Shown here: in pieces, positions 1-64,000 of the stretch
Layout: the number at the start of each line of letters is the position of its first letter
How positions within the stretch are numbered: the first letter of the stretch is position 1
IMG/VR virus record: IMGVR_UViG_3300048587_000983
Origin: a virus
Direction: 5' to 3' (one strand)
Length of the DNA stretch: 64,000 nt
The notes under the pieces: model-generated
Told to the model about the DNA's origin: nothing
The model's input: only the letters and a program-made list of their open reading frames with translations
Databases searched by the model: none
Translations under genes and position numbers: made by a program

Positions 1-1912
1 CCGAGCCCTCAGCGCGCAGCTGATTGAGACGGGTTTCGATACGCTGACCAACCTCGGGCATTTTTTGTTTCACCTCGGAGAGCGTAAGGGCGGCTTCACC
101 GGGCGAAAGGCTCATCAACTGGCGAGCCCAGGAATCGACTTTCGAGTCGATTTGCTGACCAAGAGCCTTGTCTTCCTTGCCGCCGGCAGCCGCTCCACCT
201 GCTGTGCCCGGCAGGCCTTGAGCCGTAGCAGCGCCGGGTGCGCCCCCTCCAGCTCCGCCTCCAGGGCCGGCAGGTCCGCCTGCAGAGGGGTCACCGCCGC
301 CGGGTGCATTTGGATCAGTTGGCTGATCGAGGGGACCAGGAATCCCAAGCCTCTGAGCCCGCTCCTGTGCAGCCACCTGGGCCTTCTCGGAAAGCTCCTG
401 AAGTGTCTGCTGATAATTAAACTGAATGAGCGAGGCCTCACCCTGCGAGCGTGCACCTGATTTGCTTTGTAGATCCATGATGTAGTTCTGGACATGCTGC
501 TCTTCGATAAGTTTTTTGGTTTCCGACTCGTAGTCGTAGCCGAGTTCTGTGAGAAGAGTTTGGTCGCTGATCTTCCGCTGAGCGTTAAGCCCGATGAGCT
601 GCTGATTCCTTTGAATATCGTCAGCCATACGAAAGTCGGAGAACCGGATATCCTTTACGTCAGAGAGGTTGAGCCATGTGCGCAGCTTGTCTTTCAGCCA
701 AAGAGTAAAATCAAGAAGCTGGCTTCTATTCTGGATAAAGTCGTTCTCGAGCGTCCGAAGCGAAACGCTCGACCCTGTCCAGTTGAGACCACCAAAGAGG
801 AACTCCTGCGGAAGCCCGAGCCCACCGACAACTGTCTGCGTGATGTAGTTGATTTCAGGCGCGAGGAGGAGCGCTTTTCCGTCACCACCAAGTCGCCCAA
901 AGCCAATCGGGATAGGGATAACACCTTTGAAGTTGGGATCGCGGCGGTGCTTTGTGATGACGTTTTCAACCTGCTGCCGCCAGCTGGCAAGGTCCGTATG
1001 AATGTAGGGGTCCTGCTGCGCGTTTGGAAGCGGGTAGATCATATCGAAGGGGACGATATGCTCCATCGCAATCGCTTCCTGCGCACGCCTGAGGGTATAG
1101 AGGTAATACATATCCTTCAGGACGTGGATGATTGCAGGCTTGCCCCAGCCCTGGTCCTGCTCAGCCAGTGTCGGAGCTTTCAGGTGTTTGATGTTATCTG
1201 AGTTGAAGCGAATCATCCGGCGGTTTTTAAGAGCTTCAAGGACGATGATGGGAATGTCCTCGATGATGTCCTTGTCGCCGCGAAGGATGGCATTACGAAG
1301 CTTTCCGGGCACCGAGTACATATAGATGTAGCGGCCCGTATATTCGTTGAACTTGATGTGGATATTTTCAGGGTTCCAGCGGACTATCCGGATCCCTTTT
1401 CTACTTCGATAAGGGACGTCTTTTACGGTCACCTGCCCCGTGTGGTTGCAGCGTGAACAGGTCCCCGAGAACTGATAGTCGGCCCCGCGAAACGTCCAGT
1501 CCCATTGGCGAATAGGCTGGCTGTTGCGACATTCCTTACAGACGAGAAACCGCGTGAAAGGGAAGTGGATACTGACGAACGCGTTGCCGTAAGTATGGTA
1601 GTCGAGGTTAATCTCCATGAGCTTGTCTTTGATGAAAAGCTCTTTGTTGAGAATCTTGTCCCAGACGTTACGGTTGCTCTCCTGGTCGTCCTCGATGATA
1701 AGGTCTGTGATCGGGTACCGCGAAACCTTCTTCATCGCAGCCCCGATGAGGGGGCTGTTGTAGTAGTAGTAGGTGCACCAGCGGAAAAGCTCCTTGATCG
1801 TCGGCGGCATGTACTGCTGCGCGAGGTCAAAGAACTGGTTTGGATACCGCTGGCCCCTCATGTCTCCGAGGGCAAGCGAGGGCTCGGCCAGGCGTTCCTG
1901 TGGGTTGGTCAT
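1..1912 (-). CDS. Phage portal protein (3' end beyond window start), with Zn-ribbon-like insertion
   Basis: Not in ORF track because it runs off the window. Open frame from ATG 1912 (ATGA overlap with upstream stop): MTNPQERLAEPSLALGDMRGQRYPNQFFDLAQQYMPPTIKELFRWCTYYYYNSPLIGAAMKKVSRYP...LDYHTYGNAFVSIHFP...GWGKPAIIHVLKD...VGGLGLPQEFLFGG. The 'YGNAFV' and 'LGLPQEFLFGG' motifs are typical of large-phage portals. Confidence 0.8.
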   Translation of the reverse strand, partial: MTNPQERLAEPSLALGDMRGQRYPNQFFDLAQQYMPPTIKELFRWCTYYYYNSPLIGAAMKKVSRYPITDLIIEDDQESNRNVWDKILNKELFIKDKLMEINLDYHTYGNAFVSIHFPFTRFLVCKECRNSQPIRQWDWTFRGADYQFSGTCSRCNHTGQVTVKDVPYRSRKGIRIVRWNPENIHIKFNEYTGRYIYMYSVPGKLRNAILRGDKDIIEDIPIIVLEALKNRRMIRFNSDNIKHLKAPTLAEQDQGWGKPAIIHVLKDMYYLYTLRRAQEAIAMEHIVPFDMIYPLPNAQQDPYIHTDLASWRQQVENVITKHRRDPNFKGVIPIPIGFGRLGGDGKALLLAPEINYITQTVVGGLGLPQEFLFGGLNWTGSSVSLRTLENDFIQNRSQLLDFTLWLKDKLRTWLNLSDVKDIRFSDFRMADDIQRNQQLIGLNAQRKISDQTLLTELGYDYESETKKLIEEQHVQNYIMDLQSKSGARSQGEASLIQFNYQQTLQELSEKAQVAAQERAQRLGIPGPLDQPTDPNAPGGGDPSAGGPAGPGGGAGGGAPGAATAQGLPGTAGGAAAGGKEDKALGQQIDSKVDSWARQLMSLSPGEAALTLSEVKQKMPEVGQRIETRLNQLRAEGS

Positions 1913-2748
1913 TCGCGGTACTCCAAGGGATAGCGATAATCAAGGTCCACCAGAATATCAGTCAGAAACTGATAGGCGAGGTAGGGCACTTCGATTTCGC
2001 GTGAGAATTGAACCTCTTTTATTTCAAACTGTATCAGGGCCCCCTGGAGGACCGGAACCGAAAAGCGACCGTCCGGCCCTGTGAGAAAGCGGAGCTTGTG
2101 CCGCGTAATTTGCGGAACCTTTCCCTGAGCCTGTGGGTAGCGGATAAGCTGTATTGAGATCTCGGCGTCCGGGTACCGCACACCCTGAAGATCAGTCACG
2201 ATACCTTCAAGGACACAGACGGCGCCGGTGTAGGCGACCGCCTGCCGATAGCTCGTCTTCAGGCTCTCATTGCCAAAGCTATCGACCGTTACGATCGCAT
2301 AGAAATCCTCGGGAACTCCGTCGGAATCGGCCCACTCGACCATTTCCTCAGGGTCCTCAAGCGCATCGACTTCGGCAACGAGAAGATCCTCTGATTTTTC
2401 CGTGATCGTGCGCGCTGTGAGCTGAAGATCGGCCAACGCGGTCCCGCCCGTGATCTGCACAGAGCCCGGCGCACTTCTGATATTCGAGCGCACGAAAAAA
2501 TAAGCGCTGTCGGCGTTTGACGCGAAAGCCTTGCCGCCCGTGAGAACGGCATTTATCTGATCGACCGCGCTCGCCGTGCCGGAGAACGTTATGGTTTGCG
2601 TCGAGCCGCCGTTGAGTTTCAGGGAGAGGGTTTTGCCGACGAGAGCCGATGGCAGTGCCGCAAGCGCCCTGAAACCGATCATGCTGCGGTAGACCTTGTA
2701 GCTGGCGACATCTGACCCGGGGAAAGGGGCCCACCGAAGGTTAATCAC
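1909..2748 (-). CDS. Putative virion structural protein with C-terminal Ig/carboxypeptidase-regulatory-like domain
   Basis: 279 aa ORF with GTG start and coupled overlaps on both sides. C-terminus (CVLEGIVTDLQG...TGPDGRFSVPVLQG) is paralogous to the C-terminus of 11454..12071. Confidence 0.6.
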   Translation of the reverse strand: MINLRWAPFPGSDVASYKVYRSMIGFRALAALPSALVGKTLSLKLNGGSTQTITFSGTASAVDQINAVLTGGKAFASNADSAYFFVRSNIRSAPGSVQITGGTALADLQLTARTITEKSEDLLVAEVDALEDPEEMVEWADSDGVPEDFYAIVTVDSFGNESLKTSYRQAVAYTGAVCVLEGIVTDLQGVRYPDAEISIQLIRYPQAQGKVPQITRHKLRFLTGPDGRFSVPVLQGALIQFEIKEVQFSREIEVPYLAYQFLTDILVDLDYRYPLEYRE

Positions 2749-2912
2749 GGAATGTCCTCCTCAGGCGGCAAGGCCACGGTAAAACCCACTACAGGCGGGT
2801 TGATGTAGTAAACATCGAAATATCGAATCTGTGGCCCGATCTGCCCGAAGTCATGGCCGATCCCGGCACCATCCATAAACGTCACGACCGTGTTGGACGG
2901 AAGAATCTTCAT
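2745..2912 (-). CDS. Small hypothetical protein (55 aa)
   Basis: Below ORF-track cutoff: MKILPSNTVVTFMDGAGIGHDFGQIGPQIRYFDVYYINPPVVGFTVALPPEEDIP*. Exactly fills the gap with ATGA/GTGA overlaps at both ends. Confidence 0.7.
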   Translation of the reverse strand: MKILPSNTVVTFMDGAGIGHDFGQIGPQIRYFDVYYINPPVVGFTVALPPEEDIP

Positions 2913-3166
2913 ACGAACTCCGTTGTGCCCTCGTCCTCGTTGAGATCGAAAATCGTTTTGTGGTTCTGGCGCACAACGCCGTTGGGCCAGCGAGCCTGCT
3001 GGATTCGGCTCAGCGATTCAAAAAACGCCCGCGCCCTCACACCCTCCAGAATGATCTCGCCGATCGTGGTCGTATCACCCTCGTCGCGGAAGGTGATGGT
3101 TAGGACGCCCGTGTTTTCGTCGGTCGAGTGCCTCGTTATAAATTTGGTGAGCGTCGTGAAGTCCAT
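2909..3166 (-). CDS. Hypothetical protein (85 aa)
   Basis: ORF coupled to both neighbours in the operon. Confidence 0.7.
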   Translation of the reverse strand: MDFTTLTKFITRHSTDENTGVLTITFRDEGDTTTIGEIILEGVRARAFFESLSRIQQARWPNGVVRQNHKTIFDLNEDEGTTEFV

Positions 3167-3167
3167 G

Positions 3168-6100
3168 TCACCCCACAGTTATGAAAGCGGAGCGCCCGGA
3201 GATGTCGGTCGCGCCATCATTGATAAGCATCTCGATATAGTAGCTTCGATCCGCGGCGGGCGGGACGAACGGCATGCTGAAGGCGAAGACGCCGTCTGCA
3301 TTCGGCGAGGCGAGGTTCGCCTCCCAAAGAAGAGCGCCTTCGGTGCTCTTGACCTTGATGCGTGCATTGCTCGCCGAAAGGAAGGGTGCTCCGTTCTTTT
3401 CAAGCCAGACTATGACTTCCTGCGTTTCATCGCTGGAGTTCAGCGTCGTGGACATCCTGCAGAAGGCGGTGTTGATCGTGATTTCCTCAACATCCTCTTT
3501 CGTTGCAAGGTCTGAGATATCAGGCCCGAAGCTCTGAGGATCCTGCGTAATCGTCCGGCTCGGGTAGGTCCAGATTTCGGCTGCAGTAGCGCCCCCGCCC
3601 CCGCCACCGCACACGTTGTCGATCTCGCTTAGGATATTCGCCTCGACCGTCGAAAGCTGCGAGCCTGTTGCAGGGTCGCTTGTGATCTGATCGGTTTTGG
3701 CCTTCACAAGATTCACCGTCGCCTGGAGCGTATTGAGCTTGGCTTCGTTCTGATTGATCTCGGAGGTCAAAGCCGTTTGAGTGCTCGACAGCTGGGCCGT
3801 AGTGGCCAGAGGGGCGAGGTCCGCGGCCTGTACCGTGCCTCTTGTCGATACCGCGACGTCGAGCCTTGTAAGACGCACATCGCTGGCCAGGACCGGATTT
3901 GTCGGACGCGCGAGAACGCTCGTCTCCTTCGCCGGATCTGGCGGGAGGTTGTCTGTCTTGGACTTGATGCCGGTGGCCTTGAGGTCGAGGTTGGCGATGG
4001 CTATCGACTGAGCCGAGAAGCCGCCTGTCACAACGGAAGCGGAAACCGGATCGGACGGCAGGTTGGTCGTTTTCGCCTGGATGGCGGATACGTCGGCCTG
4101 CATCGCATTGACGAGAATCTGCGTCTGATTGTCACCCGAGGTGATGAGTCCTGCCAGCGAGCTCACGGTGGACTCCTGAGCCACACCGGCGAGAGCGGAA
4201 GCGACCTGTGAAGCCGTTGCGCGGGTCGAGACCTGGGCATCGAGCATGTCGGCCACACGTTTGCCGAGAGAGCCGTTTACGGTCGCCTGCGAAGCCAGAT
4301 GATCCCAGATGGCCTTGACCGAGGCCGCGGGCAAGCTGAAGCTCGTCAGCTCGCGCGTGCCGTAACTCCAGACGCTGGCGGCGTCGAGGATCGAGCGGCT
4401 CGAAATCGTTGCGTCGAGGTTGTTGAGCCGCGGGTCGTTGGTCTTCATGATAGGCGTAAAGTCGATCTTGTCGTAGATCGCCGTGTTGTTGCGGTTGTCA
4501 GGACCAACGATGTAGTCCCGCGTCAGGTCGAGACGGGTCTGAATCTCATTGATGTCAGGGCGCGTCAACACAGTGGCGTTGACAGCCGAGACCGAGGCCA
4601 GCGTTGCCGGATCGTTCGGTATCAGATCGGTCCGGGCCTTGATGTTGATGAGAAGCAGCTCGTTGGCGTCAATTTCGCCGATGATCTGGCTTTGGCCTGT
4701 TTTGATGGCTGCAAGCCCGTACACTCCGGAGTTCACGGCGAGGTTTGTGTTGGTGACGGTGCCTTGAACACTTGTCAGCTGGGCCTGAATCGAGTTGAGA
4801 TCGCTCTCAAACTCTGTGATTTCAGTGACCGCCGGTACATAGCGCGTTGCCCCGTTCTCGATCACGGTCGCCTCAACGAGAGCCTGATATTCGTCCGTTC
4901 CCGAGGTTATGCTAAAATTATAGTAGTAAGCCCCCACTTTGACTCCGTCGGGCGTCATCGCAGCTCCCGCCACGATGTCGATGCCTGTGTCGAGTCTACG
5001 TATCCTTATTGTGGGGGTGCTATCCGGGGCCTCAGCGTGCCCCGTCTCATCATAGAGCCGCAGGTGGAACTGGTAGGTTTTGGTTCCACTCGTCGGCTTC
5101 ACCAGCCTCTCAGGAACAATAAACCGCACCGTTGTATTGTTTTGAATCGTCCCGATCTGGGCGGCGACGGCGTCGACCTTTGTTTCGACGACATTGATTT
5201 CGCCTATGATGCTCGACTCGGCGGCGGTCAGCTGCGTGGCCAGAGCCTCGATCAAAATCTGATTCTGATCAATCTCGCTTTTCAGCAGAGCTGTCTGCGA
5301 GCCGACGTAAGGTATGATGGCGTCGATCTTCGTCTCGTTCCCGTTGACCTCTGCTATGACAGCCAGTTCACTGTCGCCGATCGCGCCGAAAATCTGCGAC
5401 AGACCGTAGGTGGGGCTGTTGAGCTCGGCCAGGGTCGAGAGCGCGGATTGCCGGATGACCTGGACATAGTTGCCGAAGGTGTTCGGAAGGTTGTGTGGTG
5501 CGACAAGAGCGTCCCATACCGCAGCGGCGATTCCGGTTGGGGTCGAAGCTGTAAGGCTGCCGAGAGCCTCCCCCGTTGATCCAGGCGATGTGTGAGCAGA
5601 GAGCAGCTCATCCCATACTTCATCAACCACAGCGGCTCTGGATGCTGACGACAACGCGTAGTCCGTCTTATCCGAGACGACCTGCGCATTCGCGTTGACA
5701 TTGGAACCGGTGAAGGTCAGCTGATCGGTTTTGACTTTGATTGCGGTGACGTCGGCCGCTGTGGAGTCCGCGACGGCTTTAACCGCAGCGATATCAGCAG
5801 AGACGGTCGAGACCGGCGTCCCAATCTTCGTTTGAATGTCATCCGTATCGGCCTGCACACCGGCAATATCGGAGGTCAAATCGTTGAACCTTGTGAGCGC
5901 ATCGGACTCAGCCTGCCGAGTGGAGACATCAACATCGAGCCGCTTGCCAAAGCTCCCTGCTGCTGTGTGACCAGCCTGGAGCTCATCCCAAACGGCATCG
6001 ACCAGCTGGGCCTCGGCCGCCGGAGAGAGAACGACACCGCTCGTCCCCGTATCATCGAGAATCGCTGCAGTGTCCGCTTTCACAGCGGCGACATCAGCAC

Positions 6101-8393
6101 TGAGCGAGGCGCCGACAGGGGTCCCGATTTTTGAATTGATGGTATCGGCAGTGGATTTGACCGCCGCAATGTCGCCCGCCAGTGTCGTGACAGGGGTTCC
6201 GATTTTGGATTGAATGTCATCCGTGTCAGATTGGATGGAGGCCGTCTCAGCTTTCACAGCTGCGATATCACCAGCAAGCGTGGAGGCAGGTGAACCGATC
6301 TTCGATTGGATATCGTCCGTGTCTGACTGCACGCCTGCAATGTCACCGGCAAGAGTTGAAACCGGCGTCCCAATTTTGGATTGAATGTCATTCGTATCTG
6401 TCTGGATCGACGCCGTCTCGGCTTTTACAGCTGCGATATCCGCGCTTACCGAGGCGCCGGCTGGCGTTCCAAGCTTTGTCTGTACCGCTGCAATGTCACC
6501 GGCCAGAGTTGTGACCGGCGAACCTATTTTTGACTGAATGTCATCGGTGTCAGCCTGTACGCCTGCGATATCGCCAGCGAGGGTCGATACGGGCGACCCG
6601 ATCTTCGCCTGGATGTCATCCGTGTCTGCTTGAAGCGCGTTGTATTGAGAAAGCGCAGTCGCAGACGACTGCCTGGAGCTAACCGTTGTATCGAGGTTCG
6701 GGAGGTTATCAAGATAACCCGCGCGAGTCGCCGTGAGACGGGAAAGGAGAGTATCGAGTTTCGTTTCAAACTCTTGAACTTCCGTTGTCCGGACTTGCTG
6801 GAATGGGACGGAGTTTTCCGCGTATTCCATGAAGACAACAAGCGGGCGCTCGGGGTCCGTTGAGTTCACAGTGTATGGGTATTCATAAGCTCCGACAGCC
6901 GTCCTTGTCATAGGGGTTGTTGCCACAACCACTGAGCCGCCAGGGGTCTCGATTCGGATGTTGATCGTGTTGGAGTCCGGATCCTCGGGGCTTCCGGCAT
7001 CATCGTAAAGCCGCCCGAAGAATTTATAGACCTGACTTCCAGAGGTCGGAAGAATGAGAGGCGACTGGACAACCATTGCAAAGCGCGTGTTGTTTTGAAT
7101 CGCATCGACCGAGGCCTGCGTGGCCCGGGAGCTGACTGTCGCATCGAGATTCGGCAGATTGTCGAGGTAGCCTGCGCGCGTAGCCGTGAGGCGGCTCGTA
7201 AGGGTTGAGGTATCCGACTTCACGGCTGCAATGTCGACGCTCACCGAGGCGCCCGCCGGGGTGCCTAGTTTTGTCTGGACAGCTGCGATATCGCCGGAAA
7301 TCGTGGATACCGGCGAGCCGATTTTAGCCTGGATGTCATCCGTATCAGCCTGCACGGCAGCTATGTCGCCGGCTAGGGTCGTGACAGGCGTTCCTATTTT
7401 GGACTGGATGTCGTTGGTATCGGATTGGATTGATGCCGTTTCCGCTTTAACGGCTGCAATATCAGCACTAACTGAGGCGCCAGCCGGTGTACCGATCTTC
7501 GATTGAATGTCGTCAGTATCGGCCTGCACACCCGCGATGTCGCCAGCGAGAGTCGTGACAGGCGTACCGATCTTCGATTGAATGTCGTTTGTATCGGATT
7601 GAATCGAGGCAGTCTCTGCTTTGACTGCAGCGATGTCCGCGCTTACCGAAGCCCCAGCGGGAGTGCCTATCTTCGATTGGATATCGTCCGTATCGGCCTG
7701 AACGCCCGCGATGTCCGACGCCAGTGTGCCCACGGGCGCCCCGATTCTCGCCTGAATGTCGTTGGTGTCAGACTGCACGCCTGCGATATCACCGGCAAGA
7801 GTTGAAACCGGAGTTCCGATTTTTGCCTGGATATCGTTTGTATCTGCCTGGATCGAGGCCGTCTCGGCTTTTATAGCGGCGATGTCCACACTCACCGAAG
7901 CCCCAGCGGGAGTGCCTATTTTGGATTGTATATCGTTGGTGTCGGCCTGTACGCCTGCGATATCACCGGCAAGAGTTGAAACCGGAGTTCCGATTTTAGC
8001 CTGAATGTCGTTGGTGTCGGCCTGAACGCTCGCAATGTCACCGGCGATGGTCGAGACCGGCACCCCGAGTCTTGTCAGAAGAGTGGCCAGATCCTGATCG
8101 ATGGAGCGGACCTCGATCTCTTCATCATCCCACTCATAGGCGCGGTCTGCTGTTGCAAACCCAACCGTGGTATAGATTTCGTAGGACACTGAATACTGAC
8201 CTTCGACTGTCGGGTTCCACCCGCTCCCCGAATAGTGGCCGCTTCCCCTGTGGGTGAGGGTGAACGGCGAGCCCGACACCTCAGTGCCGGCGGAATTGAA
8301 AACCCTGGCACGAACACCTTTCGTGGTATTCCCGTCCCAGAGGGTTTTACAGAGGAGGACGTTGCTATTTACCTCAGCCGTTCTTCCTGCCAT
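3168..8393 (-). CDS. Very large repeat-rich virion fibre/structural protein (1741 aa)
   Basis: Two blocks of 25-aa and 33-aa coiled-coil-like repeats, repeated 'xVWD.L...H...GS.G' motifs, and a duplicated 'SRLTATRAGYLDNLPNLD.TVSSR'. Confidence 0.75.
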   Translation of the reverse strand: MAGRTAEVNSNVLLCKTLWDGNTTKGVRARVFNSAGTEVSGSPFTLTHRGSGHYSGSGWNPTVEGQYSVSYEIYTTVGFATADRAYEWDDEEIEVRSIDQDLATLLTRLGVPVSTIAGDIASVQADTNDIQAKIGTPVSTLAGDIAGVQADTNDIQSKIGTPAGASVSVDIAAIKAETASIQADTNDIQAKIGTPVSTLAGDIAGVQSDTNDIQARIGAPVGTLASDIAGVQADTDDIQSKIGTPAGASVSADIAAVKAETASIQSDTNDIQSKIGTPVTTLAGDIAGVQADTDDIQSKIGTPAGASVSADIAAVKAETASIQSDTNDIQSKIGTPVTTLAGDIAAVQADTDDIQAKIGSPVSTISGDIAAVQTKLGTPAGASVSVDIAAVKSDTSTLTSRLTATRAGYLDNLPNLDATVSSRATQASVDAIQNNTRFAMVVQSPLILPTSGSQVYKFFGRLYDDAGSPEDPDSNTINIRIETPGGSVVVATTPMTRTAVGAYEYPYTVNSTDPERPLVVFMEYAENSVPFQQVRTTEVQEFETKLDTLLSRLTATRAGYLDNLPNLDTTVSSRQSSATALSQYNALQADTDDIQAKIGSPVSTLAGDIAGVQADTDDIQSKIGSPVTTLAGDIAAVQTKLGTPAGASVSADIAAVKAETASIQTDTNDIQSKIGTPVSTLAGDIAGVQSDTDDIQSKIGSPASTLAGDIAAVKAETASIQSDTDDIQSKIGTPVTTLAGDIAAVKSTADTINSKIGTPVGASLSADVAAVKADTAAILDDTGTSGVVLSPAAEAQLVDAVWDELQAGHTAAGSFGKRLDVDVSTRQAESDALTRFNDLTSDIAGVQADTDDIQTKIGTPVSTVSADIAAVKAVADSTAADVTAIKVKTDQLTFTGSNVNANAQVVSDKTDYALSSASRAAVVDEVWDELLSAHTSPGSTGEALGSLTASTPTGIAAAVWDALVAPHNLPNTFGNYVQVIRQSALSTLAELNSPTYGLSQIFGAIGDSELAVIAEVNGNETKIDAIIPYVGSQTALLKSEIDQNQILIEALATQLTAAESSIIGEINVVETKVDAVAAQIGTIQNNTTVRFIVPERLVKPTSGTKTYQFHLRLYDETGHAEAPDSTPTIRIRRLDTGIDIVAGAAMTPDGVKVGAYYYNFSITSGTDEYQALVEATVIENGATRYVPAVTEITEFESDLNSIQAQLTSVQGTVTNTNLAVNSGVYGLAAIKTGQSQIIGEIDANELLLINIKARTDLIPNDPATLASVSAVNATVLTRPDINEIQTRLDLTRDYIVGPDNRNNTAIYDKIDFTPIMKTNDPRLNNLDATISSRSILDAASVWSYGTRELTSFSLPAASVKAIWDHLASQATVNGSLGKRVADMLDAQVSTRATASQVASALAGVAQESTVSSLAGLITSGDNQTQILVNAMQADVSAIQAKTTNLPSDPVSASVVTGGFSAQSIAIANLDLKATGIKSKTDNLPPDPAKETSVLARPTNPVLASDVRLTRLDVAVSTRGTVQAADLAPLATTAQLSSTQTALTSEINQNEAKLNTLQATVNLVKAKTDQITSDPATGSQLSTVEANILSEIDNVCGGGGGGATAAEIWTYPSRTITQDPQSFGPDISDLATKEDVEEITINTAFCRMSTTLNSSDETQEVIVWLEKNGAPFLSASNARIKVKSTEGALLWEANLASPNADGVFAFSMPFVPPAADRSYYIEMLINDGATDISGRSAFITVG
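5760..6630 (-). repeat. Coding tandem repeat block 2 (same units)
   Basis: Same KIG(T/S)P..(T/S)LAGDIA.V..DT.DIQ units. Limits approximate. Confidence 0.85.
7200..8070 (-). repeat. Coding tandem repeat block 1 (25-aa and 33-aa units)
   Basis: Units IQAKIGTPVSTLAGDIAGVQADTND (25 aa) and IQSKIGTPAGASVSVDIAAIKAETASIQADTND (33 aa). An exact 47-nt DNA repeat at 7777-7823 and 7951-7997 is spaced 174 nt (=58 aa=25+33). Block limits approximate. Confidence 0.9.
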
Positions 8394-8397
8394 TTTT

Positions 8398-8865
8398 TTA
8401 CCTCAGCCTTATAAGCTCCATTAGAAGCATCGTACCGAATGTCCGGACGGTTTGAGTCAGTCCGCCTTCGAGCTTTAAAATACGCAGCTCGATATAATCG
8501 TTCGCATTCAGATCGAGAACAAACGTCCTGGATGCGTCGCCCCCCGGCTCGTTTGCGCTGGCCCGGGAGTTGCCGCCCGCGCGACTCCGCTCGATCACGC
8601 TCGTCCCGTTGAGATAGCAGTGGACTTCAAAGCCGTCATCGTTCGCCGTCGAGTCGAGGTTCACCCCGTAGCTCACGCGAACAGTGCAGTCCCGCAGCGC
8701 TCTGAACTGGCTGGTCGTGGGCTTGTCAAGGAGCCCGTTTGGATAACTGCCTTGATCCGTCGCAAGAGCGACGATTGCCGTCGTACCCGCCCCACCAGCA
8801 ATATTCTGGGCAGCCGCGTTCGAGTATTGAAGATATGCATCAGGTCTACCCTGCCTTGCGCTCAC
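8398..8865 (-). CDS. C1q-like/jelly-roll virion protein
   Basis: Start moved to GTG 8865 (GTGA overlap). FRALRDC.VRVSYG...LNG...RTFVLDLNANDYIELRIL resembles the C1q-like strand pattern. Paralog of 8862..9320. Confidence 0.55.
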   Translation of the reverse strand: MSARQGRPDAYLQYSNAAAQNIAGGAGTTAIVALATDQGSYPNGLLDKPTTSQFRALRDCTVRVSYGVNLDSTANDDGFEVHCYLNGTSVIERSRAGGNSRASANEPGGDASRTFVLDLNANDYIELRILKLEGGLTQTVRTFGTMLLMELIRLR

Positions 8866-9320
8866 GGTCGCCTCACAAATTCCATCAGGAAGCAAGATCC
8901 CTCTGCCAGGGCTGTAACGTCATCACCACCCTCCAATGACAGCAGGTTCAGCTCCAGATAGTCGTTCACCGCCATATCCAGACGGATCGTTCTTTTCACA
9001 CTGACGGGCTCCAGCGCTGTGTCACGAGCGCTTCGTCCTGAATTACCAAAGGTCAGGGCCGCGCCGTTTTTTAAAATCTGAACTTCTGCGCCGCGGTTGT
9101 TCGCATCGCCTGTGAGCACGAGACCGTAGCTTACGCGCACACTGCAGGCAACCAGCGTCCGAAAGCGTGCCGTCGTTGGTTTGTCGAAGAGCCCGTCAGC
9201 GAAACTTCCTTCGTCCGTCGCAAAGTTTAGAATGACGTTGGAAGGCCCGGCGGCAGCGGTCTGCGGGGCAGCCATACGGTACTGAAGCCAAGCTCGTTCC
9301 TGCGCCTGCCCTGCACCCAT
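8862..9320 (-). CDS. C1q-like/jelly-roll virion protein (paralog)
   Basis: Shares LQY..AA.Q, ATD.GS...GL.DKPTT..FR, VRVSYG..L and LD...NDY.EL with 8398..8865. Confidence 0.55.
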   Translation of the reverse strand: MGAGQAQERAWLQYRMAAPQTAAAGPSNVILNFATDEGSFADGLFDKPTTARFRTLVACSVRVSYGLVLTGDANNRGAEVQILKNGAALTFGNSGRSARDTALEPVSVKRTIRLDMAVNDYLELNLLSLEGGDDVTALAEGSCFLMEFVRRP

Positions 9321-9321
9321 C

Positions 9322-9615
9322 TTACACCACCGGTTTTACACGTTTGGCTATCTCATAAGACTTGTCAGTAAGAGAGCCGGCCCCCGTGTAGTTGTCTGCG
9401 AACCCCTTCAGGGCAGACTGGAGGGCTCGGAGAGCGTTTCTTTCCGTCGCAGCCTCACCGCCTCCCAGAATCTCTTCAATGTCGGCGTCGAGATACTGTG
9501 AAAGAACCTGATCAATACCCTTGATCTCCTGCACAAGATCGTGCGTTCTGAAACAGATCCTTTGCATAAGGTTAATGAGCTCGTCACGGGTCATCGGCGT
9601 TGCAAAAATAGCCAT
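9322..9615 (-). CDS. Hypothetical protein (97 aa)
   Basis: Coupled ORF in the operon. Confidence 0.7.
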   Translation of the reverse strand: MAIFATPMTRDELINLMQRICFRTHDLVQEIKGIDQVLSQYLDADIEEILGGGEAATERNALRALQSALKGFADNYTGAGSLTDKSYEIAKRVKPVV

Positions 9616-10379
9616 TAGAGTTCCTTTCCAAAATGATCGGCCACATACTGCTCAATTTCCTTGAGCCTGGCCTTTTGAATAAGATAGTCGGCGCCTCCGG
9701 TGTCCTCGCCCTTCATCACCGCCGCCGCGAGTGCGGTGTCGTTTCCCATGCGGTCGAGGAAACCCTGGCAACCGGCTGTGAACACAGCCTCCGGGAGGGC
9801 AACAAGGCCCGCGTTGCGCGCCGACGCGGCGAGGTAGGCGCAGATCTCCGAGTCAAACTCCTGCTTCGGTCTAATCGTCCGCAGGAGCTTCAGCGTCAGT
9901 GCAGCCTCCTCAATCTCAAGAGGCTGAACAATCCCGAAATTAACGGGATTGAAGTTGAACGCGTGGCCCACCTTTTCAAAAATGTGCCAGTTCTCAAAGG
10001 GCTGATTGGTCGTCACCGTAAGCTGCAGAGCGGAGATGAGGTTTCTAAGGTCCTCGTCCGGGTCTATGCCGTGGGATTTTTGAAGCGTGGTCCAAACCGT
10101 CTCAGGCTCCCACTGCCACCACTCTCGTCCGTAGTGCTCGTTAAGGATTCCATATATGCCGAGAACCGTGACGCCGGCTTCCTTGTCGAACAGGGCTTTC
10201 ATGGTCACGCCCGAGACGAGTGCTTTTCCTAGCGCCTTGTGCGGGTCCTGAATCGAGTTCACGACGCTTTTGAAGGTTCTCAGTTTGGAGAGGTCGCGCT
10301 TCTTCTCCTCGCTCGCCGATTCGTCAGCGATCTTCTCCATGAAGTCGAGCGTATTCTTGTCAAAGCGTCCCATCACCAA
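9615..10379 (-). CDS. Hypothetical protein (254 aa)
   Basis: Long coupled ORF with phage-like composition. Confidence 0.7.
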   Translation of the reverse strand: MVMGRFDKNTLDFMEKIADESASEEKKRDLSKLRTFKSVVNSIQDPHKALGKALVSGVTMKALFDKEAGVTVLGIYGILNEHYGREWWQWEPETVWTTLQKSHGIDPDEDLRNLISALQLTVTTNQPFENWHIFEKVGHAFNFNPVNFGIVQPLEIEEAALTLKLLRTIRPKQEFDSEICAYLAASARNAGLVALPEAVFTAGCQGFLDRMGNDTALAAAVMKGEDTGGADYLIQKARLKEIEQYVADHFGKEL

Positions 10380-11439
10380 AGCTCACAATAATTTCTTTTG
10401 CGTCCATCGGAAGACTATCGAAGATCGCAACCGGATCCTTCTTCATCTCCTCGGCTATTGTGCGGCCAAAATACTCGGCGATCTTGTCGAAGCGGCTTCC
10501 GACTATGGAGCGAAGCTCCTCGTGGGTGAGCTCGCGCGAGCTTGCGAGTTTGATCCTGTAACCCGTGTAGGGGTCGGCCTGCCTGCCAAAGGTCGCAAGA
10601 AAAGGATCTGTCAGCGCCCCACCGTAGTAACGGTTGAGCTTTGCTGTCTTATCGAAGGCATGCAGGACCTGGGCGAAGTGCGAAGGTGTGAGGGAGCGTT
10701 TCATACCCGCGATTTTTTCGAGGCGCCCCCGCTGCTCGTTGTTCGATTGAAGCAGGTTCATACGGGCCGCAATATGCGCATCCACATGCGGGCTGTAATG
10801 GTCGGATGCGTACTTGGCAACCGTGCCTCCCTGCAGCCCCAGACCGAACTCCTGCGAGCGCCTTTGAATCTGGGCGGCGTATTTATGCCGAAGGTCCAGC
10901 GGTATTTTTTCGTGCTGCGCCTCAAAGAACGCGCATGCAACCTTGAGGTGGTCAGGCGTGGCGAAGGCATACTGCGCCTCGGTGTAGCTCTCCGCGATAT
11001 CGCTCACGGCAGCTATCTTTGAGAGATCGGGCTGCACAGTGCTTGCCACCTTGCTCAGCCCCCGGCTCTCGCAGAAGACGTTGGTGGACGACTCCTGGGC
11101 CAGTTTCTCGACGGCCGGCGAGGGTTCAATCCGAAACTTCCGACAGGCCTTTTTCAGATGCCAGGCGGCGATCTTTTGAGCACCCTCCGGAAGCTTGTGC
11201 GCGTTCATTTGGAAATACTGATTCGACAGCCACGTCGAGTCGTGATCAGAAACCGGGAACTTGTTAAGCTTCGATGCTGTCTTTGTAATGATCGAAAGAG
11301 CAAACGCGCGATCAGGTAGATTCGCGCGTTCCTCGGCCGACATCACGTTGATGTTGGGGCTTTTTGCGGCGAGCTTTCGGATTCCCTCGCCGAGGACATC
11401 GTCGTGGATATCAAGTACCTGATTGCTGAGCTTAATCAT
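10360..11439 (-). CDS. Putative head-associated protein with two helical repeats (DUF6582-like) and many K-[ILVT]-A motifs
   Basis: Two segments, KFPVSDHDSTWLSNQYF...AWHLKKACRKFRI and AFATPDHLKVACAFF...AAQIQRRSQEFGL, resemble a domain I recall from jumbo-phage head proteins (not verified by search). Confidence 0.5.
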   Translation of the reverse strand: MIKLSNQVLDIHDDVLGEGIRKLAAKSPNINVMSAEERANLPDRAFALSIITKTASKLNKFPVSDHDSTWLSNQYFQMNAHKLPEGAQKIAAWHLKKACRKFRIEPSPAVEKLAQESSTNVFCESRGLSKVASTVQPDLSKIAAVSDIAESYTEAQYAFATPDHLKVACAFFEAQHEKIPLDLRHKYAAQIQRRSQEFGLGLQGGTVAKYASDHYSPHVDAHIAARMNLLQSNNEQRGRLEKIAGMKRSLTPSHFAQVLHAFDKTAKLNRYYGGALTDPFLATFGRQADPYTGYRIKLASSRELTHEELRSIVGSRFDKIAEYFGRTIAEEMKKDPVAIFDSLPMDAKEIIVSFGDGTL

Positions 11440-11453
11440 GGCTGTCTCCAGGC

Positions 11454-12071
11454 TTAAATAACAGGTGGAATGGGTGGCAGAAGATCGAGAAGGTTTGCCG
11501 AGCTGGCGTCAGGAACTTCGATAAGTACCTTGATACCGGCGTCAGGAATCTTCACAAGCACCCGGCTTTCGCGGATCAGTTTTACGGAGAAGTTTCCGTA
11601 GACGTCCGTCAGAAGCTCGATATTGCCTGAGGCAATCAACGAGCCACCGGTCTTGCCAGGCACGTTCTTCGGCTGAAAGAAAACCCGCGTTTGCTGCAGG
11701 GGATCGCCGCCAATGTCCACGATGTTTCCACTCACAATACACTGGGGAGGCGCCGTTTCAAAGGATATTGGTGCCGGATCCACATCAAAGGCGCCGGAAG
11801 TGGTGTCGAACGATGGTCCCGAAAGGACGTAGCGGAGTTCGCCCAAAACATCAAAATCCTCGGCCGAAAAGCGGAGGGCATAGTAACCCAGGCCAATCTC
11901 AAGCCACTCCCCTTCTTCAAGAGAGCGCTCCGTAAAGGCCTCCTCGCCGTTCTTGCGAAGCTGAAGGGTGACGTCCTCTCGCGGCACCCCTTCGATCGGC
12001 GCGGGGCCATAGGCTCCAGTGTTGAAGAGCTGAAGCGTTATGTCCTTTTGTTTGCCGAAAAATGCTGTCAC
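11454..12071 (-). CDS. Putative virion structural protein
   Basis: 205 aa. C-terminal CIVSGNIVDIGG...TDVYGNFSVKLIR is paralogous to 1909..2748. Confidence 0.6.
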   Translation of the reverse strand: MTAFFGKQKDITLQLFNTGAYGPAPIEGVPREDVTLQLRKNGEEAFTERSLEEGEWLEIGLGYYALRFSAEDFDVLGELRYVLSGPSFDTTSGAFDVDPAPISFETAPPQCIVSGNIVDIGGDPLQQTRVFFQPKNVPGKTGGSLIASGNIELLTDVYGNFSVKLIRESRVLVKIPDAGIKVLIEVPDASSANLLDLLPPIPPVI

Positions 12072-12517
12072 CAGACTTTCTCCTCTACGAGTCTTACGAG
12101 GAAACCCGCGTAGGCCGTGGAGTCGCCGCCTGTGGCCCGGATAATCTCACCGGGTGCGATCTTTGCCGGGAAGGTCGTCGGGAAGGTCCTCGTCGGTGTT
12201 GTCAGGGCATCAGCCCGGACAAGGGAAAGAGTGACGCCGGCCTTGACGTCAGTCGCCTCGATGATGAACGCTTTTTTGGCTTTATAGAAAGCCGTAAAGA
12301 GCCCGCCTTTGATAAGCTCCGTCCATTCAACAAGACCCGCCGACACCGTCGGGTCCAGGTCGTTGGCGGCTACGAGGGTCGTTTCTGGAGCTTCCCCCGT
12401 GAATCCGGAGCCGTCCATTCGCTGGTAGACCCAGACGGGTGAGGCGGTCAGGACATTGTATCGGGAGCGCGGCCCTATAAAGGGGACATTGTTATCAGCC
12501 TTTGCCGTTACGGGCAT
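12068..12517 (-). CDS. Hypothetical protein (149 aa)
   Basis: Coupled ORF. Confidence 0.7.
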   Translation of the reverse strand: MPVTAKADNNVPFIGPRSRYNVLTASPVWVYQRMDGSGFTGEAPETTLVAANDLDPTVSAGLVEWTELIKGGLFTAFYKAKKAFIIEATDVKAGVTLSLVRADALTTPTRTFPTTFPAKIAPGEIIRATGGDSTAYAGFLVRLVEEKVW

Positions 12518-12794
12518 CGTCGTCTCTCCTGCGGATCAACGCCTCGATCTCAGCTTCGGCACTATGCTGCTGAGCTTCGGCATTGGCATTCTCGATAGGA
12601 TTTAGAGCTATCGCATTATGCCGAGTTTCTGCGTTTTTGGCACTATGGTCTTTCTGTATTTTACGGAATTTTGAGTATAAAAGAACCAGCAAAGCGCTGA
12701 AAAAGACACCTATCCAAAAACCGGCCGGGCCGCTTTGGGAGGCTGCCCTCAAAAGCTCTTCAGCCAGAAGAGGCGCTGCATCTATTGGCGACAT
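12495..12794 (-). CDS. Single-TM membrane protein
   Basis: Hydrophobic stretch GFWIGVFFSALLVLLYS followed by a charged helical tail. Confidence 0.6.
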   Translation of the reverse strand: MSPIDAAPLLAEELLRAASQSGPAGFWIGVFFSALLVLLYSKFRKIQKDHSAKNAETRHNAIALNPIENANAEAQQHSAEAEIEALIRRRDDDARNGKG

Positions 12795-13726
12795 TCAAAT
12801 TCCCCTCTCGGCTGGATCCATTGGCAGACAACGGATCGCCCTTTGACGGTTAAAAGCCTCAGCGTGTGCGTCTGACCCTGGTCGAGTTTAAAGGAGGCCT
12901 TGTTTGAAAGAGTGTAAGCCTCGTCGAAAAGGATGGCGGCAACCGAAGGGTCAGCATCCACGCGAAGCGTCTCGCCGTTGAATTCAAGTTTCGGCAAGGG
13001 CAGGGGCGTAAAGGCTTTCGAGTAAATCCAGATGTTCCAGCTGACCCGCTTCAGCTCTCCTGGCGAATCAATGAAGCCTTCGTGGACGCATCTTTTGAGG
13101 GGCTCGGGTCCGCTCACGGACCTCGCCGAAACCATGGCCTCCCCATCGTTTATCGGAACGGTGTCGTCATAGGCGTGGCCGCAGCCTCGAAAGACGGCGC
13201 CCACTGAGCCCGATATGCCATCGACGGGTACAAAAAGGTTCGTGTCGGTGCCCTCAGGGACCTTGGAGGACGCAAGGTGGAAGGGCCTTCCGTCTGAGAG
13301 GACTTTTACAAGAAGCTGCCCCTTCATCTCGTAGACAAGAGCAGCACGGTCTATCTCCGAGGGAAAGATGCTTGCCACAGTGATGTCGATCACGCAGCTT
13401 TCCCGCGCAAGCCCATCGAAGGCGATGGGGACGAGTTCGCTGCCCGCATAGCTGATGGATTTTCTAAGATGGCAAAAAGCGGAGTCCACGCGTATCGTTC
13501 CCCCAAAGTAGCCCTGCACTTTGAATTCGATCGACGAGAGGGGAGCCCCCTTTTTCAAAGCGACCTCACCAAGGCCGTGAAAGAGCTGCCCCTGGGCACG
13601 AAACTCGGCAGTGGGATAGTTGGATACGGCGGCCGAAGGGGACGGGTCCGGGTTGGGTTGGTGAACGCATCCCGGACCTCCCATGAGCAATAGAATGGCC
13701 AACGAGATTCTTTTCAAATCAATCAT
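12782..13726 (-). CDS. Putative exported protein/lipoprotein (314 aa)
   Basis: N-terminus MIDLKRISLAILLLMGGPGC: basic residues, hydrophobic core, then Cys (lipobox-like). Confidence 0.55.
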   Translation of the reverse strand: MIDLKRISLAILLLMGGPGCVHQPNPDPSPSAAVSNYPTAEFRAQGQLFHGLGEVALKKGAPLSSIEFKVQGYFGGTIRVDSAFCHLRKSISYAGSELVPIAFDGLARESCVIDITVASIFPSEIDRAALVYEMKGQLLVKVLSDGRPFHLASSKVPEGTDTNLFVPVDGISGSVGAVFRGCGHAYDDTVPINDGEAMVSARSVSGPEPLKRCVHEGFIDSPGELKRVSWNIWIYSKAFTPLPLPKLEFNGETLRVDADPSVAAILFDEAYTLSNKASFKLDQGQTHTLRLLTVKGRSVVCQWIQPRGEFECRQ

Positions 13727-13745
13727 AGCGCAGTTCCTCCGAATG

Positions 13746-13772
13746 AAAAAAGCCCCCGCAAAAAGCAGGGGC
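13746..13772 (-). terminator. Rho-independent terminator
   Basis: Minus strand GCCCCTGC-TTTTT-GCGGGGGC followed by TTTTTT, about 30 nt after the stop of 13805..14134. Confidence 0.75.
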
Positions 13773-13804
13773 CCGCGACTGACACTATCGACGGTTCCTG
13801 GCCG

Positions 13805-14134
13805 TTAGGCCGGATTCGCAACAGGAGTTGCAGGGGTATCTTTTTTGATGACGTCCACGAACTTCGGAATGTAGGCCAGCTGCACCGTGACGAGCTCGAG
13901 AGCTTCATTGACGTCGAGGTCCGAGATCTCTCCCGAGATCGAGCTCCAGCCCTCGTAGGCTGCGGCGAGTTGGGCTTTGAAAGTCTCATCTTCGCTCAGC
14001 TTCTTCCAGATTTGCATGACGTCCTGGAACTGTGCTCCATCGGCAAAAAGCTGCACCATCGTGAGACCCACCTCGTTGATGGCGATCATGGCATCTTTTG
14101 TTTCCTGAATTCCGGCTTTGATGGGTGTGTTCAT
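13805..14134 (-). CDS. Hypothetical protein (109 aa)
   Basis: ORF with SD (GGAGA) and a downstream terminator. Confidence 0.7.
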   Translation of the reverse strand: MNTPIKAGIQETKDAMIAINEVGLTMVQLFADGAQFQDVMQIWKKLSEDETFKAQLAAAYEGWSSISGEISDLDVNEALELVTVQLAYIPKFVDVIKKDTPATPVANPA

Positions 14135-14149
14135 CCAGTATCTCCTATT

Positions 14150-14665
14150 TTAATGGTGGCTCGAAATCGGCAGAGGCTCAGGTTCAGATGAGGTTTTTTG
14201 CTCACCTTTCAATGATTTCAGGCGACTGACGAGCAACGTTGGTACAGCGAAACCCAGGGCCCGCATGTTCTCCATGATGCTGATAGCCTCGGTCGCTGCC
14301 AAAAAAGTGATCATGATCACCGACGCAAAACCCATGGGAAGGGTTTTATCGACGAGCGACGCCGTGGCGATAAGAAGAAGGTAAACGGTGCATTTGAGCG
14401 AAAAGCGGAAAAACCCGTGGCTTGAAAGCTTTCCAAACTTGTATGCTTTGAAAGCGCCCGAGATGGTGTCGATAAAAATAAGACAGGTGACCGCGGCCAG
14501 ACCCTGGGTGTTGCCTTGAAAGACCCAGTGAAAGCCAAAAGCGACGGCTGAGAGGGCTGCCTTGACCCCCGCGTGGTCACTGATTTGCACGAGCACCGTA
14601 TGAAGCTTTGTAAAGCTGAAGTGGTCAGTGTAGTCGATCTGTGTCGGGTCGCGTCCAGCTGCCAT
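14150..14665 (-). CDS. Phage holin (toxin-secretion/phage lysis holin family, TcdE-like)
   Basis: LIFIDTISG..KA...LSS.GF...KC.VY...E.ISIMEN..ALG..VP..L is the characteristic family pattern. Multiple TM segments. Confidence 0.8.
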   Translation of the reverse strand: MAAGRDPTQIDYTDHFSFTKLHTVLVQISDHAGVKAALSAVAFGFHWVFQGNTQGLAAVTCLIFIDTISGAFKAYKFGKLSSHGFFRFSLKCTVYLLLIATASLVDKTLPMGFASVIMITFLAATEAISIMENMRALGFAVPTLLVSRLKSLKGEQKTSSEPEPLPISSHH

Positions 14666-14852
14666 TTTCAGGTCCTCCGAAAAGTCAGAGGCCGTATCGG
14701 GCGGACGGAAATCCCGCTAAAGCTTTAATTTTTGCCTGGAACTTTTCATATAACCACGGCGTAGCGTGCGATTACCCAAGGGGAAATTGGGTGGCGGTAA
14801 AGTTCGTTTAAGCAAAATCACGCGAAAGCCTTAAAATTACCCAAAGGAAAGA

Positions 14853-15335
14853 TTAGCGAAGTTGCCGAGGCCTGGGCTCGATCGCCTGGGCACCCGGGCG
14901 TTCGTCCATCTGCTTTTGGACTTTGGCCGAAAGGCCCTTGGTCTCCGAGATACTGATGTTGAGAATCTGAATAATGTCCCTCAGAAGCTGCTCGATGACG
15001 GCGAGCTCTTTGCTGTTCTGCCGGACGCCTTCGGCGAGCGTTTCGATGCGGCAGGCCTGCTCGATAAGCTCGGACTTTACCCGGCCTTCAGCCTCCAGGA
15101 TGATTGTGGTTTGAGCTGAAAGCCTTGACGTCAGAAGATCCTCGATCTTTGGCAAAAGCTCACGGACGGCAAAAACCGCCTCAGGAACCTCCTGTCGAGG
15201 CTCATCCTCCACGGGTTTTCGTCTTGTTCCGGCTCGCGCAAACCCTAGGATAAGAGCCGAGACGGCCAGCAGAATGGCAAGCCCCACAAAGGCTGCGACG
15301 AGAAGCATTCGGGGTTGGTAGAGTGCAGGATCCAT
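14853..15335 (-). CDS. N-terminally membrane-anchored coiled-coil protein
   Basis: TM segment LLVAAFVGLAILLAVSALILGF followed by a heptad-rich region. Confidence 0.6.
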   Translation of the reverse strand: MDPALYQPRMLLVAAFVGLAILLAVSALILGFARAGTRRKPVEDEPRQEVPEAVFAVRELLPKIEDLLTSRLSAQTTIILEAEGRVKSELIEQACRIETLAEGVRQNSKELAVIEQLLRDIIQILNISISETKGLSAKVQKQMDERPGAQAIEPRPRQLR

Positions 15336-15430
15336 AGGGCGCCCAATAAAAAGGGCTACAGCGCCCAGGCACCGTAGCCTCGTCCAGAATTTTTACTCTA
15401 CATGGCGAAGTAGATGACTCTTCGCCCAGT

Positions 15431-15718
15431 TTAGTTGATTTTCGGCTGCTCCGCATCCTCAGATCGACGCTGAGCCTGGAGCCTTTGCTGCCGGTTGGCC
15501 TCTGCAATAAGAGCCCGCTCCGGGGAGAATTTGACGAGATAGCGATCCATAGGAAACTCGTAGCGGGTCTGATCTGCGAGAGTGAGAAAGCGGAAGGGGA
15601 TGTAGTTCGCCTGCTCGTCCTGCACAATCCCGTCGCTAATCACGCCCGAGTACGTGCGCACGCTTTGGGCGTTACTGATGTCGGTCAGCTCGATCGAATA
15701 GGATTCTGGCAATGCCAT
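15431..15718 (-). CDS. Hypothetical protein (95 aa)
   Basis: ORF on operon strand with SD (GGAG). Confidence 0.6.
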   Translation of the reverse strand: MALPESYSIELTDISNAQSVRTYSGVISDGIVQDEQANYIPFRFLTLADQTRYEFPMDRYLVKFSPERALIAEANRQQRLQAQRRSEDAEQPKIN

Positions 15719-15844
15719 GGGGGAACTCCAATCTCGTTTGTTTTTCCCACTTTGCCTTCATAAACCCCATGGATCAAGGAAAAACGCCCAGGGGATGTGC
15801 GGTCCCAGGGCGCCATGGAATCCTATTACTTTCCCTCGATTTAG

Positions 15845-16381
15845 TCAGTCTATTGTACCTTCAAAACCCACCGGCACAAAATGGAAAAAGGCGAGGTTGC
15901 AGAAGTTGCCAAGGTCAATCACATCCCGATAGTGTGGGTGGTCTGTCCCGCTGTACGCGAGAGCCTCGTTCGGCTGCAGAATGTAAGGTTCGTCGTTGAC
16001 GTAAATGGGCCAGGGGTCGCGCTGGCTCACGCAGAGGTCGATCGTATATTTGCACTGCGGGCGATCCGTGTGAAGAGGGCAGATGCCGCCCTCGCCGTAC
16101 ATGGAAAGAAACACATAGCTCGGCTTCACAGGCTCCGGAAAGATCGTCTCCGCAATACGCGCGAGATGCGGAGAATGATGGAGTCGGCGAAGAAGAGGCA
16201 GGTTATGCCAATACCAGCGATTGAACTTGCTGTGCATCTCTGCGTCTTTATCGTGGTACGGCGTACCCTCAAAAGCACGCCGGACCTCGCGTATGTGCAC
16301 GGCCAGATCGCTAAAGACAGCTTCCGGAAAAAGTTCTTTTACAACGGTCGGTCTCATCTGAATGGCTCCCCCGAAACCCAT
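15845..16381 (-). CDS. 2OG-Fe(II) oxygenase-like protein
   Basis: HTDRPQC (HxD), WPIYV, L.PNEALAYSGTD.PHYR (distal His/Arg) match the phage 2OG-Fe(II) oxygenase pattern. True start may be a little downstream. Confidence 0.75.
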   Translation of the reverse strand: MGFGGAIQMRPTVVKELFPEAVFSDLAVHIREVRRAFEGTPYHDKDAEMHSKFNRWYWHNLPLLRRLHHSPHLARIAETIFPEPVKPSYVFLSMYGEGGICPLHTDRPQCKYTIDLCVSQRDPWPIYVNDEPYILQPNEALAYSGTDHPHYRDVIDLGNFCNLAFFHFVPVGFEGTID

Positions 16382-16929
16382 GCGACAAGAGATTTGCGAA
16401 CACCCTTCGTCACGGGTTTTACACCATGGATTTCAAAACTTGGAAAAACGACGACAGTGCCCTGCTTGAATCTATGTTCGCCGCCGGCAAAGAACACAAG
16501 CTCGCCACCCTCGTAAGTTTCAGGGTCAGTGAGCATAAGGACCATGCTGAGCTTTCGCTGAGCCATCTGGTTTTTACCGAAGTCTGAGTGAAGGCGGTAG
16601 TGGGAACCCGAGTCGTCGTAAATTGTATACTGGAGCTTTTCCATGAAGCCGGTAAGCTGGAAACGATATCGGGCTTCGTTGGCGCCGCGTACGATGTAGC
16701 CAAGCTTATCGAAAAGCCAGGCTGTCTGCTCTTCAAAGCCGATCCACGAGTTCTTGGACTTGCGAGTTTCTTCGTAGATGCCGCCATCTCCCACCCTACT
16801 CTCAAGGGTTTCCAGGTGATCGCCGAGAGCAATGATTCGCTCGCATTCCTCTTTTGTAAAAGCGTCTTCAAAGAAGCAGTAGTGCTCAAAATCGGGCCGA
16901 GGCTCGTTGTGGAAGATATAAAACGTCAT
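16354..16929 (-). CDS. 2OG-Fe(II) oxygenase, prolyl 4-hydroxylase/PKHD-type
   Basis: HSD...RKLSMVLML.DP..YEGGEL...GTVVVFPSF..HGVKPVTKGVRKSLVAWVSG.PFR. Confidence 0.9.
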   Translation of the reverse strand: MTFYIFHNEPRPDFEHYCFFEDAFTKEECERIIALGDHLETLESRVGDGGIYEETRKSKNSWIGFEEQTAWLFDKLGYIVRGANEARYRFQLTGFMEKLQYTIYDDSGSHYRLHSDFGKNQMAQRKLSMVLMLTDPETYEGGELVFFAGGEHRFKQGTVVVFPSFEIHGVKPVTKGVRKSLVAWVSGEPFR

Positions 16930-16994
16930 AAAGCCTTCTGCGGCAGCGGAGCCTTGCTGCCCCGCTGCTCGTTTAACTTTTGAGATATCTCTGA

Positions 16995-17252
16995 CTATGC
17001 GATTTTAGAGACATCAAAGTCAAGGCGTTGTCGCGTGGTATTGTCGGAGAAGCAGTATTCGATATAACCCTTGGTGGGCGTCAAATCGAACTCCGGATTG
17101 TGGACTTCAAACTTCGGCGCGTTGATACCGCCTGGCCACTCGGCGGGGTTGATCGTGTCCTTGAGCCAGCCGCCTGAACGCAGAACGATGAGCTTTGAAG
17201 CCTGCTCACTCGTAAGGGAAAGCTCTTTTGCAACAATGTCCTTGACCTTCAT
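16995..17252 (-). CDS. Small hypothetical protein, paralog of 17271..17585
   Basis: Shared K.IVAK.L.....S.L..LR.GGW motif. Confidence 0.65.
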   Translation of the reverse strand: MKVKDIVAKELSLTSEQASKLIVLRSGGWLKDTINPAEWPGGINAPKFEVHNPEFDLTPTKGYIEYCFSDNTTRQRLDFDVSKIA

Positions 17253-17270
17253 TTCTGCCTCCTTTCGATA

Positions 17271-17585
17271 TTAAAGATCAAATTCGCCCGGCTCGCCCGC
17301 GGCAATCATCGCTTCGATATCGGACTGGTCGATCTCAATGTTTAAATCCCGCCCTACCGTATTTCCGGCTTTAATGGCGACGGTCGCCATGAACCTACTC
17401 GACTCCTGTGGGAACGCCGCGTCATAGGTCGCGTAATCAGGTGTGTTTTGAATTCCGTTTTGGAACGCAGGTGAATCCACGTTCGTAACCCAACCGCCAA
17501 GCCGCAGAAGGACAAGGCTCGATGCAGGCATACCAAGGACCTTCGCCACGATCTTTTTCGCCGAGAAGCCTGACAAATCCATCAT
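17271..17585 (-). CDS. Small hypothetical protein, paralog of 16995..17252
   Basis: KKIVAKVLGMPASSLVLLRLGGW vs KDIVAKELSLTSEQASKLIVLRSGGW. Confidence 0.65.
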   Translation of the reverse strand: MMDLSGFSAKKIVAKVLGMPASSLVLLRLGGWVTNVDSPAFQNGIQNTPDYATYDAAFPQESSRFMATVAIKAGNTVGRDLNIEIDQSDIEAMIAAGEPGEFDL

Positions 17586-17633
17586 AAAGACCCCTTATGC
17601 TTACTAACGTTTTAGAAACCCGTATCGAATGCA

Positions 17634-20135
17634 TTAAAGCGACTGCTTATAGCCTGCAGGGGCTGTGGAGGGCAGGAGTCCTGCACCGTCCGCGGAGGCA
17701 CTCGCATAGACACCGCTCTGGGTCAGGAAGACGACTTTGAATCGTCCAAAAGCTCCCTGACCGCTGACGCCACCCGCGTCCCCGCTCGACCCACCAACCC
17801 CTATATTAACAGACGGAACACTGGTGCCGCCCGGTCCAGAGGCCCCACCGGCTCCACCAGAACCCGCGCTTCCTCCTCCACCTCCTGGACCACCGGCTCC
17901 ACCAGCACCTCCTGCCCCGCCGCCACCGCCACCGCCGCCTGAGAACAGGCCGGGAAGGCCTAAAGGAAATGCAGGTTTTCTAAAGTTGGCTCCACTGGCC
18001 CCGCTGCCCGCTGCTCCGCCGCTTCCGCCACCACCTCCACCGCTAGCACCGACCGAACCCGTCGGGTGAATCGCAGCCCCTCCTGCGGCACCTAAGCCTC
18101 CTACCAACCCGCTGCCAGGGTCTCCTGGGTTCCCAGGTAAGCCTGGTGGGGCGGGCTGCGGGCCCGCACCTCCACCTGCACCGGCTCCACCAGGGCTTCC
18201 TCCTGAGCCTCCCGTCGCCACTATGGGCCCCGGAGCAACAGCGATGTTGTCCACCCGTGATTGACCAGACCCACCACCGCCACCGCCGAATCCGGTCCCC
18301 CCTGCCGATCCTGTCGCACCCGTTGCGCCGGCTACGCCGTTCCAACCGTTACCGTTGACAGGAGCTGGTGTTGGAGCCGGGACATACGGCGGCCTTGGCG
18401 AAGGTGTAACAGTGCCTCCGGGCGAACCCGCAGCCCCTGGCGTTGGAGTCAGGGCAGCTGGAACGGCAGAGGCCTCACCGTTTAAAGTGCCGAGTGTCTG
18501 ACAATAGATGACAACCTGACCCGACGCACCGCTGCCTCCGGAGGCGCCGGGTGAACCCGAACCGCCTGTCCCTCCTGTCCCGCCGCTTCCGCCCGTTCCC
18601 CCATAACCACCTGTCCCGCCTCTTCCGCCAGCCCCGCCGTATGCACCGGACCCACCGCCGCCACCGCCTCCGGCGCCTGTCCTTGCCGAGTTTGTCGGAG
18701 GCGATCTCTGAGGACCGGCAATCCCTCCTGGAAGCCCCGGAGATCCGGCAGATGGAGGTCCGGCGCCCGGCGAGCCGGTACTGCCGACCGCAGCCACAGG
18801 AGCTATAGAACCCGCCGTGCCGGGCGTCCCTGAGCCACCAGCGACGTAATTTGTTCCGCTCTGACCTAAGGTCCGACACGCCAGATTTGAGATTGTCTTT
18901 GCCTTGATAAGAAGGATGCCGCCACCGGCTCCACCGTTCCCGAAGGCTCCTGCAGAGCCCCCTGGTCCACCTGCTCCTCCAGAGGCCCCGGCAGGACCGG
19001 GAGAGCCTGCACCACCTGCCCCACCCCCTCCGCCGGAACTTCCGCCCCCTCCGTTACCGCCAGCTCCTCCGTACACGAGAGGCGCGGGCACCGGGTAGCC
19101 GATTCCGCCCGCACCCCCTGAAGCCCCGGAGCCAGGGCTACCGGGCGCAACGTTGCCAAAGCTACCAGGAGGCACAGGAACATAAGTGGGCTCCGTCGTT
19201 TCGACACCAGACCCACCTCCACCACCCCCGCCTCCACTGCCGCCGGTGCTGCCGGTGTTCCCTGTTCCACCGGTACCTCCAGGAGTCCCGGGTAAGCCAC
19301 CGACTCCTGGCGACCCCGTAGCACCGACAATCCCATTACTACCAGCTGACCCGCCGCCTCCCATCAGTATTTTATCGAGAGAGCTGTTGCCCGTGGCTGC
19401 CCCGGCTGTTCCGGAAACTCCACCGCTCGACCCGCCAGCCCCGCTTCCTATTGCTGCGGTTTGAACAGTGTTTCGGCCTCCTGCACTTCCTTCGCCAGTC
19501 CCGGAGGCAACCGTCGCTCCTCGATAACCTTTCGCATCCGCATGCACGACCCCAGTGCCTGCGCAGTTAATCGAGGTCGCAAAGAAAGCGACAACCCCAC
19601 CGAGCGAGCCGTTCCAGGCTGAGCAGGTGAGCGCCGTTCCGTTGGGAACGGAGAGCGCTTTGTACTCCGGCATACGCATCAAAATTACTTTCTGCGAGCC
19701 GATGCTGGAGTTGTCTATGTCGCCGTAAAGCTTGGTGAGTGCGGTTTTTAGTGTGACATCGCTGACACCAACTGACTCAATGACGACGTATTCAAAATTC
19801 CCGACGTTGCCGTTATTAGCTGCTGTTCCCTGCAAATTGATAAGGAGACAGCAATCACCGGGCTTATAGTCGGAGATCGTTCCTGGAGCGAGAAAGCCCG
19901 AGAGCGAGAGGGTCTGACCGCTGATCGCAGTGATGTTTGAGACAACGGCGTCGACATTCCTCGAGTAGGGCGTGTTCGACCCGAGGCGCTCGGTGTTTAT
20001 ATCCTTTGTGCCGCTGACCGTGACATCGCCGTCGACTTCACGTCCAAAAGCAGGAAATGGGATTCCTGTTTGAACCGCAAATCCTGGATCCTCTTGCGAG
20101 AACGAAGGCGCGGCAGTTGCTTTGATTGATGGCAT
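17634..20135 (-). CDS. Glycine-rich adhesin/fibre-tip-like protein A (833 aa)
   Basis: About 200-aa globular N-terminal domain, then GGxGGxG/G-x-P scaffold with non-Gly loops. Collinear paralog of 20147..22690. Confidence 0.75.
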   Translation of the reverse strand: MPSIKATAAPSFSQEDPGFAVQTGIPFPAFGREVDGDVTVSGTKDINTERLGSNTPYSRNVDAVVSNITAISGQTLSLSGFLAPGTISDYKPGDCCLLINLQGTAANNGNVGNFEYVVIESVGVSDVTLKTALTKLYGDIDNSSIGSQKVILMRMPEYKALSVPNGTALTCSAWNGSLGGVVAFFATSINCAGTGVVHADAKGYRGATVASGTGEGSAGGRNTVQTAAIGSGAGGSSGGVSGTAGAATGNSSLDKILMGGGGSAGSNGIVGATGSPGVGGLPGTPGGTGGTGNTGSTGGSGGGGGGGGSGVETTEPTYVPVPPGSFGNVAPGSPGSGASGGAGGIGYPVPAPLVYGGAGGNGGGGSSGGGGGAGGAGSPGPAGASGGAGGPGGSAGAFGNGGAGGGILLIKAKTISNLACRTLGQSGTNYVAGGSGTPGTAGSIAPVAAVGSTGSPGAGPPSAGSPGLPGGIAGPQRSPPTNSARTGAGGGGGGGSGAYGGAGGRGGTGGYGGTGGSGGTGGTGGSGSPGASGGSGASGQVVIYCQTLGTLNGEASAVPAALTPTPGAAGSPGGTVTPSPRPPYVPAPTPAPVNGNGWNGVAGATGATGSAGGTGFGGGGGGSGQSRVDNIAVAPGPIVATGGSGGSPGGAGAGGGAGPQPAPPGLPGNPGDPGSGLVGGLGAAGGAAIHPTGSVGASGGGGGGSGGAAGSGASGANFRKPAFPLGLPGLFSGGGGGGGGAGGAGGAGGPGGGGGSAGSGGAGGASGPGGTSVPSVNIGVGGSSGDAGGVSGQGAFGRFKVVFLTQSGVYASASADGAGLLPSTAPAGYKQSL

Positions 20136-20146
20136 ATCACCGCTCC

Positions 20147-22690
20147 TTACAGAGAATTTTTGTAACCGACAGGGTTTGTGTCAGGGTAGAGTCCAGCTCC
20201 GTCCGCCGTCGCTGATGAAAAGGTGCCAGCTTTGGTCAGGTAGACCACACGGATTCTTGCAGCGGCACCTGCACTGGCCGGATCACCCGAAGACGCACTG
20301 CCACCGCCTGCACCGCGAACCGCCGCCGACCCGCCTGGCCCGGGTGAACCTGGTGTGCCTGCGGCTCCGCCAGCGCCGGCCGAGCCTCCGGAGCCGCCTG
20401 GCCCACCTGCACCGGGAGCACCAGCAAGGCCTCCAGCCCCTCCCCCTCCACCACCGGCAAGGACCACGAAAAGGAACGGACCGCTAGGATCGTAAGAAGA
20501 AGGACCGCCAACACCTCCTCCGGCGGCTGTAGGTGAGGCCGCACCTCCCCCAGTCGGCGAGTAAAATTGGGGGTTTATCTGTCCAGGGGGACTTACGCCC
20601 GCATAGTTGCCGCCGGATCCCCCGGGCGAGCCCGGTGAACCAGGTTGAGGGGTGTAGGGCGGGGACGAAGGCGGTGCCATAGTGGCTCCAGCCCCTCCTC
20701 CCCCTGCAGCACCGGTGGGCGCTCCAGAGCCTCCGCCGCCTGGCGGGTACGGCACGTCGTAGTCGCTATTTACCCAAATGCCGTGCTTTGTCCAGCCTCC
20801 GCCCCCTCCTCCACCACGAAAACCAGATGACCCTGCTGAACCGGCAGCGCCCGCCGCACCTGCTGCGCCCGGCCATCCGGCGCCGTTTATTGGCGAAGGC
20901 TGGGGAGCCGGTATATAGGGCGGCCTTGGGGACGGGGAAAGGGCTGGCGTCGGTGCGCCCGCAGAGCCGCTGGAAGGCGCGGGCGAGGCTGCAGTCGCTA
21001 CGCCGTTAAAAGTGATGGTTGTTGCTATCGTTCTGCAAAAAATGATCGCCTGACCGGCGGCACCCGAGCCCCCGCTGGACCCCTGACCGCCACCACCGCC
21101 GTCTCCCCCTCGACCGCCTTTCCCTCCCTGCCCGCCGCGCCCCCCAGCTCCGCCTCCGCCACCAGACCCACCTCCGCCACCAGACCCACCTCCGCCTCCG
21201 CCTCCAGGCACCCCCACATAGCTTATGGTGAAAGAAAAGGGGTTGAAGCCTGACCAGACAGGCTGAGGTCCGCTGCCGCCAGAAAGCCCCGGAGAGCCCA
21301 GACCTGCAGGTGGCGCAACAACCCCAGCAGCTCCTGCGTTTCCATCCAATCCAGCCGAAGAGTCGTTAGCGCTTGTTCCTGCGACTCCCAAGCTGCCGGC
21401 AGTGCCTACAGCACCTAATGTCTGACCAGAGAGATCTGAAACCGTTTCGATGTGCAGGAGAACGATCCCGCCGCCGGCCCCACCAGCCCCGAAGGGTCCT
21501 CCAGCCCCACCGAGTCCGCCGCTACTTCCAGCCCCACCAGCCCCACCAGGCCCGCCGGCCCCACCAGCCCCACCGGCGCCGCTGGTTCCTCCAGTGCCGC
21601 CATTGCCTCCAGCCCCCCCAGCAGACGTTCGGCCGAAGCCTTGAGGGACAGCCGGTCCTCCAGCCCCACCGGGTTGATTCCCAGAAGGTCTTGTGGTTCC
21701 TGGGTTACCCGGAATCAGCGTGGTTTGATTTAAAGGCTGGACTAGGTCGAACAGGCCGCCTGAAGCTCCACCACCGCCACCACCTCCGGCACCTCCAGCT
21801 GAACCAGGGTTTCCGTTGCCGCCCGTGCCGCCGATACCCCCAGAAAGACCCGTGCTTCCGGGCGTCCCCGTGGTACCAGACACACCGTCGACGCCGCTGC
21901 TTCCGCCGCCACCCAGGAAAATTTTTGATACGTCGGTGGAGCCTGTGGCAGCGCCCGCGGTACCAGGTGCGGCTAGCGTGCTCCCTCCAGCGCCGGCCCC
22001 GATATTTGCCGTTTGCACTGTGTTGCGGCCACCTTGCTCCCCCTCACCCGTACCCCCTGCGACTGAAGCTCCGCGGAAACCCTTTCCATCTGCGCTCACG
22101 ACGCCTCCGCCTGAGCAGTCGATCGATTTGGCGAAGAAAGCCACAACCCCACCGAGCGTCCCATTGAATGCCGAGCAAGTGAGGTTTGATGCCGCAGGCA
22201 TGGTGAGATCTTCAAACTCCGGCATCCGCATGAGCATGACTTTTTGTGAGCCGATGCTGTCATTATTAGTATCGCCGTAAAGCTTTTGTACCGGGGTTTT
22301 CAGCTTGATCGTGCCTGGTGCAATTACCTCATCGATGACCACATATTCAAAGTTCCCGACATTGGAATTATTTGAGACAGTGCCCTGGAGGTTTATTAAA
22401 AGGCAGCAATCTCCCGCCTTGAAATCAGTGATGACAGCGGGTGCGAGGATGCCTGTAATTGAGATCTGGAGCCAGGATATAGCTGTGACAGTCGCTGCGG
22501 GAGCGTCGACCGTTCGCGTATAGATGGCATTACTGCCGCTGCGCGTTGTATTGATGTCCTGCGTCCCGGACCAGGTTACATCTCCGTCCACGCCCCTTCC
22601 GAACGTCGGAAACGGAACAGCACTTTGAACACCAAAAGCAGCACGGTTTTGCGTGAAGGATGCGGGATCAGTGGCTTTAATCGACGGCAT
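20147..22690 (-). CDS. Glycine-rich adhesin/fibre-tip-like protein B (847 aa)
   Basis: Both start MPSIKAT and end V.LT..G..SA.ADGAGL.P...P.GYK.SL. Confidence 0.75.
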   Translation of the reverse strand: MPSIKATDPASFTQNRAAFGVQSAVPFPTFGRGVDGDVTWSGTQDINTTRSGSNAIYTRTVDAPAATVTAISWLQISITGILAPAVITDFKAGDCCLLINLQGTVSNNSNVGNFEYVVIDEVIAPGTIKLKTPVQKLYGDTNNDSIGSQKVMLMRMPEFEDLTMPAASNLTCSAFNGTLGGVVAFFAKSIDCSGGGVVSADGKGFRGASVAGGTGEGEQGGRNTVQTANIGAGAGGSTLAAPGTAGAATGSTDVSKIFLGGGGSSGVDGVSGTTGTPGSTGLSGGIGGTGGNGNPGSAGGAGGGGGGGASGGLFDLVQPLNQTTLIPGNPGTTRPSGNQPGGAGGPAVPQGFGRTSAGGAGGNGGTGGTSGAGGAGGAGGPGGAGGAGSSGGLGGAGGPFGAGGAGGGIVLLHIETVSDLSGQTLGAVGTAGSLGVAGTSANDSSAGLDGNAGAAGVVAPPAGLGSPGLSGGSGPQPVWSGFNPFSFTISYVGVPGGGGGGGSGGGGGSGGGGGAGGRGGQGGKGGRGGDGGGGGQGSSGGSGAAGQAIIFCRTIATTITFNGVATAASPAPSSGSAGAPTPALSPSPRPPYIPAPQPSPINGAGWPGAAGAAGAAGSAGSSGFRGGGGGGGWTKHGIWVNSDYDVPYPPGGGGSGAPTGAAGGGGAGATMAPPSSPPYTPQPGSPGSPGGSGGNYAGVSPPGQINPQFYSPTGGGAASPTAAGGGVGGPSSYDPSGPFLFVVLAGGGGGGAGGLAGAPGAGGPGGSGGSAGAGGAAGTPGSPGPGGSAAVRGAGGGSASSGDPASAGAAARIRVVYLTKAGTFSSATADGAGLYPDTNPVGYKNSL

Positions 22691-22699
22691 GAAGCGGCC

Positions 22700-23218
22700 T
22701 CACTCAAAGTATGAATCCTGATCGAGGTTGTCCGTGCCGCCCGCGTAATCAATACCAGCAGCAGGACCTACGCCCACAACGCCTGTGAAAGTTGTCTGCA
22801 GAATTCTATTATAGCTACCGGTTACGTAGACACAAGTCACCGGGTCGTCGTTATCGACCTGGAAAAAGCAGTCCTTTATGATCGCCCTTGTCTCGGGCAT
22901 CTCAACAAGGTTTCCGCTGGTTTTCCCCGAGATCACGGTGAGATCGCGTAGCTCTGACTTTGCAGCAAGGCTGAGACTTCCGCCCACACCGATGGTGAGT
23001 TTTTGGGCCCCATACTTCCCAAGCAGAAGGACTCCGGCAGGCACGACCAGTGCTGCGGTGATGGTGATATCATCCTGAAGACAGATGATCCCACCCGCCC
23101 CGTCGAGCGATGTGAGCGAGTTGGCAAGCTCGGTTGCCGTGGAGACGAGGACTGTTGGGTAGCCGTCTGAGATGCCTCCGCCGGCGCCTGATGTAACGAT
23201 GGAATTTGGTGTGGGCAC
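22700..23218 (-). CDS. Putative beta-helix (pectin-lyase-like) virion protein
   Basis: 172 aa with GG.I.L...I and I.DC.F / I.V.G..N.I beta-helix-like periodicity. Confidence 0.5.
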   Translation of the reverse strand: MPTPNSIVTSGAGGGISDGYPTVLVSTATELANSLTSLDGAGGIICLQDDITITAALVVPAGVLLLGKYGAQKLTIGVGGSLSLAAKSELRDLTVISGKTSGNLVEMPETRAIIKDCFFQVDNDDPVTCVYVTGSYNRILQTTFTGVVGVGPAAGIDYAGGTDNLDQDSYFE

Positions 23219-23245
23219 GGATCACCTCTCGAAAGTTTCAATTTT

Positions 23246-25510
23246 TCAAAGTTCGCGCGCGTTGAGTGTTCGATATGTGCTTGGCGCCGTGCCTGTGCCA
23301 GCCGTCACGTTCCAGAAGACCTCAATCAGGTTCTCACCCGCGGGGACGGGTACAACGGTTCTACAGGAGACCGTCTGCCTGTAGCCTGCGGTGGAAACCG
23401 TGACGTCGCTTTCGGTGAAGCTGTAGAAGACGCCGTTGACACAGAGAATAAGCGCTGTAATCGCACCAACGTTATTGTTGGTAACGACACAATGGTAGGC
23501 GATCTCAATGGGATTTCCCGATGTTTTTATAACCGTTGTGAGGTCTGGGAGAGGCGCAAGGGCGGTTCCTGAGTATGAGGGACCGTTCAACGCTCCGACT
23601 GCTTGTGAGACTGGTTTTAGGGTTCGATAGGCGGCCGGCAGTGTCCTTAAATCACCGATGGACGACGCTACATGAGAGACGCTTTGGTGTCTCATAGGGC
23701 CTAGTGCTTCGTAGGAGTGGAAAGGCGTGATGACGTCCACGCAGTCAAAGAGCATGGATACGGCGGAACCAACCTGTCTCGTGACTCGCAGCTTGTGAAA
23801 GCCCTGTGGAAGGTTAGTGACGCGCACCATCCACGTTCCCTGGTCCCCAGTTCCTGTAACCACACCCGCGGCGCTGAATGCGAGGCCTGCGCTTGAAAAG
23901 ATGGCTTTCGAGGACGCCCCGTTCGGTCCGGCGTTCAGCGCAAAGCCGTCAACAGTAAAGGCAAAGTTGACGTCAGAGTCGTCGGCGTAGCTTCGGAATT
24001 CAAAACCACTCCCGTAAAAAGTAATCTCGCCATACGAGTCGTTGGCGGTTGCTCCGAAATAAAAGCTTCCGCTGTTGCCGTAGTTGTAATTGACCTGGGT
24101 AAATGTGCCGTTATAGAAGGCCTCACGGTGGTATGTTTTTCGGATCACCCCCGTTGATACGCTAAAGGCTTGGTGGAGGTTGTTACTCACAAAGTTTGCA
24201 AGTATGAAATACCGGGCCAGGGCTTGAGCCCCCGCCGGAAGGCTGGGTGTGGCAGGAGTATATACCCGGAAGCCGACAAACCCAGGGCGGTTGGCTGTCG
24301 CTGCCACGTTCAACCGTATTTCCACAGTATGCGTGCCGTACGGTAGGCCACTGGCGATCTTCTCTATTCGTGAGAGCGTGCTTCCGGTGCTCGATAGAGT
24401 CCCGACAAGAGTTCTGTCGATATAAACCTGACAGCTATCGACAGCGGCGTTCGCAGTGTCCGCACGAATAATATCGAGCCCTACGCCTACGAAGGTTATG
24501 AAGATGCTACCGCTGGTATTTATCGTAAAACAGTGGACGTTGTTGCCCGGGTTTGCCCTTGCCAGAAAGCGCCCTTGGACAGACGTGCTGTTATCGTCAA
24601 GGATCGTCGTCTGACTTTCCGTGGGGCCTCCAAACGAGATGGACAGAAATTCGCCGAGGTAATACTCACGCCTTGTCTCCTCCGTGCCGTGATCGGTTGA
24701 GGTGAGGTAGGCTGCCGAAGCTCTGGTCGGTGTCAAGGCTCTGCCGATGGAGCCGTCCGACTTCTGGTAGACCAGCACATGACCGCCACGACCTGCGAGT
24801 GTCCCGGACTCAAATCCTGAGTTGTAGGTAAAGCTGCCGGCGGAAACCTGAAGTTTTTTTGTCCCGTAGGTTGTTGTAGCAGGCATATACGAGGTGGCGT
24901 TGGTGACGACCTCAAAACCGTAAACGTGAAGGTTTGTTCCGTTGTTTTGCGTGAGCCTGATTGTGTGGATGCCCAGCGATAGGTCTCTCGCCACATTCAC
25001 CATTGAGTAGGTCGCATAACCTCTCGAGTTCATAATTCCGCTGTTGGTGGACAGATCCCAAATGAGAGTTCCCGAGGCAACACCGTCAATAGTAACAGCT
25101 ACACTTCGCTCGTTCCCGTTTCCTGTTACGGTAAGGAGGTTAAGTTCAGTGCCATAAAAAGTGATCTCTACCGCTTCACCATTAGCAGCGCCCGATGTAG
25201 TGCTTACGTAGCTGCCGTTCGCTCCAGTCTGAGTAATCCAATTCCCGATAAAACGCAGCATGTCATCAAAGTCGTTCACAGCCTTGAAGACTGGCTTGTC
25301 AGGCGTAACGACCTCGGCCGGCATCCGAATGAGCGACGCGACGATGATACGCCTCGCGCCATGTTTTGGCAGACCGTCAGCAGTAAAATCAGTGACCGTT
25401 CCACGGCCTGTGACAATACTGTTGGGCGCAGCGATCCTTGGGAGGTCCGTATAGGTCTCGCTTATGAGACTGACTGGCACCGGAGGTAAAATTTCAGACA
25501 GAAGAGCCAT
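23246..25510 (-). CDS. Tail-associated protein with three carbohydrate-binding-like beta-sandwich repeats
   Basis: Repeats VEITFYGTELNL, IFITFVGVGLDII, GEITFYGSGFEF, each followed by V.IDG / L..G.HT.. motifs. ATG 25510 preferred over the track's 25519. Confidence 0.6.
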   Translation of the reverse strand: MALLSEILPPVPVSLISETYTDLPRIAAPNSIVTGRGTVTDFTADGLPKHGARRIIVASLIRMPAEVVTPDKPVFKAVNDFDDMLRFIGNWITQTGANGSYVSTTSGAANGEAVEITFYGTELNLLTVTGNGNERSVAVTIDGVASGTLIWDLSTNSGIMNSRGYATYSMVNVARDLSLGIHTIRLTQNNGTNLHVYGFEVVTNATSYMPATTTYGTKKLQVSAGSFTYNSGFESGTLAGRGGHVLVYQKSDGSIGRALTPTRASAAYLTSTDHGTEETRREYYLGEFLSISFGGPTESQTTILDDNSTSVQGRFLARANPGNNVHCFTINTSGSIFITFVGVGLDIIRADTANAAVDSCQVYIDRTLVGTLSSTGSTLSRIEKIASGLPYGTHTVEIRLNVAATANRPGFVGFRVYTPATPSLPAGAQALARYFILANFVSNNLHQAFSVSTGVIRKTYHREAFYNGTFTQVNYNYGNSGSFYFGATANDSYGEITFYGSGFEFRSYADDSDVNFAFTVDGFALNAGPNGASSKAIFSSAGLAFSAAGVVTGTGDQGTWMVRVTNLPQGFHKLRVTRQVGSAVSMLFDCVDVITPFHSYEALGPMRHQSVSHVASSIGDLRTLPAAYRTLKPVSQAVGALNGPSYSGTALAPLPDLTTVIKTSGNPIEIAYHCVVTNNNVGAITALILCVNGVFYSFTESDVTVSTAGYRQTVSCRTVVPVPAGENLIEVFWNVTAGTGTAPSTYRTLNAREL

Positions 25511-25531
25511 AACTTGCACCCCATAGTTTAC

Positions 25532-28500
25532 TTAGAATACGCCCCACCCTCTTGATCCGGCCATATAAACGAGCTGCACCTTGCTCCCGCTTACGTTGCA
25601 GACCAAATTTGACGCTGCACCTTCGATCTGACTTCCGTTGCGCGCGACGGTGAGGTTGTTCGTACCCCACGTGCTTTGTCCGTCCCAGATCTCCACCTCA
25701 TCGCCGACTGAAGGCGCTGGAGGAAGAGTTAGCGTAAAAGGTCCCCCTGAAGTGTTTGCGATGATTCTGTCGCCGTCGACCAGATCATACGCGGCAGTCT
25801 TTACCGTTGGCGTTGAAAGCCCCCCACTGGCTGCAATCGGTGTCGCATCCGAGGACATCGCCGGGTTGATCTGAATGTCTGTCGAGCTTCTTGCGAATCC
25901 GACGGGCACGATATATTGATTCAGTGTTGTTGGTCTTGTGGCAGTAAGATCGCCTGCGCTTGCGGGATCGGCATAATATGTAAGACCTGGAGTCAAACCA
26001 GCAAACCCGGTCATAGGTCCTGCACGCTGAACGGTAACTGTCGCACCGGAGAGGACAGTGGACTGCACAAAACCTATAGCCTGAGAGCGAATGGCGGCAA
26101 GCGTGGCGTGCCCGGCATTGACCAGGTAGAACTGACCTTGTGTTCGGCCCGTATCCCCCGCAGCATTGCCCGGCGAAAGATAGACCAATTCATTTGCCGT
26201 AAGGTTCTCACCAGCCAAACCTGATATGGTCTCGACGCCCGATTGCAACGAAACAATCGAACTGTCGGGCGACATCGAGGGGTTTACCTGGATCTCAGTT
26301 GCCGAGATTGCAAGTCCAACCGGCACAACCCAGTGGCCTAAGGTGGTCGGTCTCGTTGCCGTCAAGGCGCCAGGAGTTGAAGGGTCAGCATAGTAAAGCA
26401 GACCGGCTGTCAGTGCACTGAAGCCGTCCATAGGCCGGGAAAACTGAACGGATGCGGTGTTTCCTGCAGTCACAGTGGTTTGCACAAATCCAATTCCCTG
26501 GCTTCTAATTGCCGCCAAGGTTGAGTTGGCATTCCCTGCGTCACACTTATGGACCTGACCGAGCGTGCGCCCTGTATCACCGTTGGCGTTTCCGGGACTG
26601 ATGTAGACCAGCTCATTAGCTGCCAGATTTTCGCCAGCAGTGAAATCCAGCGTGGGTGCCGTATCAGCTTCAACCTGCTGTGTTCTCGCAGCCATGGCGG
26701 GGTTGATCCAAAGCTGCGTAACGCTCGTGCCGAGACCTACCGGGACACTCCACTGCCCAACTGTCACGGGTTTCGTTGTCGTCAGTGCCCCAGGCGTGAT
26801 GGGATCGGCATAGTAGACCATTCCCACGAGAAGCCCGACAAATCCACCCTTCTCGCCCGCCAGCTGAGCTTGCGAGGCGTTGCCCGCCGTGGCCGTCACC
26901 GTACAGATGCCAATTGCTTTGGCCCTGATTTCCGCGAGAGCGGGGTCTGCATTCCCAGCGTCGCACTTATAGAGCTGCCCCTGAGTCCGCGCCGTATCGC
27001 CAAGCGCTGTGCCGGGCGAAAGATAGACGAGATCGCCTTCGGTAAGGTTTTCCCCTGCTGTCGCGGTGAAAAAGTAGGTCAGCGCGTTGGAGCCGCCACT
27101 CGACGGCCTGAGCGGCAAAACCATGAGCTGCGTGGCGCTGAGGGCAAATCCGACAGGGTTTGAAAAGTAGGGGGCGGTCGGCTCTGTGACTGTAAGAGCG
27201 CCGGCCGTATCCTTGCTCACAAAGTAGTAGGCGCCCGGCGTAAGGCCGCTCAACCCTTCGACCGGACCGACAACGCGCACCGTGAAGTTATCAGCATCGG
27301 TGACTTCTTTGACAATCCCCTCGGCCATGGTGTAGCCGCTATCGGCCTGAGCGAGCTGCCAGTCGGTCCCATCAAAGTAAACCGGCTGGCCTACAGTGAA
27401 GCCGTGTGCCACCTGATTTGCATCAAAATCGGTTGGGCTGGCCACGACCTCAATAAGCTCAGCATCTGATGACATTGAAGGGTTGATGTCGAGCTGCGTG
27501 GCGTTGCGAGGCACTCCGACAGGGACAAGCCATTCGCCATCAGCCGTCGGCGCAGTTGAAGTGATCGCGCCTGGAGTGGACGGGTCCGCGTAATATTGAA
27601 TACCGGGCGTCAGGCCTACAAAGTTTTTTCTGAGCCCACCGAGCGCAACCTTGACATCGGCCCCTGTGAGCACCGTTGCCTGGCAGAAGCCGATCGCCTG
27701 GCTCCGGATCGCTGCGAGGGCTGGCGAGGCGTTTCCGGCGTCCACAAGGTAAATATCGCCCTGGGTTCTACCCGTATCGCCAGCTGCGTTTCCGGGAGAC
27801 ATATAGACAAGGTCATTTTCGCTCAGGTTTTCGCCCGCAGGCGCTTTGAGCGTGGTGGATCCGCCGCCCCCACCCACATCGAGCGTCAGAAGATTCACGA
27901 TGTTGATGTCAGTGATCGGATCGATTGCTATGCCGTCGGCGCTTGTGATAGCCACCTGACCGACCTTGGGACCGGAGTCAAATTCCGCCCGGACGGCAGC
28001 CGCCTGGCTGGCGCCGTCAGCGGACGCGGGCGTGACGATCACCCGGAGCTGGATTTGGTTTTCCGAGTCCGGCGTCGTTGACTCGAGGTTGATTGCAAAC
28101 CAGCGCCAAAGGCCAAGAGCCGGGACAACCGGCGTAAAGTTGAGACCAAGAGGCGTGATCCCGTCGGACTCGTAGATATCGCCCGTCGCAAAATCGATCT
28201 CAGCGCCGTCGAATTCCACAAGAAGGTTTTCGACCTGCGCCCCGAGCACGCTGCCTGAGAAGAGAGTTTTATAGGCGCCCGTGATCACGACCCGCGTGGA
28301 GTTGGGTGATTTCGGGAGAATCGAAACCTGCTCCAGGATCTGCTTGATGACGAGATCGAGATTACTGATGGCCTCGGGGTAGTTGTCGCCCGCCGCAAGG
28401 TTTTTCGTCGAGGAGTAGGCGTCGAAGTTCACATCGTTTGTGAAGCCAGCTCGATCTTTGAGAGCGACAGGAAGGCTTTCGCCGAAGACCCTCTCCTCGC

Positions 28501-31500
28501 CAGGCTCAAGAACCTCCAGGTTCATCGCAGCCGGAACGAAACTCCCTCCTCGAATGACACCGATCACATAGATGTTTTGCGTGGTGGGTAGCGATGAAAG
28601 CGTCACGACCTGCGGAGTTGGGGTGAGATCAGCTGTATCAAGTTCGATGTAAAGAGCATCGTCCTCGGCCATCGCATAGCCGCCAGCGACAGGCAGCCAG
28701 CTCACGCCGATGGTAAGGTCGCGGATGGTAAACCCTGCACCGAATGTAAACTCACCCGCTGCTGTCAGCTCCCAGTCATAGCTGAAGGCGCCGCTTACCA
28801 GAAACTGACCGCCGCCACCACTGGATCCTTCCGAAGTGGAAAAGTTGGTCAGGAGGTTAACAAGGTTTGTATAGTCGATCGCATCGATCGTGATTCCGTC
28901 ACTGCTGAAAACAGCCACCTGACCGACGTCGGGTTGATTTGTAAAGGCCGCACGCGGGGCAGAGTCCTGCGTCGCGCCATCGCTCGCGGCAGGTGTCACC
29001 TTGAACTTGATCGAAAGACGGTTGTCAGAGCCGATCGTTCCTGGAAGAAGATTCACGGCATACCAGCGCCACTGGCCGGCTGCGGGTATGACTGGCGTGA
29101 AGTTCTCGCCGAGCGGGGTGACATCATCGTCCTCGTTGATTGTGCCAGTGGCAAAATCAATCACCGCACCCGTGAAATCAATCAGCCGGTCCTTGTACTT
29201 GATCCCGAAGATCGAACCGTTCAGGAGCGTGCGGTCCACGCCCGACACCAGGACCTTGGTTGAGATGGGATTTTCAGCCGTCATCTGAATCTGGCCGAAA
29301 ATGTTTTGCACGGCGGTATCGAGGTTACTCATGGCCTCGGGGTAGTTATCGCCCGCATTGATGTGTTCGGTTGAGGTGTAAGCCTCAAAAGTCACGTCGT
29401 CGATAATCCCGAGTCGGTTTTTTATATCGACGGAGAGGTTCTCACCGAGGACCATTTCCTCACCCGTGATGAGCGGTCGGAGGTTGGCCATCGAGGGCTC
29501 AAATTTCCCATCGACAATGATACCGATCACACCGATCTCGTCGTTCCAGGGAAGCGTGGGAATCGGTGTCACAAGCGGAGTTGGTGTAAGGTCCGAGGGG
29601 TCGAGAGGCACATAAAGCGCGTCGCCCTCGGTCATGGGATAGCCGCCCGAGGTCAGCTGGAACTCGGTAGCTGTGAAGATGTTGGTGAGTTTCACAGTCC
29701 CTGTAAGGGTCAGTTCGCCCGCTGCCGTCTTCTCCCAATCAACCGAGCCCGAGCCCCCGATCACAAGAAAGTCTGCGAGGTCGCCCGCAGACCCTGGCGG
29801 CAGCCAATTGAGGATCGCTGTGCCCGGCGCCACAATGCGGCTTAAAAGAATGTCGGATGGCAGCTCGAATAGACCAAAGACCCGATCGTGCGATTCGGAA
29901 ACGGATTTGACGTAAAAAGCGTTGTTGCCATCGGGTGCCTGAAAATCACCGTTCGCGGTTGCAGGCTCCTCGGACGCCGTGAAGTTGTTTTGCACGGTGA
30001 CCCGGTAGACGTCATCAATGGCGTCAAGCGACAAGAGCTCGACGTTTGTGATGAGACGGGTCGAGTTGTTGCCGCCGATGCCGGAGCCTGTGATCGTAAC
30101 CTGATCGTCGATGTCGGGCGCCTGCGAAAGCGAGGCTGCCGTCACGAGAAATTGGTTGGCATCGACGTTTATCGTTGTGATGCCGCCGATGACGCTGACT
30201 GCACCGAAAGCTATGATGTCAGTTACGGCATCGTAGCTTGTATAGGTTCCTGCCGCAGCGTCGGCCACTGCATGAAGAAGGGAGCCGAGCTTGTCACGTG
30301 CGACAGAAACCCCACGACTGCCTGAGGCTGCAAGGTTTATCGAAAAGCTGACTTCCTCTCCGTACATCTTGACGAAGTCAACACTCGACGCCTGGACGAG
30401 CGTGAGCATGAGGGAATTGAAGATTGGGTCCGTCTGAACGTCGAATGCCGTGAAGTTTTCCGCCGGGGCCAAAAGCTCCTGCATGAAGGCGCCGCTTCCG
30501 GTATATACAGATATGCCGAAGGCGGATCCACCCTTATCCTGTCGAAAAAGGACAAACAGTTCACGATTGTCTGCCACGAGGATGCGAGGGTCAGCCGCGT
30601 TTCCTGTGAGCGTTCCCACCCCGATCTGCTCGACGTCCGTGGAGACCGTCGTGGCGCTGCCATCAAGAGGATCGCCGATATCATCAAAGCGGCGATAAAG
30701 AATTGAGCCGAGAGTGTCGTTCTCCCAGGCGACGAAAACATAGAGGTCCTCGCTTACAAAAATATCGGGCGTAATCAGGTTCTGGGCCGAGCTGTTCAGG
30801 TTCTTTGGCGACGTTATGAGCGAGCCGGCCAGTGTACGAGCTGTAAAAAAGATCTGATTGTTGTTCGGACCCATAAGGGCCTGATAGACGACAAAGACCT
30901 TGGTGCCGGCCGGGTCAATCGAAACCCGCGGATGATCGCACGCCCCTGCCTGCGTGTCGAGAACCGTCTCGGACACAAGGTTACCGCCAACATCATCGAA
31001 CTTCTGATAGCAGATGTTGCCCGATTTTACGTAGACAACGTGGATATTGTCAGCCGGATCGATGGCCGCGCTGAAATACTTTGAAGTGATGCCTGTGATG
31101 AGTGTCGTGGGCGCAACGTCGGCGCTCAGACGATCGGAGGCAATCTTCGTATAGTCAAGCTCGTAAGAGGTTCCCGAGCCGCTCAGCGTGAGGATATGCC
31201 CCGCGTTGGCTGAATCGATCAGGACCTTCTGCGTTTGACGAACAAGCGTGTCGTCGAACGATTCGACAGGAGCAAGCGATGCAGGGATTGTTTCGTAGGT
31301 ACCGCCGAGAAGAAACTGCCGCGTTCCGATCCGCGGCGAGTAGTCTGTTGGGCGACGGTAGACAATTCTGTCAACACGAGGCCAGTCGGGGTCCTCGGCG
31401 ACCACAGGAAATGAGGCGATCTCTTCAAACCGCTGCGTTTCCCCCAGTTTGTCAACCAGGGTCCCTGGCGCGTTATCATAATTGCCACCATTGAGCGAGG

Positions 31501-31948
31501 TGCGGAGCCCACTGAATGGCCCAATGCGCAGAGTGTCAATATTGGTCTGGCGCAGAAGATCAAGAAGTCCCTTGATGGAGATCTTCTGCGGGACACGCCA
31601 CTCAACGCCGTCGTAGGTTCCAAGGATGACCTCGTTGTCAGATACGTCCTCGGGGGTTTTTGCGAACGTGAAAAGAAGGTCATCGATCGGGCTCGACGTC
31701 GGTGCCGTCACCACGAGATAAAAAGGGGCCGCCATGGAAGGGGCCGTGAGTGTGGTTGCGACATCCTTTTCGTAAATCAGCCCGTTCTGGACAGCTCGAA
31801 ACGCCGGCAGCGTAATCGTGGGGCCCGCCTGAGTAATTGGGCCGTCCATATCGAGAACGCCATGAACGCCTTCGATGGAGTCCACGATATCCCGGAACGT
31901 GCTAGCTGAATATGGAGCGCGAAAGCCAGTAATCTTGATAACAGCCAC
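25532..31948 (-). CDS. Large multidomain tail fibre protein (2138 aa)
   Basis: Two copies of a ~300-aa module (AGDNYPEA.SNLD...IDFATG...NFTPV.PA.G.WRW) and four copies of an AGENL...LVY.SPG...GRT...YYADP module. C-terminal domain NTSGGPFTLTLP..P..GD.V...D...W.TNNLTV.RNG..IEG resembles long-tail-fibre repeats. Confidence 0.75.
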   Translation of the reverse strand: MAVIKITGFRAPYSASTFRDIVDSIEGVHGVLDMDGPITQAGPTITLPAFRAVQNGLIYEKDVATTLTAPSMAAPFYLVVTAPTSSPIDDLLFTFAKTPEDVSDNEVILGTYDGVEWRVPQKISIKGLLDLLRQTNIDTLRIGPFSGLRTSLNGGNYDNAPGTLVDKLGETQRFEEIASFPVVAEDPDWPRVDRIVYRRPTDYSPRIGTRQFLLGGTYETIPASLAPVESFDDTLVRQTQKVLIDSANAGHILTLSGSGTSYELDYTKIASDRLSADVAPTTLITGITSKYFSAAIDPADNIHVVYVKSGNICYQKFDDVGGNLVSETVLDTQAGACDHPRVSIDPAGTKVFVVYQALMGPNNNQIFFTARTLAGSLITSPKNLNSSAQNLITPDIFVSEDLYVFVAWENDTLGSILYRRFDDIGDPLDGSATTVSTDVEQIGVGTLTGNAADPRILVADNRELFVLFRQDKGGSAFGISVYTGSGAFMQELLAPAENFTAFDVQTDPIFNSLMLTLVQASSVDFVKMYGEEVSFSINLAASGSRGVSVARDKLGSLLHAVADAAAGTYTSYDAVTDIIAFGAVSVIGGITTINVDANQFLVTAASLSQAPDIDDQVTITGSGIGGNNSTRLITNVELLSLDAIDDVYRVTVQNNFTASEEPATANGDFQAPDGNNAFYVKSVSESHDRVFGLFELPSDILLSRIVAPGTAILNWLPPGSAGDLADFLVIGGSGSVDWEKTAAGELTLTGTVKLTNIFTATEFQLTSGGYPMTEGDALYVPLDPSDLTPTPLVTPIPTLPWNDEIGVIGIIVDGKFEPSMANLRPLITGEEMVLGENLSVDIKNRLGIIDDVTFEAYTSTEHINAGDNYPEAMSNLDTAVQNIFGQIQMTAENPISTKVLVSGVDRTLLNGSIFGIKYKDRLIDFTGAVIDFATGTINEDDDVTPLGENFTPVIPAAGQWRWYAVNLLPGTIGSDNRLSIKFKVTPAASDGATQDSAPRAAFTNQPDVGQVAVFSSDGITIDAIDYTNLVNLLTNFSTSEGSSGGGGQFLVSGAFSYDWELTAAGEFTFGAGFTIRDLTIGVSWLPVAGGYAMAEDDALYIELDTADLTPTPQVVTLSSLPTTQNIYVIGVIRGGSFVPAAMNLEVLEPGEERVFGESLPVALKDRAGFTNDVNFDAYSSTKNLAAGDNYPEAISNLDLVIKQILEQVSILPKSPNSTRVVITGAYKTLFSGSVLGAQVENLLVEFDGAEIDFATGDIYESDGITPLGLNFTPVVPALGLWRWFAINLESTTPDSENQIQLRVIVTPASADGASQAAAVRAEFDSGPKVGQVAITSADGIAIDPITDINIVNLLTLDVGGGGGSTTLKAPAGENLSENDLVYMSPGNAAGDTGRTQGDIYLVDAGNASPALAAIRSQAIGFCQATVLTGADVKVALGGLRKNFVGLTPGIQYYADPSTPGAITSTAPTADGEWLVPVGVPRNATQLDINPSMSSDAELIEVVASPTDFDANQVAHGFTVGQPVYFDGTDWQLAQADSGYTMAEGIVKEVTDADNFTVRVVGPVEGLSGLTPGAYYFVSKDTAGALTVTEPTAPYFSNPVGFALSATQLMVLPLRPSSGGSNALTYFFTATAGENLTEGDLVYLSPGTALGDTARTQGQLYKCDAGNADPALAEIRAKAIGICTVTATAGNASQAQLAGEKGGFVGLLVGMVYYADPITPGALTTTKPVTVGQWSVPVGLGTSVTQLWINPAMAARTQQVEADTAPTLDFTAGENLAANELVYISPGNANGDTGRTLGQVHKCDAGNANSTLAAIRSQGIGFVQTTVTAGNTASVQFSRPMDGFSALTAGLLYYADPSTPGALTATRPTTLGHWVVPVGLAISATEIQVNPSMSPDSSIVSLQSGVETISGLAGENLTANELVYLSPGNAAGDTGRTQGQFYLVNAGHATLAAIRSQAIGFVQSTVLSGATVTVQRAGPMTGFAGLTPGLTYYADPASAGDLTATRPTTLNQYIVPVGFARSSTDIQINPAMSSDATPIAASGGLSTPTVKTAAYDLVDGDRIIANTSGGPFTLTLPPAPSVGDEVEIWDGQSTWGTNNLTVARNGSQIEGAASNLVCNVSGSKVQLVYMAGSRGWGVF

Positions 31949-31951
31949 GGT

Positions 31952-33424
31952 TTACCCCCGCTTGCGAACCACCACTCGAAGAAAGCCAATTTGTTGATCG
32001 TTGCCGTCGTAGTCCGTGTAGAAGACGTTGCCGACAACGTTTTTGATCCAGATGCGGTTTTTGTCCCATTTGACCCGGATCGCGCGTTCCATGTCGACAC
32101 TGCCCGTGATCGACGCGCTCAGAGAACCCGTAAGCGCTCCTGTGACGGTCCCCGTAAGGGAGCCAGGGATATAGGAAGCGTCCGTCGTTCCGGGGTTGAA
32201 AACGCCCGGCGTGAAGATCAGGCCGTTGGTAATGGAGACGCCAAGCGTATTGTTCAGGGAGACGCCCGTCGTGTTTACGAGCGTTGCGAGGTCGAGCTCT
32301 TCGACCGGGGAGCTGCCGTCGTTTGCAAGTGAGACCTGCACCGAAAAATCCAGCTTGTCCGAGCCGAGCTTATGAGAATAGATTTCCTCGAAAGTCGGCG
32401 TGCCGCTGACGTCAATGGCCCGCCATTCTCCGACAAAAGTGTCTCCGAAATGTCTTGCTCTTACGGCTGTGACAGCCGAGCCGTCAAAATCCGCCTCGCC
32501 CAGGAAAAGGCGTCCCGTGGCGGGTATTTCGCTCGTATCAAAGCCAAGCGTTACCGCGAGAGCATCACGGACGACGTAATTGATGCCGCTGATCCCCGAG
32601 GTTGGGAAGAGACCGACAATCTCAAGGCGGCTCACAACCGCACCAGGCGCCACGGTTTTTACGATGTAGATGCCTATGCTCGTGCTATCGAGAAGTTCGA
32701 GAATATCTCCCGGCTGCACGTCCTCGGCTGTAAAGTCTTTCGTGGCGTCGTTGAAGTAAACTGCGTAATTGTTTACGTCAGTTGAGATCGTGCCGTTACC
32801 GGCGGAAGGACTGAGGTCGCCATCTATTACCTCGACGCCACTCGCCTGAAAGTCTGCGTAGACGTATTTTACGCCTGAACCGCCGGTCAATGTCACTTCT
32901 TTCAGTGTTCTTACGCGAGAGACATAGCCCTCGATCTGAAGCTTAAGAAGATCGACTGAACCGTCCACCTGGACCTTGTTTGCAGTAAAGCCCATCCACG
33001 CGGGGTATCCATTGCCGTCCATCGAGCCCGATATGATGCGGTTCGGGATGGTGGCGCGAGCAGCCAGGGCTGCTCTGAGCGAGTCCGCGCCCTCGCGCGC
33101 ATCGAAGACTTCATCGTCACCGGCCGAGATGCGGTCGTTAAGAGAGAAGTCGCTCGTATCCGGATTAAGATAGCCGTAAACCTGAGAGCTCGATGCCTCA
33201 GCCTCTGAAGTCGTTGGCTTGAGCGAGCCATCGGGGTTATGAGCGACGAGCAGGAAGGCCGAGAGAGACGCTTGAGAGCCGCGGGCGTCGCTCAGCTCCT
33301 GGCCCGTACTGTCTGCAAAGGCATCTATTTTTTGCATGTTTTCATTGACGGGTATATGCCACGTATCGACATATTCACCGCTACCCGGCAGCACCAGACC
33401 CAGATAAATCGTCTTCGTTGACAT
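31952..33424 (-). CDS. Putative baseplate/tail fibre proximal protein (490 aa)
   Basis: N-terminal LGLVLPGSGEYVDTWH.PVNEN..KID is a fibre-attachment-type motif. Located between baseplate and fibre genes. Confidence 0.55.
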   Translation of the reverse strand: MSTKTIYLGLVLPGSGEYVDTWHIPVNENMQKIDAFADSTGQELSDARGSQASLSAFLLVAHNPDGSLKPTTSEAEASSSQVYGYLNPDTSDFSLNDRISAGDDEVFDAREGADSLRAALAARATIPNRIISGSMDGNGYPAWMGFTANKVQVDGSVDLLKLQIEGYVSRVRTLKEVTLTGGSGVKYVYADFQASGVEVIDGDLSPSAGNGTISTDVNNYAVYFNDATKDFTAEDVQPGDILELLDSTSIGIYIVKTVAPGAVVSRLEIVGLFPTSGISGINYVVRDALAVTLGFDTSEIPATGRLFLGEADFDGSAVTAVRARHFGDTFVGEWRAIDVSGTPTFEEIYSHKLGSDKLDFSVQVSLANDGSSPVEELDLATLVNTTGVSLNNTLGVSITNGLIFTPGVFNPGTTDASYIPGSLTGTVTGALTGSLSASITGSVDMERAIRVKWDKNRIWIKNVVGNVFYTDYDGNDQQIGFLRVVVRKRG

Positions 33425-33433
33425 ATATCACCT

Positions 33434-34129
33434 TCACTCAATGAAAATGGTATAGCGTATTGTTACCGTGATGTCGTTCGCCGCTACAAAGGGCACGGAA
33501 CGATAGGTGCGGATCGAGAAAAGCGCTTCGTCCGAATCCGGCGCGTTGGGCGCAGCGACAGCTGGCCGCGGGAACGGGGCAGCGTTGAGATTGGCCGTAA
33601 TCAGCCCCACCTCATTCACAACAGGGTCCGCTTGATTTGAAAAGCTTGTGATCGGAACATCCGTGGCAGCGAAAGTCTTTATGAACTTCGCCTCGTGCAC
33701 GGTGGGCGTCCCCACGTTGAGGATAACGGCGTCGATGTCCGCCCGATAAACCTCGTTATAAAGCTCGGTCATCGTCGAAACTGGTGTTTTTGGAACGGTC
33801 GGGTCCGAAGGTATCGTGCCCCGATCGCCAATGGCCATTCGCATAATAGGGAAGAAGTCGCCGCTTGTGAGCGATTCGATCACGCTGTCTTTGCCGACGT
33901 TGACGATGATGTTTTTGATCTTCATCTGATCGAGGATGCGGCAGCCACTGAAGTCCAGCGAATGCCCTTTGGCAATGATCGGGCCGCCTCGCTTCCGGGC
34001 ACGCGGACTATCCAGGGAAAGGACGGGTTTGCCCTGACAGACAAAGATTTCGACCATACCGATAGGCTTCAGTCCGTCCGTGATGGACTGCGGACCTTCG
34101 CCGCTGTGTGCCTTCGAGGCTCGCTTCAT
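33434..34129 (-). CDS. Putative baseplate wedge/tail-collar-like protein
   Basis: NIIVN.G...MAIGD...TP...TELYNEVYR...VNEVGL...IRYTI pattern and gene position. Confidence 0.55.
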   Translation of the reverse strand: MKRASKAHSGEGPQSITDGLKPIGMVEIFVCQGKPVLSLDSPRARKRGGPIIAKGHSLDFSGCRILDQMKIKNIIVNVGKDSVIESLTSGDFFPIMRMAIGDRGTIPSDPTVPKTPVSTMTELYNEVYRADIDAVILNVGTPTVHEAKFIKTFAATDVPITSFSNQADPVVNEVGLITANLNAAPFPRPAVAAPNAPDSDEALFSIRTYRSVPFVAANDITVTIRYTIFIE

Positions 34130-34165
34130 CGAGTGTTCCTTTATTTGCTCTTATCCTACACTGGT

Positions 34166-35752
34166 TTAGATCGTGAAGCTATCAATTAGGGTGCCCCCTT
34201 CACGGACCTCAAACTCAACAGACTCGTTGAACAAAACCGTCTCGGGATCGGTATCGAGACCCTCGTTGGCCACCGTCTCATAGGAAAGAAGAGTTGCCTG
34301 GGTCTGCCAGGTCGTTTCGTTCCAGTCAAGGCTCGGCGTGAGGTCGATGTCGGGTGAGAACCCGGCCATCTCCCCGAGGGAAATCTCATCCTGAAACTCG
34401 CCCACGATAATCTGAAAAAGGTAGGTTTTGTTCTTCGGTTTTATGGCTTCAAGAAACGTCACGACATTGGAAAGGTCGATGTCGGGGTAAATAAAGGCAT
34501 TGACCGAAATCTGCGGGAGGAATGTGTATTCCTCGAGCATCGTCAAAGCCTTGGTCTCGTCGGTGTCGCCGGGACCCCGGGTCGCGTCCTCGGTCAAAAA
34601 CCGCTCAATACCAAAGCGTCCGACTTCCGCTTCGATAAAGCCGGGGTAGTTGACTTTATCGAAGACCGTTATGCCCGTGACTAGGGGATCAAACCTTAAA
34701 ACCCGCTCGCCAGTCACGACGTCCGGGGCCAGCCCGGTCGGCACTTCAAATGTCCTCTCAACACCGTTATCACCGAGCGTTACGACCTCAGTTGGGGTGG
34801 CGGAGAGAACCGTGCCGTCCTCCTGCGCAACGGGGAGGCCGAAGAGAAGGTAGAGGGCGCGCCTTACGTTTTCGGGGGTGGGGCCATTCCAGAACGCGTA
34901 CCAGAGGCCTTGAATAACCTGCACATAGCGAGGGCTGTTCTCCTGATAGATGTCGATGAGAAAGCCGAAGTTATTCCACGGCGTTTCCTTATCGACGAGC
35001 GTTCTTTTCGCCCAGAGGATGGCCGGCGGTGGCTCCGCAAAGCTGATAATTCCCGTGTGCCGATCGACTGCGTAGTCGGTACCCTCAACGAGCGATACCG
35101 TTACACTCTCATCCCGCACCGCGTCCCGCATTTCAGGGATGGAGACAACCCTCTCCCGCCCGTGGGCGTAAGGGTAGCGGAACTCTGGGAAGGTCGTGGG
35201 TAGAGATTCGGCATCAACACCAAGGATAAATTCGCAGCAGTTTGCGAGAGGAATCGAGGTCGGCAGGATCTCAATGGAGCTTGATACGCCAGCCACGTTG
35301 GAGACGAGCTGAAGAATAGTGTTTTCAAAAATCGCACGCGCAAAGTCAAATCCCGCTGCGATATTGATCTTTGTCACGATCTCGTCAATGGTCGTCTGTA
35401 TAGGCACAAGCCCTTGCAGGTTGACCTCAATAGGCGACCCGCCGTTGATGGCAAAGCGGAGAAGGTATTTGGAGGTAAGATTGATACCGCTGCCTATATC
35501 CTGGTTTCCCGTGATGACGGAGGGTTTCGTGATGAAATTGTCGGAGGTGAAACTGTAGTTGAGCCAGCGCTCCGTGGCGAAGGCCTGCAGATCGCGCACC
35601 GCAATGTTTAGGTTAACCTCAGCAAACTGCTGGTAGACAGCGGCAATGACCTGCTCGAAGCCGTGCCACGTCTCGCCCATCCGCTCCCGGTCTTCCTCGG
35701 AAAGCTCATCCCAGACAGTGCCAAGAAAATCGAAATACTGCGGTGACGACAT
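34166..35752 (-). CDS. Putative baseplate wedge subunit (528 aa)
   Basis: GLWYAFWNGPT..NV.RAL..L.GLP and FLEAIKP...Y resemble P2 gpI/wedge-type proteins. Baseplate context. Confidence 0.55.
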   Translation of the reverse strand: MSSPQYFDFLGTVWDELSEEDRERMGETWHGFEQVIAAVYQQFAEVNLNIAVRDLQAFATERWLNYSFTSDNFITKPSVITGNQDIGSGINLTSKYLLRFAINGGSPIEVNLQGLVPIQTTIDEIVTKINIAAGFDFARAIFENTILQLVSNVAGVSSSIEILPTSIPLANCCEFILGVDAESLPTTFPEFRYPYAHGRERVVSIPEMRDAVRDESVTVSLVEGTDYAVDRHTGIISFAEPPPAILWAKRTLVDKETPWNNFGFLIDIYQENSPRYVQVIQGLWYAFWNGPTPENVRRALYLLFGLPVAQEDGTVLSATPTEVVTLGDNGVERTFEVPTGLAPDVVTGERVLRFDPLVTGITVFDKVNYPGFIEAEVGRFGIERFLTEDATRGPGDTDETKALTMLEEYTFLPQISVNAFIYPDIDLSNVVTFLEAIKPKNKTYLFQIIVGEFQDEISLGEMAGFSPDIDLTPSLDWNETTWQTQATLLSYETVANEGLDTDPETVLFNESVEFEVREGGTLIDSFTI

Positions 35753-35754
35753 CG

Positions 35755-36024
35755 TTACTTCCCGCGCATGAGATTGCCGTTACGATCCATAAAGCCGCCG
35801 CCTTTCAGGTCTTCCGGGGTCACCTTGCGCTTTGGGAACTTGCCGTGCCACCTGCCGCCGTCGGAGTTTTTCGACCCGTCCTTGTAGGTGTCAGGCGAAC
35901 ACTCACTGCAGAGGGCTTTTCCCACAAGCTCAGGCTTTCCAAAGTAGTCCTGGTCTCTTCCCCAGTAGTGTCCGAGGGCGGTGTTTTCAACACACTGGCA
36001 AAGGTCACAGACAAAAAGCGGCAT
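35755..36024 (-). CDS. Small Cys-rich (CxxC...CxxC) protein (89 aa)
   Basis: Start reassigned to ATG 36024 (TGATG overlap): MPLFVCDLCQCVENTALGHYW...LCSECSP. Confidence 0.7.
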   Translation of the reverse strand: MPLFVCDLCQCVENTALGHYWGRDQDYFGKPELVGKALCSECSPDTYKDGSKNSDGGRWHGKFPKRKVTPEDLKGGGFMDRNGNLMRGK

Positions 36025-36833
36025 CAGCGTCCTCTTCTCAAAAGTTTTTTGGCACCTTGAACTGCATATGGTGCCGCAAGCGTGCCGAGACCGGCAAGCT
36101 CGAACTTGTCTTTCGTGTGCTCGTTCATCGGTTTTCCACGGAGATTTTGGATGCTCGGCACAGCGAGAAGACCAAGCCCGCCCAGTTCGGCGGCGATATT
36201 GGCCTTTTTCTCGAAGCCGAGCCAAAAGCCCTTCTCGAAAGCCAGTTTTTGAAACCAGTCGGTCTCCTGAATGGCTTGCCAGGCTGCATTGATTTTCGAC
36301 ATGGTCTCCTCGCTCCCGCCCTTGTCGGGGTGGTGTTTCATGGCAAGATTGTGAAAAGCGCGCCTCACCTCGCGCTTTGTCGTTTCGTTGCCGGATAAGT
36401 CGAGCGTTTTTTTAAGATCGCTCACCGAGGCCGAGCCCCGGTTCCAGTTTCCGGCGCGATGCCAGCTCTGCTCGTAGCTCTGATTCCGGTATTCCTGGCG
36501 ACCCTGCTGGCGGTAGCCTCTGGAACCCGAGGTCAAGGAGCTCGCCCAAAGACCCGCCATGCCCCCTGACAGCGCACCGATAAGGGCGTCACGCCGGGGC
36601 GCATCCTTCAGCTCTTTTTTCACAGCCTCGTCCTCGAAAGCTTTCAGCTCCGGCGTGTCGGGCTTAATGCCCTTTTTCGCGGCCTCGCGCCGCACCTTTT
36701 TCATGAAATCGGAGTCGTAGCGGATGTCTTTTTCGTCAAGAGTGAGCCTGGTCGAAAGATAGTTCGTCGCGCCGGCTGCTCCTGCGCCCAGAAGAGGGAG
36801 CATCACCATGGGGTTTTTCAAAGGGTTTTGCAT
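36024..36833 (-). CDS. J-domain (DnaJ-like) containing protein
   Basis: LDLSGNETTKREVRRAFHNLAMKHHPDKGGSEETMSKINAAWQAI has an intact HPD motif. Followed by the FWLGFEKKA motif. Confidence 0.85.
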   Translation of the reverse strand: MQNPLKNPMVMLPLLGAGAAGATNYLSTRLTLDEKDIRYDSDFMKKVRREAAKKGIKPDTPELKAFEDEAVKKELKDAPRRDALIGALSGGMAGLWASSLTSGSRGYRQQGRQEYRNQSYEQSWHRAGNWNRGSASVSDLKKTLDLSGNETTKREVRRAFHNLAMKHHPDKGGSEETMSKINAAWQAIQETDWFQKLAFEKGFWLGFEKKANIAAELGGLGLLAVPSIQNLRGKPMNEHTKDKFELAGLGTLAAPYAVQGAKKLLRRGR

Positions 36834-36841
36834 GATCCGCC

Positions 36842-37111
36842 TCAGTATAAAAGGTGGGGGTTGCTGTCGGCCTGGAAAACCGGCCCCTGGTTTCCGACAC
36901 CGAAATCTCTCGGGTTACGCTCCCTGTCGAGAAGCGTTTTGTCCGTCATAAGCTGATTTCGCGGGTTTTCGCCCGAGACGTTCGTGCTTGACGCCAGAGG
37001 GCCATCAAACTCGTATTCGCCGTAGATTGAGCCCTTGCCGGAAGACGAAAAGCCTCCACCACCCGTGAAGGCCTCCGCTCGCTTGATAAATCCGCACCAG
37101 AAGCTTTTCAC
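36842..37111 (-). CDS. Small hypothetical protein with FWxGFxKRA motif
   Basis: Starts MKSFWCGFIKRAE. Confidence 0.7.
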   Translation of the reverse strand: MKSFWCGFIKRAEAFTGGGGFSSSGKGSIYGEYEFDGPLASSTNVSGENPRNQLMTDKTLLDRERNPRDFGVGNQGPVFQADSNPHLLY

Positions 37112-37998
37112 CGCGCCCGCCCCGCAAAACCGGCGAGGAATGCGTCGGTGGCGACCTTCTCCTTGCCGACGTTTATGTTGATGGTATGACCGCCCTTGCC
37201 TTCGGACTTTTTGCCCGAGCCCTTGGAATCACTGTCTTTTTTTGTTTTGGGCTTCGGTTTTGAATTTCCACCTTCCGGGCTCGATTCCGCAACCCCCGGG
37301 GCACCGCCCTCCTCCATGCTAGACTCGCCGGCAGGGCCGCCCTCGCCTTCCATCGGCATCGGACCCTCACCGCCACCCTGGAAGTCTGACATGATATTTT
37401 GAGCTGTGGGGTCGCCTTCGGCGTAGGCCTGACCGGCCATCGCAGCCTCCTGCGCCGCCTGCTCCTGCATCGCAGCTTCCTCTGCGGCAGCCTCGGCCGC
37501 GGAATAAGCCCCGGGATGCGACCAGTGGCCGCAGAGCATACGAGCTGTCACGTCCTGCTTGATCGCAGGGTTGGTGCAAAAACCCGATCCGAGCTGGGGA
37601 TTCAAGGCGCGGAAATGCATGCAGTTGCCGCAGTTGCCGCCCTCGATCTCGGCAGGCAAAGTGATAAGTCCAACTGCAGCGCCGGCCTCCATGTCCTCTG
37701 GGGTGCGCGGGTCAACGCCGCCAAGCTCGTTCCACTTGAGCATTTTCTCAGGAGCAACCCCACCAGGACTGGCGCCCTCAATCATGGGGTCGGCCGGCTC
37801 AGCCTGCACATAGGTTTCCGCTGCACGTTTTTCAAATCCAGCCCAGAAATTCATTGCCATGGCTCCTGTTTTCTTAAGACGCTCGGGAAGGTCCTCGGGG
37901 GTTTCCTTCTCCCACTCGTCGATCGTTTTCTGACTCATCTTCCCCTCAGCCTTGAGGGCGTAGAACTTGCGCCTTTGCGCCATCGATTTAAAGGGCAT
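37108..37998 (-). CDS. Putative virion protein with HiPIP-like four-Cys domain
   Basis: N-terminal MPFKSMAQRRKFYA, FWAGFEKRA motif, CGNCMHF...GFC...V..RMLCGHW, and an acidic/Gly-rich tail. Confidence 0.65.
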   Translation of the reverse strand: MPFKSMAQRRKFYALKAEGKMSQKTIDEWEKETPEDLPERLKKTGAMAMNFWAGFEKRAAETYVQAEPADPMIEGASPGGVAPEKMLKWNELGGVDPRTPEDMEAGAAVGLITLPAEIEGGNCGNCMHFRALNPQLGSGFCTNPAIKQDVTARMLCGHWSHPGAYSAAEAAAEEAAMQEQAAQEAAMAGQAYAEGDPTAQNIMSDFQGGGEGPMPMEGEGGPAGESSMEEGGAPGVAESSPEGGNSKPKPKTKKDSDSKGSGKKSEGKGGHTININVGKEKVATDAFLAGFAGRAR

Positions 37999-40451
37999 CA
38001 GTCAAGCCTCGTCAAAACAATGTTATCGGCCAGCCAGTGCGTTATTCTCGGGCTGATCGGGCTTGTCGTGTACCGGGGGAAGGGGTCCGGCGCCTCCACG
38101 CGGAGGTAATCCTGACCAGTGATGACGGTGGTGGACCCGTCCGTCATGTGCACGACGGCCTCCAGCGTAAACGAGCGAATGAATGTCCCGTAGCGACGGT
38201 AGGGGTCGGTCGTCTGTTGGATGAACTGGACGATGTCGGAGTATTCGAGATCAGTCCCAGCCTTCTGCGCGTTGATAAAGTCTTTGACGAGCTCGGTGAG
38301 CGTCTCATTATCAGGAATGCTGGTGTCCGTCTCGTCCACGCGGTACTCGATGGTGCCTGACACAAACGCCGGCAGATAGTGGCGAATCAGAAAGTCCCCG
38401 TCGAGGACCCGCTCCTGATCGGACCGGCAGAAGTTGTGAAGATCGAGAATCTCCGGCACGTAGTCGTATTCCACGCGGAATGAAAGACCGATGAGGCCGG
38501 AATTGAAGACGATGTACGAGTCTTCAAAGGCCGAGAAACGGTCCGTCGGCGAGTTTACGACAAGCCTGTAATCCGCACCAGCGCCTATACCGAACGGGCC
38601 TTGACCGAAACCGCCGAGACCAAAGCCCGCGCGCCCATCAAGGAATTCTCCGGTGGGCTCAAGCGTCAACGGGTCGATAATCTCGATGGCCCGAATCCGT
38701 AGAAAGGCCACGTCGGTAATTGTGAAATCCTCCCGACCGGGACGAATGCCGCGCGTATAGCCCGTGTCATCGAGTTTTACGAGGGGGCCTATGTCGATCG
38801 AAAGTGGGTTGTACCAAAATTGGACGTAGACGACTTCGCCGTCTTTTATCCCCGTACGGCGAATGTAGTAGTTGATGCCCGACGCCGAATCGGTAAGCTC
38901 AGCATCGAGCACAAGGGTATTGTCGTCAATTTTCTCAAGAACCCTGTAATCGCCGACGTCATCACCTGTCGTGATCGTTACGATGTCATTGGCAAGGACG
39001 TTGAGAAAGACGCCCGGGGTTGGGTCGGAGAAGGTGTTGTCGCCATCGACCGTGACGCCTGTGGTCTGGGCGCCCAGCACAGAGGGACCGATCACGCGGC
39101 GAATATTGCCGTTTGGATCATCGACCTCGTAATGAGTGATCTCTGTAAAAACGATTGGCCCGTCTCCGAAGTAGACATACGGGCCGCCGCCGTTGGTGAG
39201 ACCAAAGACTGCGTTAAGAGCCGATGTGCCTGAGATAGGATCGTCGAGCACGATCTCTGAGGTGAGACCCTGGGTCGGCGAGGTGATACGGATCGAGTTA
39301 CCGGACGCAAACGCCACGTTGAAGCCAAATGCCTGGTTGATGGCGACAATAATCTCCTGACGGGATGTCGCGGAAGGCACCGCCCCGGCGACCTTGATGT
39401 TAAAGAAAACACCGCCGATCCCGATGTAGACATATTGAGCCAAAGCGAGATTGAGAGGCGAGTTCATGTTTACAGGGCTGAGGTACGAGGCCGCGGACGC
39501 GGGCTTCACCTGCTGGACGATAGGATTCTTTCCGCCAGTGCGGTCGAGATTTGTAGCGCGAACGTTGACGTAAGACGTCCCGTTGAGCTGTATGTTGCTG
39601 CTGCCGTAGGCCTGCCGCGACGTGTCTGTGAGAACGGCGACGAAGTTTTTCTCGCCCACCCGCACAGATGTCGTTTTCACGAAGCCATCCACCTTGCCGC
39701 CGATGTGAACATTATATTGAATGTCCCGCATCATCTCGGGATCCCCGAAACCTATGGGGGTGATCTGCTTCAGGAACGTGGCAAAGTTTTCAAAAAGAAT
39801 GGCGTTGATACCCTTGCCGGTGACGAGATCTCTGACGCCGATCGAGTTTTTGACTCTATCTATGTAGTCGATGTTGGTTTCGCGTGAGGCACCGCCCTCG
39901 AAAGCGAGCTTGTTTGTGACAAGAACAGCTTCCGAGTCGTTTGTGATTTCAATGAGGCCGCCGGCGTCAAGATCCCCGTCAGTCCCAAGCTCGGTGCAGA
40001 CCACCGGGATATCGTAGTAGTAATTCCCGTCTTCGATTTGAGCGGACATTTCCGTTGCGAGGATTGCGAAGGGGGAGGGGTTGGTGTAGGTTTTCCCGTT
40101 GCTCCCCGTGAAAAGCGCACCTTCAGCAGGCCATTCTCTATCGACAGGCGAGACGTAGTAGACACGCGCTGTGCCGCCGGCTTGGTCGCCCTCAACACGT
40201 GGAACGTAGAGGTTGCTGGCCAGTGCGTCAACAGCCTCCTCGGAGAAGGAGTTGGGGTCGTCCTGCTGAAGGATCCGGCGGAAGCTTTGTGCGATTTCGA
40301 GCGTGTTGGCTTCGTCAGCAAACGGCTGCAGAATAAACTGCATCGGCTTGAAGAAAAGCGCTTCAAACCCCGTGCCTGGGCGCACGTCAAACTTGGGATC
40401 GTACTCCGTAAGACGTGTTCGCAGAAAATCCGCAATCGGTAGTTGTGCCAT
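37998..40451 (-). CDS. Baseplate J-like wedge protein (817 aa)
   Basis: GG...ETN..YI.R...SI..R.LVT.KGI...L..NF is the baseplate J pattern. Follows a gp25-like gene. Confidence 0.8.
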   Translation of the reverse strand: MAQLPIADFLRTRLTEYDPKFDVRPGTGFEALFFKPMQFILQPFADEANTLEIAQSFRRILQQDDPNSFSEEAVDALASNLYVPRVEGDQAGGTARVYYVSPVDREWPAEGALFTGSNGKTYTNPSPFAILATEMSAQIEDGNYYYDIPVVCTELGTDGDLDAGGLIEITNDSEAVLVTNKLAFEGGASRETNIDYIDRVKNSIGVRDLVTGKGINAILFENFATFLKQITPIGFGDPEMMRDIQYNVHIGGKVDGFVKTTSVRVGEKNFVAVLTDTSRQAYGSSNIQLNGTSYVNVRATNLDRTGGKNPIVQQVKPASAASYLSPVNMNSPLNLALAQYVYIGIGGVFFNIKVAGAVPSATSRQEIIVAINQAFGFNVAFASGNSIRITSPTQGLTSEIVLDDPISGTSALNAVFGLTNGGGPYVYFGDGPIVFTEITHYEVDDPNGNIRRVIGPSVLGAQTTGVTVDGDNTFSDPTPGVFLNVLANDIVTITTGDDVGDYRVLEKIDDNTLVLDAELTDSASGINYYIRRTGIKDGEVVYVQFWYNPLSIDIGPLVKLDDTGYTRGIRPGREDFTITDVAFLRIRAIEIIDPLTLEPTGEFLDGRAGFGLGGFGQGPFGIGAGADYRLVVNSPTDRFSAFEDSYIVFNSGLIGLSFRVEYDYVPEILDLHNFCRSDQERVLDGDFLIRHYLPAFVSGTIEYRVDETDTSIPDNETLTELVKDFINAQKAGTDLEYSDIVQFIQQTTDPYRRYGTFIRSFTLEAVVHMTDGSTTVITGQDYLRVEAPDPFPRYTTSPISPRITHWLADNIVLTRLD

Positions 40452-40452
40452 G

Positions 40453-40863
40453 TTATATCACCACATCCTGCTGTTGCCCGAGTTCGTTTGTAATCCGAAG
40501 CCTGACGAACACCGCGTCGATAGCATCGCCCTCTTCAATACTGACGATTTGAATCTCCTGCAGACGCTCTGAAGCGGGAACCGTGAGGCCTATTTGCTGC
40601 TCCAGCACTTCAGCCTCGGTCTTGCGAACCCGGCGTGTGACTTCGGCTGCAATCTCGTTGAAATCACCCGCTCCGAAGTTAAAGCTGATCAGCTCAGGGA
40701 TTCCACCGCCCAACTCAGGGTCCAAAACGTCCTGTCCTGGTATATTTAAGAGCGATAGTAGCACGATTTGAGTGAGTTTTAAAATGCCAGAGGCGACCTT
40801 TGGCTGGATTTTAAAGGTCACCCGGCGCGTGTTAGGGTCGGTATAAATCACGAGTATTTCCAC
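40453..40863 (-). CDS. Baseplate wedge gp25/GpW-like protein
   Basis: 136 aa; LLN.PG.D..DP..GGG...L...P.SERL..I.IVSI pattern directly before baseplate J. Confidence 0.75.
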   Translation of the reverse strand: MEILVIYTDPNTRRVTFKIQPKVASGILKLTQIVLLSLLNIPGQDVLDPELGGGIPELISFNFGAGDFNEIAAEVTRRVRKTEAEVLEQQIGLTVPASERLQEIQIVSIEEGDAIDAVFVRLRITNELGQQQDVVI

Positions 40864-40872
40864 GGCGACTCC

Positions 40873-43098
40873 TTAGAAGCTGAGTACGTCTTTAAGCCTT
40901 GCAAGGGACTGGCCGACGCCGCTGCTGGAGATGATCCCGCAGAACGCCTCCTGGATACTGAAGGAACCACCGAGGCTGTTGAAGCGAAGGCAGTCCTGGA
41001 GGTTTTTGAAGATGGCAAGATCGAAGTCGATGGAGAACTGGATATTGAGAAGATCGGCATCCTTTTCCAACTCGAACTCGATCTGACTAAGCTTGTCGCG
41101 GCTCGCCTGGTCAGGAAAGCACTGCTTTAAAAGTGCCACGGATGCGAGAGCGGCACCCACAAACGTCGCCTCTTTGCTGTTGAGCTTAAAGAATTTGTTA
41201 AAATCGCCGGACTCCAAAAGCTCCTGCGCGTTATCGAGCCCAGCGCTTTGAAGAAGCGCAAAGATTCCGTCGCCGATCTTTTTTATGGTGTCCTCAAGCT
41301 CAAAGGGAGTATCGACAAACCGCTGGAGGATGGCGGCTATCTCGTTGTCGCGGGAAACGGTGATGGCGAGTCTTTTGAGGACCGAGCGGGCCACGCCCAG
41401 CACTTCCGTCCGCACCGTGGCACTGATAGGGGCATTATTTGCCTCAAGAAGAAAGACGAGGAGCTGACTTTCAAGCTCGGCCGTCTGCTCCTGGGCATCG
41501 GTTGCCCGGAAGACCGCCCCTTCGATCTTGATATCGTCAAGCTTTTTGAGGTTGACGACTGCTGTTTGATAGGCGTTTGCCGACTGCTGACTTATGTTCA
41601 AAGCATCAAGTGCCCCGGACGGCGACTCCAGTTTAGCCCTTGCGAAAGTCGGATATTCCGGCTCAAGGCGACCAGCCAGCGTAAGAAGCACGACATCGTT
41701 CTCCTGACTAAGTGTGGCGGCGTGCACCCGTGCCAGCGTTGTGACCACATTGTTGGCCGCAATTGATGCTCCAAGCACAGTGATGCGATCACCCTGTTTC
41801 GGAGTCCGGGGCAGGCCTGCACTCAAAATGAGTATCTGGTTGGCCCCGACAGAGACCTTTGCCAGTGCGCCTGGAATCTCAGCCGTCCCGATGGCGACAA
41901 TCGTGGCAGCTTGCACGTAGGTCGTAAACTGCCCGGTTGGTATCGTCTTAAAGTTTTCAAGGATTATACTGAGGTCCATCCCCCACTTGAACGCTTGAAC
42001 GGAGGCGGTCAGAGGCTGAGGCTTAAAGCCGCCGATAGGCCCCGCAAAGGCCGTAGGCGAACCGTTGAGGATATCAGCCATGGAGCCCGCGACGTTATCC
42101 ACCCGGTTAAGGAGAGGGTCAAAGAGTGAGAGGATATATTTTTTGTAGTAGGCGGGAAGACCGCTCGTCATCTGACTTAGAGCCGAGATGAAGGCAGCGA
42201 TTCGCGCATTGATGTTGACCACGATTTCAAAGTAACCTTCCGCAGCCTCAATCACCTGTTTTGAAACCTTGGGGATTGAGATCGTGGCCTGAACCTGCTG
42301 CTCTGTGGTCGGCACAGGCGGGTTCTCAAAAAGCCCTATGGCCGCGATTTGCCCGGCTTTCACGGCATCGACCGCGCTGTTCCCCGTCGTGCCGTTGGCA
42401 AGGGGGTTATTGACAACGCTTGTCAGTGTGCTCTTGTTGACAGTTCCGCCGGCCACGCCGCGGTTGATGCTTTGGTTCGGGAGGGGTGGCGTGACGAGCG
42501 ACCTGGCTCTTTCGAGCGAAGCCTTCGCCGAATCAAAGCGCCTTGAAAGCCATAGATCCCTACGGACGAACGTATTTCGGACCAGAAGAAGATCGGTACG
42601 AGCCGAGCGCACGTCAAGGAGGGCTCGTCGAAGCTGGGCGATGTAAGGGTCATAGACCGGGTTTCCCTGAGTGAGAATTTTAAGAAGGTTATAAAGCTCT
42701 GTGACCTTTGATGATAGCTCGGCAAGGATCTCCTGCTTTTCCCGCAAAAGCGTGATGGTATTGGTCGCCAGTCGCCGCACGAAGTACATCACGAGCTCGT
42801 TGTTAGCCATGATGCTCGCCGCGAGAATGTTGTTGGCGAGGTTGAAGGCCTGCTGAGCTGTATCCTCAAGCCCTGTCGCCTGCAGCGCTTCAATGAGGAC
42901 GACGCCTGTGTTCTGCCTAAGATATTCGCCCGCAAATGACGAAAGGGGACCGAGGCCCCCTGACGCTGCATCGACGAGCTTGCCGGAAAGCTCAAACGTC
43001 ACAAGGTTCCCCGGGTCAGAGAGCTTCATCTGAAGCAGCGCCAGGTTTTCAATAATGTTATCGGTACATTTTTTAACGAAGTACGCGCCAAGACTCAT
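40873..43098 (-). CDS. Hypothetical (putative virion) protein, about 741 aa
   Basis: Start reassigned to ATG 43098 (ATGA overlap with upstream stop). Confidence 0.7.
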   Translation of the reverse strand: MSLGAYFVKKCTDNIIENLALLQMKLSDPGNLVTFELSGKLVDAASGGLGPLSSFAGEYLRQNTGVVLIEALQATGLEDTAQQAFNLANNILAASIMANNELVMYFVRRLATNTITLLREKQEILAELSSKVTELYNLLKILTQGNPVYDPYIAQLRRALLDVRSARTDLLLVRNTFVRRDLWLSRRFDSAKASLERARSLVTPPLPNQSINRGVAGGTVNKSTLTSVVNNPLANGTTGNSAVDAVKAGQIAAIGLFENPPVPTTEQQVQATISIPKVSKQVIEAAEGYFEIVVNINARIAAFISALSQMTSGLPAYYKKYILSLFDPLLNRVDNVAGSMADILNGSPTAFAGPIGGFKPQPLTASVQAFKWGMDLSIILENFKTIPTGQFTTYVQAATIVAIGTAEIPGALAKVSVGANQILILSAGLPRTPKQGDRITVLGASIAANNVVTTLARVHAATLSQENDVVLLTLAGRLEPEYPTFARAKLESPSGALDALNISQQSANAYQTAVVNLKKLDDIKIEGAVFRATDAQEQTAELESQLLVFLLEANNAPISATVRTEVLGVARSVLKRLAITVSRDNEIAAILQRFVDTPFELEDTIKKIGDGIFALLQSAGLDNAQELLESGDFNKFFKLNSKEATFVGAALASVALLKQCFPDQASRDKLSQIEFELEKDADLLNIQFSIDFDLAIFKNLQDCLRFNSLGGSFSIQEAFCGIISSSGVGQSLARLKDVLSF

Positions 43099-43826
43099 TT
43101 TTTGAAAGCCTTCTCCGCGCGCTCGCGGATCCGTGCGTGAAGCGCCCGAACCTTGGACGCCGACCATCCATTTCTCTGCCCGATACCTTCAAAGTCAATC
43201 TTGCCGTTGGCCTTGACCATCTTGGGTTTGCCGTGCTCGCCCGTTATGAAATCGTAGACGACCTGCTCATCACCAGGGAGGCTATAGTAAAGGTCCGAGA
43301 TGATCGCGCGGTCAATACTTGATTCATAAAACGGATGAGTCTCAACCCCGTCGGAGATGGAAAGGTTTTTGTGAATCTCGCGCTGCGTAAGCTCCACGGT
43401 CTTGACGCTCCACCCCAGCCGGTCGGCAAGCTCCACGGCAGACGGCTGCCGGTCAAGCTCGGCGCGCAGATTCTCCGTCTCGTTTTGGAAAAGCCCGATA
43501 CGGGTCGCTCGCGGCTCGCTCATCTTTCCGACGTTCGCATAAAGATAGTTGAGGCGTTTTCCCTTTTGATTGACGGCAGTATAGACGTGGCTTTGCAGCG
43601 ACGCCCCGCCCTCAGGTTTAAACGTCCTGAGTGCATCGAGCATGTTTTGAGCTGCCCAGATCTGATGGGCACTTTGGGGGATCGTTGAGCCGTAGGAGGC
43701 CTTGCGGGCGGCATCGAAAAGAAGCGGTTTCATGCTGTTATAGAGACCCTGGAACGCCTCTTTTGAGCCCGTCTGCTTCCACTGGTTGTAAAGATCAATC
43801 TCGGTTTTCTTGCGATCTTCAGCCAT
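43095..43826 (-). CDS. Sigma-70-family-like RNA polymerase sigma factor
   Basis: Start ATG 43826. Region-2-like LDALRTFKPEGGASLQSHVY, region-3-like L.R.PS..ELA..LGWS, and region-4-like HTH at the C-terminus (GQRNGWSASKVRALHARI). Confidence 0.75.
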   Translation of the reverse strand: MAEDRKKTEIDLYNQWKQTGSKEAFQGLYNSMKPLLFDAARKASYGSTIPQSAHQIWAAQNMLDALRTFKPEGGASLQSHVYTAVNQKGKRLNYLYANVGKMSEPRATRIGLFQNETENLRAELDRQPSAVELADRLGWSVKTVELTQREIHKNLSISDGVETHPFYESSIDRAIISDLYYSLPGDEQVVYDFITGEHGKPKMVKANGKIDFEGIGQRNGWSASKVRALHARIRERAEKAFKK

Positions 43827-45888
43827 TGAAGCCCCTCTGCTTTTTGAGGATGTCCCGGTACCGCACAATCACATTGCGCTTGAGCGTGATAACCGATTGG
43901 TCGGCCTGCCCGACCCGAAGGAACTGGTTGCCCGAGAATTCAATGAACTGGGCGTTTTCCAGGTCCTTGACTCCGGTCGTCGCGCTTATAAAAGTCATGG
44001 CGTCACGCATTTTAACATAATCACGAGAAGTCACAGAAGCTATGTATCCCATGATATCAGCGTTCTGCTCGCGCTTCTTCGCATATTCCTGAAGGAGCTT
44101 GCGCGAGGCCCCAAGAAGCGTTGTCTCGCCCGCATAGTAATTCGTGAGCGCCTTTGAGCCCTTGGCACCGAGAAGATCCGCGTAGAACTCCGAAAGTCTC
44201 GCAGTGGAGACGTGCTGATTTCCAAGGCTTTTAACCTCCTTCGGGGCCGCCTCCGAGGGGGGAGGCGTTGTCACGGCACCAAAGATGGCCTCGTCAAACC
44301 AGGGCGGGATAAGAAGCTGCGTTCCAAAGCTGCTCGATACGTCCTGCTCTGCGACGGTGCGGGCGTAGGTCAGCTGCACGTTTGTGTAGCCGCCCTCGGT
44401 TGCGTAGATCCTGTGGGTGACCGATGCGCAGTAGGCCGTGACGGTCTGGTCGGCATCGCTTTTATCAAGGATGAGGACGGGGAAGCCGGGCACAACCGAC
44501 ATTTTAAGGTGGCTCGTGATCTGAAGCTGCCGCTTCTGAAACCGCTTTTTAAAAAAGAGGTAACGCGCGACGCGCTGCGTGAACTCCTTCTTCCCATGAT
44601 CGTCGAGGGCTGAGCGGAACTGGGTGGTCGCGGGCATCATACTTTCCCTCGCCACCCATATCCCCTTGTAGATCTCTTCGTTTGTGAGGAACTGAGCCTC
44701 GCGTTTTTTAGCGTTGTTGACCGAAGCCGCTGCCGACGAGTCATCGTCATAGAACTTCCCGTAATCGACGCCCACAGGTGTCTGGAGGGCATCGCCACCC
44801 GCAAAATTAGCGGAGGGCTGCTCGCGCAACATGAAGTTTGCAAAGCTCGGCGGTTCGTAGACATGAGGCAGAAAGACGACGCTGCTCGCGGCGCCTAGTC
44901 GCGCGGGAAGCTCCGGCGTATAGATGAGGCGCGTTGGCTCTTCAAAAAAGTTTCTGCTAAACTGAAAGCTCGAATATTCATCGGGGAAAAAGATATTACA
45001 GACTGGAGGCGGCATCATGTAAAGGTTAGGCTTGAACACAAAACTGCCGATGGTCTGAGCATTGCTACTCACACCGGGCAGAGGATTTTTGATTTTACTT
45101 TTTACGCGGCCGGGGAAAGGCACGGTGATCATATCGTGGAAGATGAGCGACATCAAATCTTGAATGATCGAGCGGAGCGAGGTGTAACCTGAGTTGCGCC
45201 CCACAATCCCCTCAAACCATTCAAGCGCCTCGTTCTGCTCCAGTAGTTGCTGCAGCTTACCGCTCGATCGCAAAACGATCCTGTCTATGATGCGGAGCCG
45301 CTCCTCTGCGTTCTTATAGAAATCGTTCACGACCGAAAAACTTTTATAAAGCTCGACGAAAGCATCAAGAAAATCTTTCGTGGGATCCTTCAGGACGTCA
45401 GCGATCTTTTGCCTATAAAAACTTGACTGTGCAGGTACCACGGGCTGGATTTTTATGCCTTGCTTTTCCGCATCAGTACGGTCGAGTGCCTGCCCAGATA
45501 GCTCGTTTGTGCCTTTGCCGAGACTCTGCTGCGCGTTGAAAAAGTAGGAGAGTACGTTATCCCAGTAGGAGCTCTCATCGATGCAGGAGATTGAGAAAGT
45601 CCTGTCCGATGCGGTCTTGCCAAAGTTATACCCGAAGACCTCACCCTGCCAGGCGAGAATATAAGGGAAGGGCGTCCCCGAGTTGGTGCCGGCCGCCGTA
45701 TCCATGTAGTTGCGGACAAAGATCTGAACGAGCGAGCGGGGCTTGATCGAGTTGATCGTCTGATGCGGGACAAGGTCCACATAGGCGATCGATGCCTGGT
45801 TGACCCCCGTGTTGATCGTGGCCCCTATGAAAGGGACCTCAATACCTTCAATCAGAAGCTTGGCGCCTAGTGGCCTTCCTTGTGCCAT
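43819..45888 (-). CDS. Putative baseplate hub protein (gp27/late-control-D-like), 689 aa
   Basis: KLLIEGIEVPF...F.GEV..Y...R.FSI.C.D at the N-terminus; position two genes downstream of the tape measure-associated small ORFs. Confidence 0.6.
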   Translation of the reverse strand: MAQGRPLGAKLLIEGIEVPFIGATINTGVNQASIAYVDLVPHQTINSIKPRSLVQIFVRNYMDTAAGTNSGTPFPYILAWQGEVFGYNFGKTASDRTFSISCIDESSYWDNVLSYFFNAQQSLGKGTNELSGQALDRTDAEKQGIKIQPVVPAQSSFYRQKIADVLKDPTKDFLDAFVELYKSFSVVNDFYKNAEERLRIIDRIVLRSSGKLQQLLEQNEALEWFEGIVGRNSGYTSLRSIIQDLMSLIFHDMITVPFPGRVKSKIKNPLPGVSSNAQTIGSFVFKPNLYMMPPPVCNIFFPDEYSSFQFSRNFFEEPTRLIYTPELPARLGAASSVVFLPHVYEPPSFANFMLREQPSANFAGGDALQTPVGVDYGKFYDDDSSAAASVNNAKKREAQFLTNEEIYKGIWVARESMMPATTQFRSALDDHGKKEFTQRVARYLFFKKRFQKRQLQITSHLKMSVVPGFPVLILDKSDADQTVTAYCASVTHRIYATEGGYTNVQLTYARTVAEQDVSSSFGTQLLIPPWFDEAIFGAVTTPPPSEAAPKEVKSLGNQHVSTARLSEFYADLLGAKGSKALTNYYAGETTLLGASRKLLQEYAKKREQNADIMGYIASVTSRDYVKMRDAMTFISATTGVKDLENAQFIEFSGNQFLRVGQADQSVITLKRNVIVRYRDILKKQRGFNG

Positions 45889-45894
45889 GAGTCC

Positions 45895-46797
45895 TCACCC
45901 GATGAGAAGTCCGACGGCAGGTGCACCTGCCATGGTTTTCCGAACAGCGCTTTGTGCCGAGGAAACCCCTGGCTGCGAGCTGCCGGCCCCTGTGGTCCCG
46001 CCCGTCACCTGGTTGAGCATCTTAAGAAACTGCTGGTCGGCTTTTAGATTTTGATTGTCACTCGTAGCAAACCCGAAATCGTCGGAAAAGCCAAGGAATT
46101 TACGATCGAAGACCACCACCTGAAAGGAAAACTCGACGGAGCCTTCGATGGCGGCCTGGGTGGCCGTGTTCACATTGAGCATGAGCCCTTCGATCTGGCG
46201 ACCGCCATAGGTAAGGATGAGGCGGCTGTTGAGCTCCACGCACTTTGTCCCGCGCAGATAGGTGCGGTACATGAACATGAAATCAGAGAGCCAGTTGGCA
46301 TTGCGTGTGTTGACGAGTTTTCCCGAAAAGGAATAGACGGGAGGCCTCTCGCCAAACATGAAGACGTAAAAATTACCAAAGGTCTCCACAATCTGGGAGC
46401 GCTCGACATGAGCCTCCTGCACGGATTCTATGAAGAATTTGGTGTAGGCCGGCAGGATATCCGACGGCCTTTTATCCTTTGGCCTTTGTCCGAAAAGCCT
46501 TATCGAAGCCGGCCTCTGATCCTCGGCAGGATCATCGAAGGTCCGCGGCTGCGTCTCGTAAACTCCATCGGTTCCCGTAGCAAACTTACCGAATCTGTAA
46601 TAATCGGCAACCTGCTCGAAGGGCTCCGAGACGGGTGCGGTGGGGATGGAGCCGGTGGCAATCGTCGGGAAGAGTTCTTTTTTCTCCACTTCCCGTACTG
46701 GGCTGGCTTCATTTGCCAGAAGCTGACTGACGCGCCCCTGAAGAGGCTGCTGCAAAAGACTCCCGGGGTCTGTTCCGAAGGCTGCAAATTGTCCCAT
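45895..46797 (-). CDS. Putative tail tube initiator/baseplate protein
   Basis: F.ESVQEA..ERSQ.VETFG..Y.F.FGERP.VY.FSG.L pattern; position downstream of the tape measure gene. Confidence 0.5.
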   Translation of the reverse strand: MGQFAAFGTDPGSLLQQPLQGRVSQLLANEASPVREVEKKELFPTIATGSIPTAPVSEPFEQVADYYRFGKFATGTDGVYETQPRTFDDPAEDQRPASIRLFGQRPKDKRPSDILPAYTKFFIESVQEAHVERSQIVETFGNFYVFMFGERPPVYSFSGKLVNTRNANWLSDFMFMYRTYLRGTKCVELNSRLILTYGGRQIEGLMLNVNTATQAAIEGSVEFSFQVVVFDRKFLGFSDDFGFATSDNQNLKADQQFLKMLNQVTGGTTGAGSSQPGVSSAQSAVRKTMAGAPAVGLLIG

Positions 46798-47036
46798 CAG
46801 GTTCCGAGCTCCTCAGTGTTATTAAGCCACACAGAACTGATCGTGCGCTGCGCCACGGGTTTTCCCTGGTCGATCTGCTTACCAAGGTTCAGCATCTGGA
46901 CCGCACGCGCCTGAGAGAATGCCTTATCCTGGACTATATCCTCGACGTCATAGCCAACCACTGTTTTAAGGCGAACCTGAAAAAGCCCAATATCTGCGCT
47001 CACAACATACGATGACTGCGATACGACCTCGCTCAT
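46797..47036 (-). CDS. Hypothetical protein (79 aa)
   Basis: Coupled ORF. Confidence 0.6.
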   Translation of the reverse strand: MSEVVSQSSYVVSADIGLFQVRLKTVVGYDVEDIVQDKAFSQARAVQMLNLGKQIDQGKPVAQRTISSVWLNNTEELGT

Positions 47037-47251
47037 GCCATCCCTCCTCTTGTGCCTTCGCGCCTAAGCCTTTGCAGAAACTCATCGGCGATCGGGCTTT
47101 CCTGAAAGCCGAGGTTCAGCTCCTTCAGCTGCGAGAGGACGCTTTTGTTTTCCGATAAAATCTTGTCCGACATACCCGTGAGTACGTAGGTGTCGGATGA
47201 GCTTACGGAAGGAGCCTTTTTTCCGCCGCCATTGACCTCTTTTTTTTCCAC
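47033..47251 (-). CDS. Hypothetical protein (72 aa)
   Basis: Coupled ORF directly after the tape measure gene. Confidence 0.55.
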   Translation of the reverse strand: MEKKEVNGGGKKAPSVSSSDTYVLTGMSDKILSENKSVLSQLKELNLGFQESPIADEFLQRLRREGTRGGMA

Positions 47252-47256
47252 CGCCG

Positions 47257-50200
47257 TTACCTCCTAAGCTGTGCTGAAAGCGCCTGGAGCGCTGTGAGAA
47301 TTTGAAGGTTGATGTTCATCTGAAGCTGCATCTGCTCCTCGCCGGTACCCTTCTCTGTTTCACGAAGGCCGCCAGCAGGTGCTGCCGTGACCACGTCACC
47401 GGCCAGCTGCGAGGTGAACTGAGTGAAGGCCTGCTCGGCTGCAGCAGCCGCGCCTCCCTTGCCTGTAAAGGTGTCGGCGAGCCGGGCAATCTGCTCTTCG
47501 CTCACGCCGGGGAGATTTTTCATGCCTTTTTTGAAAAGCTCTTTTCTCTTTTCTGGACTCTCGGCTGCCTGTATAGCCTGACTTTCCTGAAGGTCCATAA
47601 TGCGTTTTTGGACGTCACGCTGCTGAAGAAGCGCGCGTCCTGTATTGGTTTCGCGCAGAAGCTTCACGTCATCTTCCGGAAGATCGACGAGATCCTGAGG
47701 CCTGGCCGACTGAAGACGGGTCAGTGTCGCACGAGCGCGCTCTTGATCGGGAAGGGCCATCTGGCTCGTTTTGAGGTCGATGTCGAGCGATCCGGCGAGC
47801 GTTTCCATACCGCGACGCACCTGGGTTCGCGCGATCTCGCCGGCAGCCCTCTGCACGATACCAGCCTCGCGGACAAAGCTGTCATCCCGCATGAAACGCG
47901 CCAAGGCCTGGGATATCTGGCCCGAGGTTTGGTTGTTGAAAACCCCCTGCCGCTGGGCCTCGGCGCTTTGAACGCGCATCGCCTGATCCAAAAGCCGCTC
48001 GGACTCTTTCGGGTCACTATCCTTTTTGGCTCTTGCAAGAGAGACGAGGTTGAAAGCTTCGGGTGAGAACTCAAAGCCCAGCCTCCCGGTGGCGGTCGTC
48101 CTTGCCTCTTCAATGTCGCGGAGATTCTGCGTATGCTCCTCGACCGCGACTGCGCTATCGACCGTTTGAAGGGAAATGGCGCCCCGTCTCGCGTTTTCAA
48201 GAGTCTCTTTCATTTGCGGGAATGCCTGCGCTTCAAGAAGAAGGCCCGCGTACTCCTGCCTTGAAAGCTTGGAAAAGTCCTTCCCGTAGGTCGCCTGCGC
48301 GATCTGGTTGACGTTCGAGTAGGAGCTCACCTTTCTTTGCCGAAGAGCACTGGCAAGGCCGGGCTCCACGTTTTTAAGCTGGCCCTCATCCTTCATCTTT
48401 TGAGCTTCGGAGACAGTCATGAGGGCGTTCCGCGAAGCAGCCACGGCTCTTTCAAGCTCGGCCCTTTGCACCACGGTTTTTGAACCGAAGGTCCCTTTGT
48501 CGATAATGAGCTGCTCAGCCGTTGCCGTCTCGGACTGCCCAAGAGTTTTTGCTTCAAGACCGAAGTCCCGAAGAAGCCCATCCTCCAGGGCGTCGGCGAG
48601 TTTTTCACCTGCTGACTTTGAAAGAAAGGCGCCGCCCTGATCGATATCAAGGGCACGGCGCTGCCGGCGCGGAGTTCTTGGGTCAAGCTCAGCCGTTCCC
48701 GCAAACGAGGTGTAATCGACCCCGCTGACATCAGCGCGCACGATGCCAACCGTCTGGCGCTGATAAAAGTCCATCGTCCGTTCCTGCATGCGGTCAATGT
48801 AGTTGCTCATCGGAGCCACGACCTGATCCGCCACACTCTTCACGGCATCGGACACCCGGTCCTTGGCGCGGAAAAGAAGGAAGTTGGACTGCGCCTCCTC
48901 TTCGAGCGTCCGAAGCCGCGTGGCCTGTGCCCCTGCCTGACGCGCGTCGAACTCGCCTTGCGCGTTCTTCATGCTCGCAATGCGCGTTTCGATCTCGGGG
49001 TTGCTCATCCCCATCTCCTGGAAGCTAAAGCGGAGCGCATCCTGCATGTTTCTCGTTGCGCCCGACTGCACCATGTAAGTGGCTCTCGACATGGCCTCCA
49101 TGTTCTGCATCATCTGAAGGCCCATGCCGCCCATTTCGGAACCGGCCTTTGAGAGAAACTTCTCCTGATTGGCCTGGTAGGCAATGAGGGCTTCCGGCGT
49201 TCCGATGTTTTTCGTCGCCTGGAGGGCAAGGTCGTTATAGTTGAAATTGCCGCCCATCATGGCCTCACGGAAGGCGCTCTGGTTAAAGCCTCCCTTGCCA
49301 AAGAAGGTGGCGGCGAAACCGCGACCAAGAGCCGACTGCGCGAACTGCAGCCCGCTCGCCGTCATGCGCGCGGCGAGAGCCTCCTCACCACCTGCCTGGC
49401 TGACGGCCTCCTGCGATAAGAGCTGGGCATCCCGCGAAGCCCGTACAGAGGCGAGGTTCATCACGCTCGCCTGATAGCCAATCGACATCTGAACGCCGGT
49501 GCCACGAAACATCTCAGCGCCCTGAAGACCGAGCCCCATGACCTCCTGGGCCGTCCTTCCCGTGGCGCGACCTATCGCGTCCGACATCTGCGCAAGCTGC
49601 GGGACGCCGGCCGCCTCGACGCCAATGCCTTTGAAGTCCTTTATGATTTTCATGCCATCTTCGAGGGTCGTCTGAAAGACCTTGGTGACGGTCTTCACGC
49701 TATCGACGAGGTCTTTGAATTTCTTTTTGAAGTTGTCCATGGTGTTGGCACCCTGGAACATGCCGAGCTGTGTGCCCTGCTCGAGTATCCGGCTAAGGTC
49801 CTCGGTTGCGAGGGTGGGGTCAGCGATATCCATGCCGCGGATCATCTCAACCGCACGCTGTCGGCTGCCGATGCTCATGCCGCTGCCGGTCCGCGGGTCA
49901 GCCATGGGACTGCCTGCGCCAACGTAGCGAAAGGATGTCGATTCCAGATAATTGCTGATCTGACGCCTTTGCGCCAGGGCGTCATTGATGTAATCCGCCC
50001 CGGCAAGGCCGAGGGCATACCCTCCAAAGGCTGCCCCCATAAAACGCCCCGCAGCTGAGCCTACCGGCCCCAGGGCCGATCCGAGAAAGCCACCGGCTGC
50101 CCCGGCCACCGCAGAACCCGCCGTGGCTCCTACGGCCAGCCCGAGCCCCGTGGTGGCTCCGGCCATCAGGCCGCCACCGACCCTTTCCCCGAAATCGGAG

Positions 50201-50559
50201 GCCTGGCGAAGGCCGTAGTCATAGGAGTAGGCCCCCCTGGGCGCATCATTGAACCCCATCGTCCCCGTAAGCCCACGGAAAAAGCCGGTCTGCTGGACCG
50301 CCTGACCGTAGTAGCCGACGTTGACCCGGGCGGGCGGGGTGTAGGTTACAGGCCTTATCATGCCGCCGAGATCCGAGAACATATTGCGAACGCCGCCATA
50401 GGCCCCGCCGGCGACCGTGCCTGCACCGGTCATCATGTAGGCAGGGATGTCCCCATAGGACGCCCGCATGCCCGTGAAATTCGCCTGCTCGTTGCCATAC
50501 ATTTGCATTTCATCAGGCGATTGATTGCCGTAATAGAGGGATGGGTCGCCGTAGGGCAT
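47257..50559 (-). CDS. Tail tape measure protein (1100 aa)
   Basis: Ala/Gly/Gln/Met-rich helical protein with GG.LG..LGP.G stretch; immediately downstream of the frameshifted chaperone pair. Confidence 0.8.
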   Translation of the reverse strand: MPYGDPSLYYGNQSPDEMQMYGNEQANFTGMRASYGDIPAYMMTGAGTVAGGAYGGVRNMFSDLGGMIRPVTYTPPARVNVGYYGQAVQQTGFFRGLTGTMGFNDAPRGAYSYDYGLRQASDFGERVGGGLMAGATTGLGLAVGATAGSAVAGAAGGFLGSALGPVGSAAGRFMGAAFGGYALGLAGADYINDALAQRRQISNYLESTSFRYVGAGSPMADPRTGSGMSIGSRQRAVEMIRGMDIADPTLATEDLSRILEQGTQLGMFQGANTMDNFKKKFKDLVDSVKTVTKVFQTTLEDGMKIIKDFKGIGVEAAGVPQLAQMSDAIGRATGRTAQEVMGLGLQGAEMFRGTGVQMSIGYQASVMNLASVRASRDAQLLSQEAVSQAGGEEALAARMTASGLQFAQSALGRGFAATFFGKGGFNQSAFREAMMGGNFNYNDLALQATKNIGTPEALIAYQANQEKFLSKAGSEMGGMGLQMMQNMEAMSRATYMVQSGATRNMQDALRFSFQEMGMSNPEIETRIASMKNAQGEFDARQAGAQATRLRTLEEEAQSNFLLFRAKDRVSDAVKSVADQVVAPMSNYIDRMQERTMDFYQRQTVGIVRADVSGVDYTSFAGTAELDPRTPRRQRRALDIDQGGAFLSKSAGEKLADALEDGLLRDFGLEAKTLGQSETATAEQLIIDKGTFGSKTVVQRAELERAVAASRNALMTVSEAQKMKDEGQLKNVEPGLASALRQRKVSSYSNVNQIAQATYGKDFSKLSRQEYAGLLLEAQAFPQMKETLENARRGAISLQTVDSAVAVEEHTQNLRDIEEARTTATGRLGFEFSPEAFNLVSLARAKKDSDPKESERLLDQAMRVQSAEAQRQGVFNNQTSGQISQALARFMRDDSFVREAGIVQRAAGEIARTQVRRGMETLAGSLDIDLKTSQMALPDQERARATLTRLQSARPQDLVDLPEDDVKLLRETNTGRALLQQRDVQKRIMDLQESQAIQAAESPEKRKELFKKGMKNLPGVSEEQIARLADTFTGKGGAAAAAEQAFTQFTSQLAGDVVTAAPAGGLRETEKGTGEEQMQLQMNINLQILTALQALSAQLRR

Positions 50560-50562
50560 GGG

Positions 50563-50985
50563 CTACTCCTGACTTTTTTTGGCCAGCGCACGCTTTCTTT
50601 TCTTGCCGGACTGCGGACGAATGCTTATCGGGCCTTTCGCCACTTCTCTTTCCAGCGTTTCCTTGATCCGGTTGATTTTCTTCTCTGCCTCGAAACTGTC
50701 TTCGGGCAAAAGAAGCTGCCGGAGCGCTGACATAACTTCACCCATCTGCTTGCCAGCCTTGTCGTCGCCGGGCTGGTTGGCGAGGGTCTGAATGATTTTA
50801 TTGCCTGTCGATATAATAGCACTGACGACCGAGAGAACGCTGTAAAAGCGGATCTGCTGCTCTCTGTCGTGGGCAAGCATCGCAAGACTTTCATCGGTGC
50901 TGCCGTATGGAATTTTGAGCCCCCGATAAGCGAACTCCAATCGTGCGAGCCCGCGCGGAGTCTGGAGGGCTCTTTTTAAAAATTT
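50563..50985 (-). CDS. -1 frameshift extension of the tail assembly chaperone (GT-like)
   Basis: Open -1 frame overlapping the chaperone stop and ending 3 nt before the tape measure start. The fusion would be about 370 aa. Confidence 0.7.
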   Translation of the reverse strand, partial: KFLKRALQTPRGLARLEFAYRGLKIPYGSTDESLAMLAHDREQQIRFYSVLSVVSAIISTGNKIIQTLANQPGDDKAGKQMGEVMSALRQLLLPEDSFEAEKKINRIKETLEREVAKGPISIRPQSGKKRKRALAKKSQE

Positions 50986-51677
50986 GCCTTGGGGTCCTCG
51001 ACGATCGCAGCGATCGCCCACCCCATCACCTGAACCGTGCGTATGATCTTGTTGATGACGGCCGGCGAAAGCTGCTTCAGCATCTTCTGCCGCTCGCGTG
51101 CAAGCTCCTTGATATCGGCTTCGCCATCCTTGCTTCGCTTGACCTTGGCGATCTCGCGGCCGTTGATTTCAATGACGGCAAAGGCCACGGTCCAAAGCTC
51201 GCGCCGCACCTGAAAGCCGGCGGTCGTGCCTTTGATGCTTTCAATGTCCTCGGCCACAAGCTCGTCGACCGTATTATATTCGTCAGGGGTGAGGGTTTTG
51301 ATCTTGGCCACCATGGGCTTGACTGAGCCGAGAGCCGGCGTCAGCTCCACGTTTTTTTCGACGAAGCCGCGATAGAGAACGCTATGAAAGTCCTCATCGG
51401 TCATCGTAATGCCGACGCTGGCAAGAGCCTTGCGGGGCGACATGCGCGTAAAATCAAGCGGGTCCTGCGATTTTGTCTCCTTGGCGGTTTCCGGCTCCTC
51501 GCTTTGAGCCTCGCCCTCTTCCGCCTCCTGCTCCTCGCCTTCATCTTCGCCTTCAGCGTCGGGCGGCATATTTTGAGAGTCGCGTTTCTCGACGAAAGAC
51601 TTATGCGCTTCCTTCATCTGGTCAGGAATGCCAAAAGAGCCGGAAATTCTGCTCCGGCTTGACCCGTGAGTCTTCAT
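50976..51677 (-). CDS. Tail assembly chaperone (G-like), about 233 aa
   Basis: Acidic N-terminus; ends ...DPKANF* on a slippery heptamer; upstream of the tape measure gene. ATG 51677 used. Confidence 0.7.
   Translation of the reverse strand: MKTHGSSRSRISGSFGIPDQMKEAHKSFVEKRDSQNMPPDAEGEDEGEEQEAEEGEAQSEEPETAKETKSQDPLDFTRMSPRKALASVGITMTDEDFHSVLYRGFVEKNVELTPALGSVKPMVAKIKTLTPDEYNTVDELVAEDIESIKGTTAGFQVRRELWTVAFAVIEINGREIAKVKRSKDGEADIKELARERQKMLKQLSPAVINKIIRTVQVMGWAIAAIVEDPKANF
50979..50985 (-). promoter_or_regulatory. Programmed -1 ribosomal frameshift heptamer A AAT TTT
   Basis: Minus strand GC-A-AAT-TTT-TAA: in-frame X XXY YYZ heptamer immediately before the stop, opening into the -1 ORF. Confidence 0.75.
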
Positions 51678-51691
51678 AAAATCGCTCCGCA

Positions 51692-51700
51692 TGGTATAAG
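51692..51700 (+). promoter_or_regulatory. Putative extended -10 promoter (TG-g-TATAAG) in the divergent gap
   Basis: Lies in the 57-nt gap between divergent gene blocks, upstream of an SD (GAGGT) and ATG 51735. Confidence 0.4.
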
Positions 51701-51734
51701 AGTTTGTCAGAAATCCTACAGCATGAGGTCCCCA

Positions 51735-52274
51735 ATGGCAACCGCTACTCCAGTCAAGCTCTGTCCGCGATGCGAAGAGGCTTTGCCCGATCCGAGGCCC
51801 CTAAAATGCCCACACTGCCAAACGTCTCTTTCAGCTGAGAAAAAGCCGGCCTCCAGATTTTTCGAGTGCCCGGACTATCTCGCCTTTCAAAAGGACGATG
51901 CCATTAAACTCGGCGACCTCAAGCCCGGACAGCAGTCCCCAGCGGAGGCCTTGAAGAGAATTGCAGAGGCACGCGATGATCTGACAAACTTCGTGCGTGA
52001 GGCGGAGCCCGAGGTTCTGGCCGCCGCGCTGTTCGATGCTCATCTCATCCTGAGCCACGCCCTTCACTCGAGAATTGATGGGCCAAGACTCAAAAGAATT
52101 GTCGCCTCAGCACGAGCGATAGGAAAACTTGCCGAAACCATAGACCAGTACATTAAAGCGGGAGGAAGTTTATACGATGATGGAAAAACAGGAGAGGCTG
52201 GACAGGTATTTTCCGCCTCTGAAAGTCCTGGCGGGGGTGCGACAGCAACTGCTGGCGGACGGGTGCCCACCTGA
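51735..52274 (+). CDS. Hypothetical protein with N-terminal Zn-ribbon
   Basis: Start reassigned to ATG 51735 after the SD; CPRC...CPHC. Confidence 0.7.
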   Translation: MATATPVKLCPRCEEALPDPRPLKCPHCQTSLSAEKKPASRFFECPDYLAFQKDDAIKLGDLKPGQQSPAEALKRIAEARDDLTNFVREAEPEVLAAALFDAHLILSHALHSRIDGPRLKRIVASARAIGKLAETIDQYIKAGGSLYDDGKTGEAGQVFSASESPGGGATATAGGRVPT

Positions 52275-52827
52275 GGTTATTCCGGAGCGCTGGCTGCCAA
52301 CAATATTAGCGGCGACCTTTAAATGGATGCAGACCACAGAAGACGGCCTTGAATTTGGGGGCCGTCTTTTTCATTTTGAGATTGAAAGGGGGCTCGACGA
52401 AAGGCAGTACGAAGTTACCACCCACGAAAAGTGCTCAGGCTGGGATTTATGCCTCAATATGGAGCACTGCGCCCCGGGCGGTCAATCGATCCCGGTGCGA
52501 TGCCTGCGCGAACTCCAGGAAAATGTCAAGCCAGTAAAATCAAGGGATATATACTTTTACCAGGGGTGCATCGCTGAAAGGCGCCCCGTTCCGATTTCTT
52601 CGGTACACTATCATGAAAAGCCCAAGGGCATCTGCGAAGGGTGCAGCATAACGTCCCATTGCCTGACAGAAGTGAAGAGGGCATACTCGGGAACTATCAC
52701 CAATCTATGCAATCATTGCGTCAGCTACAGCGAAAGCGCGCAGGTCCGCTCCGAGGGAGACCCCTCCTTATGCGATGAGTGCACAGTTGAAAAGTGCATG
52801 CACCACCCGCGTCGCGGTCTTTCATAG
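52177..52827 (+). CDS. Cys-rich hypothetical protein
   Basis: 216 aa with multiple CxxC motifs (CEGC, CNHC, CDEC). Overlaps the previous ORF by 98 nt, so the start is uncertain. Confidence 0.6.
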   Translation: MMEKQERLDRYFPPLKVLAGVRQQLLADGCPPEVIPERWLPTILAATFKWMQTTEDGLEFGGRLFHFEIERGLDERQYEVTTHEKCSGWDLCLNMEHCAPGGQSIPVRCLRELQENVKPVKSRDIYFYQGCIAERRPVPISSVHYHEKPKGICEGCSITSHCLTEVKRAYSGTITNLCNHCVSYSESAQVRSEGDPSLCDECTVEKCMHHPRRGLS

Positions 52828-52861
52828 GCGCAGGCTGCCGGTAAACGAGAAAGGGCTTTGA

Positions 52862-54733
52862 ATGCGGGTCTCGGTAACCTTTTGGAAAGATGCCATCCTT
52901 CTTCACTGGGACAAAATCCTTCCGCCCGAACTGCAAAAAGCCTACGAAGATCTGGACGAAACGGAAAAAGAGAAATGGGACCCCTTCGAGGCGATCCGCG
53001 TTTACTGGCGCTCGGTCGGTGCCTACGCGCGGTTCTCCGAGAAGCGGAAAATGTTCGTAATGACGTTTTCCGGCCAGAACCTCTTTCGGCTCAAAAAGCA
53101 GTTTGGCGACTTCGAGGTGTCAGGCGGCCGCGAAAAATTGAATGAGATTCGATCAAAATTTGAAGAGTTTCGGGCGATGCGCGCCGCTGCGCTTCGCATC
53201 AAGCAGGACCCATCGCCCGAGCCTCTTCCCTTCAAATGCCCACCCCGCGGGCTCTACCAGCATCAAGCCATCGTCTTCCTTTTAAACATGCGCGCAGCCG
53301 GGCTTTTCGCCGACTGCGGCCTTGGAAAGACGTACATGGTCCTTGTCTCAACCGAGATCCAGATCAATGCTGGAACCGTCGGGCGGGGCAAAACGCTCAT
53401 CTGCGGCAAGCTTATGACCCTCGAAACGGGCTGGCTTGAGGATGCGAAAAAATTCACAAACCTTAAGGTCGTCATGCTCTGGCTGCCGCCAGGCACGAAG
53501 AGAAAGGAAAAGCTCCGAAAGCTCCTGGCGGAGGAGGCTGACGTTTACGTCATCAACCACGAAGGGGTTCCCGTACTCGAAGAGGAGCTAGTGGCGAAGG
53601 AGTTTGAGAAGGTCGTGGTCGACGAGAGCACGGTTCTTCAGGGCTATCACGGCGAGCTCTCCAAATCCGGCAAGATCGGCAAATCCCTTCTTCGGGTCGC
53701 AGCCAAAGCCAGCTGGCGCGTGATCATGTCGGGAACACCGGCCAGCAATGGCATCGAGGGGCTGTGGGGCCAGTTTTATTTTATCGATCCGAACGGCTTT
53801 CTACTGGAGCCGAACTTTCACGACTTCAGAACGACCTTCATGGACCAGGTCTACGTGGGCTCGCGCGAGCGCAGCCCGTCCCTTCCAGGGATGCCTGCGA
53901 AAGAGCCCATTGAAATGAAAAAGTGGGTTCAACTGAAGGGCTCCGCCGAGAAAGTGGCCTCCATCATAAACCCCTACGTCTTTAGGGCGGAGCTTAGGGA
54001 GCACCTGAAGGACCTGCCTCCTCTGACAACCATCATCCGCAAGGTACCGATGGATAAAAAGCAGGAGCTCCACTACGAGGAGATGCGCAAAAGCCTCAGC
54101 ACCATCGTCAACGACGAATTCATTTCAGTGGACCAGAAGCTTCATGCCATCATGAAACTCCGCCAGATAACCGGCGGCTTTCTCATCGATCAGACCGACA
54201 CAGTGCACCCGCTTGCCGTCAATCCAAAGATGGAGGCGCTTGACGTGCTGATCGACGAGGAAATCGACTCAAGCAAAAAGGTCATTATCTATGCCGAGTA
54301 TGTCTATGAAATAGAAGAGATCGTTCGGCGGTATAAGAAGCATGGAATTGTTTCCGTCTACGGCGGCAACAGCGGGGCGCAAAACCTCGCCAACGTCAAA
54401 GCCTTCATAAACGATCCCGCCATCCGGCTCGCGGTGCTTCACCCGAAGTCCGCCGCTCACGGGATCACGTTCGTAAACGCTCACTACATGATCTTTTATT
54501 CGCAAAGCTATTCGGCAGAAAACAACTACCAGTGCGTCAAGCGCATCGAAAGAGGGGGTCAGCAGCATGCCATGTTCGTTTATTATCTTTTGGCAAAGCG
54601 CCAGTATTCAAAGTCGCCCTCCATCGATGAGGACATCCATCAGGTCGTCAAAGACAAGCTCTCCGCCCAGAGCGAACTCATCTCTCAGCAACAATCAATA
54701 AACACGACGCTCCTTAACGCTTATCGGGGATAA
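52862..54733 (+). CDS. SNF2-family (SF2) helicase/ATPase
   Basis: Motif I LFADCGLGKT, motif II VVDEST, motif III SGTP, KLRQITGGF, and motif VI QCVKRIERGGQ. Confidence 0.9.
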   Translation: MRVSVTFWKDAILLHWDKILPPELQKAYEDLDETEKEKWDPFEAIRVYWRSVGAYARFSEKRKMFVMTFSGQNLFRLKKQFGDFEVSGGREKLNEIRSKFEEFRAMRAAALRIKQDPSPEPLPFKCPPRGLYQHQAIVFLLNMRAAGLFADCGLGKTYMVLVSTEIQINAGTVGRGKTLICGKLMTLETGWLEDAKKFTNLKVVMLWLPPGTKRKEKLRKLLAEEADVYVINHEGVPVLEEELVAKEFEKVVVDESTVLQGYHGELSKSGKIGKSLLRVAAKASWRVIMSGTPASNGIEGLWGQFYFIDPNGFLLEPNFHDFRTTFMDQVYVGSRERSPSLPGMPAKEPIEMKKWVQLKGSAEKVASIINPYVFRAELREHLKDLPPLTTIIRKVPMDKKQELHYEEMRKSLSTIVNDEFISVDQKLHAIMKLRQITGGFLIDQTDTVHPLAVNPKMEALDVLIDEEIDSSKKVIIYAEYVYEIEEIVRRYKKHGIVSVYGGNSGAQNLANVKAFINDPAIRLAVLHPKSAAHGITFVNAHYMIFYSQSYSAENNYQCVKRIERGGQQHAMFVYYLLAKRQYSKSPSIDEDIHQVVKDKLSAQSELISQQQSINTTLLNAYRG

Positions 54734-54737
54734 TCTT

Positions 54738-57700
54738 ATGGATATGGCACGGAAGATCGAAGTTTTTCGCGCGCGCTTTCACGGACGGCAGGACATCTTT
54801 GGCCGCGCAAGGAAGGTCGGCAAGGAAGGCGAAGAGAGAACGGTTTACTCGCCCGTTTGCAATAACATCTGGACCTCCGTCTGCCATATCGAGCGGGGGA
54901 CCGGCGTCCCCTGCAGTGACTGCGAGAACCAGCTGTGGGAGCCGGTCTCAGACCAAAACGTCAAACAGCACATCACGGCTCACCACGTCCACAACTACTA
55001 TCTCGTCCTCGACGAGGGGATGATTCGGTTTGGGGCAATAGACTTCGATTATAAGCCGGGCAAGGAAGCGCAGGGCTATAGCTTTTTCGAGGTGAAAAAG
55101 TTCTGCAAAATCCTTAAAGCGCGCGGCATCGACTACGGCATCGCCCGCAGCACAAACAACGGCTACCACGTCTACGTCTTCTTCAAAGAGCCTTACCCTG
55201 CAGTCCGCTTTCGCGCGGTCATGTCGAAGTTTTTTGAGGCGGCAGGCTTTGACATTTATGTGAAAGAGCGTGCAAAACCGGCCTTCCCCGAGATCTTTCC
55301 CAAGCAGGACTACGTGAGCCAGGGCTTTCTCGGCAACGGCATCACTCCACCCATGATCGAGCCCCTTATGATGAAGGGGAAAAAGTGCTGGGTCGATGAC
55401 AACGATGTCATGATCGGCCAGGAGATCGAAGACGGCCAGGCCATGATCGACGCCCAGTGGGACCATCTCGAAAACCTTCCGTGGGCGGATCCGGCCGCCT
55501 TTGAAAAGATCATCGAGCACTATGCGCTCAAGATCGAGGACATTGCGGTACTGAAGAAAAGAGCTGTGGAGAGCGCCAGTCGGCAGATCGTAGGCGATGG
55601 CAGTGCAAGACCCCACGGGCACATTGAAAAGGTGCTTTATGGGTGCGAGGCTTTCCGTGATCTTACGGCCCGCATCAGAGGCGAAGGCCATGAGCCCTCG
55701 CACGTCGAGGGGATGGCGCTCTGGCATTTGGCTATCAACACCGTCGACGGCAAGGACTGGTTTCAAAAAAACGTCACGACCTGGGGGCGGACGCAGAGCG
55801 AAGCCAAGCAGCTCGAGTTCTCGATCAAAAAGAACTACCGGCCGCATAGCTGCAGCACCATGAAAGAGCAGGGGATCTGCCACAAGCAGGGTCTTTGCAT
55901 TGAGGCGGCGCCCCGCCCCAAGGCAAAACCGGGCGAAGCCGAGATCACTGAAGGTGCGCTCGAAGACCTCAATGAACAGGATCAAAAGGAGTATAACCCC
56001 TACCGCTTTGCCTTTAGCCAAGGCGCGGAGCTTCTTCACGAGCTCACAAAAGGGGCAGACTCGCTTCTTCAGGTTGAGGATCAGCTTCAAAAAGAGGACG
56101 GACTCCGCGAGCTTGCACGGCGAGCCCAGGCCCTCGACAAGCCCAAGGTCAAGCAGTTCAAAGAGTACGTCGATCGCATTCAAAAGCCCCTCAAGGTGCC
56201 AAAGAACAAGATCGGCCCCATGTTCAAAGCCGCCGAGGAAGCCAAGTTCGAGCTGGAAAAGGTCATGCTCGAAGAGGATAGCTCCGTCTACGAGGTGGGC
56301 TCCTATGTTTACAGAAAGCGTTATGGTGGTGGAAAATATGGGTACTACCAGATCACAAAGGGCAAGGACCAGCTCACCGAAACCCTTCTTCTGGAGGTCG
56401 ATATCCTGATCCATGAGGTGCGCTACTACATGGAAGAGAGCGGCATCAGTCGAACGGTCTACCGGGGCATCGTAAAAGACGCCGACGGGGAAAAGTCGTT
56501 TGAGATTGATACCGACGTGTGGTCAACCGATTCGGATTTTGTGAAGTTTTTCACAAAGCTTATAGGCCCGAAGTTTCAGCCCAAACGAAAGCAGATCGAC
56601 GATGTGAAGCAGGCTGTCCTCGGCTGGAGCGAAAAGAAAAACCTCATGCAAAAGGTTTCCTCGCTCCTTACCCAGGGCTTCTATGAGGGGACCTACCTCA
56701 TGCCTTCAGTGACGGTCGACGCCGGCGGGCTTCGCCCGACAAAATCCGGAGTTCTCGACACCTCGCACAAGGACGTTGTCAAAAACCTCGACTGGAAAAT
56801 CCTCGAAGACGACGTTTTCCAGGAGACCCTCCGTCACATCAAAGATGACTTTCTCTCGGCGTGGCCTGATGAGTGGACCTACATCGGCCTTGCCCACGTC
56901 ATGCGGCCCCTTATGATGAAGGTCATGGGCTGGTCTCACTTTCCGACGCTTTTCTACGACGGGCTTTCGGGCATTGGAAAGTCAGAGCTCCTCAAGATCC
57001 TCCAGATGTTCTGGGGCAACTTTTCCTCCCTTGTAAACCTCACGGTCACGCAAAAATACCTCGAAGAGATGGCCCACGAGTTTAACGATGCCTGCCTTGT
57101 TCTCGACGACTTCAAGGGGATTACGCCTCAGCAGAAAAACGCTGTGATGCACCAGATCCAGTATGGCTACGACGGCAGCTCAACGGGAAAACTCAACCGC
57201 GATTCGACGGCGAGAAAGGCCCGGAAAAACCGGGCAACTCTCATCATGTCAGGCGAAGGCTTCATCCAGCATCAGGCGTCCGTTGTGGCCCGAACGCTTC
57301 TCCTTGAGGTCCACCGCTTCAATAACGACATGACCCACGAAGCCTATTTCCGCGTGCAAAAGATGGCGAAAAACTACGCAGGGATCACCCCTCGTTTTCT
57401 TCACTGGCTTTTGGGCCGCGAAGCGAAGATCCTTCAGGATGACTACGAAGCTCTCCGCATAACGCTCTACCGCTTTGCCAAAGGCCGGCAGAACGCGAGC
57501 CGCATTGCCGAGAACGTGGCCGGAAACCACCTGACCTGGAGGCTTTTCACCTCGTTCATGGAGGACTCGGCCGTGATCACAACATCCGAGCGTGACCAGA
57601 TGAACGAGCGGCATTGGGCCATCTGCCAGTCGCTCTATCACCGGATGGTCTTTCGCTGCGAAGAGGAGCAGGAGGCGACCAACTTCAAGTCGATTCTTCT

Positions 57701-58118
57701 CGCTCTCATCCTTTCGGGCAAGGTGCGGGTCGAAGGTCTTCACCAGAGTGTCGAGGCTCTCAGGGCACCCGTTGTCGGCTATCTGCCTGACCCCAGCGAT
57801 CCGAAGACGGGCTACTACTACCCCGAGACGGTCATGAACGAGATCAACGAGGTGATGCGGCAGCAGGGGACAAGCCTTCCGAAAAAGACGGTTGGTCGTC
57901 AGCTGCTCGATGCCAAGATCATCAAAGAGGTGGATAGCGATCGGAGCACAAAGCTCGTTCGCAAGGGCAACGCCCGCATCCGCGTCTGGGTGATCGACCA
58001 CGTTGCACTGGAGCTCATCGATCCGGATGTCGTGCAGGAAACGGAATCGCCGAAAAGCACAGTCGTTCCGCTTCGCCAGGGGCAGAAGGCCATGATGGAC
58101 GGCTATGGGATTTTCTAA
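54738..58118 (+). CDS. Primase-helicase: AEP (TOTE-primase-like) + Cys-cluster domain + DUF927-like/P-loop ATPase
   Basis: RFHGRQDIF, FGAIDFD (DxD), RSTNNGYHVYVFF (His motif), Walker A YDGLSGIGKS, Walker B CLVLDD. Confidence 0.85.
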   Translation: MDMARKIEVFRARFHGRQDIFGRARKVGKEGEERTVYSPVCNNIWTSVCHIERGTGVPCSDCENQLWEPVSDQNVKQHITAHHVHNYYLVLDEGMIRFGAIDFDYKPGKEAQGYSFFEVKKFCKILKARGIDYGIARSTNNGYHVYVFFKEPYPAVRFRAVMSKFFEAAGFDIYVKERAKPAFPEIFPKQDYVSQGFLGNGITPPMIEPLMMKGKKCWVDDNDVMIGQEIEDGQAMIDAQWDHLENLPWADPAAFEKIIEHYALKIEDIAVLKKRAVESASRQIVGDGSARPHGHIEKVLYGCEAFRDLTARIRGEGHEPSHVEGMALWHLAINTVDGKDWFQKNVTTWGRTQSEAKQLEFSIKKNYRPHSCSTMKEQGICHKQGLCIEAAPRPKAKPGEAEITEGALEDLNEQDQKEYNPYRFAFSQGAELLHELTKGADSLLQVEDQLQKEDGLRELARRAQALDKPKVKQFKEYVDRIQKPLKVPKNKIGPMFKAAEEAKFELEKVMLEEDSSVYEVGSYVYRKRYGGGKYGYYQITKGKDQLTETLLLEVDILIHEVRYYMEESGISRTVYRGIVKDADGEKSFEIDTDVWSTDSDFVKFFTKLIGPKFQPKRKQIDDVKQAVLGWSEKKNLMQKVSSLLTQGFYEGTYLMPSVTVDAGGLRPTKSGVLDTSHKDVVKNLDWKILEDDVFQETLRHIKDDFLSAWPDEWTYIGLAHVMRPLMMKVMGWSHFPTLFYDGLSGIGKSELLKILQMFWGNFSSLVNLTVTQKYLEEMAHEFNDACLVLDDFKGITPQQKNAVMHQIQYGYDGSSTGKLNRDSTARKARKNRATLIMSGEGFIQHQASVVARTLLLEVHRFNNDMTHEAYFRVQKMAKNYAGITPRFLHWLLGREAKILQDDYEALRITLYRFAKGRQNASRIAENVAGNHLTWRLFTSFMEDSAVITTSERDQMNERHWAICQSLYHRMVFRCEEEQEATNFKSILLALILSGKVRVEGLHQSVEALRAPVVGYLPDPSDPKTGYYYPETVMNEINEVMRQQGTSLPKKTVGRQLLDAKIIKEVDSDRSTKLVRKGNARIRVWVIDHVALELIDPDVVQETESPKSTVVPLRQGQKAMMDGYGIF

Positions 58119-58157
58119 CAACCCGGGTCAGGAAGACCCGGAACCAAACGGAGCAAA

Positions 58158-58418
58158 ATGATGACGAGCGAGGAAGTCGAAAGAGTCGTGACGGCGATCT
58201 GCAAAAAAGCTGGTCTTCTTGTTGGGCAGCTCGCCAGCCCACAAACCTTTGACCATCTTGTGTACGAGGCGGCGCGTCTTCACATTTCCCACCTCGTCGG
58301 CAAAGACGCCATCCACGGAAACCTGAAACTGCACGACCCTCTTCACTACGAGGCGGCCCTCAACCTTCTCGACAGTGAGATCAAAAAAGCCAAGGCGGAG
58401 GCGGCAAGACGTGGTTAA
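58158..58418 (+). CDS. Hypothetical protein (86 aa)
   Basis: ORF with SD (GGAG) after the primase gene. Confidence 0.65.
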   Translation: MMTSEEVERVVTAICKKAGLLVGQLASPQTFDHLVYEAARLHISHLVGKDAIHGNLKLHDPLHYEAALNLLDSEIKKAKAEAARRG

Positions 58419-58815
58419 CGCACTGGTCATGTCCAACTTCTTTCGGGTTTCAGATGAGAAAGAGTTTGAGCGGTTTGTGAAAAAGTGGGACCTTACGCCG
58501 CTGAGGCGGGACGGCGATCGCTTCGGCTTTAAGCGGGTAGGGAAGGAGTCGCCGGGGATCCCAAGGGCTCATCAGGGAGCCGACGGAAGGCCTATCGTTG
58601 GTGATATCCTGCGGGACCTTGCGGCAGTCCTGTCTGCTGACGACGTGGCGATTGTGATGGAAAACGTCGTCTACCCGGCTCGTGCGGTGGTGCGCCTGAA
58701 CGCGGTTGCTGTAAAAAAAGGAGAGGATCCGATACGCCTCTCTTTGAACCAGATCTATGACCTTGTGCTTGAAAAGTGGGGCGCTGTCCCCACAAAGATC
58801 GACTGGGCTGTTTAA
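58411..58815 (+). CDS. Hypothetical protein (about 134 aa)
   Basis: GTG 58411 with GGAGG at 58397-58401; overlaps the previous stop. Confidence 0.65.
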   Translation: MVNALVMSNFFRVSDEKEFERFVKKWDLTPLRRDGDRFGFKRVGKESPGIPRAHQGADGRPIVGDILRDLAAVLSADDVAIVMENVVYPARAVVRLNAVAVKKGEDPIRLSLNQIYDLVLEKWGAVPTKIDWAV

Positions 58816-58824
58816 GGAGATTTC

Positions 58825-59067
58825 ATGAGCGATACGTTTTTTCATCCGGACTGCTTCAAAGACGAGGCGGCCGAAAAGATCTTTGCCATTTTGCACCTTG
58901 CCGGCGGATATCAGTGGGGGCTTCTCGGGATTACGCAGCTGCATTTTCTTGACAAAGAGAAGAGGGAAGCGGAATTTGAACGCGTGCGCCGACTCATCGA
59001 GAGGAGCTGCCATCCCAGGGCGGACGAAGCGCTGGAGAAATTCCGTGAGATCACGGGTGCAGCGTGA
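58825..59067 (+). CDS. Hypothetical protein (80 aa)
   Basis: Strong SD (AAGGAG); coupled to the next ORF. Confidence 0.7.
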   Translation: MSDTFFHPDCFKDEAAEKIFAILHLAGGYQWGLLGITQLHFLDKEKREAEFERVRRLIERSCHPRADEALEKFREITGAA

Positions 59068-59351
59068 ATTGGGCGCAGAACATGAAGGAGGTTCAAATGC
59101 CAGATTCAAACGCCATAATCGTGGACGAAAGCGCATCGGTAACGCGTGAGGACATTTTACAGGCGGGCTTCGTTTCCGCTATGCGCATTCCAATGCAGGT
59201 TGGTCTGGGGTTCGCCTGGACACGAAAACCTTCGCGTAAAAGGCTAAGAGATAAAGTCCGAAAAGCCCCGCACCGCTATCCGCAGTTCGCGGAGTATCTG
59301 ATCGGCGACCATCCAGCCACATGGCCCTCCAACCGTCAGCCCGTCCGGTGA
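59064..59351 (+). CDS. Hypothetical protein (95 aa or shorter)
   Basis: GTGA overlap; alternative internal starts possible. Confidence 0.55.
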   Translation: MNWAQNMKEVQMPDSNAIIVDESASVTREDILQAGFVSAMRIPMQVGLGFAWTRKPSRKRLRDKVRKAPHRYPQFAEYLIGDHPATWPSNRQPVR

Positions 59352-59361
59352 GGGCGTGCCG

Positions 59362-59523
59362 ATGTCAGGTAAATCCATAGTTCAAATGATTCAAGACGAG
59401 CTTGACGCGGAGTTCCTAAGATCACTGGAGGTCTGGCGTCCGCGCAAGCTGCTCTCTGTCCTTGAAAATCGAGCAGCCGACTTTATCTCACTCGCTTTCC
59501 TGCATTACCTCATGGCTCTCTGA
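59362..59523 (+). CDS. Small hypothetical protein (53 aa)
   Basis: MSGKSIVQMIQDELDAEFLRSLEVWRPRKLLSVLENRAADFISLAFLHYLMAL*; below track cutoff; converges on the RNA cluster. Confidence 0.4.
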   Translation: MSGKSIVQMIQDELDAEFLRSLEVWRPRKLLSVLENRAADFISLAFLHYLMAL

Positions 59524-59527
59524 CCAT

Positions 59528-59648
59528 TGCGAGACGGGGGAGCGTCACTTCCCCACAAGGCTGACCGTACCCATTAAACCCCGAACCCTGGACTTTTCCT
59601 GTCTGCTGCAGCGCGGATCGTCTTCGGGGCACCTTTAACGCGTCTCAC
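59528..59648 (-). ncRNA. Unidentified ~120-nt structured RNA candidate
   Basis: Minus strand: terminal 8-bp stem GTGAGACG/CGTCTCGC + A, adjacent 5-bp hairpin GGGGA/TCCCC, internal 7-bp CCCCGAA/TTCGGGG. Begins 12 nt after the tRNA-like RNA. Confidence 0.45.
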
Positions 59649-59660
59649 GATGATCAGAAG

Positions 59661-59817
59661 TGGGGGAGGCAGGACTCGAACCTGCGAAGCCTCAAAGACT
59701 GAAATGCTCAGCCGTGCACGGCCGGAAATCTCAGCCGACGGGGCCCGGCGCCAGACCCGCATCAGAGACAGGGGATTTCCTGAATGTCCCCCTGCTTTGC
59801 CACTTGCATACTCCCGC
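59661..59817 (-). ncRNA. Atypical tRNA-like RNA (157 nt) with 11-nt anticodon loop and 85-nt branched variable arm
   Basis: Acceptor GCGGGAG/CTCCCCC-A (one C.C mismatch), D arm TGC-AAGTGGCAAA-GCA, anticodon stem GGGGA/TCCCC with loop CATTCAGGAAA, canonical T arm GCAGG-TTCGAGT-CCTGC. Confidence 0.8.
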
Positions 59818-59823
59818 CGTAAG

Positions 59824-60210
59824 TGGACCTGGCGGGAGTTGAACCCGCGTCCGAAAGACAAAGGCAATGACAGCTCTACATGCTTGTCCCCGGGTCAACT
59901 CCGGGGCGAGGAAGGGTGCACCGGTTAGGGTGCAGCTCCACCAGCCAGGATCTGGCTACGGCTCCTGGCGGCCGCTTTTGCCCTCAGATGACCCGCTGAC
60001 GGCGACGGGGCTGGTCGGATAACGGCACGGGCCAGCACGCTCCCTGGCTGCGATTAGGCGGCCAGCGCGACCTTTTCAGCCTTGCGGCCGAACTCTACGC
60101 GGATGACATTATCGGTGTCATTTAGGTTTTGCCTCGGTTGTTATCGGGCCCCAAGACACGCCCGGCATGCACCGGCACTCTTCGCCTCCCGTCGAAACCA
60201 TTACAGGCCC
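59824..60210 (-). ncRNA. ssrA: tmRNA (transfer-messenger RNA)
   Basis: 5' GGGCCTGTAATGGTTTCGACGGG; 3' GCGGG-TTCAACT-CCCGC-CAGGTCC-A; acceptor stem with G3.U pair (Ala identity); internal tag ORF ending ALAA*. Confidence 0.95.
60054..60119 (-). other. tmRNA proteolysis tag reading frame (A)DTDNVIRVEFGRKAEKVALAA*
   Basis: Resume codon GAC after AAAACCTAAAT; C-terminal ALAA ClpXP-type degron. Confidence 0.85.
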
Positions 60211-60345
60211 TCGGGCTTGGTCCCGGAGACCCCAAGCGCTGGCAGCGTTTCTGGCCTTCCGGGATTGCAGCGTACCATTGCGAAGCCAGCATACCTGGCC
60301 CAATGTCAATCGTCATCCACAAACCAAAGCTGATTTGGAGTTTTC

Positions 60346-60624
60346 ATGCACAGCACAGATTATTACGTAAACCGCGCCCTAACAAATTTCCGTCATCCTG
60401 AATACTTCCCAACCAAGGCCCACGAAAAGATTTTTGCGCTCATGGAGCTCGACGGCACATTCCGATCCGACCTGCTCGGGCTGACCTACAGCCACGTCGT
60501 AGAAAAAGACCGATGCCGCCAGCGCATGCAGGAGTTGCGGTCGTGTATTGCTGAAAGTGGCCACCCGTTCAGCGAAAAAGCGCTCGAACGCCTCGCACGG
60601 ATCGAGCGCTCCATGCTGAGCTAG
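60346..60624 (+). CDS. Hypothetical protein (92 aa)
   Basis: SD (GGAG) and ATG; divergent from ssrA. Confidence 0.65.
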   Translation: MHSTDYYVNRALTNFRHPEYFPTKAHEKIFALMELDGTFRSDLLGLTYSHVVEKDRCRQRMQELRSCIAESGHPFSEKALERLARIERSMLS

Positions 60625-61817
60625 CCTCTCCCAAAGGCCTTTCTCACCCACTTGTCGAAGTCGATGCTGATCGTATAGTGGAGGAGCGCGTGAGCAAAAA
60701 CGGCTGCCGCAACGAGAAGAAGGGCCCTGACACCAAGGGTCACGTCAGCCCGCGACTTCTCGGCGGTGGCCTCCACAGTCTGCCGACTCCCGCCTTCAAT
60801 CTCTGTCATTCGAGCAGAGATTTTTTTTAGCTCTTCGGCTTTCTGATCGCGGAGTGTCGGGTGCGTTCTGAGGTTGATCCCATCGCGCTCCAGCTCTCCC
60901 TTGGCGTACTGAATTTTCAGTCTCTGGTATTCAGCGTTGCCGTCGAGCGTTGAAACACTGATCCCTGCGGTTTCGATCTTATGGAGGGCCCCGACCGACA
61001 ATAGGTCCACCCCGAGGAAGAGGGCCAGCGCCAGGTAGCGCACAACCGGGATTTTGACAAAAAAGACAAAGGCCAGAGGAATCAGCACTAAAAGCGTGGC
61101 GATGCCTGTTCCATAGAGCGCCTCGGTGGCGGCTATGAGATAATAGGACATAAAGCCAATCAGGGTCAGAAGCACGAGAGTGCTGAAAACGGTTTTGGTC
61201 GGCGACGGCTGGGGCACCAAACGCATGGGGCTCGTCCCAGCCGTTTTTTCCTTTTCCTCCGACCTTTCTGAGTTCAGTTTCACCCTTTTCACTCGGCGCA
61301 CTGAATTCAGAACTGACTTTTTCTTCGGCATCGGCGCGTCGGCGGCTGGTGACTCAGAATCCTTGTCCTTCAGGGGTTCAGCAGCCTTCTGAAGTTCAGG
61401 TTCTGCCTCAGCACGTTTTTTCTGCGGCGGCATTTCGATCACAACACCCTCTCCGATATGGTGCAGGTGGCTGACTCTGATGGACTGCATCTGCTCGATC
61501 ATCGCAGCCACTTCCGCCTCGGTAATCTCCCTTTCAGGGGGAGGCGGCTCTGAGTTCAGTATGCCAGGACTTTCCGTGTCAGTATCGGATTCTGACTCCG
61601 GATCTGAATTCAGAGGCTCCACTTTGAGAGCTGACGATCCATCAAAATTACCGGTTTCTGCTGGCAGATGCGCACCATACTCCCGCTGGAGAAAAGCCAA
61701 AATATCCTCTTCGCGGACATCGCGGCCGCGTCGATAGCTGATGGCGTTATCCACGGATTTTCTAACCTGAGGGTCCTTGATTCGGGCTCTAAACTGTGCG
61801 ACTTTCTCTCGGGACAT
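60621..61817 (-). CDS. Multi-pass membrane protein with long acidic N-terminal region (398 aa)
   Basis: Three adjacent hydrophobic segments (TVFSTLVLL...; GIATLLVLIPLAFVFFV; YLALALFLGVDLL), a coiled coil and a C-terminal TM; SD AAGGAGG. Confidence 0.75.
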   Translation of the reverse strand: MSREKVAQFRARIKDPQVRKSVDNAISYRRGRDVREEDILAFLQREYGAHLPAETGNFDGSSALKVEPLNSDPESESDTDTESPGILNSEPPPPEREITEAEVAAMIEQMQSIRVSHLHHIGEGVVIEMPPQKKRAEAEPELQKAAEPLKDKDSESPAADAPMPKKKSVLNSVRRVKRVKLNSERSEEKEKTAGTSPMRLVPQPSPTKTVFSTLVLLTLIGFMSYYLIAATEALYGTGIATLLVLIPLAFVFFVKIPVVRYLALALFLGVDLLSVGALHKIETAGISVSTLDGNAEYQRLKIQYAKGELERDGINLRTHPTLRDQKAEELKKISARMTEIEGGSRQTVEATAEKSRADVTLGVRALLLVAAAVFAHALLHYTISIDFDKWVRKAFGRG

Positions 61818-61852
61818 CGTTTGCCTCCTTATCAGGTAAAACGTTTCGCCTC

Positions 61853-61882
61853 GCTGGTGCAGGACTCCCTTCCTGCGCCGGC
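61853..61882 (+). other. 12-bp GC-rich hairpin
   Basis: GCTGGTGCAGGA-CTCCCT-TCCTGCGCCGGC; two G.U wobbles work only on the plus-strand RNA. Confidence 0.6.
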
Positions 61883-62320
61883 AACCCTACCAGCACAAAA
61901 ACCCGCCTTCAATCAATTTTCAGTCATTGCATGGAATTGGCATAGACGCGAAAAATACTGACCTACGGTCTTTTCCGTAGAGCTTCAACTTTTGGGTGAT
62001 GGTAATTGGAAGTGCGTCAGAGGCGTGCTTGAGGCTGGAAGGCTTGATGAGTATGGCCGGGACGCTTCATCCCAAAATTAACGTGGATTTTTTCATCCCG
62101 GCCATGCAAATCATAGATTGCTATACCATGGATCTGCCGTGTGAATTTTCTCAGGACGCGCACGATAAATCCCTGGAACGGTTTCTATTACGACCTCGCT
62201 TCACAGTCAAGCGAAGATCTTTGCGTTTTCGTGCGATCTCCACAAGGCACGGAAATCAGTCCTCAAACCGTCTTCGGGATTTAACCTGCTCTGAAAAACC
62301 TACACCCATATCCCCGTGGT

Positions 62321-62830
62321 TTGGCCGGTGCGGAATCGGCTGCGACGAAACCGGTAGTCGGGGAGATCTTCCTTGCCAGAACTCCCCATAGGCAAAGGCA
62401 CATGGACACGGTAAAGGCTGCCATGAATCAAAGAGGCCAAGGGTCAGATGACCCGACCCGAGTTCCGGGATTGAATCCTTTGGAGACACTGGAAACTGCG
62501 AATGACCCCGCCAGTGATAAAGGACCCCCGGGGCTTGGAACGATGGACAGAGGGTAGGGCGACAGGGCCCCGCAAGGGTCTTTGGGAACCAGGAATGATC
62601 GGGCCTAGGCAACCCGGTCCCATTCCGGCTCCACTTCGCAGTTGGCTGAGCTCATCACTGCATGATGCAAAACGGGGAGATAGATGCGCCCCAGGTTTCC
62701 ATGAGCCCACCGATGTCCACAGCATAGACCTGCTCCCCCGAGCAGTGACAGGGTGAAGAGTCCTTCGCCCATCTCCCGGACGCCTTTTCAAGGCAGATGC
62801 AGGAGAGTTGGGGGTCCGCGCTTTCTCCAC
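62321..62830 (+). ncRNA. Unidentified large structured RNA candidate (~510 nt) upstream of cas6
   Basis: More than 12 nested stems, multibranch junctions and a perfect 8-bp long-range pairing (62522-62529/62810-62817). G.U pairs favour the plus strand. No convincing ORF. Confidence 0.6.
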
Positions 62831-62924
62831 AAGGCCCATCCTTCCGAAAAACCTGAGCTTGAATATTTTCCGTGAACGGGTCACATAAGATAAAACCGAA
62901 AAACTTCAAGTCGAGGGAATAGCG

Positions 62925-63416
62925 TTGCTCTATTGCTACGATACTGGCAGGCCGCCAGATTTAAACGATGTGCATGCGATTATAAGAAAGGCATTCAAAG
63001 AGCGGGTTGCTGTAAGCGTCGAGGGTACCAGGGTTTACGTTGCCACAACCGAGACGCCGCTCGTAACCCCGGACGCCACCTTTGATATGCTGCGCCTCCC
63101 CGAGGGCACTGTTGAGGTTGAGCTGTCGTGCAATGTCGTCTTTGATAGCAAGAGCCAAGGCATTTTCCGAAAGGAGTGGCGGACGCACGAGGCCTTTGCC
63201 ATGTTCACGGCGCAGGCCGGCCTCAAGCCTATAGACTCAGAGATCTATAACCTCGGCCTTCTTGAAACCCACAAGTTCACGATCCGAACGGCTTTCCGCA
63301 TCTACGGCCAATTCAATATTGTCAACCGGGAGCTATTCGACAACGCATATTTCAACGGGGTCGGCGGGCGCCGCTCGTACGGCTTTGGTCTGATCATCAT
63401 CAAAGATTTCAAATAA
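62925..63416 (+). CDS. cas6: Cas6-family (Cas6e/CasE-like) RAMP endoribonuclease, short (163 aa)
   Basis: C-terminal Gly-rich loop FDNAYFNGVGGRRSYGFGLI (GhGxxxxxGhG), N-terminal DVHAII..AF His helix; TTG start with SD GAGGGA. Confidence 0.8.
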   Translation: MLYCYDTGRPPDLNDVHAIIRKAFKERVAVSVEGTRVYVATTETPLVTPDATFDMLRLPEGTVEVELSCNVVFDSKSQGIFRKEWRTHEAFAMFTAQAGLKPIDSEIYNLGLLETHKFTIRTAFRIYGQFNIVNRELFDNAYFNGVGGRRSYGFGLIIIKDFK

Positions 63417-63428
63417 GATGGGAACCTC

Positions 63429-64000
63429 ATGCAAATCAAAACGATCACAGTGAAAGCCGACCTCGACGTAATCGGTATCGTCAACATGAACGGCCGCTCG
63501 ACGACGGCCAAGCAAAAAAACCATCTCTTCGCAAAAAGGGACGCCCTCGGCTTTGACTTCACGTCGAGCCGCCTTCTTCGGCGGACGATCTTCGCTGACC
63601 TCATGCCGCGTCAGCCGGCAACCCGCGAGATGTATGACAACGCGGTGCCCATCGCGGCTTCCATGATAGGGATTGTACGAGGGCTCATGATGCCTGAGCG
63701 CGGCTGCAAAAGGACGAGCCCTCTTTGCGTTCTTGATGCCTACACGCGAAAGGAATACACGCGCCAAAGGAAGACCACTGAGGGGCTTGATGCGCGGGCT
63801 TATCGGGCCACATTCAGTGACATTGGCCGCAGCTCAAAGCCGCAGGAGACAAACCTCACGAATAAAAAAGGCGAAAAAGTAAGCGACACGAGCTTTTGGA
63901 GCAAGGACAACGCCGGCAGGCGTCTTCAGGATTTTGAAGCCAAAATCGATTTCTCCGCTCTGAGCTTTATCTCGCTCAACTACGGCGACGACGCCATTAT
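63429..64000 (+). CDS. cas7: Cas7-family protein resembling Csp1 (type I-B/I-PGING), partial
   Basis: Not in ORF track (runs off the end). MQIKTITVKADLDVIGIVNMNG...TSSRLLRRTIFADLMP...IGIVRGLMM...KRTSPLCVLDA...DTSFWSKDNAG...IDFSALSFISL matches in order the Csp1 blocks as I recall them (L...GIVN, SS..LR..IF...P, G..RG.M, KR.SPL...DA, DTS...K...G, D...L.FIS). Confidence 0.75.
   Translation, partial: MQIKTITVKADLDVIGIVNMNGRSTTAKQKNHLFAKRDALGFDFTSSRLLRRTIFADLMPRQPATREMYDNAVPIAASMIGIVRGLMMPERGCKRTSPLCVLDAYTRKEYTRQRKTTEGLDARAYRATFSDIGRSSKPQETNLTNKKGEKVSDTSFWSKDNAGRRLQDFEAKIDFSALSFISLNYGDDAI

Follow-up and report, generated by a model that had tools for sequence, protein, structure and literature searches.

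The window (the whole stretch of DNA that was analysed, 64 kb of a larger phage genome) carries on its minus strand a compact cluster of three structured RNAs, namely, a tmRNA, a tRNA-like gene, and a third RNA (Table 1). The discriminator A of the tmRNA (position 59824) is followed by the trailer CUUACG and then directly by G1 of the tRNA-like gene, in which CCA is not encoded and the 3' trailer is CUU; the third RNA begins 3 nt past A73. The spacers that flank the tRNA-like gene, 6 nt on the tmRNA side and 3 nt on the side of the terminal helix of the third RNA, correspond to the arrangement seen in co-processed tRNA operons. The end of the third RNA lies 4 nt from the stop codon of a small convergent plus-strand gene. 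According to the list of open reading frames, the plus-strand gene series stops at 59523 and there is no plausible protein gene over the region; a 228-aa open reading frame was judged to be spurious. A search around the three-RNA cluster revealed neither a consensus promoter nor a terminator. The 3' end of the tmRNA was considered as an indication of the host, and was discarded because the same 34-38 nt are present in Lachnospiraceae, Edwardsiella, and Patescibacteria.

Table 1. Positions of the RNA genes and of the structural elements of the tRNA-like gene in the window.
Feature	Position	Strand	Description	Basis
Phage one-piece tmRNA	59821-60210	-	Directly upstream of the tRNA-like gene	ARAGORN; Rfam RF00023, 104.6 bits
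tRNA-Tyr-derived tRNA-like gene, whole	59661-59817	-	157 nt	Sequence, folds, ARAGORN only with -i
G1 of the tRNA-like gene	59817	-		
Acceptor 5' strand	59811-59817	-	GCGGGAG; pairs with 59662-59668 (CUCCCCC)	
D arm	59793-59808	-	3-bp stem UGC/GCA, loop AAGUGGCAAA with A14, G15, G18, G19, A21	
Anticodon-arm equivalent	59771-59791 (loop 59776-59786)	-	Stem GGGGA/UCCCC, 11-nt loop CAUUCAGGAAA	
Variable region	59770-59686	-	Closing helix GUCUC/GAGGC, two hairpins	
Y-shaped domain in place of the native variable-arm loop	59689-59769	-	81 nt	
Hairpin 1 of the insert	59737-59763	-	Loop GCGC	
Hairpin 2 of the insert	59697-59736	-	Internal loop UUC/AGC, loop UGCA	
T arm	59669-59685	-	GCAGG-UUCGAGU-CCUGC; identical to the host-type tRNA-Tyr T arm	
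Discriminator A73	59661	-		
Third structured RNA	59520-59657	-	8+8-bp terminal helix	Folds, ORF list

The original prediction described a tRNA scaffold with an ordinary D arm, a perfect T arm, and A73, and each of these elements is present on the minus strand where it had been placed; in addition, the acceptor stem contains a mismatch, C2.C71, that was not mentioned there, so that 6 of its 7 positions are paired. The body is that of a canonical tRNA, with an acceptor of the 7-bp type, a 5-bp T stem, a T loop of the UUCRANY type, and the core bases. The set of nucleotides critical for the tRNA fold is complete (U8, A14, G15:C48, G18, G19, A21, U54-A58, and G53-C61), with the C immediately 5' of the T arm able to form the G15:C48 Levitt pair, and the D arm, UA-UGC-AAGNGGNAAA-GCA, is found also in a normal phage tRNA-Tyr (L089:12850-12934). 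In the fold predictions, the full cloverleaf, including the insert, is at most 0.8 kcal/mol away from the unconstrained optimum, and five of the six scored acceptor pairs have pairing probabilities of 0.95-0.97 (0.47 for G1-C72). The stability of the whole 157-nt RNA is not unusual compared to shuffled sequences (z = -1.1), and the canonical D, anticodon, and closing helices appear in the predicted ensemble at probabilities of only 0.02-0.25, with alternative registers competing for the D and anticodon stems.

The sequence of the tRNA-like gene points unambiguously to descent from a bacterial class II tRNA-Tyr. The last 31 nt (GGCUUC, the T arm, the acceptor strand, and A73) are identical, at 31 of 31 positions and with the 3' strand of the variable stem included, to those of the tRNA-Tyr of Bradyrhizobium, Rhodopseudomonas, and Nitrobacter; because this is an exact match to a real bacterial tRNA, the tRNA frame is not a chance resemblance. 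The 31-nt matches listed, at least 120 stretches, all come from the Bradyrhizobium group or from related uncultured Alphaproteobacteria, and 243 of the 401 genomes of the Bradyrhizobium family match the query at E ≤ 0.001, with all the matches listed falling on the 3' segment. The D loop, AGUGGCAAA, is the D loop of the Bradyrhizobium-group tRNA-Tyr, and the base of the variable stem is the host GCC/GGC stem except for one C-to-U change, which places the insert in the loop of the variable arm. The 28 columns at the 5' end are about 75% identical to host-type tRNA-Tyr. Thus, the 3' 31 nt, the D loop, A73, G1-C72, and the base of the variable stem are held in common with the tRNA-Tyr(GUA) of the Bradyrhizobium group, whereas the element differs from it in the absence of GUA, the 11-nt loop, the presence of 81 nt in place of a 4-nt variable loop, the C2.C71 mismatch, a D stem of 3 rather than 4 bp, the missing CCA, and the failure against tRNA models.

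The mosaic character of the gene, with its fully conserved 3' end and more divergent 5' part, could be taken to indicate a recombination site or a relic of one, that is, an attP for host tRNA-Tyr or a gene-conversion scar that is not part of any selected RNA. Indeed, tRNA-Tyr is used as an integration site in IMG/VR contigs (in L011, the 3' part only), and a 3' trailer, UCUGAUC, resembles some of the host trailers. We nevertheless find this explanation exceedingly unlikely. No integrase was detected among the tested predicted proteins of the window, and the element is surrounded by replication and structural genes of a large phage genome. Furthermore, an attP could do without the matching 5' half, the D arm, and the elbow, yet a full tRNA-like 5' half is present. 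Finally, the 3' end of the adjoining tmRNA is shared with unrelated phyla, as indicated above, and therefore, such identity can reflect conservation of the acceptor and T arm rather than recombination.

The counterpart of the anticodon arm retains a GGGGA/UCCCC stem, and its loop is not that of a tRNA-Tyr. The loop consists of 11 nt, without GUA and without the 7-nt arrangement that includes U33, and the sole GUA in the 157 nt is found at positions 7-9, at the acceptor/D junction; the claim of an 11-nt loop is borne out, and the conclusion that the arm is unfit for standard decoding is supported. The inner seven bases of the loop, UUCAGGA, are bordered by C.A and A.A mismatches and, in our own reading, might resemble an anticodon loop of the Leu(CAG) type. 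Separately, our reading of the sequence suggests a possible loop-loop pairing between GGAAAU in the 11-nt loop and AUUUCC in hairpin 2 of the insert. The heptamer CAGGAAA is common to the 11-nt loop and an apical loop in the third RNA; a stretch of 300 nt contains three copies, one of these inside a small plus-strand open reading frame.

The resemblance of UUCAGGA to a Leu(CAG)-like loop raises the question of whether the RNA could be a working adaptor after all, CCA-tailed and charged with either tyrosine (via A73 and G1-C72) or leucine (via A73 together with the class II core), that serves the ribosome or a different aminoacyl-transfer enzyme. The seven central bases fit the Y-U-NNN-R-N anticodon-loop pattern, the acceptor-end identity elements for bacterial TyrRS, A73 and G1-C72, are both kept, and the variable arms of class II tRNAs point away from the ribosome-binding faces. 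It also counts in favor of an adaptor that E. coli LeuRS can dispense with the anticodon and the variable arm, though not with A73 (PMC9976931). However, a 7-nt loop can be closed only through the C.A and A.A mismatches, with the anticodon helix two layers longer, which would break the fixed distance between the anticodon and the CCA end. Moreover, G34 and U35, which contribute to tyrosine identity (PMC9976931), are absent, the 2:71 mismatch falls in the acceptor/T-stem branch that is recognised by EF-Tu (PMC5389517), and a branched 81-nt arm is far outside the range of any known decoding tRNA. A role as an adaptor therefore appears very doubtful.

The original prediction depicted the variable region as closed by GTCTC/GAGGC and holding two hairpins, and when the insert is folded alone, the minimum-energy structure coincides with this drawing (-39.7 kcal/mol, z = -2.7; 6 of 500 shuffled sequences fold equally well). 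The reverse complement reaches only -20.9 kcal/mol (z = +0.9), and the insert is predicted to form a closed three-way junction on the tmRNA strand only. The pairing comprises 31 bp (18 G-C, 6 A-U, and 7 G.U), with 0 A.C mismatches inside the helices. The original prediction interpreted the G.U pairs as a sign of selection, an argument that rests on one sequence, as does the pairing as a whole. Searches detected no copies of the insert elsewhere in the window or in about 3.1 Mb of collected loci, and with no second copy in either, a mobile palindromic repeat was rejected. A hammerhead ribozyme, brought to mind by the CUGAUG with which the insert starts, was rejected as well: the next base is C, there is no GAAA after helix II, and the core is incomplete. 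No ribozyme family in Rfam matched the element at E ≤ 10.

Dedicated search tools for the most part pass over the tRNA-like gene. With default settings, ARAGORN reports only the tmRNA in the region and misses the tRNA-like gene; the Rfam tRNA model (RF00005) produces no match either at the gathering score or at E ≤ 10; and a purpose-built tRNA-Tyr model, which scores a real tRNA-Tyr at 70 bits, yields here split partial matches of 30 and 8.6 bits. The finder check that had been proposed along with the prediction thus returns no tRNA call from any of these. When introns are allowed (-i), ARAGORN reports the gene as tRNA-Glu(ttc) i(33,81), which corresponds to a tRNA-Glu(UUC) interrupted after position 32 by an intron of 81 nt, and the spliced loop, CUUUCAG, has the canonical form of an anticodon loop. 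Even so, splicing would produce an anticodon stem with three consecutive G.U pairs, compared to the perfect GGGGA/UCCCC stem of the unspliced RNA; the 32/33 junction is not a canonical intron site; group I and group II introns are far longer than 81 nt, and no intron or ribozyme family in Rfam was matched; and, to our knowledge, bacteria lack the bulge-helix-bulge splicing enzyme. We consider an intron to be extremely improbable. If the variable-arm insert is taken out instead, the 11-nt loop persists. Given that removal of the insert would not yield a standard tRNA, excision to a standard tRNA, the outcome that the original prediction named as contrary to it, is unlikely.

Searches for related loci in viral, metagenome, and genome contigs, with the neighbouring 398-aa protein, a Cas6-like protein, and alignment A1 as queries, returned none, and the search with the 228-aa open reading frame was empty too; for the 398-aa protein, 11 homologues (91-35% identity) were identified in the Logan, JGI, and ENA assemblies. 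A tblastn search of GenBank phages gave nothing useful, and blastn with the region gave nothing. DNA patterns that combine a tRNA-Tyr frame with a long insert had a sole match in IMG/VR (L005, discussed below) and found nothing in metagenome or genome contigs; a pattern of two T arms in succession, the first of them that of a tmRNA, lacked specificity, most of its matches being tRNA arrays. One apparent parallel (L038), a tRNA-Tyr with an insert in the anticodon loop, was dismissed, the preceding 'tmRNA' being an ARAGORN false positive.

The absence of relatives from the sequence searches counts in favor of the main rival explanation, under which the element is a dead tRNA-Tyr gene, either a phage gene or one captured from the host, where a palindrome landed in the variable loop and which now drifts without selection. 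The C2.C71 mismatch in the acceptor, the wrecked anticodon loop (11 nt, no GUA), the loss of the CCA of the host-type gene, and the rejection of the element by the default tRNA finders are all compatible with decay, and both hairpins of the insert are near-perfect DNA palindromes, as in an inserted repeat. On the other side of the ledger, the bases of the tertiary core are all kept, and all five helices of the tRNA frame are still paired; the anticodon stem is unlike that of the host at most positions, and yet forms a perfect helix of 5-6 bp. The deviations from Watson-Crick pairing in the insert helices are exclusively G.U on the transcribed strand (7 G.U vs 0 A.C), a bias that random decay is not expected to favor. 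Furthermore, the palindromes occur nowhere else in the window or in the approximately 3.1 Mb of collected loci, so that there is no sign of a mobile repeat, and dead DNA is usually purged from phage genomes. On balance, we regard a dead gene as unlikely, although this is an explanation that has to be taken seriously.

The closest known counterpart of the tRNA-like gene, with respect to architecture only, is RNA1 of phage T5 (AY543070 30501-30644), which is annotated as 'tRNA-like stable RNA with unknown functions' and consists of a body of the tRNA-Leu type whose anticodon loop is enlarged by about 45 nt. Both RNAs are encoded by phages within a cluster of tRNA-type RNA genes, and both combine a class II tRNA body (acceptor, D arm, and T arm) with a large extra structured segment, for a total of about 145-157 nt. 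However, in T5 RNA1, it is the anticodon loop that holds the extra segment, and the long variable arm is normal, whereas here the segment emanates from the variable arm; the bodies are of the tRNA-Leu and the tRNA-Tyr type, respectively, and the sequences show no similarity; and T5 RNA1 is annotated as a stable RNA, whereas the element in the window is predicted from its sequence. The neighbours of T5 RNA1 are the stable RNAs RNAI, RNAIII, and RNA2H.

The single IMG/VR match (L005:1308-1454) comes from an unrelated 402-kb phage. Located beside a normal tRNA-Tyr, it is a gene of the tRNA-Tyr type whose variable region spans 78 nt and whose anticodon loop has the odd sequence UGGUAGA. The T arm and acceptor strand of this gene coincide with those of the window element over 25 nt, its D loop likewise contains UGGCAAA, and its variable region, also of about 80 nt, starts near UGUCUC as well; the anticodon loop is non-canonical in both, and the gene is likewise missed by ARAGORN. 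In contrast to the window element, its acceptor stem is perfect and it scores 46 bits with the Rfam tRNA model; its insert, which folds into a long and a small hairpin plus a 14-nt tail, is not alignable with the insert in the window. The L005 phage, in which no tmRNA was found, has no baseplate protein detectably in common with the window.

The YrlA RNAs (RF02553), which occur in phages too, also consist of a tRNA-like module (D and T arms) joined to a non-tRNA structured module, in this case, a protein-binding stem, and the tRNA-like module acts as a substrate for tRNA enzymes as well as for RNase P and CCA addition in M. smegmatis (PMC4201824). Given also that a phage Ro60 with Y-like RNAs has been published (PMC12135203), the element might be envisaged as binding, in the manner of a Y RNA, a Ro60-type ring protein whose gene lies elsewhere in the phage. 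The layout, however, is reversed: YrlA has its tRNA-like part in the interior, and the protein-binding stem is built from the two ends of the RNA (PMC4201824). The Rfam model of YrlA does not match the element even at E ≤ 10, and neither the GNCGAA motif characteristic of YrlA nor the heptamer ACAGCAA was seen in it. The protein-family searches, which cover the tested predicted proteins of the window, that is, of 64 kb of a larger genome, detected no TROVE/Ro60 domain and also no RNA ligase, nucleotidyltransferase, or synthetase; the analogous L005 phage has no TROVE match either. All considered, a partnership with Ro60 seems very unlikely.

Two other groups of RNAs resemble the element in part. 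The plant mitochondrial t-elements (PMC1920247) and the MALAT1 mascRNA similarly have a tRNA shape directly after another RNA, and a cut by RNase P or RNase Z sets the 3' end of the preceding RNA, but these are eukaryotic or organellar and come without a large payload domain. The allo-tRNAs and tRNA-Sec-like tRNAs are non-canonical bacterial and phage RNAs with long V arms that are missed by gene finders (PMC5389517). They differ in that the anticodon loop has 7 nt, the acceptor/T geometry is 8/4 or 9/3, and the long V arm is depicted as unbranched (PMC5389517), as opposed to the 7/5 geometry and branched 81-nt arm of the window element.

The explanation that we favor, with about even confidence, is that the element is a processed, non-decoding tRNA-like RNA that comes from one precursor with the tmRNA and the third RNA, and that the insert is its working part. 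The analysis shows the tRNA-Tyr ancestry, the preserved tRNA core, the non-standard anticodon arm, the insert that folds on one strand, and the close spacing of the three RNAs; T5 RNA1 provides a precedent and the L005 gene an analogue. The transcription, processing, stability, partner, and function of this RNA we infer as follows. Transcription of the minus strand would produce one precursor that contains the tmRNA upstream, the tRNA-like RNA, and the third RNA downstream. Because it has the acceptor stem, T arm, and elbow of a genuine tRNA, the tRNA-like RNA would be excised by RNase P acting with RNase Z or another 3' endonuclease, or with exonucleases, and CCA addition may follow; the RNase P cut at its 5' end would leave the tmRNA with a 3' trailer of only 6 nt. 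The RNA would not decode codons, given the 11-nt loop, the absence of the Tyr anticodon, and an arm that becomes too long if the loop is closed further. The tRNA body would provide a stable, nuclease-resistant frame and a processing signal, and the 81-nt domain would be the working part, most likely, a platform to which a protein or RNA of the phage or the host binds. The C2.C71 mismatch, located opposite a 3' strand that is identical to the host one, looks like relaxed constraint and counts against this scenario, as do the reliance on a single sequence, the ordinary stability of the whole RNA, the low ensemble probabilities of the D, anticodon, and closing helices, the lack of a consensus promoter or terminator, the failure of the searches among the predicted proteins of the window to turn up a candidate partner, and the uniqueness of the insert within the window and the approximately 3.1 Mb of loci.

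A more specific proposal, which we consider distinctly unlikely, is that of a natural 'tRNA scaffold', in which a tyrosine-tRNA body, released by RNase P and RNase Z and CCA-tailed, would display the 81-nt domain and would act either with the tmRNA when the phage takes over translation quality control or as a decoy for host nucleases or other enzymes that target tRNA-Tyr. The cluster would then be a three-RNA operon of tRNA-ended effectors, a kind without a described function.

The interpretation given in the original prediction is supported in part, namely, as regards a tRNA-derived RNA gene in which the upper body is intact and a branched domain, structured on one strand, emerges from the variable arm. 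Compared to the original prediction, the present analysis adds the descent from tRNA-Tyr, the replacement of the variable-arm loop by the insert, the acceptor mismatch, and the close packing with the tmRNA and the third RNA. The element represents a clean case in which the elbow, the T arm, and the acceptor end have been kept, whereas the anticodon arm and the variable arm have been rebuilt. As a pseudogene, the element would be no more than an ordinary relic. If, on the other hand, the RNA is stable and functional, this would imply that phages use tRNA bodies as carriers for other RNA domains, the same trick as the synthetic 'tRNA scaffold' of engineers, and that there is a class of phage RNAs under-reported by standard tRNA finders; furthermore, the location of the gene directly behind the phage tmRNA would connect it with the maturation of the tmRNA or with the rescue of ribosomes in infected cells.

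The 64-kb window (56% G+C) looks like a portion of a large phage; among its predicted proteins are a holin, a tail-fibre N-terminal domain, a Baseplate_J protein, an AEP primase and an SNF2 helicase, along with proteins of 1100-2138 aa that match no family. On the minus strand, a gene for a 398-aa membrane-like protein, a one-piece tmRNA (ARAGORN and Rfam in agreement, 104.6 bits), a tRNA-like gene (hereafter, the element) and a further structured RNA (the third RNA) form a single unit. The element lies directly downstream of the tmRNA: the tmRNA discriminator A at 59824 is followed by six bases, CUUACG, and then by G1 of the element at 59817. The third RNA begins three nucleotides past A73, is closed by a terminal helix of 8+8 bp (CUGAUCAU/AUGGUCAG plus GUGAGACG/CGUCUCGC, with single-base bulges), matches no Rfam family, and ends 4 nt from the convergent stop codon of the last in a row of small plus-strand genes. 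The spacing is as in a tRNA operon whose RNAs are processed together. Scanning the region gave no intrinsic terminator at all and, on the minus strand ahead of the tmRNA, no sigma-70-type promoter. The plus-strand series consists of five small, tightly coupled ORFs that come after the primase and converge on the RNA cluster; these appear to be real genes, none with a Pfam match. A 228-aa minus-strand ORF of antisense-like composition, with no family match, looks spurious. The Cas6-like gene is located about 3 kb away from the RNA cluster, its array falling beyond the window.

Positions of features in the window and in the loci retrieved for comparison (L-numbers)
Feature	Position	Strand	Description
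Holin	14150-14665	-	
2OG-Fe(II) oxygenase	16354-16929	-	
DnaJ-domain protein	36024-36833	-	
Sigma70 region 3 match	43095-43868	-	Weak, under Pfam's own cut-off
Small plus-strand genes	58158-59523	+	
228-aa ORF	58450-59136	-	
Third RNA	59520-59657	-	
Element	59661-59817	-	157 nt
Acceptor helix		-	GCGGGAG/CUCCCCC and A73; sequence, fold
U8, A9		-	After acceptor 5' strand
D arm		-	3-bp stem, loop AAGUGGCAAA
G26		-	Between D arm and anticodon stem
Anticodon arm		-	Stem GGGGA/UCCCC, 11-nt loop CAUUCAGGAAA
Variable region	59686-59770	-	85 nt
Closing helix		-	GUCUC/GAGGC; three-way junction in variable region, two hairpins inside
Insert	59689-59769	-	81 nt, two hairpins
Hairpin 1		-	4+7 bp, one bulged C, loop GCGC
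Hairpin 2	59697-59736	-	9+6 bp, internal loop UUC/AGC, loop UGCA
T arm		-	GCAGG-UUCGAGU-CCUGC, perfect
CAGGAAA, small ORF	59496-59502		
CAGGAAA, third RNA	59595-59601	-	Apical loop
CAGGAAA, element	59776-59782	-	11-nt loop
tmRNA	59821-60210	-	
tmRNA 3' end	59820-59857	-	34-38 nt shared with other tmRNA genes
Cas6-like gene	62925-63416	+	Right edge; short protein, C-terminal CRISPR_assoc (Cas6e-type) match, E = 2.4e-5
tRNA-like gene	L005:1308-1454		402-kb IMG/VR phage
GOLLD RNA	L003:4697-5183		Permuted module at about 4770-4830
tRNA-Tyr(GUA)	L038:5416-5571	-	
Tandem tRNA-like genes	L213:5170-5728; L220:5320-6015; L173:4484-4776; L205:5604-5730		

All the parts that the original prediction had assigned to the element, a tRNA scaffold with a branched insert, were recovered on the minus strand by reading and folding, and the insert as drawn is exactly the minimum-energy structure of the 81 nt folded alone (-39.7 kcal/mol; of 500 dinucleotide shuffles 6 are as stable, z = -2.7). 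The reverse complement of the insert reaches merely -20.9 kcal/mol (z = +0.9). The 31 base pairs of the insert comprise 18 G-C, 6 A-U and 7 G.U, and the structure is assigned to the tmRNA strand because the G.U pairs would become A.C mismatches on the opposite strand. The full cloverleaf with the insert folds at -65.7 kcal/mol, against an unconstrained optimum of -66.5; the entire 157-nt RNA is unexceptional in stability (z = -1.1), the D and anticodon stems have competing alternative registers in the predicted fold, and acceptor position 2:71 is a C.C mismatch that the prediction did not mention. The elbow-building nucleotides are all kept, namely, U8, A14, G15 with C48, G18, G19 and A21, and, on the T side, U54 to A58 and G53-C61. 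Because AUUUCC in hairpin 2 is complementary to GGAAAU in the 11-nt loop, a contact between the two is conceivable. Hairpin 2 also contains two copies of a direct repeat, GGCUGAG(C)AUUUC. The motif CAGGAAA, common to the 11-nt loop and the apical loop of the third RNA and present again within a small plus-strand ORF, occurs in 16 copies across both strands of the window.

Sequence comparison shows that the element derives from a tyrosine tRNA. Its final 25 nt were found in 14 IMG/VR loci, mostly class II tRNA-Tyr(GUA) genes, and its final 31 nt (GGCUUC, T arm, acceptor strand and A73) are identical in tRNA-Tyr of Bradyrhizobium, Rhodopseudomonas, Nitrobacter and related bacteria; the matches listed in the 31-nt scan (at least 120 stretches) all belong to the Bradyrhizobium group or related uncultured Alphaproteobacteria. 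The query was matched in 243 of the 401 genomes of the Bradyrhizobium-group family (E <= 0.001), and among the matches listed in that family, all fell on the 3' segment, with the tmRNA, the insert and the third RNA unmatched. That the element is an attP site seems to us highly improbable. The D loop AGUGGCAAA is identical to that of the host-type (Bradyrhizobium-group) tRNA-Tyr, with about 75% identity over the 5' 28 columns; the D arm UA-UGC-AAGNGGNAAA-GCA recurs in the ordinary tRNA-Tyr of a phage (L089). In the closing helix, the outer three pairs are those of the host variable stem, GCC/GGC, except for one C-to-U change, so the insert takes the place of the native variable arm's four-base loop. 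Unlike the host gene, neither the element nor the neighbouring tmRNA encodes CCA. At its 3' end, and for as much as 4 nt into the trailer, the phage tmRNA is the same as tmRNA genes of Lachnospiraceae, Edwardsiella and a Patescibacteria genome; given this identity across unrelated taxa, a short 3'-end match is an unreliable guide to the host, and the agreement of the tRNA-Tyr end with the Bradyrhizobium group calls for the same caution.

The element departs from a standard tRNA. ARAGORN with default settings did not call the element, Rfam tRNA did not match it either at the gathering score or at E <= 10, and our own covariance model, built on 38 class II tRNA-Tyr genes and scoring a genuine tRNA-Tyr at 70 bits, produced just two split partial matches of 30 and 8.6 bits. 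Of the bacterial determinants of tyrosine identity, the element retains those in the acceptor, A73 and G1-C72 (A73 is also the key one for E. coli LeuRS), and lacks the contributing anticodon positions G34 and U35 (PMC9976931). GUA is absent from its anticodon region; the central seven loop bases, UUCAGGA, appear similar in form to a Leu(CAG) anticodon loop, and narrowing the 11-nt loop to seven would require C.A and A.A mismatches, adding two layers to the arm. We give very little credence to a charged, decoding tRNA. An intron-containing tRNA is likewise very unlikely: with introns allowed, ARAGORN reports a tRNA-Glu(UUC) interrupted after position 32 by an 81-nt intron, a solution rejected for its three consecutive G.U pairs despite the availability of a perfect alternative helix, its non-canonical 32/33 junction, and an Rfam search without any intron or ribozyme family match. 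We know of no bacterial splicing mechanism suited to such an intron, and the 11-nt loop persists after removal of the variable-arm insert, so that no excision yields a normal tRNA. The main rival explanation, a disabled tRNA-Tyr gene, is favoured by the acceptor mismatch, the loss of CCA and the ruined anticodon loop, but the tRNA frame is still fully paired, the non-Watson-Crick positions in the insert helices are all G.U, and copies of a mobile repeat were not found in the window or in about 3.1 Mb of retrieved loci; we consider such decay rather unlikely.

In architecture, not in sequence, the closest described kind is RNA1 of phage T5, annotated in GenBank as 'tRNA-like stable RNA with unknown functions', which folds into a body of tRNA-Leu type whose anticodon loop is enlarged by about 45 nt. 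In YrlA-type Y RNAs, a stem that binds Ro60 is joined to a tRNA-like module (PMC4201824); a phage Ro60 accompanied by Y-like RNAs is also known (PMC12135203). The topology of the element, however, is reversed relative to the YrlA-type RNAs, RF02553 (YrlA) does not match it, neither a GNCGAA nor an ACAGCAA motif was seen in it by reading, and no TROVE protein was found among the predicted proteins tested from the window; a partner RNA of Ro60 is a most doubtful identity.

Assemblies from Logan, JGI and ENA contain 11 homologues of the 398-aa neighbour protein, 91-35% identical to it; no relative of the locus was detected when GenBank phages and contigs of viral, metagenome and genome origin were scanned by protein and by pattern. 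The sole analogue found (L005) belongs to a phage in which the baseplate protein and tmRNA of the window were both undetected and which yielded no TROVE match. This tRNA-like gene shares its 25-nt T arm and acceptor strand with the element but, unlike it, has a perfect acceptor stem; it contains UGGCAAA within the D loop, an odd anticodon loop (UGGUAGA, with G at position 33) and a 78-nt variable region, and sits in a tRNA array next to a normal tRNA-Tyr. The two inserts cannot be aligned. A rough census of the retrieved loci yielded about two dozen more large-insert tRNA frames, uncalled by ARAGORN; such frames are therefore not rare.

The GOLLD RNA of L003 (IMG/VR 3300044512_003283; 198.8 bits), within a phage tRNA array, carries a circularly permuted tRNA-Tyr-like module in the order T arm, 3' acceptor strand and CCA, short loop, 5' acceptor strand, D arm, its 25-nt T arm and acceptor sequence being that of the element. 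The phage tRNA-Tyr(GUA) of L038 (IMG/VR 3300028887_000080) combines an anticodon-loop insert of about 75 nt with a normal variable arm; the upstream "tmRNA" called there by ARAGORN is a false positive. Tandem tRNA-like genes of 120-142 nt, missed by ARAGORN, in bacterial MAG contigs (Polyangiaceae, Haliangiales, Longimicrobium) and the Cylindrospermum genome have in common an insert marked by GCCCG...CGGGCCG and GGUUAUCG motifs.

Our leading interpretation, to which we assign about an even chance, is that the element is a putative processed, non-decoding RNA derived from tRNA-Tyr. Its tRNA body would supply processing sites and stability, the rebuilt variable arm would be the functional part, and cleavage at the 5' end of the element would, as a side effect, trim the tmRNA precursor.

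Follow-up and report, generated by a model that had tools for sequence, protein, structure and literature searches.

A probable large structured RNA in a variable slot upstream of phage cas6 and cas7fv genes

Positions 62318-62817 of the window (the whole 64,000-nt stretch of viral DNA analyzed here) very probably encode a real structured RNA. This core is non-coding and under purifying selection, and it sits inside a 1.1-kb gap that has a divergent 398-aa gene on one side and cas6 and cas7fv on the other. In the reading that we prefer, it is a plus-strand non-coding RNA of a new family, carried on an autonomous phage cassette, acting in trans, and not a component of the Cascade-like complex encoded beside it; we rate the chances of this full statement as about even. 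Few bacterial or phage RNAs of at least 400 nt have such an intricate fold, and the known large classes (RNase P, group I/II introns, OLE, GOLLD, ROOL) are ribozymes or unusual RNA machines or cages. This short list would grow if huge phages carry a new class on a mobile cassette. The locus also makes a compact case for studying the role of such RNAs in infection: the insert is defined, empty slots provide natural controls, and a protein gene is the alternative occupant.

Conservation of the interval was assessed by comparing the contigs of 11 relatives of the Cas6 protein (62-94% identity). Among the loci of these relatives, the intergenic DNA is homologous only in the following:

L001-L003: one JGI lineage, with Cas6 85% identical to that of the window.
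L007: Cas6 77% identical to that of the window.
L012: a short contig with Cas6 94% identical, covering only the 3' 310 nt of the RNA.

The homolog set therefore consists of three full sequences (window, L001, L007) and one partial sequence (L012), all from one phage clade. Comparison of these sequences defines the feature under study:

62318-62817, plus strand: conserved core of the putative structured non-coding RNA, about 500 nt (conservation, nhmmer, covariation).

Nucleotide identity of the core to the window is 80% for L001, 88% for L007, and 93% for the L012 fragment, compared to 49-61% for third codon positions of cas6 and cas7 in the same pairs, an excess of 20-35 points over these neighboring positions. 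Within the gap, the conservation peak coincides exactly with the interval singled out in the earlier note. Searches with nhmmer found the core at this position alone in the carrier loci, with no second copy in any locus.

Each pair of homologs is separated by 8-10 indels of 1, 2 or 4 nt, all of which break the reading frame, and the substitutions show no 3-periodicity, being spread evenly across codon positions in every candidate frame. The core does contain long stop-free antisense frames, and these shift register between homologs. Taken together, the conservation, the frame-breaking indels, and the lack of codon periodicity indicate that the block is non-coding and under purifying selection, as expected from the original proposal of a ~500-nt non-coding RNA. 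A protein-coding reading on either strand was rejected for the same reasons, since homologous translation hops frames. The interval thus combines the generic marks of a structured RNA, namely above-neutral conservation, non-coding status, and compensatory helices on one strand, with power limited by a set of four sequences.

The secondary structure given in the earlier note had been drawn from the window alone, and we scored it on an alignment of the four sequences (A3). It is 95.5% paired and includes 9 pairs (11 cells) changed on both sides, compared to 3.3 +/- 1.4 such pairs in shuffled controls (0 of 500 reach 9) and 0-5 when partners are shifted by 1-3 columns. The structure computed by RNAalifold is 97.5% paired and has the same 9 two-sided pairs, again above both the shuffle and the slide controls; overall, shuffles give about 3.5 such pairs. 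With four related sequences only, covariation statistics have low power, and these indications are below R-scape grade. The main elements are as follows:

62319-62454, plus strand: 5' domain, multi-branched, including the hairpins GGGGAG/CTCCCC (62360-87) and CATGG/CCATG (62401-25).
62476-62524, plus strand: middle hairpin, TCCTTT/AAAGGA around an invariant CACTGG/CCAGTG, with two pairs changed on both sides in L007.
62522-62817, plus strand: 3' domain, closed by the long-range helix GGACCCCC(G)/(T)GGGGGTCC.
62564-62582, plus strand: hairpin AGGGCCC/GGGTCTT, whose CGCAA loop holds the GCAA originally described as a tetraloop.
62592-62626, plus strand: hairpin GGAATG-ATCGGG/CCCGGT-CATTCC with a conserved TAGGC loop.
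62751-62770, plus strand: hairpin GGGTGAAG/CTTCGCCC, with the best covariation support (five pairs changed on both sides).

The RNA of about 500 nt would accordingly be built from three parts: the 5' multi-branch domain, the middle hairpin, and the large 3' domain, the last closed by a long-range C5G/UG5 helix. The strongest case for a conserved fold is the hairpin at 62751-62770, which reads AGACGCA/TGCGTCT in L001 and GAGCAGA/TCTGCTC in L007, fully different sequences in which pairing is kept. The outer stem of the middle hairpin (62476-81/62519-24) is also among the strongest helices. In the hairpin at 62592-62626 one pair changes from A-U to G-C and U-A, accompanied by three one-sided changes, and the one at 62564-62582 is 100% paired and has one two-sided pair and, in addition, two changes on one side only. 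The 5' domain is closed either by GTTTGGCC/GGTCAGAT or by TTGGC/GCCAA plus a GGGTC/GACCC hairpin; since changes there are one-sided only, either closing may apply.

The architecture of the 3' domain recurs in independent minimum free energy (MFE) folds of the window, L001, and L007, as well as in the alifold structure, and its interior contains TGGACA/TGTCCA (62544-49/62714-19) and a junction of four hairpins (62592-62692). The GGACCCCC/GGGGGTCC pairing is invariant and is extended by one covarying pair, 62530:62809, which is G.U, G-C or A-U depending on the sequence. This contact had been described as pseudoknot-like. Its pairing stands, and its topology may be simpler: in the alifold structure TCTCC pairs with GGAGA as an alternative to CATCT/AGATG, which would make the contact a nested long-range helix closing the 3' domain rather than a pseudoknot. 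CATCT/AGATG itself is not conserved, being broken in L001, and GCCTT/AAGGC is partly not conserved. All of the motifs quoted in the original list of stems lie where they were placed or at most 1 nt away (TCCTTT begins at 62476, not 62477).

The plus strand, i.e. the cas6 strand, is favored, because the alifold energy is lower on it (-128.1 vs. -120.2 kcal/mol for the minus strand) and because G.U pairs on the plus strand become A.C mismatches on the minus strand. The same strand had been proposed from the G.U pairs of the window. Folding energies of single sequences are not better than those of dinucleotide shuffles (MFE z -1.06 for the window, -0.51 and -0.71 for two homologs, and -0.47 for the minus strand of the window), a result that the earlier note had named as one that would count against its RNA. 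MFE z is a weak criterion in a sequence of 60% G+C, and it is the comparative data that decide.

The genes around the interval give clues to the type of genome that carries it. Features flanking the core are listed here in order of position:

59821-60210, minus strand: tmRNA gene (Rfam RF00023, 104.6 bits; ARAGORN), 2.1 kb upstream of the RNA.
60621-61817, minus strand: divergent 398-aa gene with hydrophobic, membrane-like segments, found with or without the RNA.
61950-61976, plus strand: copy A of a promoter-like motif, GAAAAA-N13-15-TTTTCC, which borders the insert on its upstream side.
61977-62292, plus strand: upstream part of the insert, less conserved, holding the inverted repeat GGCCGGGA...TCCCGGCC at 62063-62112.
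62293-62317, plus strand: degenerate motif copy B, a candidate promoter of the RNA (motif similarity only).
62846-62873, plus strand: motif copy C, about 50-55 nt before cas6.
62925-63416, plus strand: cas6e-like endoribonuclease gene, 163 aa (HMM matches and AlphaFold/Foldseek).
63429-64000, plus strand: cas7fv-like gene, cut by the window end (NF040577, E 1.3e-10).

Both cas assignments of the earlier note were borne out. The 163-aa protein has weak matches to the PF08798, TIGR01907, and PADLOC Cas6 HMMs, located on the C-terminal Gly loop, and its AlphaFold model (pLDDT 85) is predicted by Foldseek to share the fold of E. coli and Thermus Cas6e (TM 0.67-0.70; prob 1.00 for E. coli). A full-length homolog of the window's cas7fv-like gene matches PADLOC Cas7fv at 1.7e-11, and PF28157 is present in the cas7fv-like genes of relatives. 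The 398-aa protein adjoins the slot in all relatives (45-74% identity) and belongs to no Pfam, NCBIfam, PHROG or PADLOC family. An integron-like platform with a recombinase was considered and rejected, since this divergent gene is membrane-like and lacks a recombinase signature.

Very long structural ORFs in the window, the tmRNA, and the SNF2 helicase and AEP primase-polymerase genes found in relatives about 4-10 kb upstream point to a large phage. One member of the cas6-product cluster is recorded on a 180.8-kb contig, and the host of the cassette is best explained as an uncultivated phage of about 180 kb. Huge phages have been documented to carry both tmRNAs and CRISPR-Cas loci without adaptation genes (PMC7162821).

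No known RNA family accounts for the core. At the gathering threshold, Rfam 15 gave the tmRNA as its only match in the whole window and nothing for the RNA region; GOLLD, ROOL, OLE, HEARO, raiA, introns I/II, RNase P, 6S, and riboswitches were all without a match at gathering score. Searches at E<=10 (window 61700-63100 and 62296-62850, and L007) returned noise-level matches only. These scans agree with the initial failure to match RNase P, group I/II introns or common riboswitches by inspection. A single local similarity was seen in L001:9598-9699, where 102 nt align to positions 111-207 of RNase P class A (RF00010) at 14.8 bits (E 0.015-0.033), centered on a AAGGGUGAAAGG S-domain junction and the hairpin following it; other homologs read GGGYGACAGG at this junction. 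Identity as RNase P was rejected because the score compares to a gathering score of 100, the match is absent in the window and L007, the aligned hairpins conflict with covarying helices, and no P4 core (CR-I/CR-V) is seen by eye. We take the match to be due to chance or, at most, to a junction motif shared locally.

The closest likeness in genomic setting is to GOLLD (RF01998) and ROOL (RF03087), for which we know of no protein partner or function. Like the RNA described here, they are large (at least 500 nt), multi-branched, non-coding, and phage-borne, and GOLLD shares with this insert a better-conserved 3' part and a variable 5' part. A self-assembling RNA of the GOLLD/ROOL type would be expected to form homo-oligomeric cages. 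The present RNA differs from them in giving no match in Rfam by sequence or structure (E<=10), in forming a tiny family of four sequences from one phage clade, and in its adjacency to a cas operon. Other RNA genes are near in all cases: GOLLD and ROOL are phage RNAs often found near tRNA islands (PMC12286853), and the present RNA lies 2.1 kb from a tmRNA.

The distribution of the insert is cassette-like. The RNA is present in 4 of the 9 related cas6 lineages sampled (window, L012, L001-3, and L007) and absent in five, where the slot is empty in three and holds a DnaD/O-like initiator gene in two. In L004-6 and L008-9 the slot spans just 200-250 nt, and in L014 it contains a 96-aa ORF. Initiator-like genes of 244-283 aa occupy it in L010/L011 and in L013 plus L020-22; representatives are:

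L010:2236-3081, L013:714-1448, and L020:2080-2931: initiator-like slot gene, with weak PHROG replication-initiator and DnaD-like matches.

These genes are unrelated to the window's DNA, and the possibility that the RNA is a decayed copy of one of them was rejected by the lack of any tblastn match.

The insert is bounded by copies of a shared motif consisting of GAAAAA, about 12-13 nt, and then AATATTTTCC (also written GAAAAA ... ATATTTTCC). Its full form occurs twice in the 64-kb window, as copies A and C flanking the insert. Copy C (25-27 nt) is the only intergenic DNA common to nearly all relatives, including those lacking the RNA, and in the insert-free locus L008 only 49 nt separate copies A' and C, which enclose nothing. 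The degenerate copy B ends a few nucleotides before the first conserved base of the core (62318) in all three full homologs. From these sequence patterns we infer that the motif copies are candidate promoters, operator/regulator sites or recombination sites.

In the preferred reading, a cassette of about 0.9 kb between promoter-like motif copies occupies a variable slot between a membrane-protein gene and cas6-cas7fv. Copy B would drive transcription of the RNA, and recombination between motif copies would move cassettes. We also infer the ends of the transcript and its action in trans, in a moron-like arrangement and a genomic niche like that of GOLLD and ROOL. Phage morons resemble this insert in having a promoter-like motif of their own, a position between conserved genes, a patchy distribution, and a history discordant with that of their neighbors; in contrast to morons, the cargo here is a structured RNA instead of a protein gene, and no terminator was recognized. 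Against autonomy of the cassette counts the fact that every carrier has the RNA directly upstream of cas6 and on the same strand. Scans for sigma-70 promoters and intrinsic terminators found nothing above shuffles, so read-through into cas6 is possible.

These same observations bear on a possible, if unlikely, alternative in which the RNA is a long structured 5' leader of cas6-cas7fv, read through from motif A or B and tuning the cas genes in cis, whether through attenuation, stability or factor sensing. In all 4 carriers the RNA is on the cas6 strand and immediately upstream, and no terminator-like site separates the core from cas6. However, cas6 retains the conserved motif C in relatives lacking the RNA, which implies that the operon does not need it, and other lineages carry a protein gene in the slot. 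The RNA shows no convincing complementarity to the cas6 5' UTR; there, as with the tmRNA and the tRNA-like cluster, only runs of chance length were found. The histories of the RNA and cas6 are also discordant. The RNA of the window is more similar to that of L007 (88%) than to that of L001 (80%), whereas for cas6 nucleotides the order is reversed (73% vs. 81%). Because these identity orders are opposite, the RNA and cas6 differ in history, and there is no co-evolution between them. In the Cas6+Cas7 tree, the position of L007 relative to the other carriers is a polytomy that takes in carriers of the initiator gene. An obligate partner of cas6-cas7fv would be expected to co-occur and co-evolve with it, and what we find is presence in 4 of 9 lineages, discordant identities, and carriers that do not form a resolved group.

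A rather improbable alternative ties the RNA to an array-bearing mini-Cascade, as a structured sensor or leader or as an accessory RNA bound by Cas6/Cas7 that controls or redirects the array in some lineages. If true, this would establish large regulatory RNAs associated with CRISPR as a new class. The array itself can be seen in relatives, whose operons run in the order cas6, cas7fv, and a third gene (about 360 aa), with an ORF-free stretch of 1.2-2.5 kb behind it. This stretch is made up of GCTC-loop-GAGC-G-N-T-A guide units every 42-58 nt, 20 of them in L001 (12558-13600) and about 38 in L007 (4707-7100). The cas system therefore appears to possess its own array, with units verified in relatives. 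The Cascade-like operon does not, it appears, lack an array, and annotating the upstream RNA as its guide should be avoided.

Guide arrays are also present downstream of the third cas gene in L004, L008, and L010. Their hairpins are mostly GCTC/GAGC, with variable loops of 3-10 nt and irregular spacing of 42-58 nt. No cas1, cas2 or cas3 was seen in the stretches examined around the arrays of relatives, and the arrays look hard-wired rather than acquired. The third operon gene (L001:11430-12509; L007:3601-4695) occupies the place of Cas5fv in I-Fv loci and has no HMM match in Pfam, PHROGs or PADLOC.

That the core has no function as RNA, being a DNA-level element or a recently shared sequence whose covariation is a small-sample artefact, we regard as very improbable. 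Only four related sequences are available, such sequences can beat shuffles without any structure, and the MFE z-scores are not significant. This account is difficult to reconcile with an identity 20-35 points above neighboring third codon positions, with the complete rewriting of one hairpin on two occasions while pairing was kept, with the gap between the slide control (0-5 pairs) and the observed 9, or with the tolerance of G.U on one strand only.

The earlier note had offered two alternatives, a large phage RNA or an array-independent scaffold or substrate for Cas6 and Cas7 replacing a CRISPR array. The first of these, as a large phage RNA of unknown class, fits everything found. For the second, in which Cas6 would cut the RNA and/or Cas7 would coat it, alongside or in place of crRNAs, there is now only a slight chance. 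The RNA does adjoin confirmed cas6e-like and cas7fv-like genes, and its CTGCTC/GAGCAG hairpin (62730-45, GCTC/GAGC at 62732-43) shares a GCTC/GAGC stem with the array units. However, AGTG follows this hairpin where the array units have an invariant G-N-T-A handle, and the 64-kb window contains 28 GCTC...GAGC hairpins per strand, so a Cas6 site in the RNA was rejected as being at chance level. In relatives, the operon is followed by 20-38 guide units, the RNA shows no GCTC-loop-GAGC-GNTA unit repeated every 42-58 nt, and it is missing from 5 of the 9 cas6 lineages without co-evolving with cas6. Compared to CRISPR arrays, crRNAs, and solitary repeat RNAs such as CreA and Racr, the RNA is similar in its position beside cas6/cas7 and in having one GCTC/GAGC hairpin, but it is ten times larger, intricately folded, and devoid of a repeat-spacer layout or GNTA handle, and the operon of relatives has an array of its own.

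An equally slight chance attaches to a replication-related RNA module (a primer transcript or an origin, for instance) that can swap places with the DnaD/O-like initiator gene. The alternative slot gene matches PHROG replication-initiator and DnaD-like families, and the SNF2 helicase and AEP primase-polymerase genes lie about 4-10 kb upstream; on the other hand, there is no Rfam similarity to ColE1-type RNAs, lineages with an empty slot exist, and a common slot may reflect a recombination hot spot alone. Least likely of all is a remnant or ORF-less mobile RNA element inserted upstream of cas6 (a group I/II intron or transposon-associated guide RNA), since the presence/absence polymorphism, the direct repeats of the 27-nt motif at the flanks, and an intron-like size and branching are set against the lack of any Rfam match (E<=10) to Intron_gpI, group II domains, HEARO or related models, of a host gene to splice, of a nearby RT, endonuclease or transposase, and of a second copy in any locus.

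Further copies of the preferred phage RNA were sought in larger collections. Scans of IMG/VR with four patterns, with Cas6, and with a Cas7 alignment gave nothing or chance matches (L015 among the latter), a pattern scan of JGI metagenomes gave one chance match (L016), one of GTDB genomes gave three (L017-L019), and BLAST against GenBank phages and plasmids gave no further copies. The IMG/VR, metagenome, and genome pattern scans also missed known carriers and so have no power to show absence. The same applies to RNA copies unlinked to cas genes, none of which turned up in the pattern scans of these three collections that likewise missed known carriers. A 23-nt block from the 5' part of the RNA, GGTTTGGCCGGTGCGGANNCGGC, is found exactly in three bacterial MAG contigs (L017:1677-1699, L018:6547-6569, and L019:5787-5809). 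These were rejected as homologs because two of the matches fall within long ORFs that are unrelated and all similarity ends with the 23-nt block, as expected for a GC-rich chance match.

The upstream part of the insert behaves differently from the core, with no strand preference in alifold (61977-62317). Its inverted repeat at 62063-62112 is 86-98% conserved in otherwise variable surroundings, encloses an ATCC/GGAT hairpin and a T-run, and might serve as a DNA site or encode a second small RNA.

What the first reader, a model, noticed from the sequence alone, without database searches (positions are those of the whole stretch)
62925..64000. Phage-encoded Cascade-like operon pairing a short Cas6e-like gene with a Csp1-type Cas7
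Seen: a 163-aa ORF with the Cas6 C-terminal Gly loop and N-terminal His, then 12 nt later an ORF carrying the ordered Cas7/Csp1 motif blocks. Established: Cas6e normally belongs to type I-E and Csp1 to the I-B/PGING variant, and jumbo phages are known to carry reduced CRISPR-Cas loci. Inference: this is a hybrid or reduced RAMP effector. It could be a targeting complex against competing elements, a Cas3-less transcriptional repressor, or a sponge/anti-CRISPR. No cas1/2/3/5/8 and no array occur in the window, but the locus is cut at 64000.
Basis: partly seen in the sequence, partly recalled or inferred. Interest (0 to 1): 0.8.

Follow-up and report, generated by a model that had tools for sequence, protein, structure and literature searches.

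The report
Phage mini-Cascade with hairpin guide array
The window ends inside a three-gene, nuclease-less CRISPR effector operon (short Cas6, Cas7fv-like, Cas5fv-like) carried by a large phage; in close relatives it is followed by an unusual array of tiny hairpin repeats that standard CRISPR finders would probably miss.

Summary
Window 62925-63416 encodes a 163-aa protein with a Cas6e fold. Twelve bases later, 63429-64000 holds the first 190 aa of a Cas7, which is Cas7fv-like (type I-F2/I-Fv) and not Csp1.

Seven syntenic metagenomic relatives, one of them 90% identical in DNA, show the rest of the locus:
- a Cas5fv-like gene;
- a 1.2-2.7 kb gene-free stretch holding roughly 15-40 units, each a 4-5 bp hairpin (GCUC-loop-GAGC) followed by G-N-U-A-G.

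Intervals between units cluster at 31, 37 and 43 nt, that is 6-nt steps matching one Cas7 footprint. About a third of one array is conserved at 85% between two lineages, while synonymous sites in the cas genes are only about 49% identical.

No cas1, cas2, cas3, cas8 or DinG was found in the window or within about 6-10 kb in relatives. A distant chromosomal relative has the same gene order with Cas5 fused to Cas3 and a canonical 28-nt repeat ending GUAGAAAG.

Best reading: a phage-borne, adaptation-less and nuclease-less derivative of I-F2 Cascade with hard-wired guides. Its targets are unknown.

First-stage notes of this scan on the start of the same contig already describe the other half (rest of cas7, cas5, array). 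Verdict: a new variant of a known kind.

The parts
62925..63416 (+). cas6: a 163-aa short Cas6e-fold RNA endonuclease candidate (invariant His17; C-terminal GVGGRRSYGFGL loop)
   Evidence: ORF; Pfam/NCBIfam/PADLOC Cas6 and Cas6e hits on residues ~120-160; AF2 model pLDDT 85 and Foldseek top hits 4dzd/4tvx/4u7u/2y9h (Cas6e/Cse3), TM 0.67-0.70; 11 homologues of 62-94% identity
63429..64000 (+). cas7fv-like: first 190 aa of a ~307-aa backbone subunit, cut by the end of the window
   Evidence: NCBIfam NF040577 Cas7fv E 1.3e-10; PADLOC Cas7fv 5e-7 and Cas7f 1e-5; full-length orthologues of 307-309 aa in most relatives (332 aa in L009) carry Pfam PF28157 Cas7fv-like and match PDB 5o6u_C/9g44_F Cas7; L012 is 90% identical in DNA up to base 64000
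62906..62924 (+). ribosome-binding region of cas6 (GAGGGAA, 8 nt before the TTG start)
   Evidence: read directly from the sequence; no sigma-70-like promoter found in 61700-64000

Best explanation
Window 62925-64000 is the 5' half of a phage-borne, reduced type I-F2-like CRISPR effector operon, cas6 - cas7fv-like - cas5fv-like. In every relative examined it runs straight into a long array of mini-repeats. Each repeat is a 4-5 bp hairpin (GCUC-loop-GAGC) followed by a G-N-U-A-G-purine-rich handle.

Inferred mechanism:
1. The operon and the array are transcribed together.
2. The short Cas6 cuts at the 3' base of each hairpin and stays on it.
3. Cas5 caps the GNUAG 5' handle.
4. Four to six Cas7 copies coat guides of about 24, 30 or 36 nt.
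5. The complex binds complementary DNA.

No nuclease, helicase or adaptation gene is linked. The default action is therefore nuclease-independent interference, that is blocking transcription or replication, at conserved targets in the host or in rival elements. The guides are inherited and selected, not freshly acquired.

Shown: the protein families and folds, the synteny, the repeat anatomy, the 6-nt length steps, selection on part of the guides, and the absence of cas1/2/3 nearby. Inferred: processing, assembly, DNA binding, and what is targeted.
For: Proteins:
- Cas6e fold.
- Cas7fv homology.
- Gene 3 best matches Cas5 of I-F2/I-Fv complexes: Foldseek 9g44_B and 5o6u_F, E 6e-5 and 9e-5, probability 0.97-0.98; VIA Z 6.7 over 235 residues; Cas5e chains at Z about 6; Atlas top cluster is Cas5.

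Synteny: the order cas6-cas7-cas5-gap is conserved in all relatives with DNA.

Array, over 7 arrays totalling 11,978 nt:
- The anchor CGNTA[AG] occurs 181 times on the + strand and 5 times on the - strand.
- 150 of 181 anchors (83%) are directly preceded by a hairpin of 4 bp or more, against 26 of 316 (8%) outside the arrays.
- Twelve stems use G-U pairs that work only in + strand RNA, and about 10 show compensatory variants.
- Intervals peak at 31, 37 and 43 nt. Rayleigh R for a period of 6 is 0.416, p about 2e-7, with 0 of 20,000 jittered nulls reaching it.

Selection and ancestry:
- In collinear L004/L012 blocks the spacer-side columns are 85% identical, against about 49% at 4-fold sites of cas6/7/5. 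Some guides are shared by 3-4 lineages.
- The chromosomal relative L023 has cas6 - cas7 - Cas5::Cas3 and a canonical 28-nt repeat ending in a hairpin plus GUAGAAAG.
- I-Fv Cascade is known to adjust its Cas7fv copy number to crRNA length (PMC4937334).

Missing genes: no Cas1/2/3/8/DinG among 46 window ORFs, and no such Pfam family within about 6-10 kb in relatives.
Against: - No RNA data: transcription, processing and complex formation are untested.
- No target was found for any guide in the window, the relatives' flanks, phage, plasmid, viral or genome collections.
- Only 64 kb of a genome of about 178 kb was visible to me, so a Cas3-like nuclease or self-targets could lie elsewhere.
- The Cas5fv assignment rests on a moderate fold match (Z 6-7, global TM 0.26) and on context. 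No HMM hits the phage protein itself.
- The array of this very genome was not readable by me. Its existence rests on first-stage notes and on the 90%-identical L012.
- Shortening I-Fv spacers by 6 nt abolished immunity in E. coli (PMC4937334), so guides of 24-30 nt may bind but not license cleavage.
- The conserved-block statistic is ascertained on alignable blocks, which cover about one third of the array.
Confidence: 0.55

Rival explanations
1. The complex is the same, but it is a true DNA-degrading system that borrows its nuclease. It would recruit a Cas2-3/Cas3 encoded by the host, or elsewhere in the ~178-kb phage genome, and destroy host or rival-phage DNA.
For: In I-F2 the Cas7 subunits themselves recruit Cas3 without Cas8 (PMC12956352). 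A distant chromosomal relative fuses the Cas5-like protein to a Cas3fv-like helicase, so the lineage once worked with Cas3. Only 36% of the genome was visible to me.
Against: No Cas3 family hit among 46 window ORFs or within about 6-10 kb in relatives. A word search of the first-stage notes on the other windows of this genome returned no note describing a Cas3 or Cas1 gene. The phage Cas7 is only about 29% identical to the Cas3-linked relative. Guides shorter than 32 nt failed to give interference in the I-Fv model.
Confidence: 0.25
2. The RNAs act on RNA rather than DNA. Cas6 would mature a battery of small RNAs that, coated by Cas7 and Cas5, pair with host or phage transcripts for post-transcriptional control.
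For: The guides are conserved, vertically inherited and numerous, like a regulatory sRNA set. No PAM-reading large subunit and no nuclease is present.
Against: Every characterised Cas7fv/Cas5fv complex binds double-stranded DNA through Cas5-read PAMs. No complementary transcript region was found in the 64-kb window or in the flanks.
Confidence: 0.08
3. It is an anti-CRISPR decoy. The hairpin array and Cas proteins would soak up or mis-assemble host Cas components, as RNA anti-CRISPRs do, and the inter-hairpin sequences would be mere filler.
For: Phages are known to carry repeat mimics that disturb host Cascade assembly (PMC10651486, listed). The repeats are degenerate, and no target was found.
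Against: Filler would not be length-quantised in 6-nt steps. Filler would also not be held at 85% identity while synonymous sites fall to about 49%. The phage carries a complete Cas5-Cas6-Cas7 set of its own, all under purifying selection: 79-88% amino-acid identity against 43-59% at 4-fold sites.
Confidence: 0.07
4. One reading: a hybrid effector joining a type I-E Cas6e to a Csp1-type (I-B/PGING) Cas7.
For: The Cas6 does have the Cas6e fold.
Against: NCBIfam and PADLOC scans of the Cas7 at E up to 1 returned only Cas7fv and Cas7f. The sequence match to solved structures is to Cas7fv of 5o6u/9g44. The neighbouring gene is Cas5fv-like.
Confidence: 0.02

Closest known systems
Type I-F2 (I-Fv) CRISPR-Cas of Shewanella putrefaciens CN-32 and relatives (Cas7fv, Cas5fv, Cas6f, Cas2-3, Cas1; PDB 5o6u, 5o7h, 9g44)
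   Same: Three-protein Cascade with no large or small subunit. The Cas7 is homologous to Cas7fv. The third protein has a Cas5 core with an inserted helical domain, like Cas5fv. The repeat ends in a hairpin followed by an xUAG-purine 5' handle. The backbone length can follow the crRNA length.
   Different: Differences from I-F2:
- Cas6 has the Cas6e fold and is only 163 aa, instead of Cas6f.
- Gene order is cas6-cas7-cas5.
- No Cas1 and no Cas2-3.
- It is carried by a large phage.
- Repeats are about 17-22 nt with variable loops instead of identical 28-mers.
- Spacers are about 24, 30 or 36 nt instead of 32.
- HMM scores are far below the equivalog cut-off (41-64 bits against 200).
Chromosomal relative found here (L023, a 2.0-Mb bacterial contig): cas6 (153 aa) - cas7fv-like - Cas5-like::Cas3 fusion with a two-repeat array
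   Same: Same gene order and homologous proteins: Cas6 hhalign probability 99.2, E 1e-19; Cas7 29% identity, E 9e-41; Cas5-like part E 4.5e-10. The repeat is a hairpin plus GUAGAAAG, the same handle type as the phage units.
   Different: It has a Cas3fv-like helicase fused to Cas5 and a canonical 28-nt repeat with a 60-nt period. It sits in a cellular chromosome beside the ribosomal protein operon.
Type IV-A CRISPR-Cas and type I-F3 transposon-borne Cascades (nuclease-free, adaptation-less class 1 effectors on mobile elements)
   Same: Carried by a mobile element; no Cas1/2 and no Cas3; expected to act by binding rather than cutting. One PADLOC type IV-A3 Cas6 model hits the Cas6 C-terminus (E 3e-6).
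   Different: No DinG helicase, no Csf1/Csf2/Csf3, no TniQ or transposase nearby. The backbone proteins are I-F2-like. The arrays are far longer and their repeats are degenerate.
Phage-encoded type I-F system of Vibrio phage ICP1 and the reduced CRISPR loci of huge phages
   Same: A CRISPR effector encoded by a phage; other large phages are reported to lack adaptation or nuclease genes (my own knowledge; ICP1 papers are listed).
   Different: ICP1 has Cas1, Cas2-3, Csy1-4 and normal arrays. I found no paper in the library describing a Cas7fv/Cas5fv set with a hairpin-GNUAG array.

Membership tests
Cas6e (CasE/Cse3; Pfam PF08798, TIGR01907) | Profile match above the curated cut-off over the whole protein | tested here: inconclusive
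   PF08798 scores 25.1 bits against a cut-off of 25, but only on residues 124-160. TIGR01907 scores 19.6 bits against a cut-off of 45.2.
Cas6e (CasE/Cse3; Pfam PF08798, TIGR01907) | Two-RRM (ferredoxin-like) fold with a C-terminal glycine-rich loop | tested here: met
   AF2 model with pLDDT 85. Foldseek top 10 are all Cas6e/Cse3 (4dzd, 4tvx, 4u7u, 5h9f, 2y9h, 3qrq), E 1e-6 to 3e-5, TM 0.61-0.70. GVGGRRSYGFGL is invariant. The protein is about 30 residues shorter than Cas6e.
Cas6e (CasE/Cse3; Pfam PF08798, TIGR01907) | Catalytic histidine on the first helix and metal-independent cleavage at the 3' base of the repeat hairpin | not testable with these tools
   His17 lies in helix 13-23 and is invariant in 12 sequences. 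That it corresponds to Cas6e His20 is my recollection, not a test. Cleavage is untested.
Type I-F2 / I-Fv CRISPR-Cas | Cas7fv backbone subunit | tested here: met
   NF040577 gives E 1.3e-10 for the window fragment and 1e-17 for full-length relatives, but 41-64 bits is below the equivalog cut-off of 200. PDB Cas7fv 5o6u_C E 4e-8. Pfam PF28157 on orthologues. This is a family-level relative, not an equivalog.
Type I-F2 / I-Fv CRISPR-Cas | Cas5fv (Cas5 core with a helical PAM-reading insertion) and no Cas8 or Cas11 | tested here: inconclusive
   This gene is seen only in relatives. Fold matches: 9g44_B and 5o6u_F (E 6e-5 and 9e-5, probability 0.97-0.98), VIA Z 6.7 over 235 residues, Atlas top cluster Cas5. 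No HMM hit on the phage protein. Cas5fv E 0.0034 appears only in one distant homologue. No Cas8/Cas11 gene is present in the loci.
Type I-F2 / I-Fv CRISPR-Cas | Cas6f as the processing enzyme | tested here: not met
   No Cas6f model hit at E up to 1. The fold is Cas6e-like.
Type I-F2 / I-Fv CRISPR-Cas | Cas2-3 nuclease-helicase and Cas1 in the locus | tested here: not met
   None among 46 window ORFs. No such Pfam family within about 6-10 kb in relatives. The remaining ~114 kb of this genome was not visible to me.
Type I-F2 / I-Fv CRISPR-Cas | Array of identical 28-nt repeats with 32-nt spacers | tested here: not met
   Relatives carry units whose conserved core is only GCUC-loop-GAGC-G-NUAG. 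Periods are mostly 41-57 nt and intervals are 31, 37 or 43 nt. No Rfam CRISPR-DR family matches. The canonical form is met only in the chromosomal relative L023.
Csp1-type Cas7 (subtype PGING / I-B variant) | Sequence profile match to Csp1 | tested here: not met
   NCBIfam and PADLOC scans at E up to 1 returned only Cas7fv and Cas7f for the fragment and for full-length orthologues.
Type IV-A CRISPR-Cas | Csf1/Csf2/Csf3 effector with a DinG helicase | tested here: not met
   Only a C-terminal Cas6 hit to a IV-A3 Cas6 model (E 3e-6). No DinG or Csf hits in the window or in the relatives' gene tables. IV-A3 Cas7 chains are weak fold hits only (E > 0.01).

The most novel reading that the evidence does not exclude
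A family of ~180-kb phages carries a self-contained, nuclease-free Cascade with 25-50 hard-wired guides. The guides are kept by selection and evolve without Cas1-Cas2, through point mutation and through gain and loss of units. Their lengths are set in 6-nt steps by the Cas7 footprint. The phage would use this as a natural multiplex CRISPRi to silence conserved host or rival genes. Because the repeats are conserved mainly as structure, such arrays would go unseen by CRISPR finders, so this kind of system could be much more common than is recorded.
Probability: 0.35. Interest if true: 0.85.

Novelty: new variant of a known kind. Interest (0 to 1): 0.72.

Why it matters
The proteins belong to a known kind (class 1, I-F2-like Cascade), but four features are unusual.

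1. It is a complete Cas5-Cas6-Cas7 effector on a phage with no nuclease and no adaptation module.
2. Its array has repeats reduced to a 4-5 bp hairpin plus a five-base handle motif with variable loops. No Rfam CRISPR repeat family matched it, and I expect repeat-identity-based CRISPR finders to miss it.
3. Guide lengths fall naturally at about 24, 30 and 36 nt. This would be a natural counterpart of the engineered finding that I-Fv Cascade adjusts its Cas7 copy number to crRNA length.
4. Part of the guide set is conserved across lineages whose synonymous sites are near saturation. This points to fixed, important targets rather than an ever-changing immune memory.

If the complex binds DNA as proposed, it would be a natural multiplexed CRISPR-interference device of only about 2.5 kb of genes. 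That is of interest both for phage-host biology and as a compact tool. It also links to a chromosomal sister form with a Cas5-Cas3 fusion, which gives a path for how a defence system was cut down and taken over by a virus.

Tried and rejected
- **Source of the window.** No whole genome is held. There was no near-identical DNA in the phage or plasmid collections or in IMG/VR. The exact Cas6 protein is not on record.
- **Relatives in collections.** The search for related loci with the Cas5-like and Cas6 alignments found nothing in the metagenome, viral or genome collections. Relatives came only from the look-up of encoding contigs.
- **Covariance model.** The MAFFT alignment of 69 units was ungapped and out of register for the different loop lengths. 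I used my own anchor-based counts instead.
- **Self-target searches.** All arrays against the window and flanks gave only repeat-to-repeat hits and a shared promoter-like motif. The best true spacer hit (16/16, E 0.04) is no better than shuffled controls.
- **Phage and plasmid target searches.** BLAST of the L012 array gave chance-level hits. The best one (Burkholderia phage SURPRISE13, 33 nt, E 0.01) spans a hairpin rather than a spacer and was rejected.
- **Genome pattern scan.** A conserved guide gave 4 scattered hits in unrelated phyla, against about 3 expected.
- **Viral pattern scans.** Two guides gave none. One guide matches 21 of 22 bases inside a lysozyme-like ORF of one IMG/VR phage (4 contigs). 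Roughly 0.3 such hits are expected by my own estimate of the collection's size, and the match does not extend over the whole guide, so I do not count it.
- **Promoters and terminators.** The sigma-70 promoter and terminator scans were uninformative.
- **ESM Atlas.** The feature search for the Cas5-like protein gave no usable hit.
- **Upstream ORFs.** ORFs in 61996-62756 were considered as a gene. They were rejected because the reading frame is not conserved while the DNA is.
- **Complex prediction.** Not used, because a pass for Cas5/6/7 would rest on likeness to solved Cascades.
Full report
**1. The observation**

The ORF at 62925-63416 (+) has a TTG start preceded by GAGGGAA and encodes 163 aa. 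The next ORF starts at ATG 63429, 12 nt after the stop, and is still open at base 64000.

Profile searches hit only the last ~40 residues of the first protein: Pfam PF08798 E 2.4e-5, TIGR01907 E 9e-4, PADLOC Cas6 2.6e-6, type IV-A3 Cas6 3e-6.

Eleven homologues of 62-94% identity are 163-173 aa long, so the short length is native. His17 and the loop GVGGRRSYGFGL are invariant.

An AlphaFold model built on that alignment has pLDDT 85. Its ten best matches in the PDB are all Cas6e/Cse3 (4dzd, 4tvx, 4u7u, 5h9f, 2y9h, 3qrq; E 1e-6 to 3e-5, TM 0.61-0.70). 'Short Cas6e-like' is therefore correct.

The second ORF matches Cas7fv (NF040577 E 1.3e-10; PADLOC Cas7fv 5e-7, Cas7f 1e-5). No Csp1 model matches it.

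**2. What lies beyond the window**

No genome is held for this window. Exact-protein look-ups of the homologues gave syntenic metagenomic contigs.

- L012 is 90% identical in DNA to window 59651-64000 and serves as a proxy for the missing part.
- Wherever enough upstream DNA was held, the contigs show an SNF2 helicase, a ~1130-aa AEP primase, small genes, a tmRNA and a reverse 377-425-aa gene. All of them then show cas6 (163 aa), cas7fv-like (307-309 aa in most, 332 in L009), a third gene of 359-381 aa, and a gene-free stretch of 1.2-2.7 kb.
- The window has the same upstream genes: SNF2 at 52862-54733, AEP primase at 54738-58118 and tmRNA at 59821-60210.

First-stage notes of this scan on the start of the same contig, 113.8 kb before the window start, describe 'Cas7fv + Cas5fv' followed by about 29 hairpin-GNTAG units. 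The locus therefore seems to be split by where the assembly was linearised. I could not read that DNA myself.

**3. The third gene**

It has no HMM or PDB sequence hit. Its model (pLDDT 75) has a beta-alpha-beta core with a helical insertion at residues 117-250.

- Foldseek's only significant hits are chains 9g44_B (331 aa) and 5o6u_F (336 aa) of the I-F2/I-Fv complexes (E 6e-5 and 9e-5, probability 0.97-0.98).
- The Cas7 chains of those entries are 322 and 315 aa, so by length these chains should be the Cas5 subunit.
- VIA-align gives Z 6.7 over 235 residues for 5o6u_F, followed by Cas5e, I-A Cas5 and Cmr3 at Z 5-6. The nearest Atlas cluster is Cas5.
- A profile search of 1.84 billion representatives found only 29 relatives, so the family is rare.

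**4. A chromosomal sister system**

One distant relative of the third gene, the only protein of that length (1010 aa) among those scanned, carries a Cas3fv-like part (PADLOC E 6e-33). Its locus L023 lies on a 2.0-Mb bacterial contig beside the ribosomal protein operon and secY.

- The locus reads cas6 (153 aa), cas7fv-like (336 aa) and a Cas5-like::Cas3 fusion. It is followed by two copies of a canonical 28-nt repeat ending in the hairpin CGCCCG-UGCA-CGGGCG plus GUAGAAAG, 60 nt apart.
- The phage Cas6 profile matches its Cas6 at probability 99.2 (E 1e-19). The two Cas7 proteins are 29% identical (E 9e-41).

The phage system is thus a cut-down member of an I-F2-like lineage that elsewhere works with Cas3 and normal repeats.

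**5. The array**

The gene-free stretch is filled with units of the form (Y)GCUC(C)-loop of 3-6 nt-(G)GAGC-G-N-U-A-G/A followed by purines.

Counts over seven arrays (11,978 nt):

| Measure | Arrays | Outside arrays |
|---|---|---|
| Anchor CGNTA[AG], + strand | 181 | 316 (both strands) |
| Anchor CGNTA[AG], - strand | 5 | - |
| Anchors directly preceded by a hairpin of 4 bp or more | 150 of 181 (83%) | 26 of 316 (8%) |

- Stems are GCUC/GAGC in 124 units and GCUU/GAGC in 12. The latter is a G-U pair valid only in + strand RNA. About ten stems are compensatory variants such as GCGC/GCGC, GCAC/GUGC and GCGU/ACGC.
- Loops include GNRA and UUCG tetraloops.
- The first unit overlaps the cas5 stop codon in L012.
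- No Rfam CRISPR repeat family matches.
- The handle resembles the 8-nt 5' handles that I recall for I-E (AUAAACCG) and I-F (CUAAGAAA). It matches the GUAGAAAG of L023.

**6. Guide lengths**

The distance from the 3' end of one hairpin to the 5' end of the next has peaks at 30-33 (n=31), 36-38 (n=33) and 42-44 (n=8), with troughs between them.

The 6-nt periodicity is the strongest of those tested: R = 0.416, Rayleigh p about 2e-7, and 0 of 20,000 jittered or normal nulls reach it.

After subtracting a 7-8-nt handle the guides are about 24, 30 and 36 nt, or four, five and six Cas7 footprints. This repeats on other DNA what a first-stage note reported for this genome's own array. It also fits the published finding that I-Fv Cascade, having no large or small subunit, changes its Cas7fv copy number with crRNA length (PMC4937334).

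**7. How the array evolves**

- Arrays of contigs from different samples within a lineage are identical or nearly so. Unit positions are the same in L001-L003 and in L004-L006. L012 and L013 are 99.7% identical over 4,088 nt.
- Arrays of L004 and L012 are collinear, with insertions and deletions of units.
- In the alignable blocks (352 of 1,084 nt of the L004 array), the spacer-side columns are 85% identical. Four-fold degenerate sites of cas6, cas7 and cas5 in the same pair are 59%, 43% and 49% identical.
- Several guides recur in three or four lineages.

Part of the guide set is therefore under purifying selection and inherited vertically. The rest has been replaced or has diverged. This is not the picture of Cas1-Cas2-driven turnover, and it argues against the spacers being filler.

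**8. What is missing**

- PADLOC found no Cas1, Cas2, Cas3, Cas8, Cas10 or DinG among 46 window ORFs. It found only an SNF2 helicase, a PrimPol/AEP and a 2OG oxygenase.
- The relatives' gene tables show no such Pfam family within about 6-10 kb.
- The element is a phage. The window has a baseplate J-like protein at 37998-40451, a weak portal match at 2-1912, and phage-type helicase and primase matches. Relatives carry a CHAP lysin.

**9. Targets**

None was found. See 'tried and rejected'. This is the main gap in the argument.

**10. Mechanism and verdict**

The anatomy supports a crRNA-guided Cascade in which:
- Cas6 cuts and holds the hairpin;
- Cas5 caps the GNUAG handle;
- 4-6 Cas7 copies coat the guide.

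With no nuclease linked, I favour binding-only interference at conserved targets (0.55). The main rival is recruitment of a Cas3 supplied in trans (0.25). In I-F2 the Cas7 subunits recruit Cas3 directly (PMC12956352), and the sister system is fused to Cas3.

Library searches found no description of such a system. I rate it a new variant of a known kind and of high interest. The part inside this window is only cas6 and the first 190 codons of cas7.

Noticed in passing
window 61954-62906 (+): About 950 nt of conserved non-coding DNA lies directly upstream of cas6. The whole 61818-62924 intergenic region is 94% identical in L012 and 75% in L004. The 61954-62906 part is 81% identical in L010, above the ~74% DNA identity of the L010-window alignment as a whole. 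The reading frame is not conserved. RNAalifold on 4 sequences gives 252 pairs, 38 with compensatory changes, closed by a long-range stem. There is no Rfam match. It is absent from the L001, L007, L009 and L011 lineages, so it is not an obligatory partner of the Cascade.
   Followed up: partly
window 59821-60210 (-): A phage-encoded tmRNA (Rfam RF00023, 104.6 bits; ARAGORN tag peptide ending AEKVALAA). It is conserved in the relatives L004, L012, L001, L009, L007 and L011.
   Followed up: partly
L023 6323-11600: A bacterial chromosomal locus beside the ribosomal protein operon and secY. It reads short cas6, cas7fv-like and a 1010-aa Cas5-like::Cas3fv-like fusion, then two small ORFs and a two-repeat array (28-nt repeat, 60-nt period). 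No cas1 or cas2 lies within 8 kb. It may be an undescribed I-F2-like subtype in its own right.
   Followed up: partly
L001 13647 and 14574; L004 14882; L009 14701; L007 6785; L011 8714: A conserved motif of about 28 nt (TTGGTATAAG...GTAGGAAAGGA) closes the arrays and recurs upstream of downstream genes in relatives. It resembles an extended -10 promoter plus 5' leader. It is not enriched in the window.
   Followed up: partly
L011 4269-5046: In one lineage cas6 is 195 aa and a 61-aa ORF is inserted between cas6 and cas7. This is a variant architecture of the same operon.
   Followed up: no
window 60621-61817 (-): A 398-aa protein with an acidic, low-complexity N-terminal half and several predicted membrane helices. 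It has no family match but is conserved in position (377-425 aa) upstream of cas6 in all relatives.
   Followed up: no
window 52862-58118 (+): An SNF2-family helicase (PHROG 62, E 1e-94; PADLOC ZorD/DpdE-like) and a 1126-aa AEP-TOTE primase form a conserved pair 5-10 kb upstream of the cas genes in every relative where that much upstream DNA was held. It is probably the replication module. No evidence links it to the Cascade.
   Followed up: no
L019 5784-5805 (IMG/VR contigs L019-L022): One conserved guide (GTACAA.AT.TCGTACGACAA, present in L004, L012 and L011) matches 21 of 22 bases inside a lysozyme/SLT-like ORF of an unrelated viral contig seen in four samples. About 0.3 chance hits are expected and the match does not cover the full guide. 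It is a weak lead only.
   Followed up: partly
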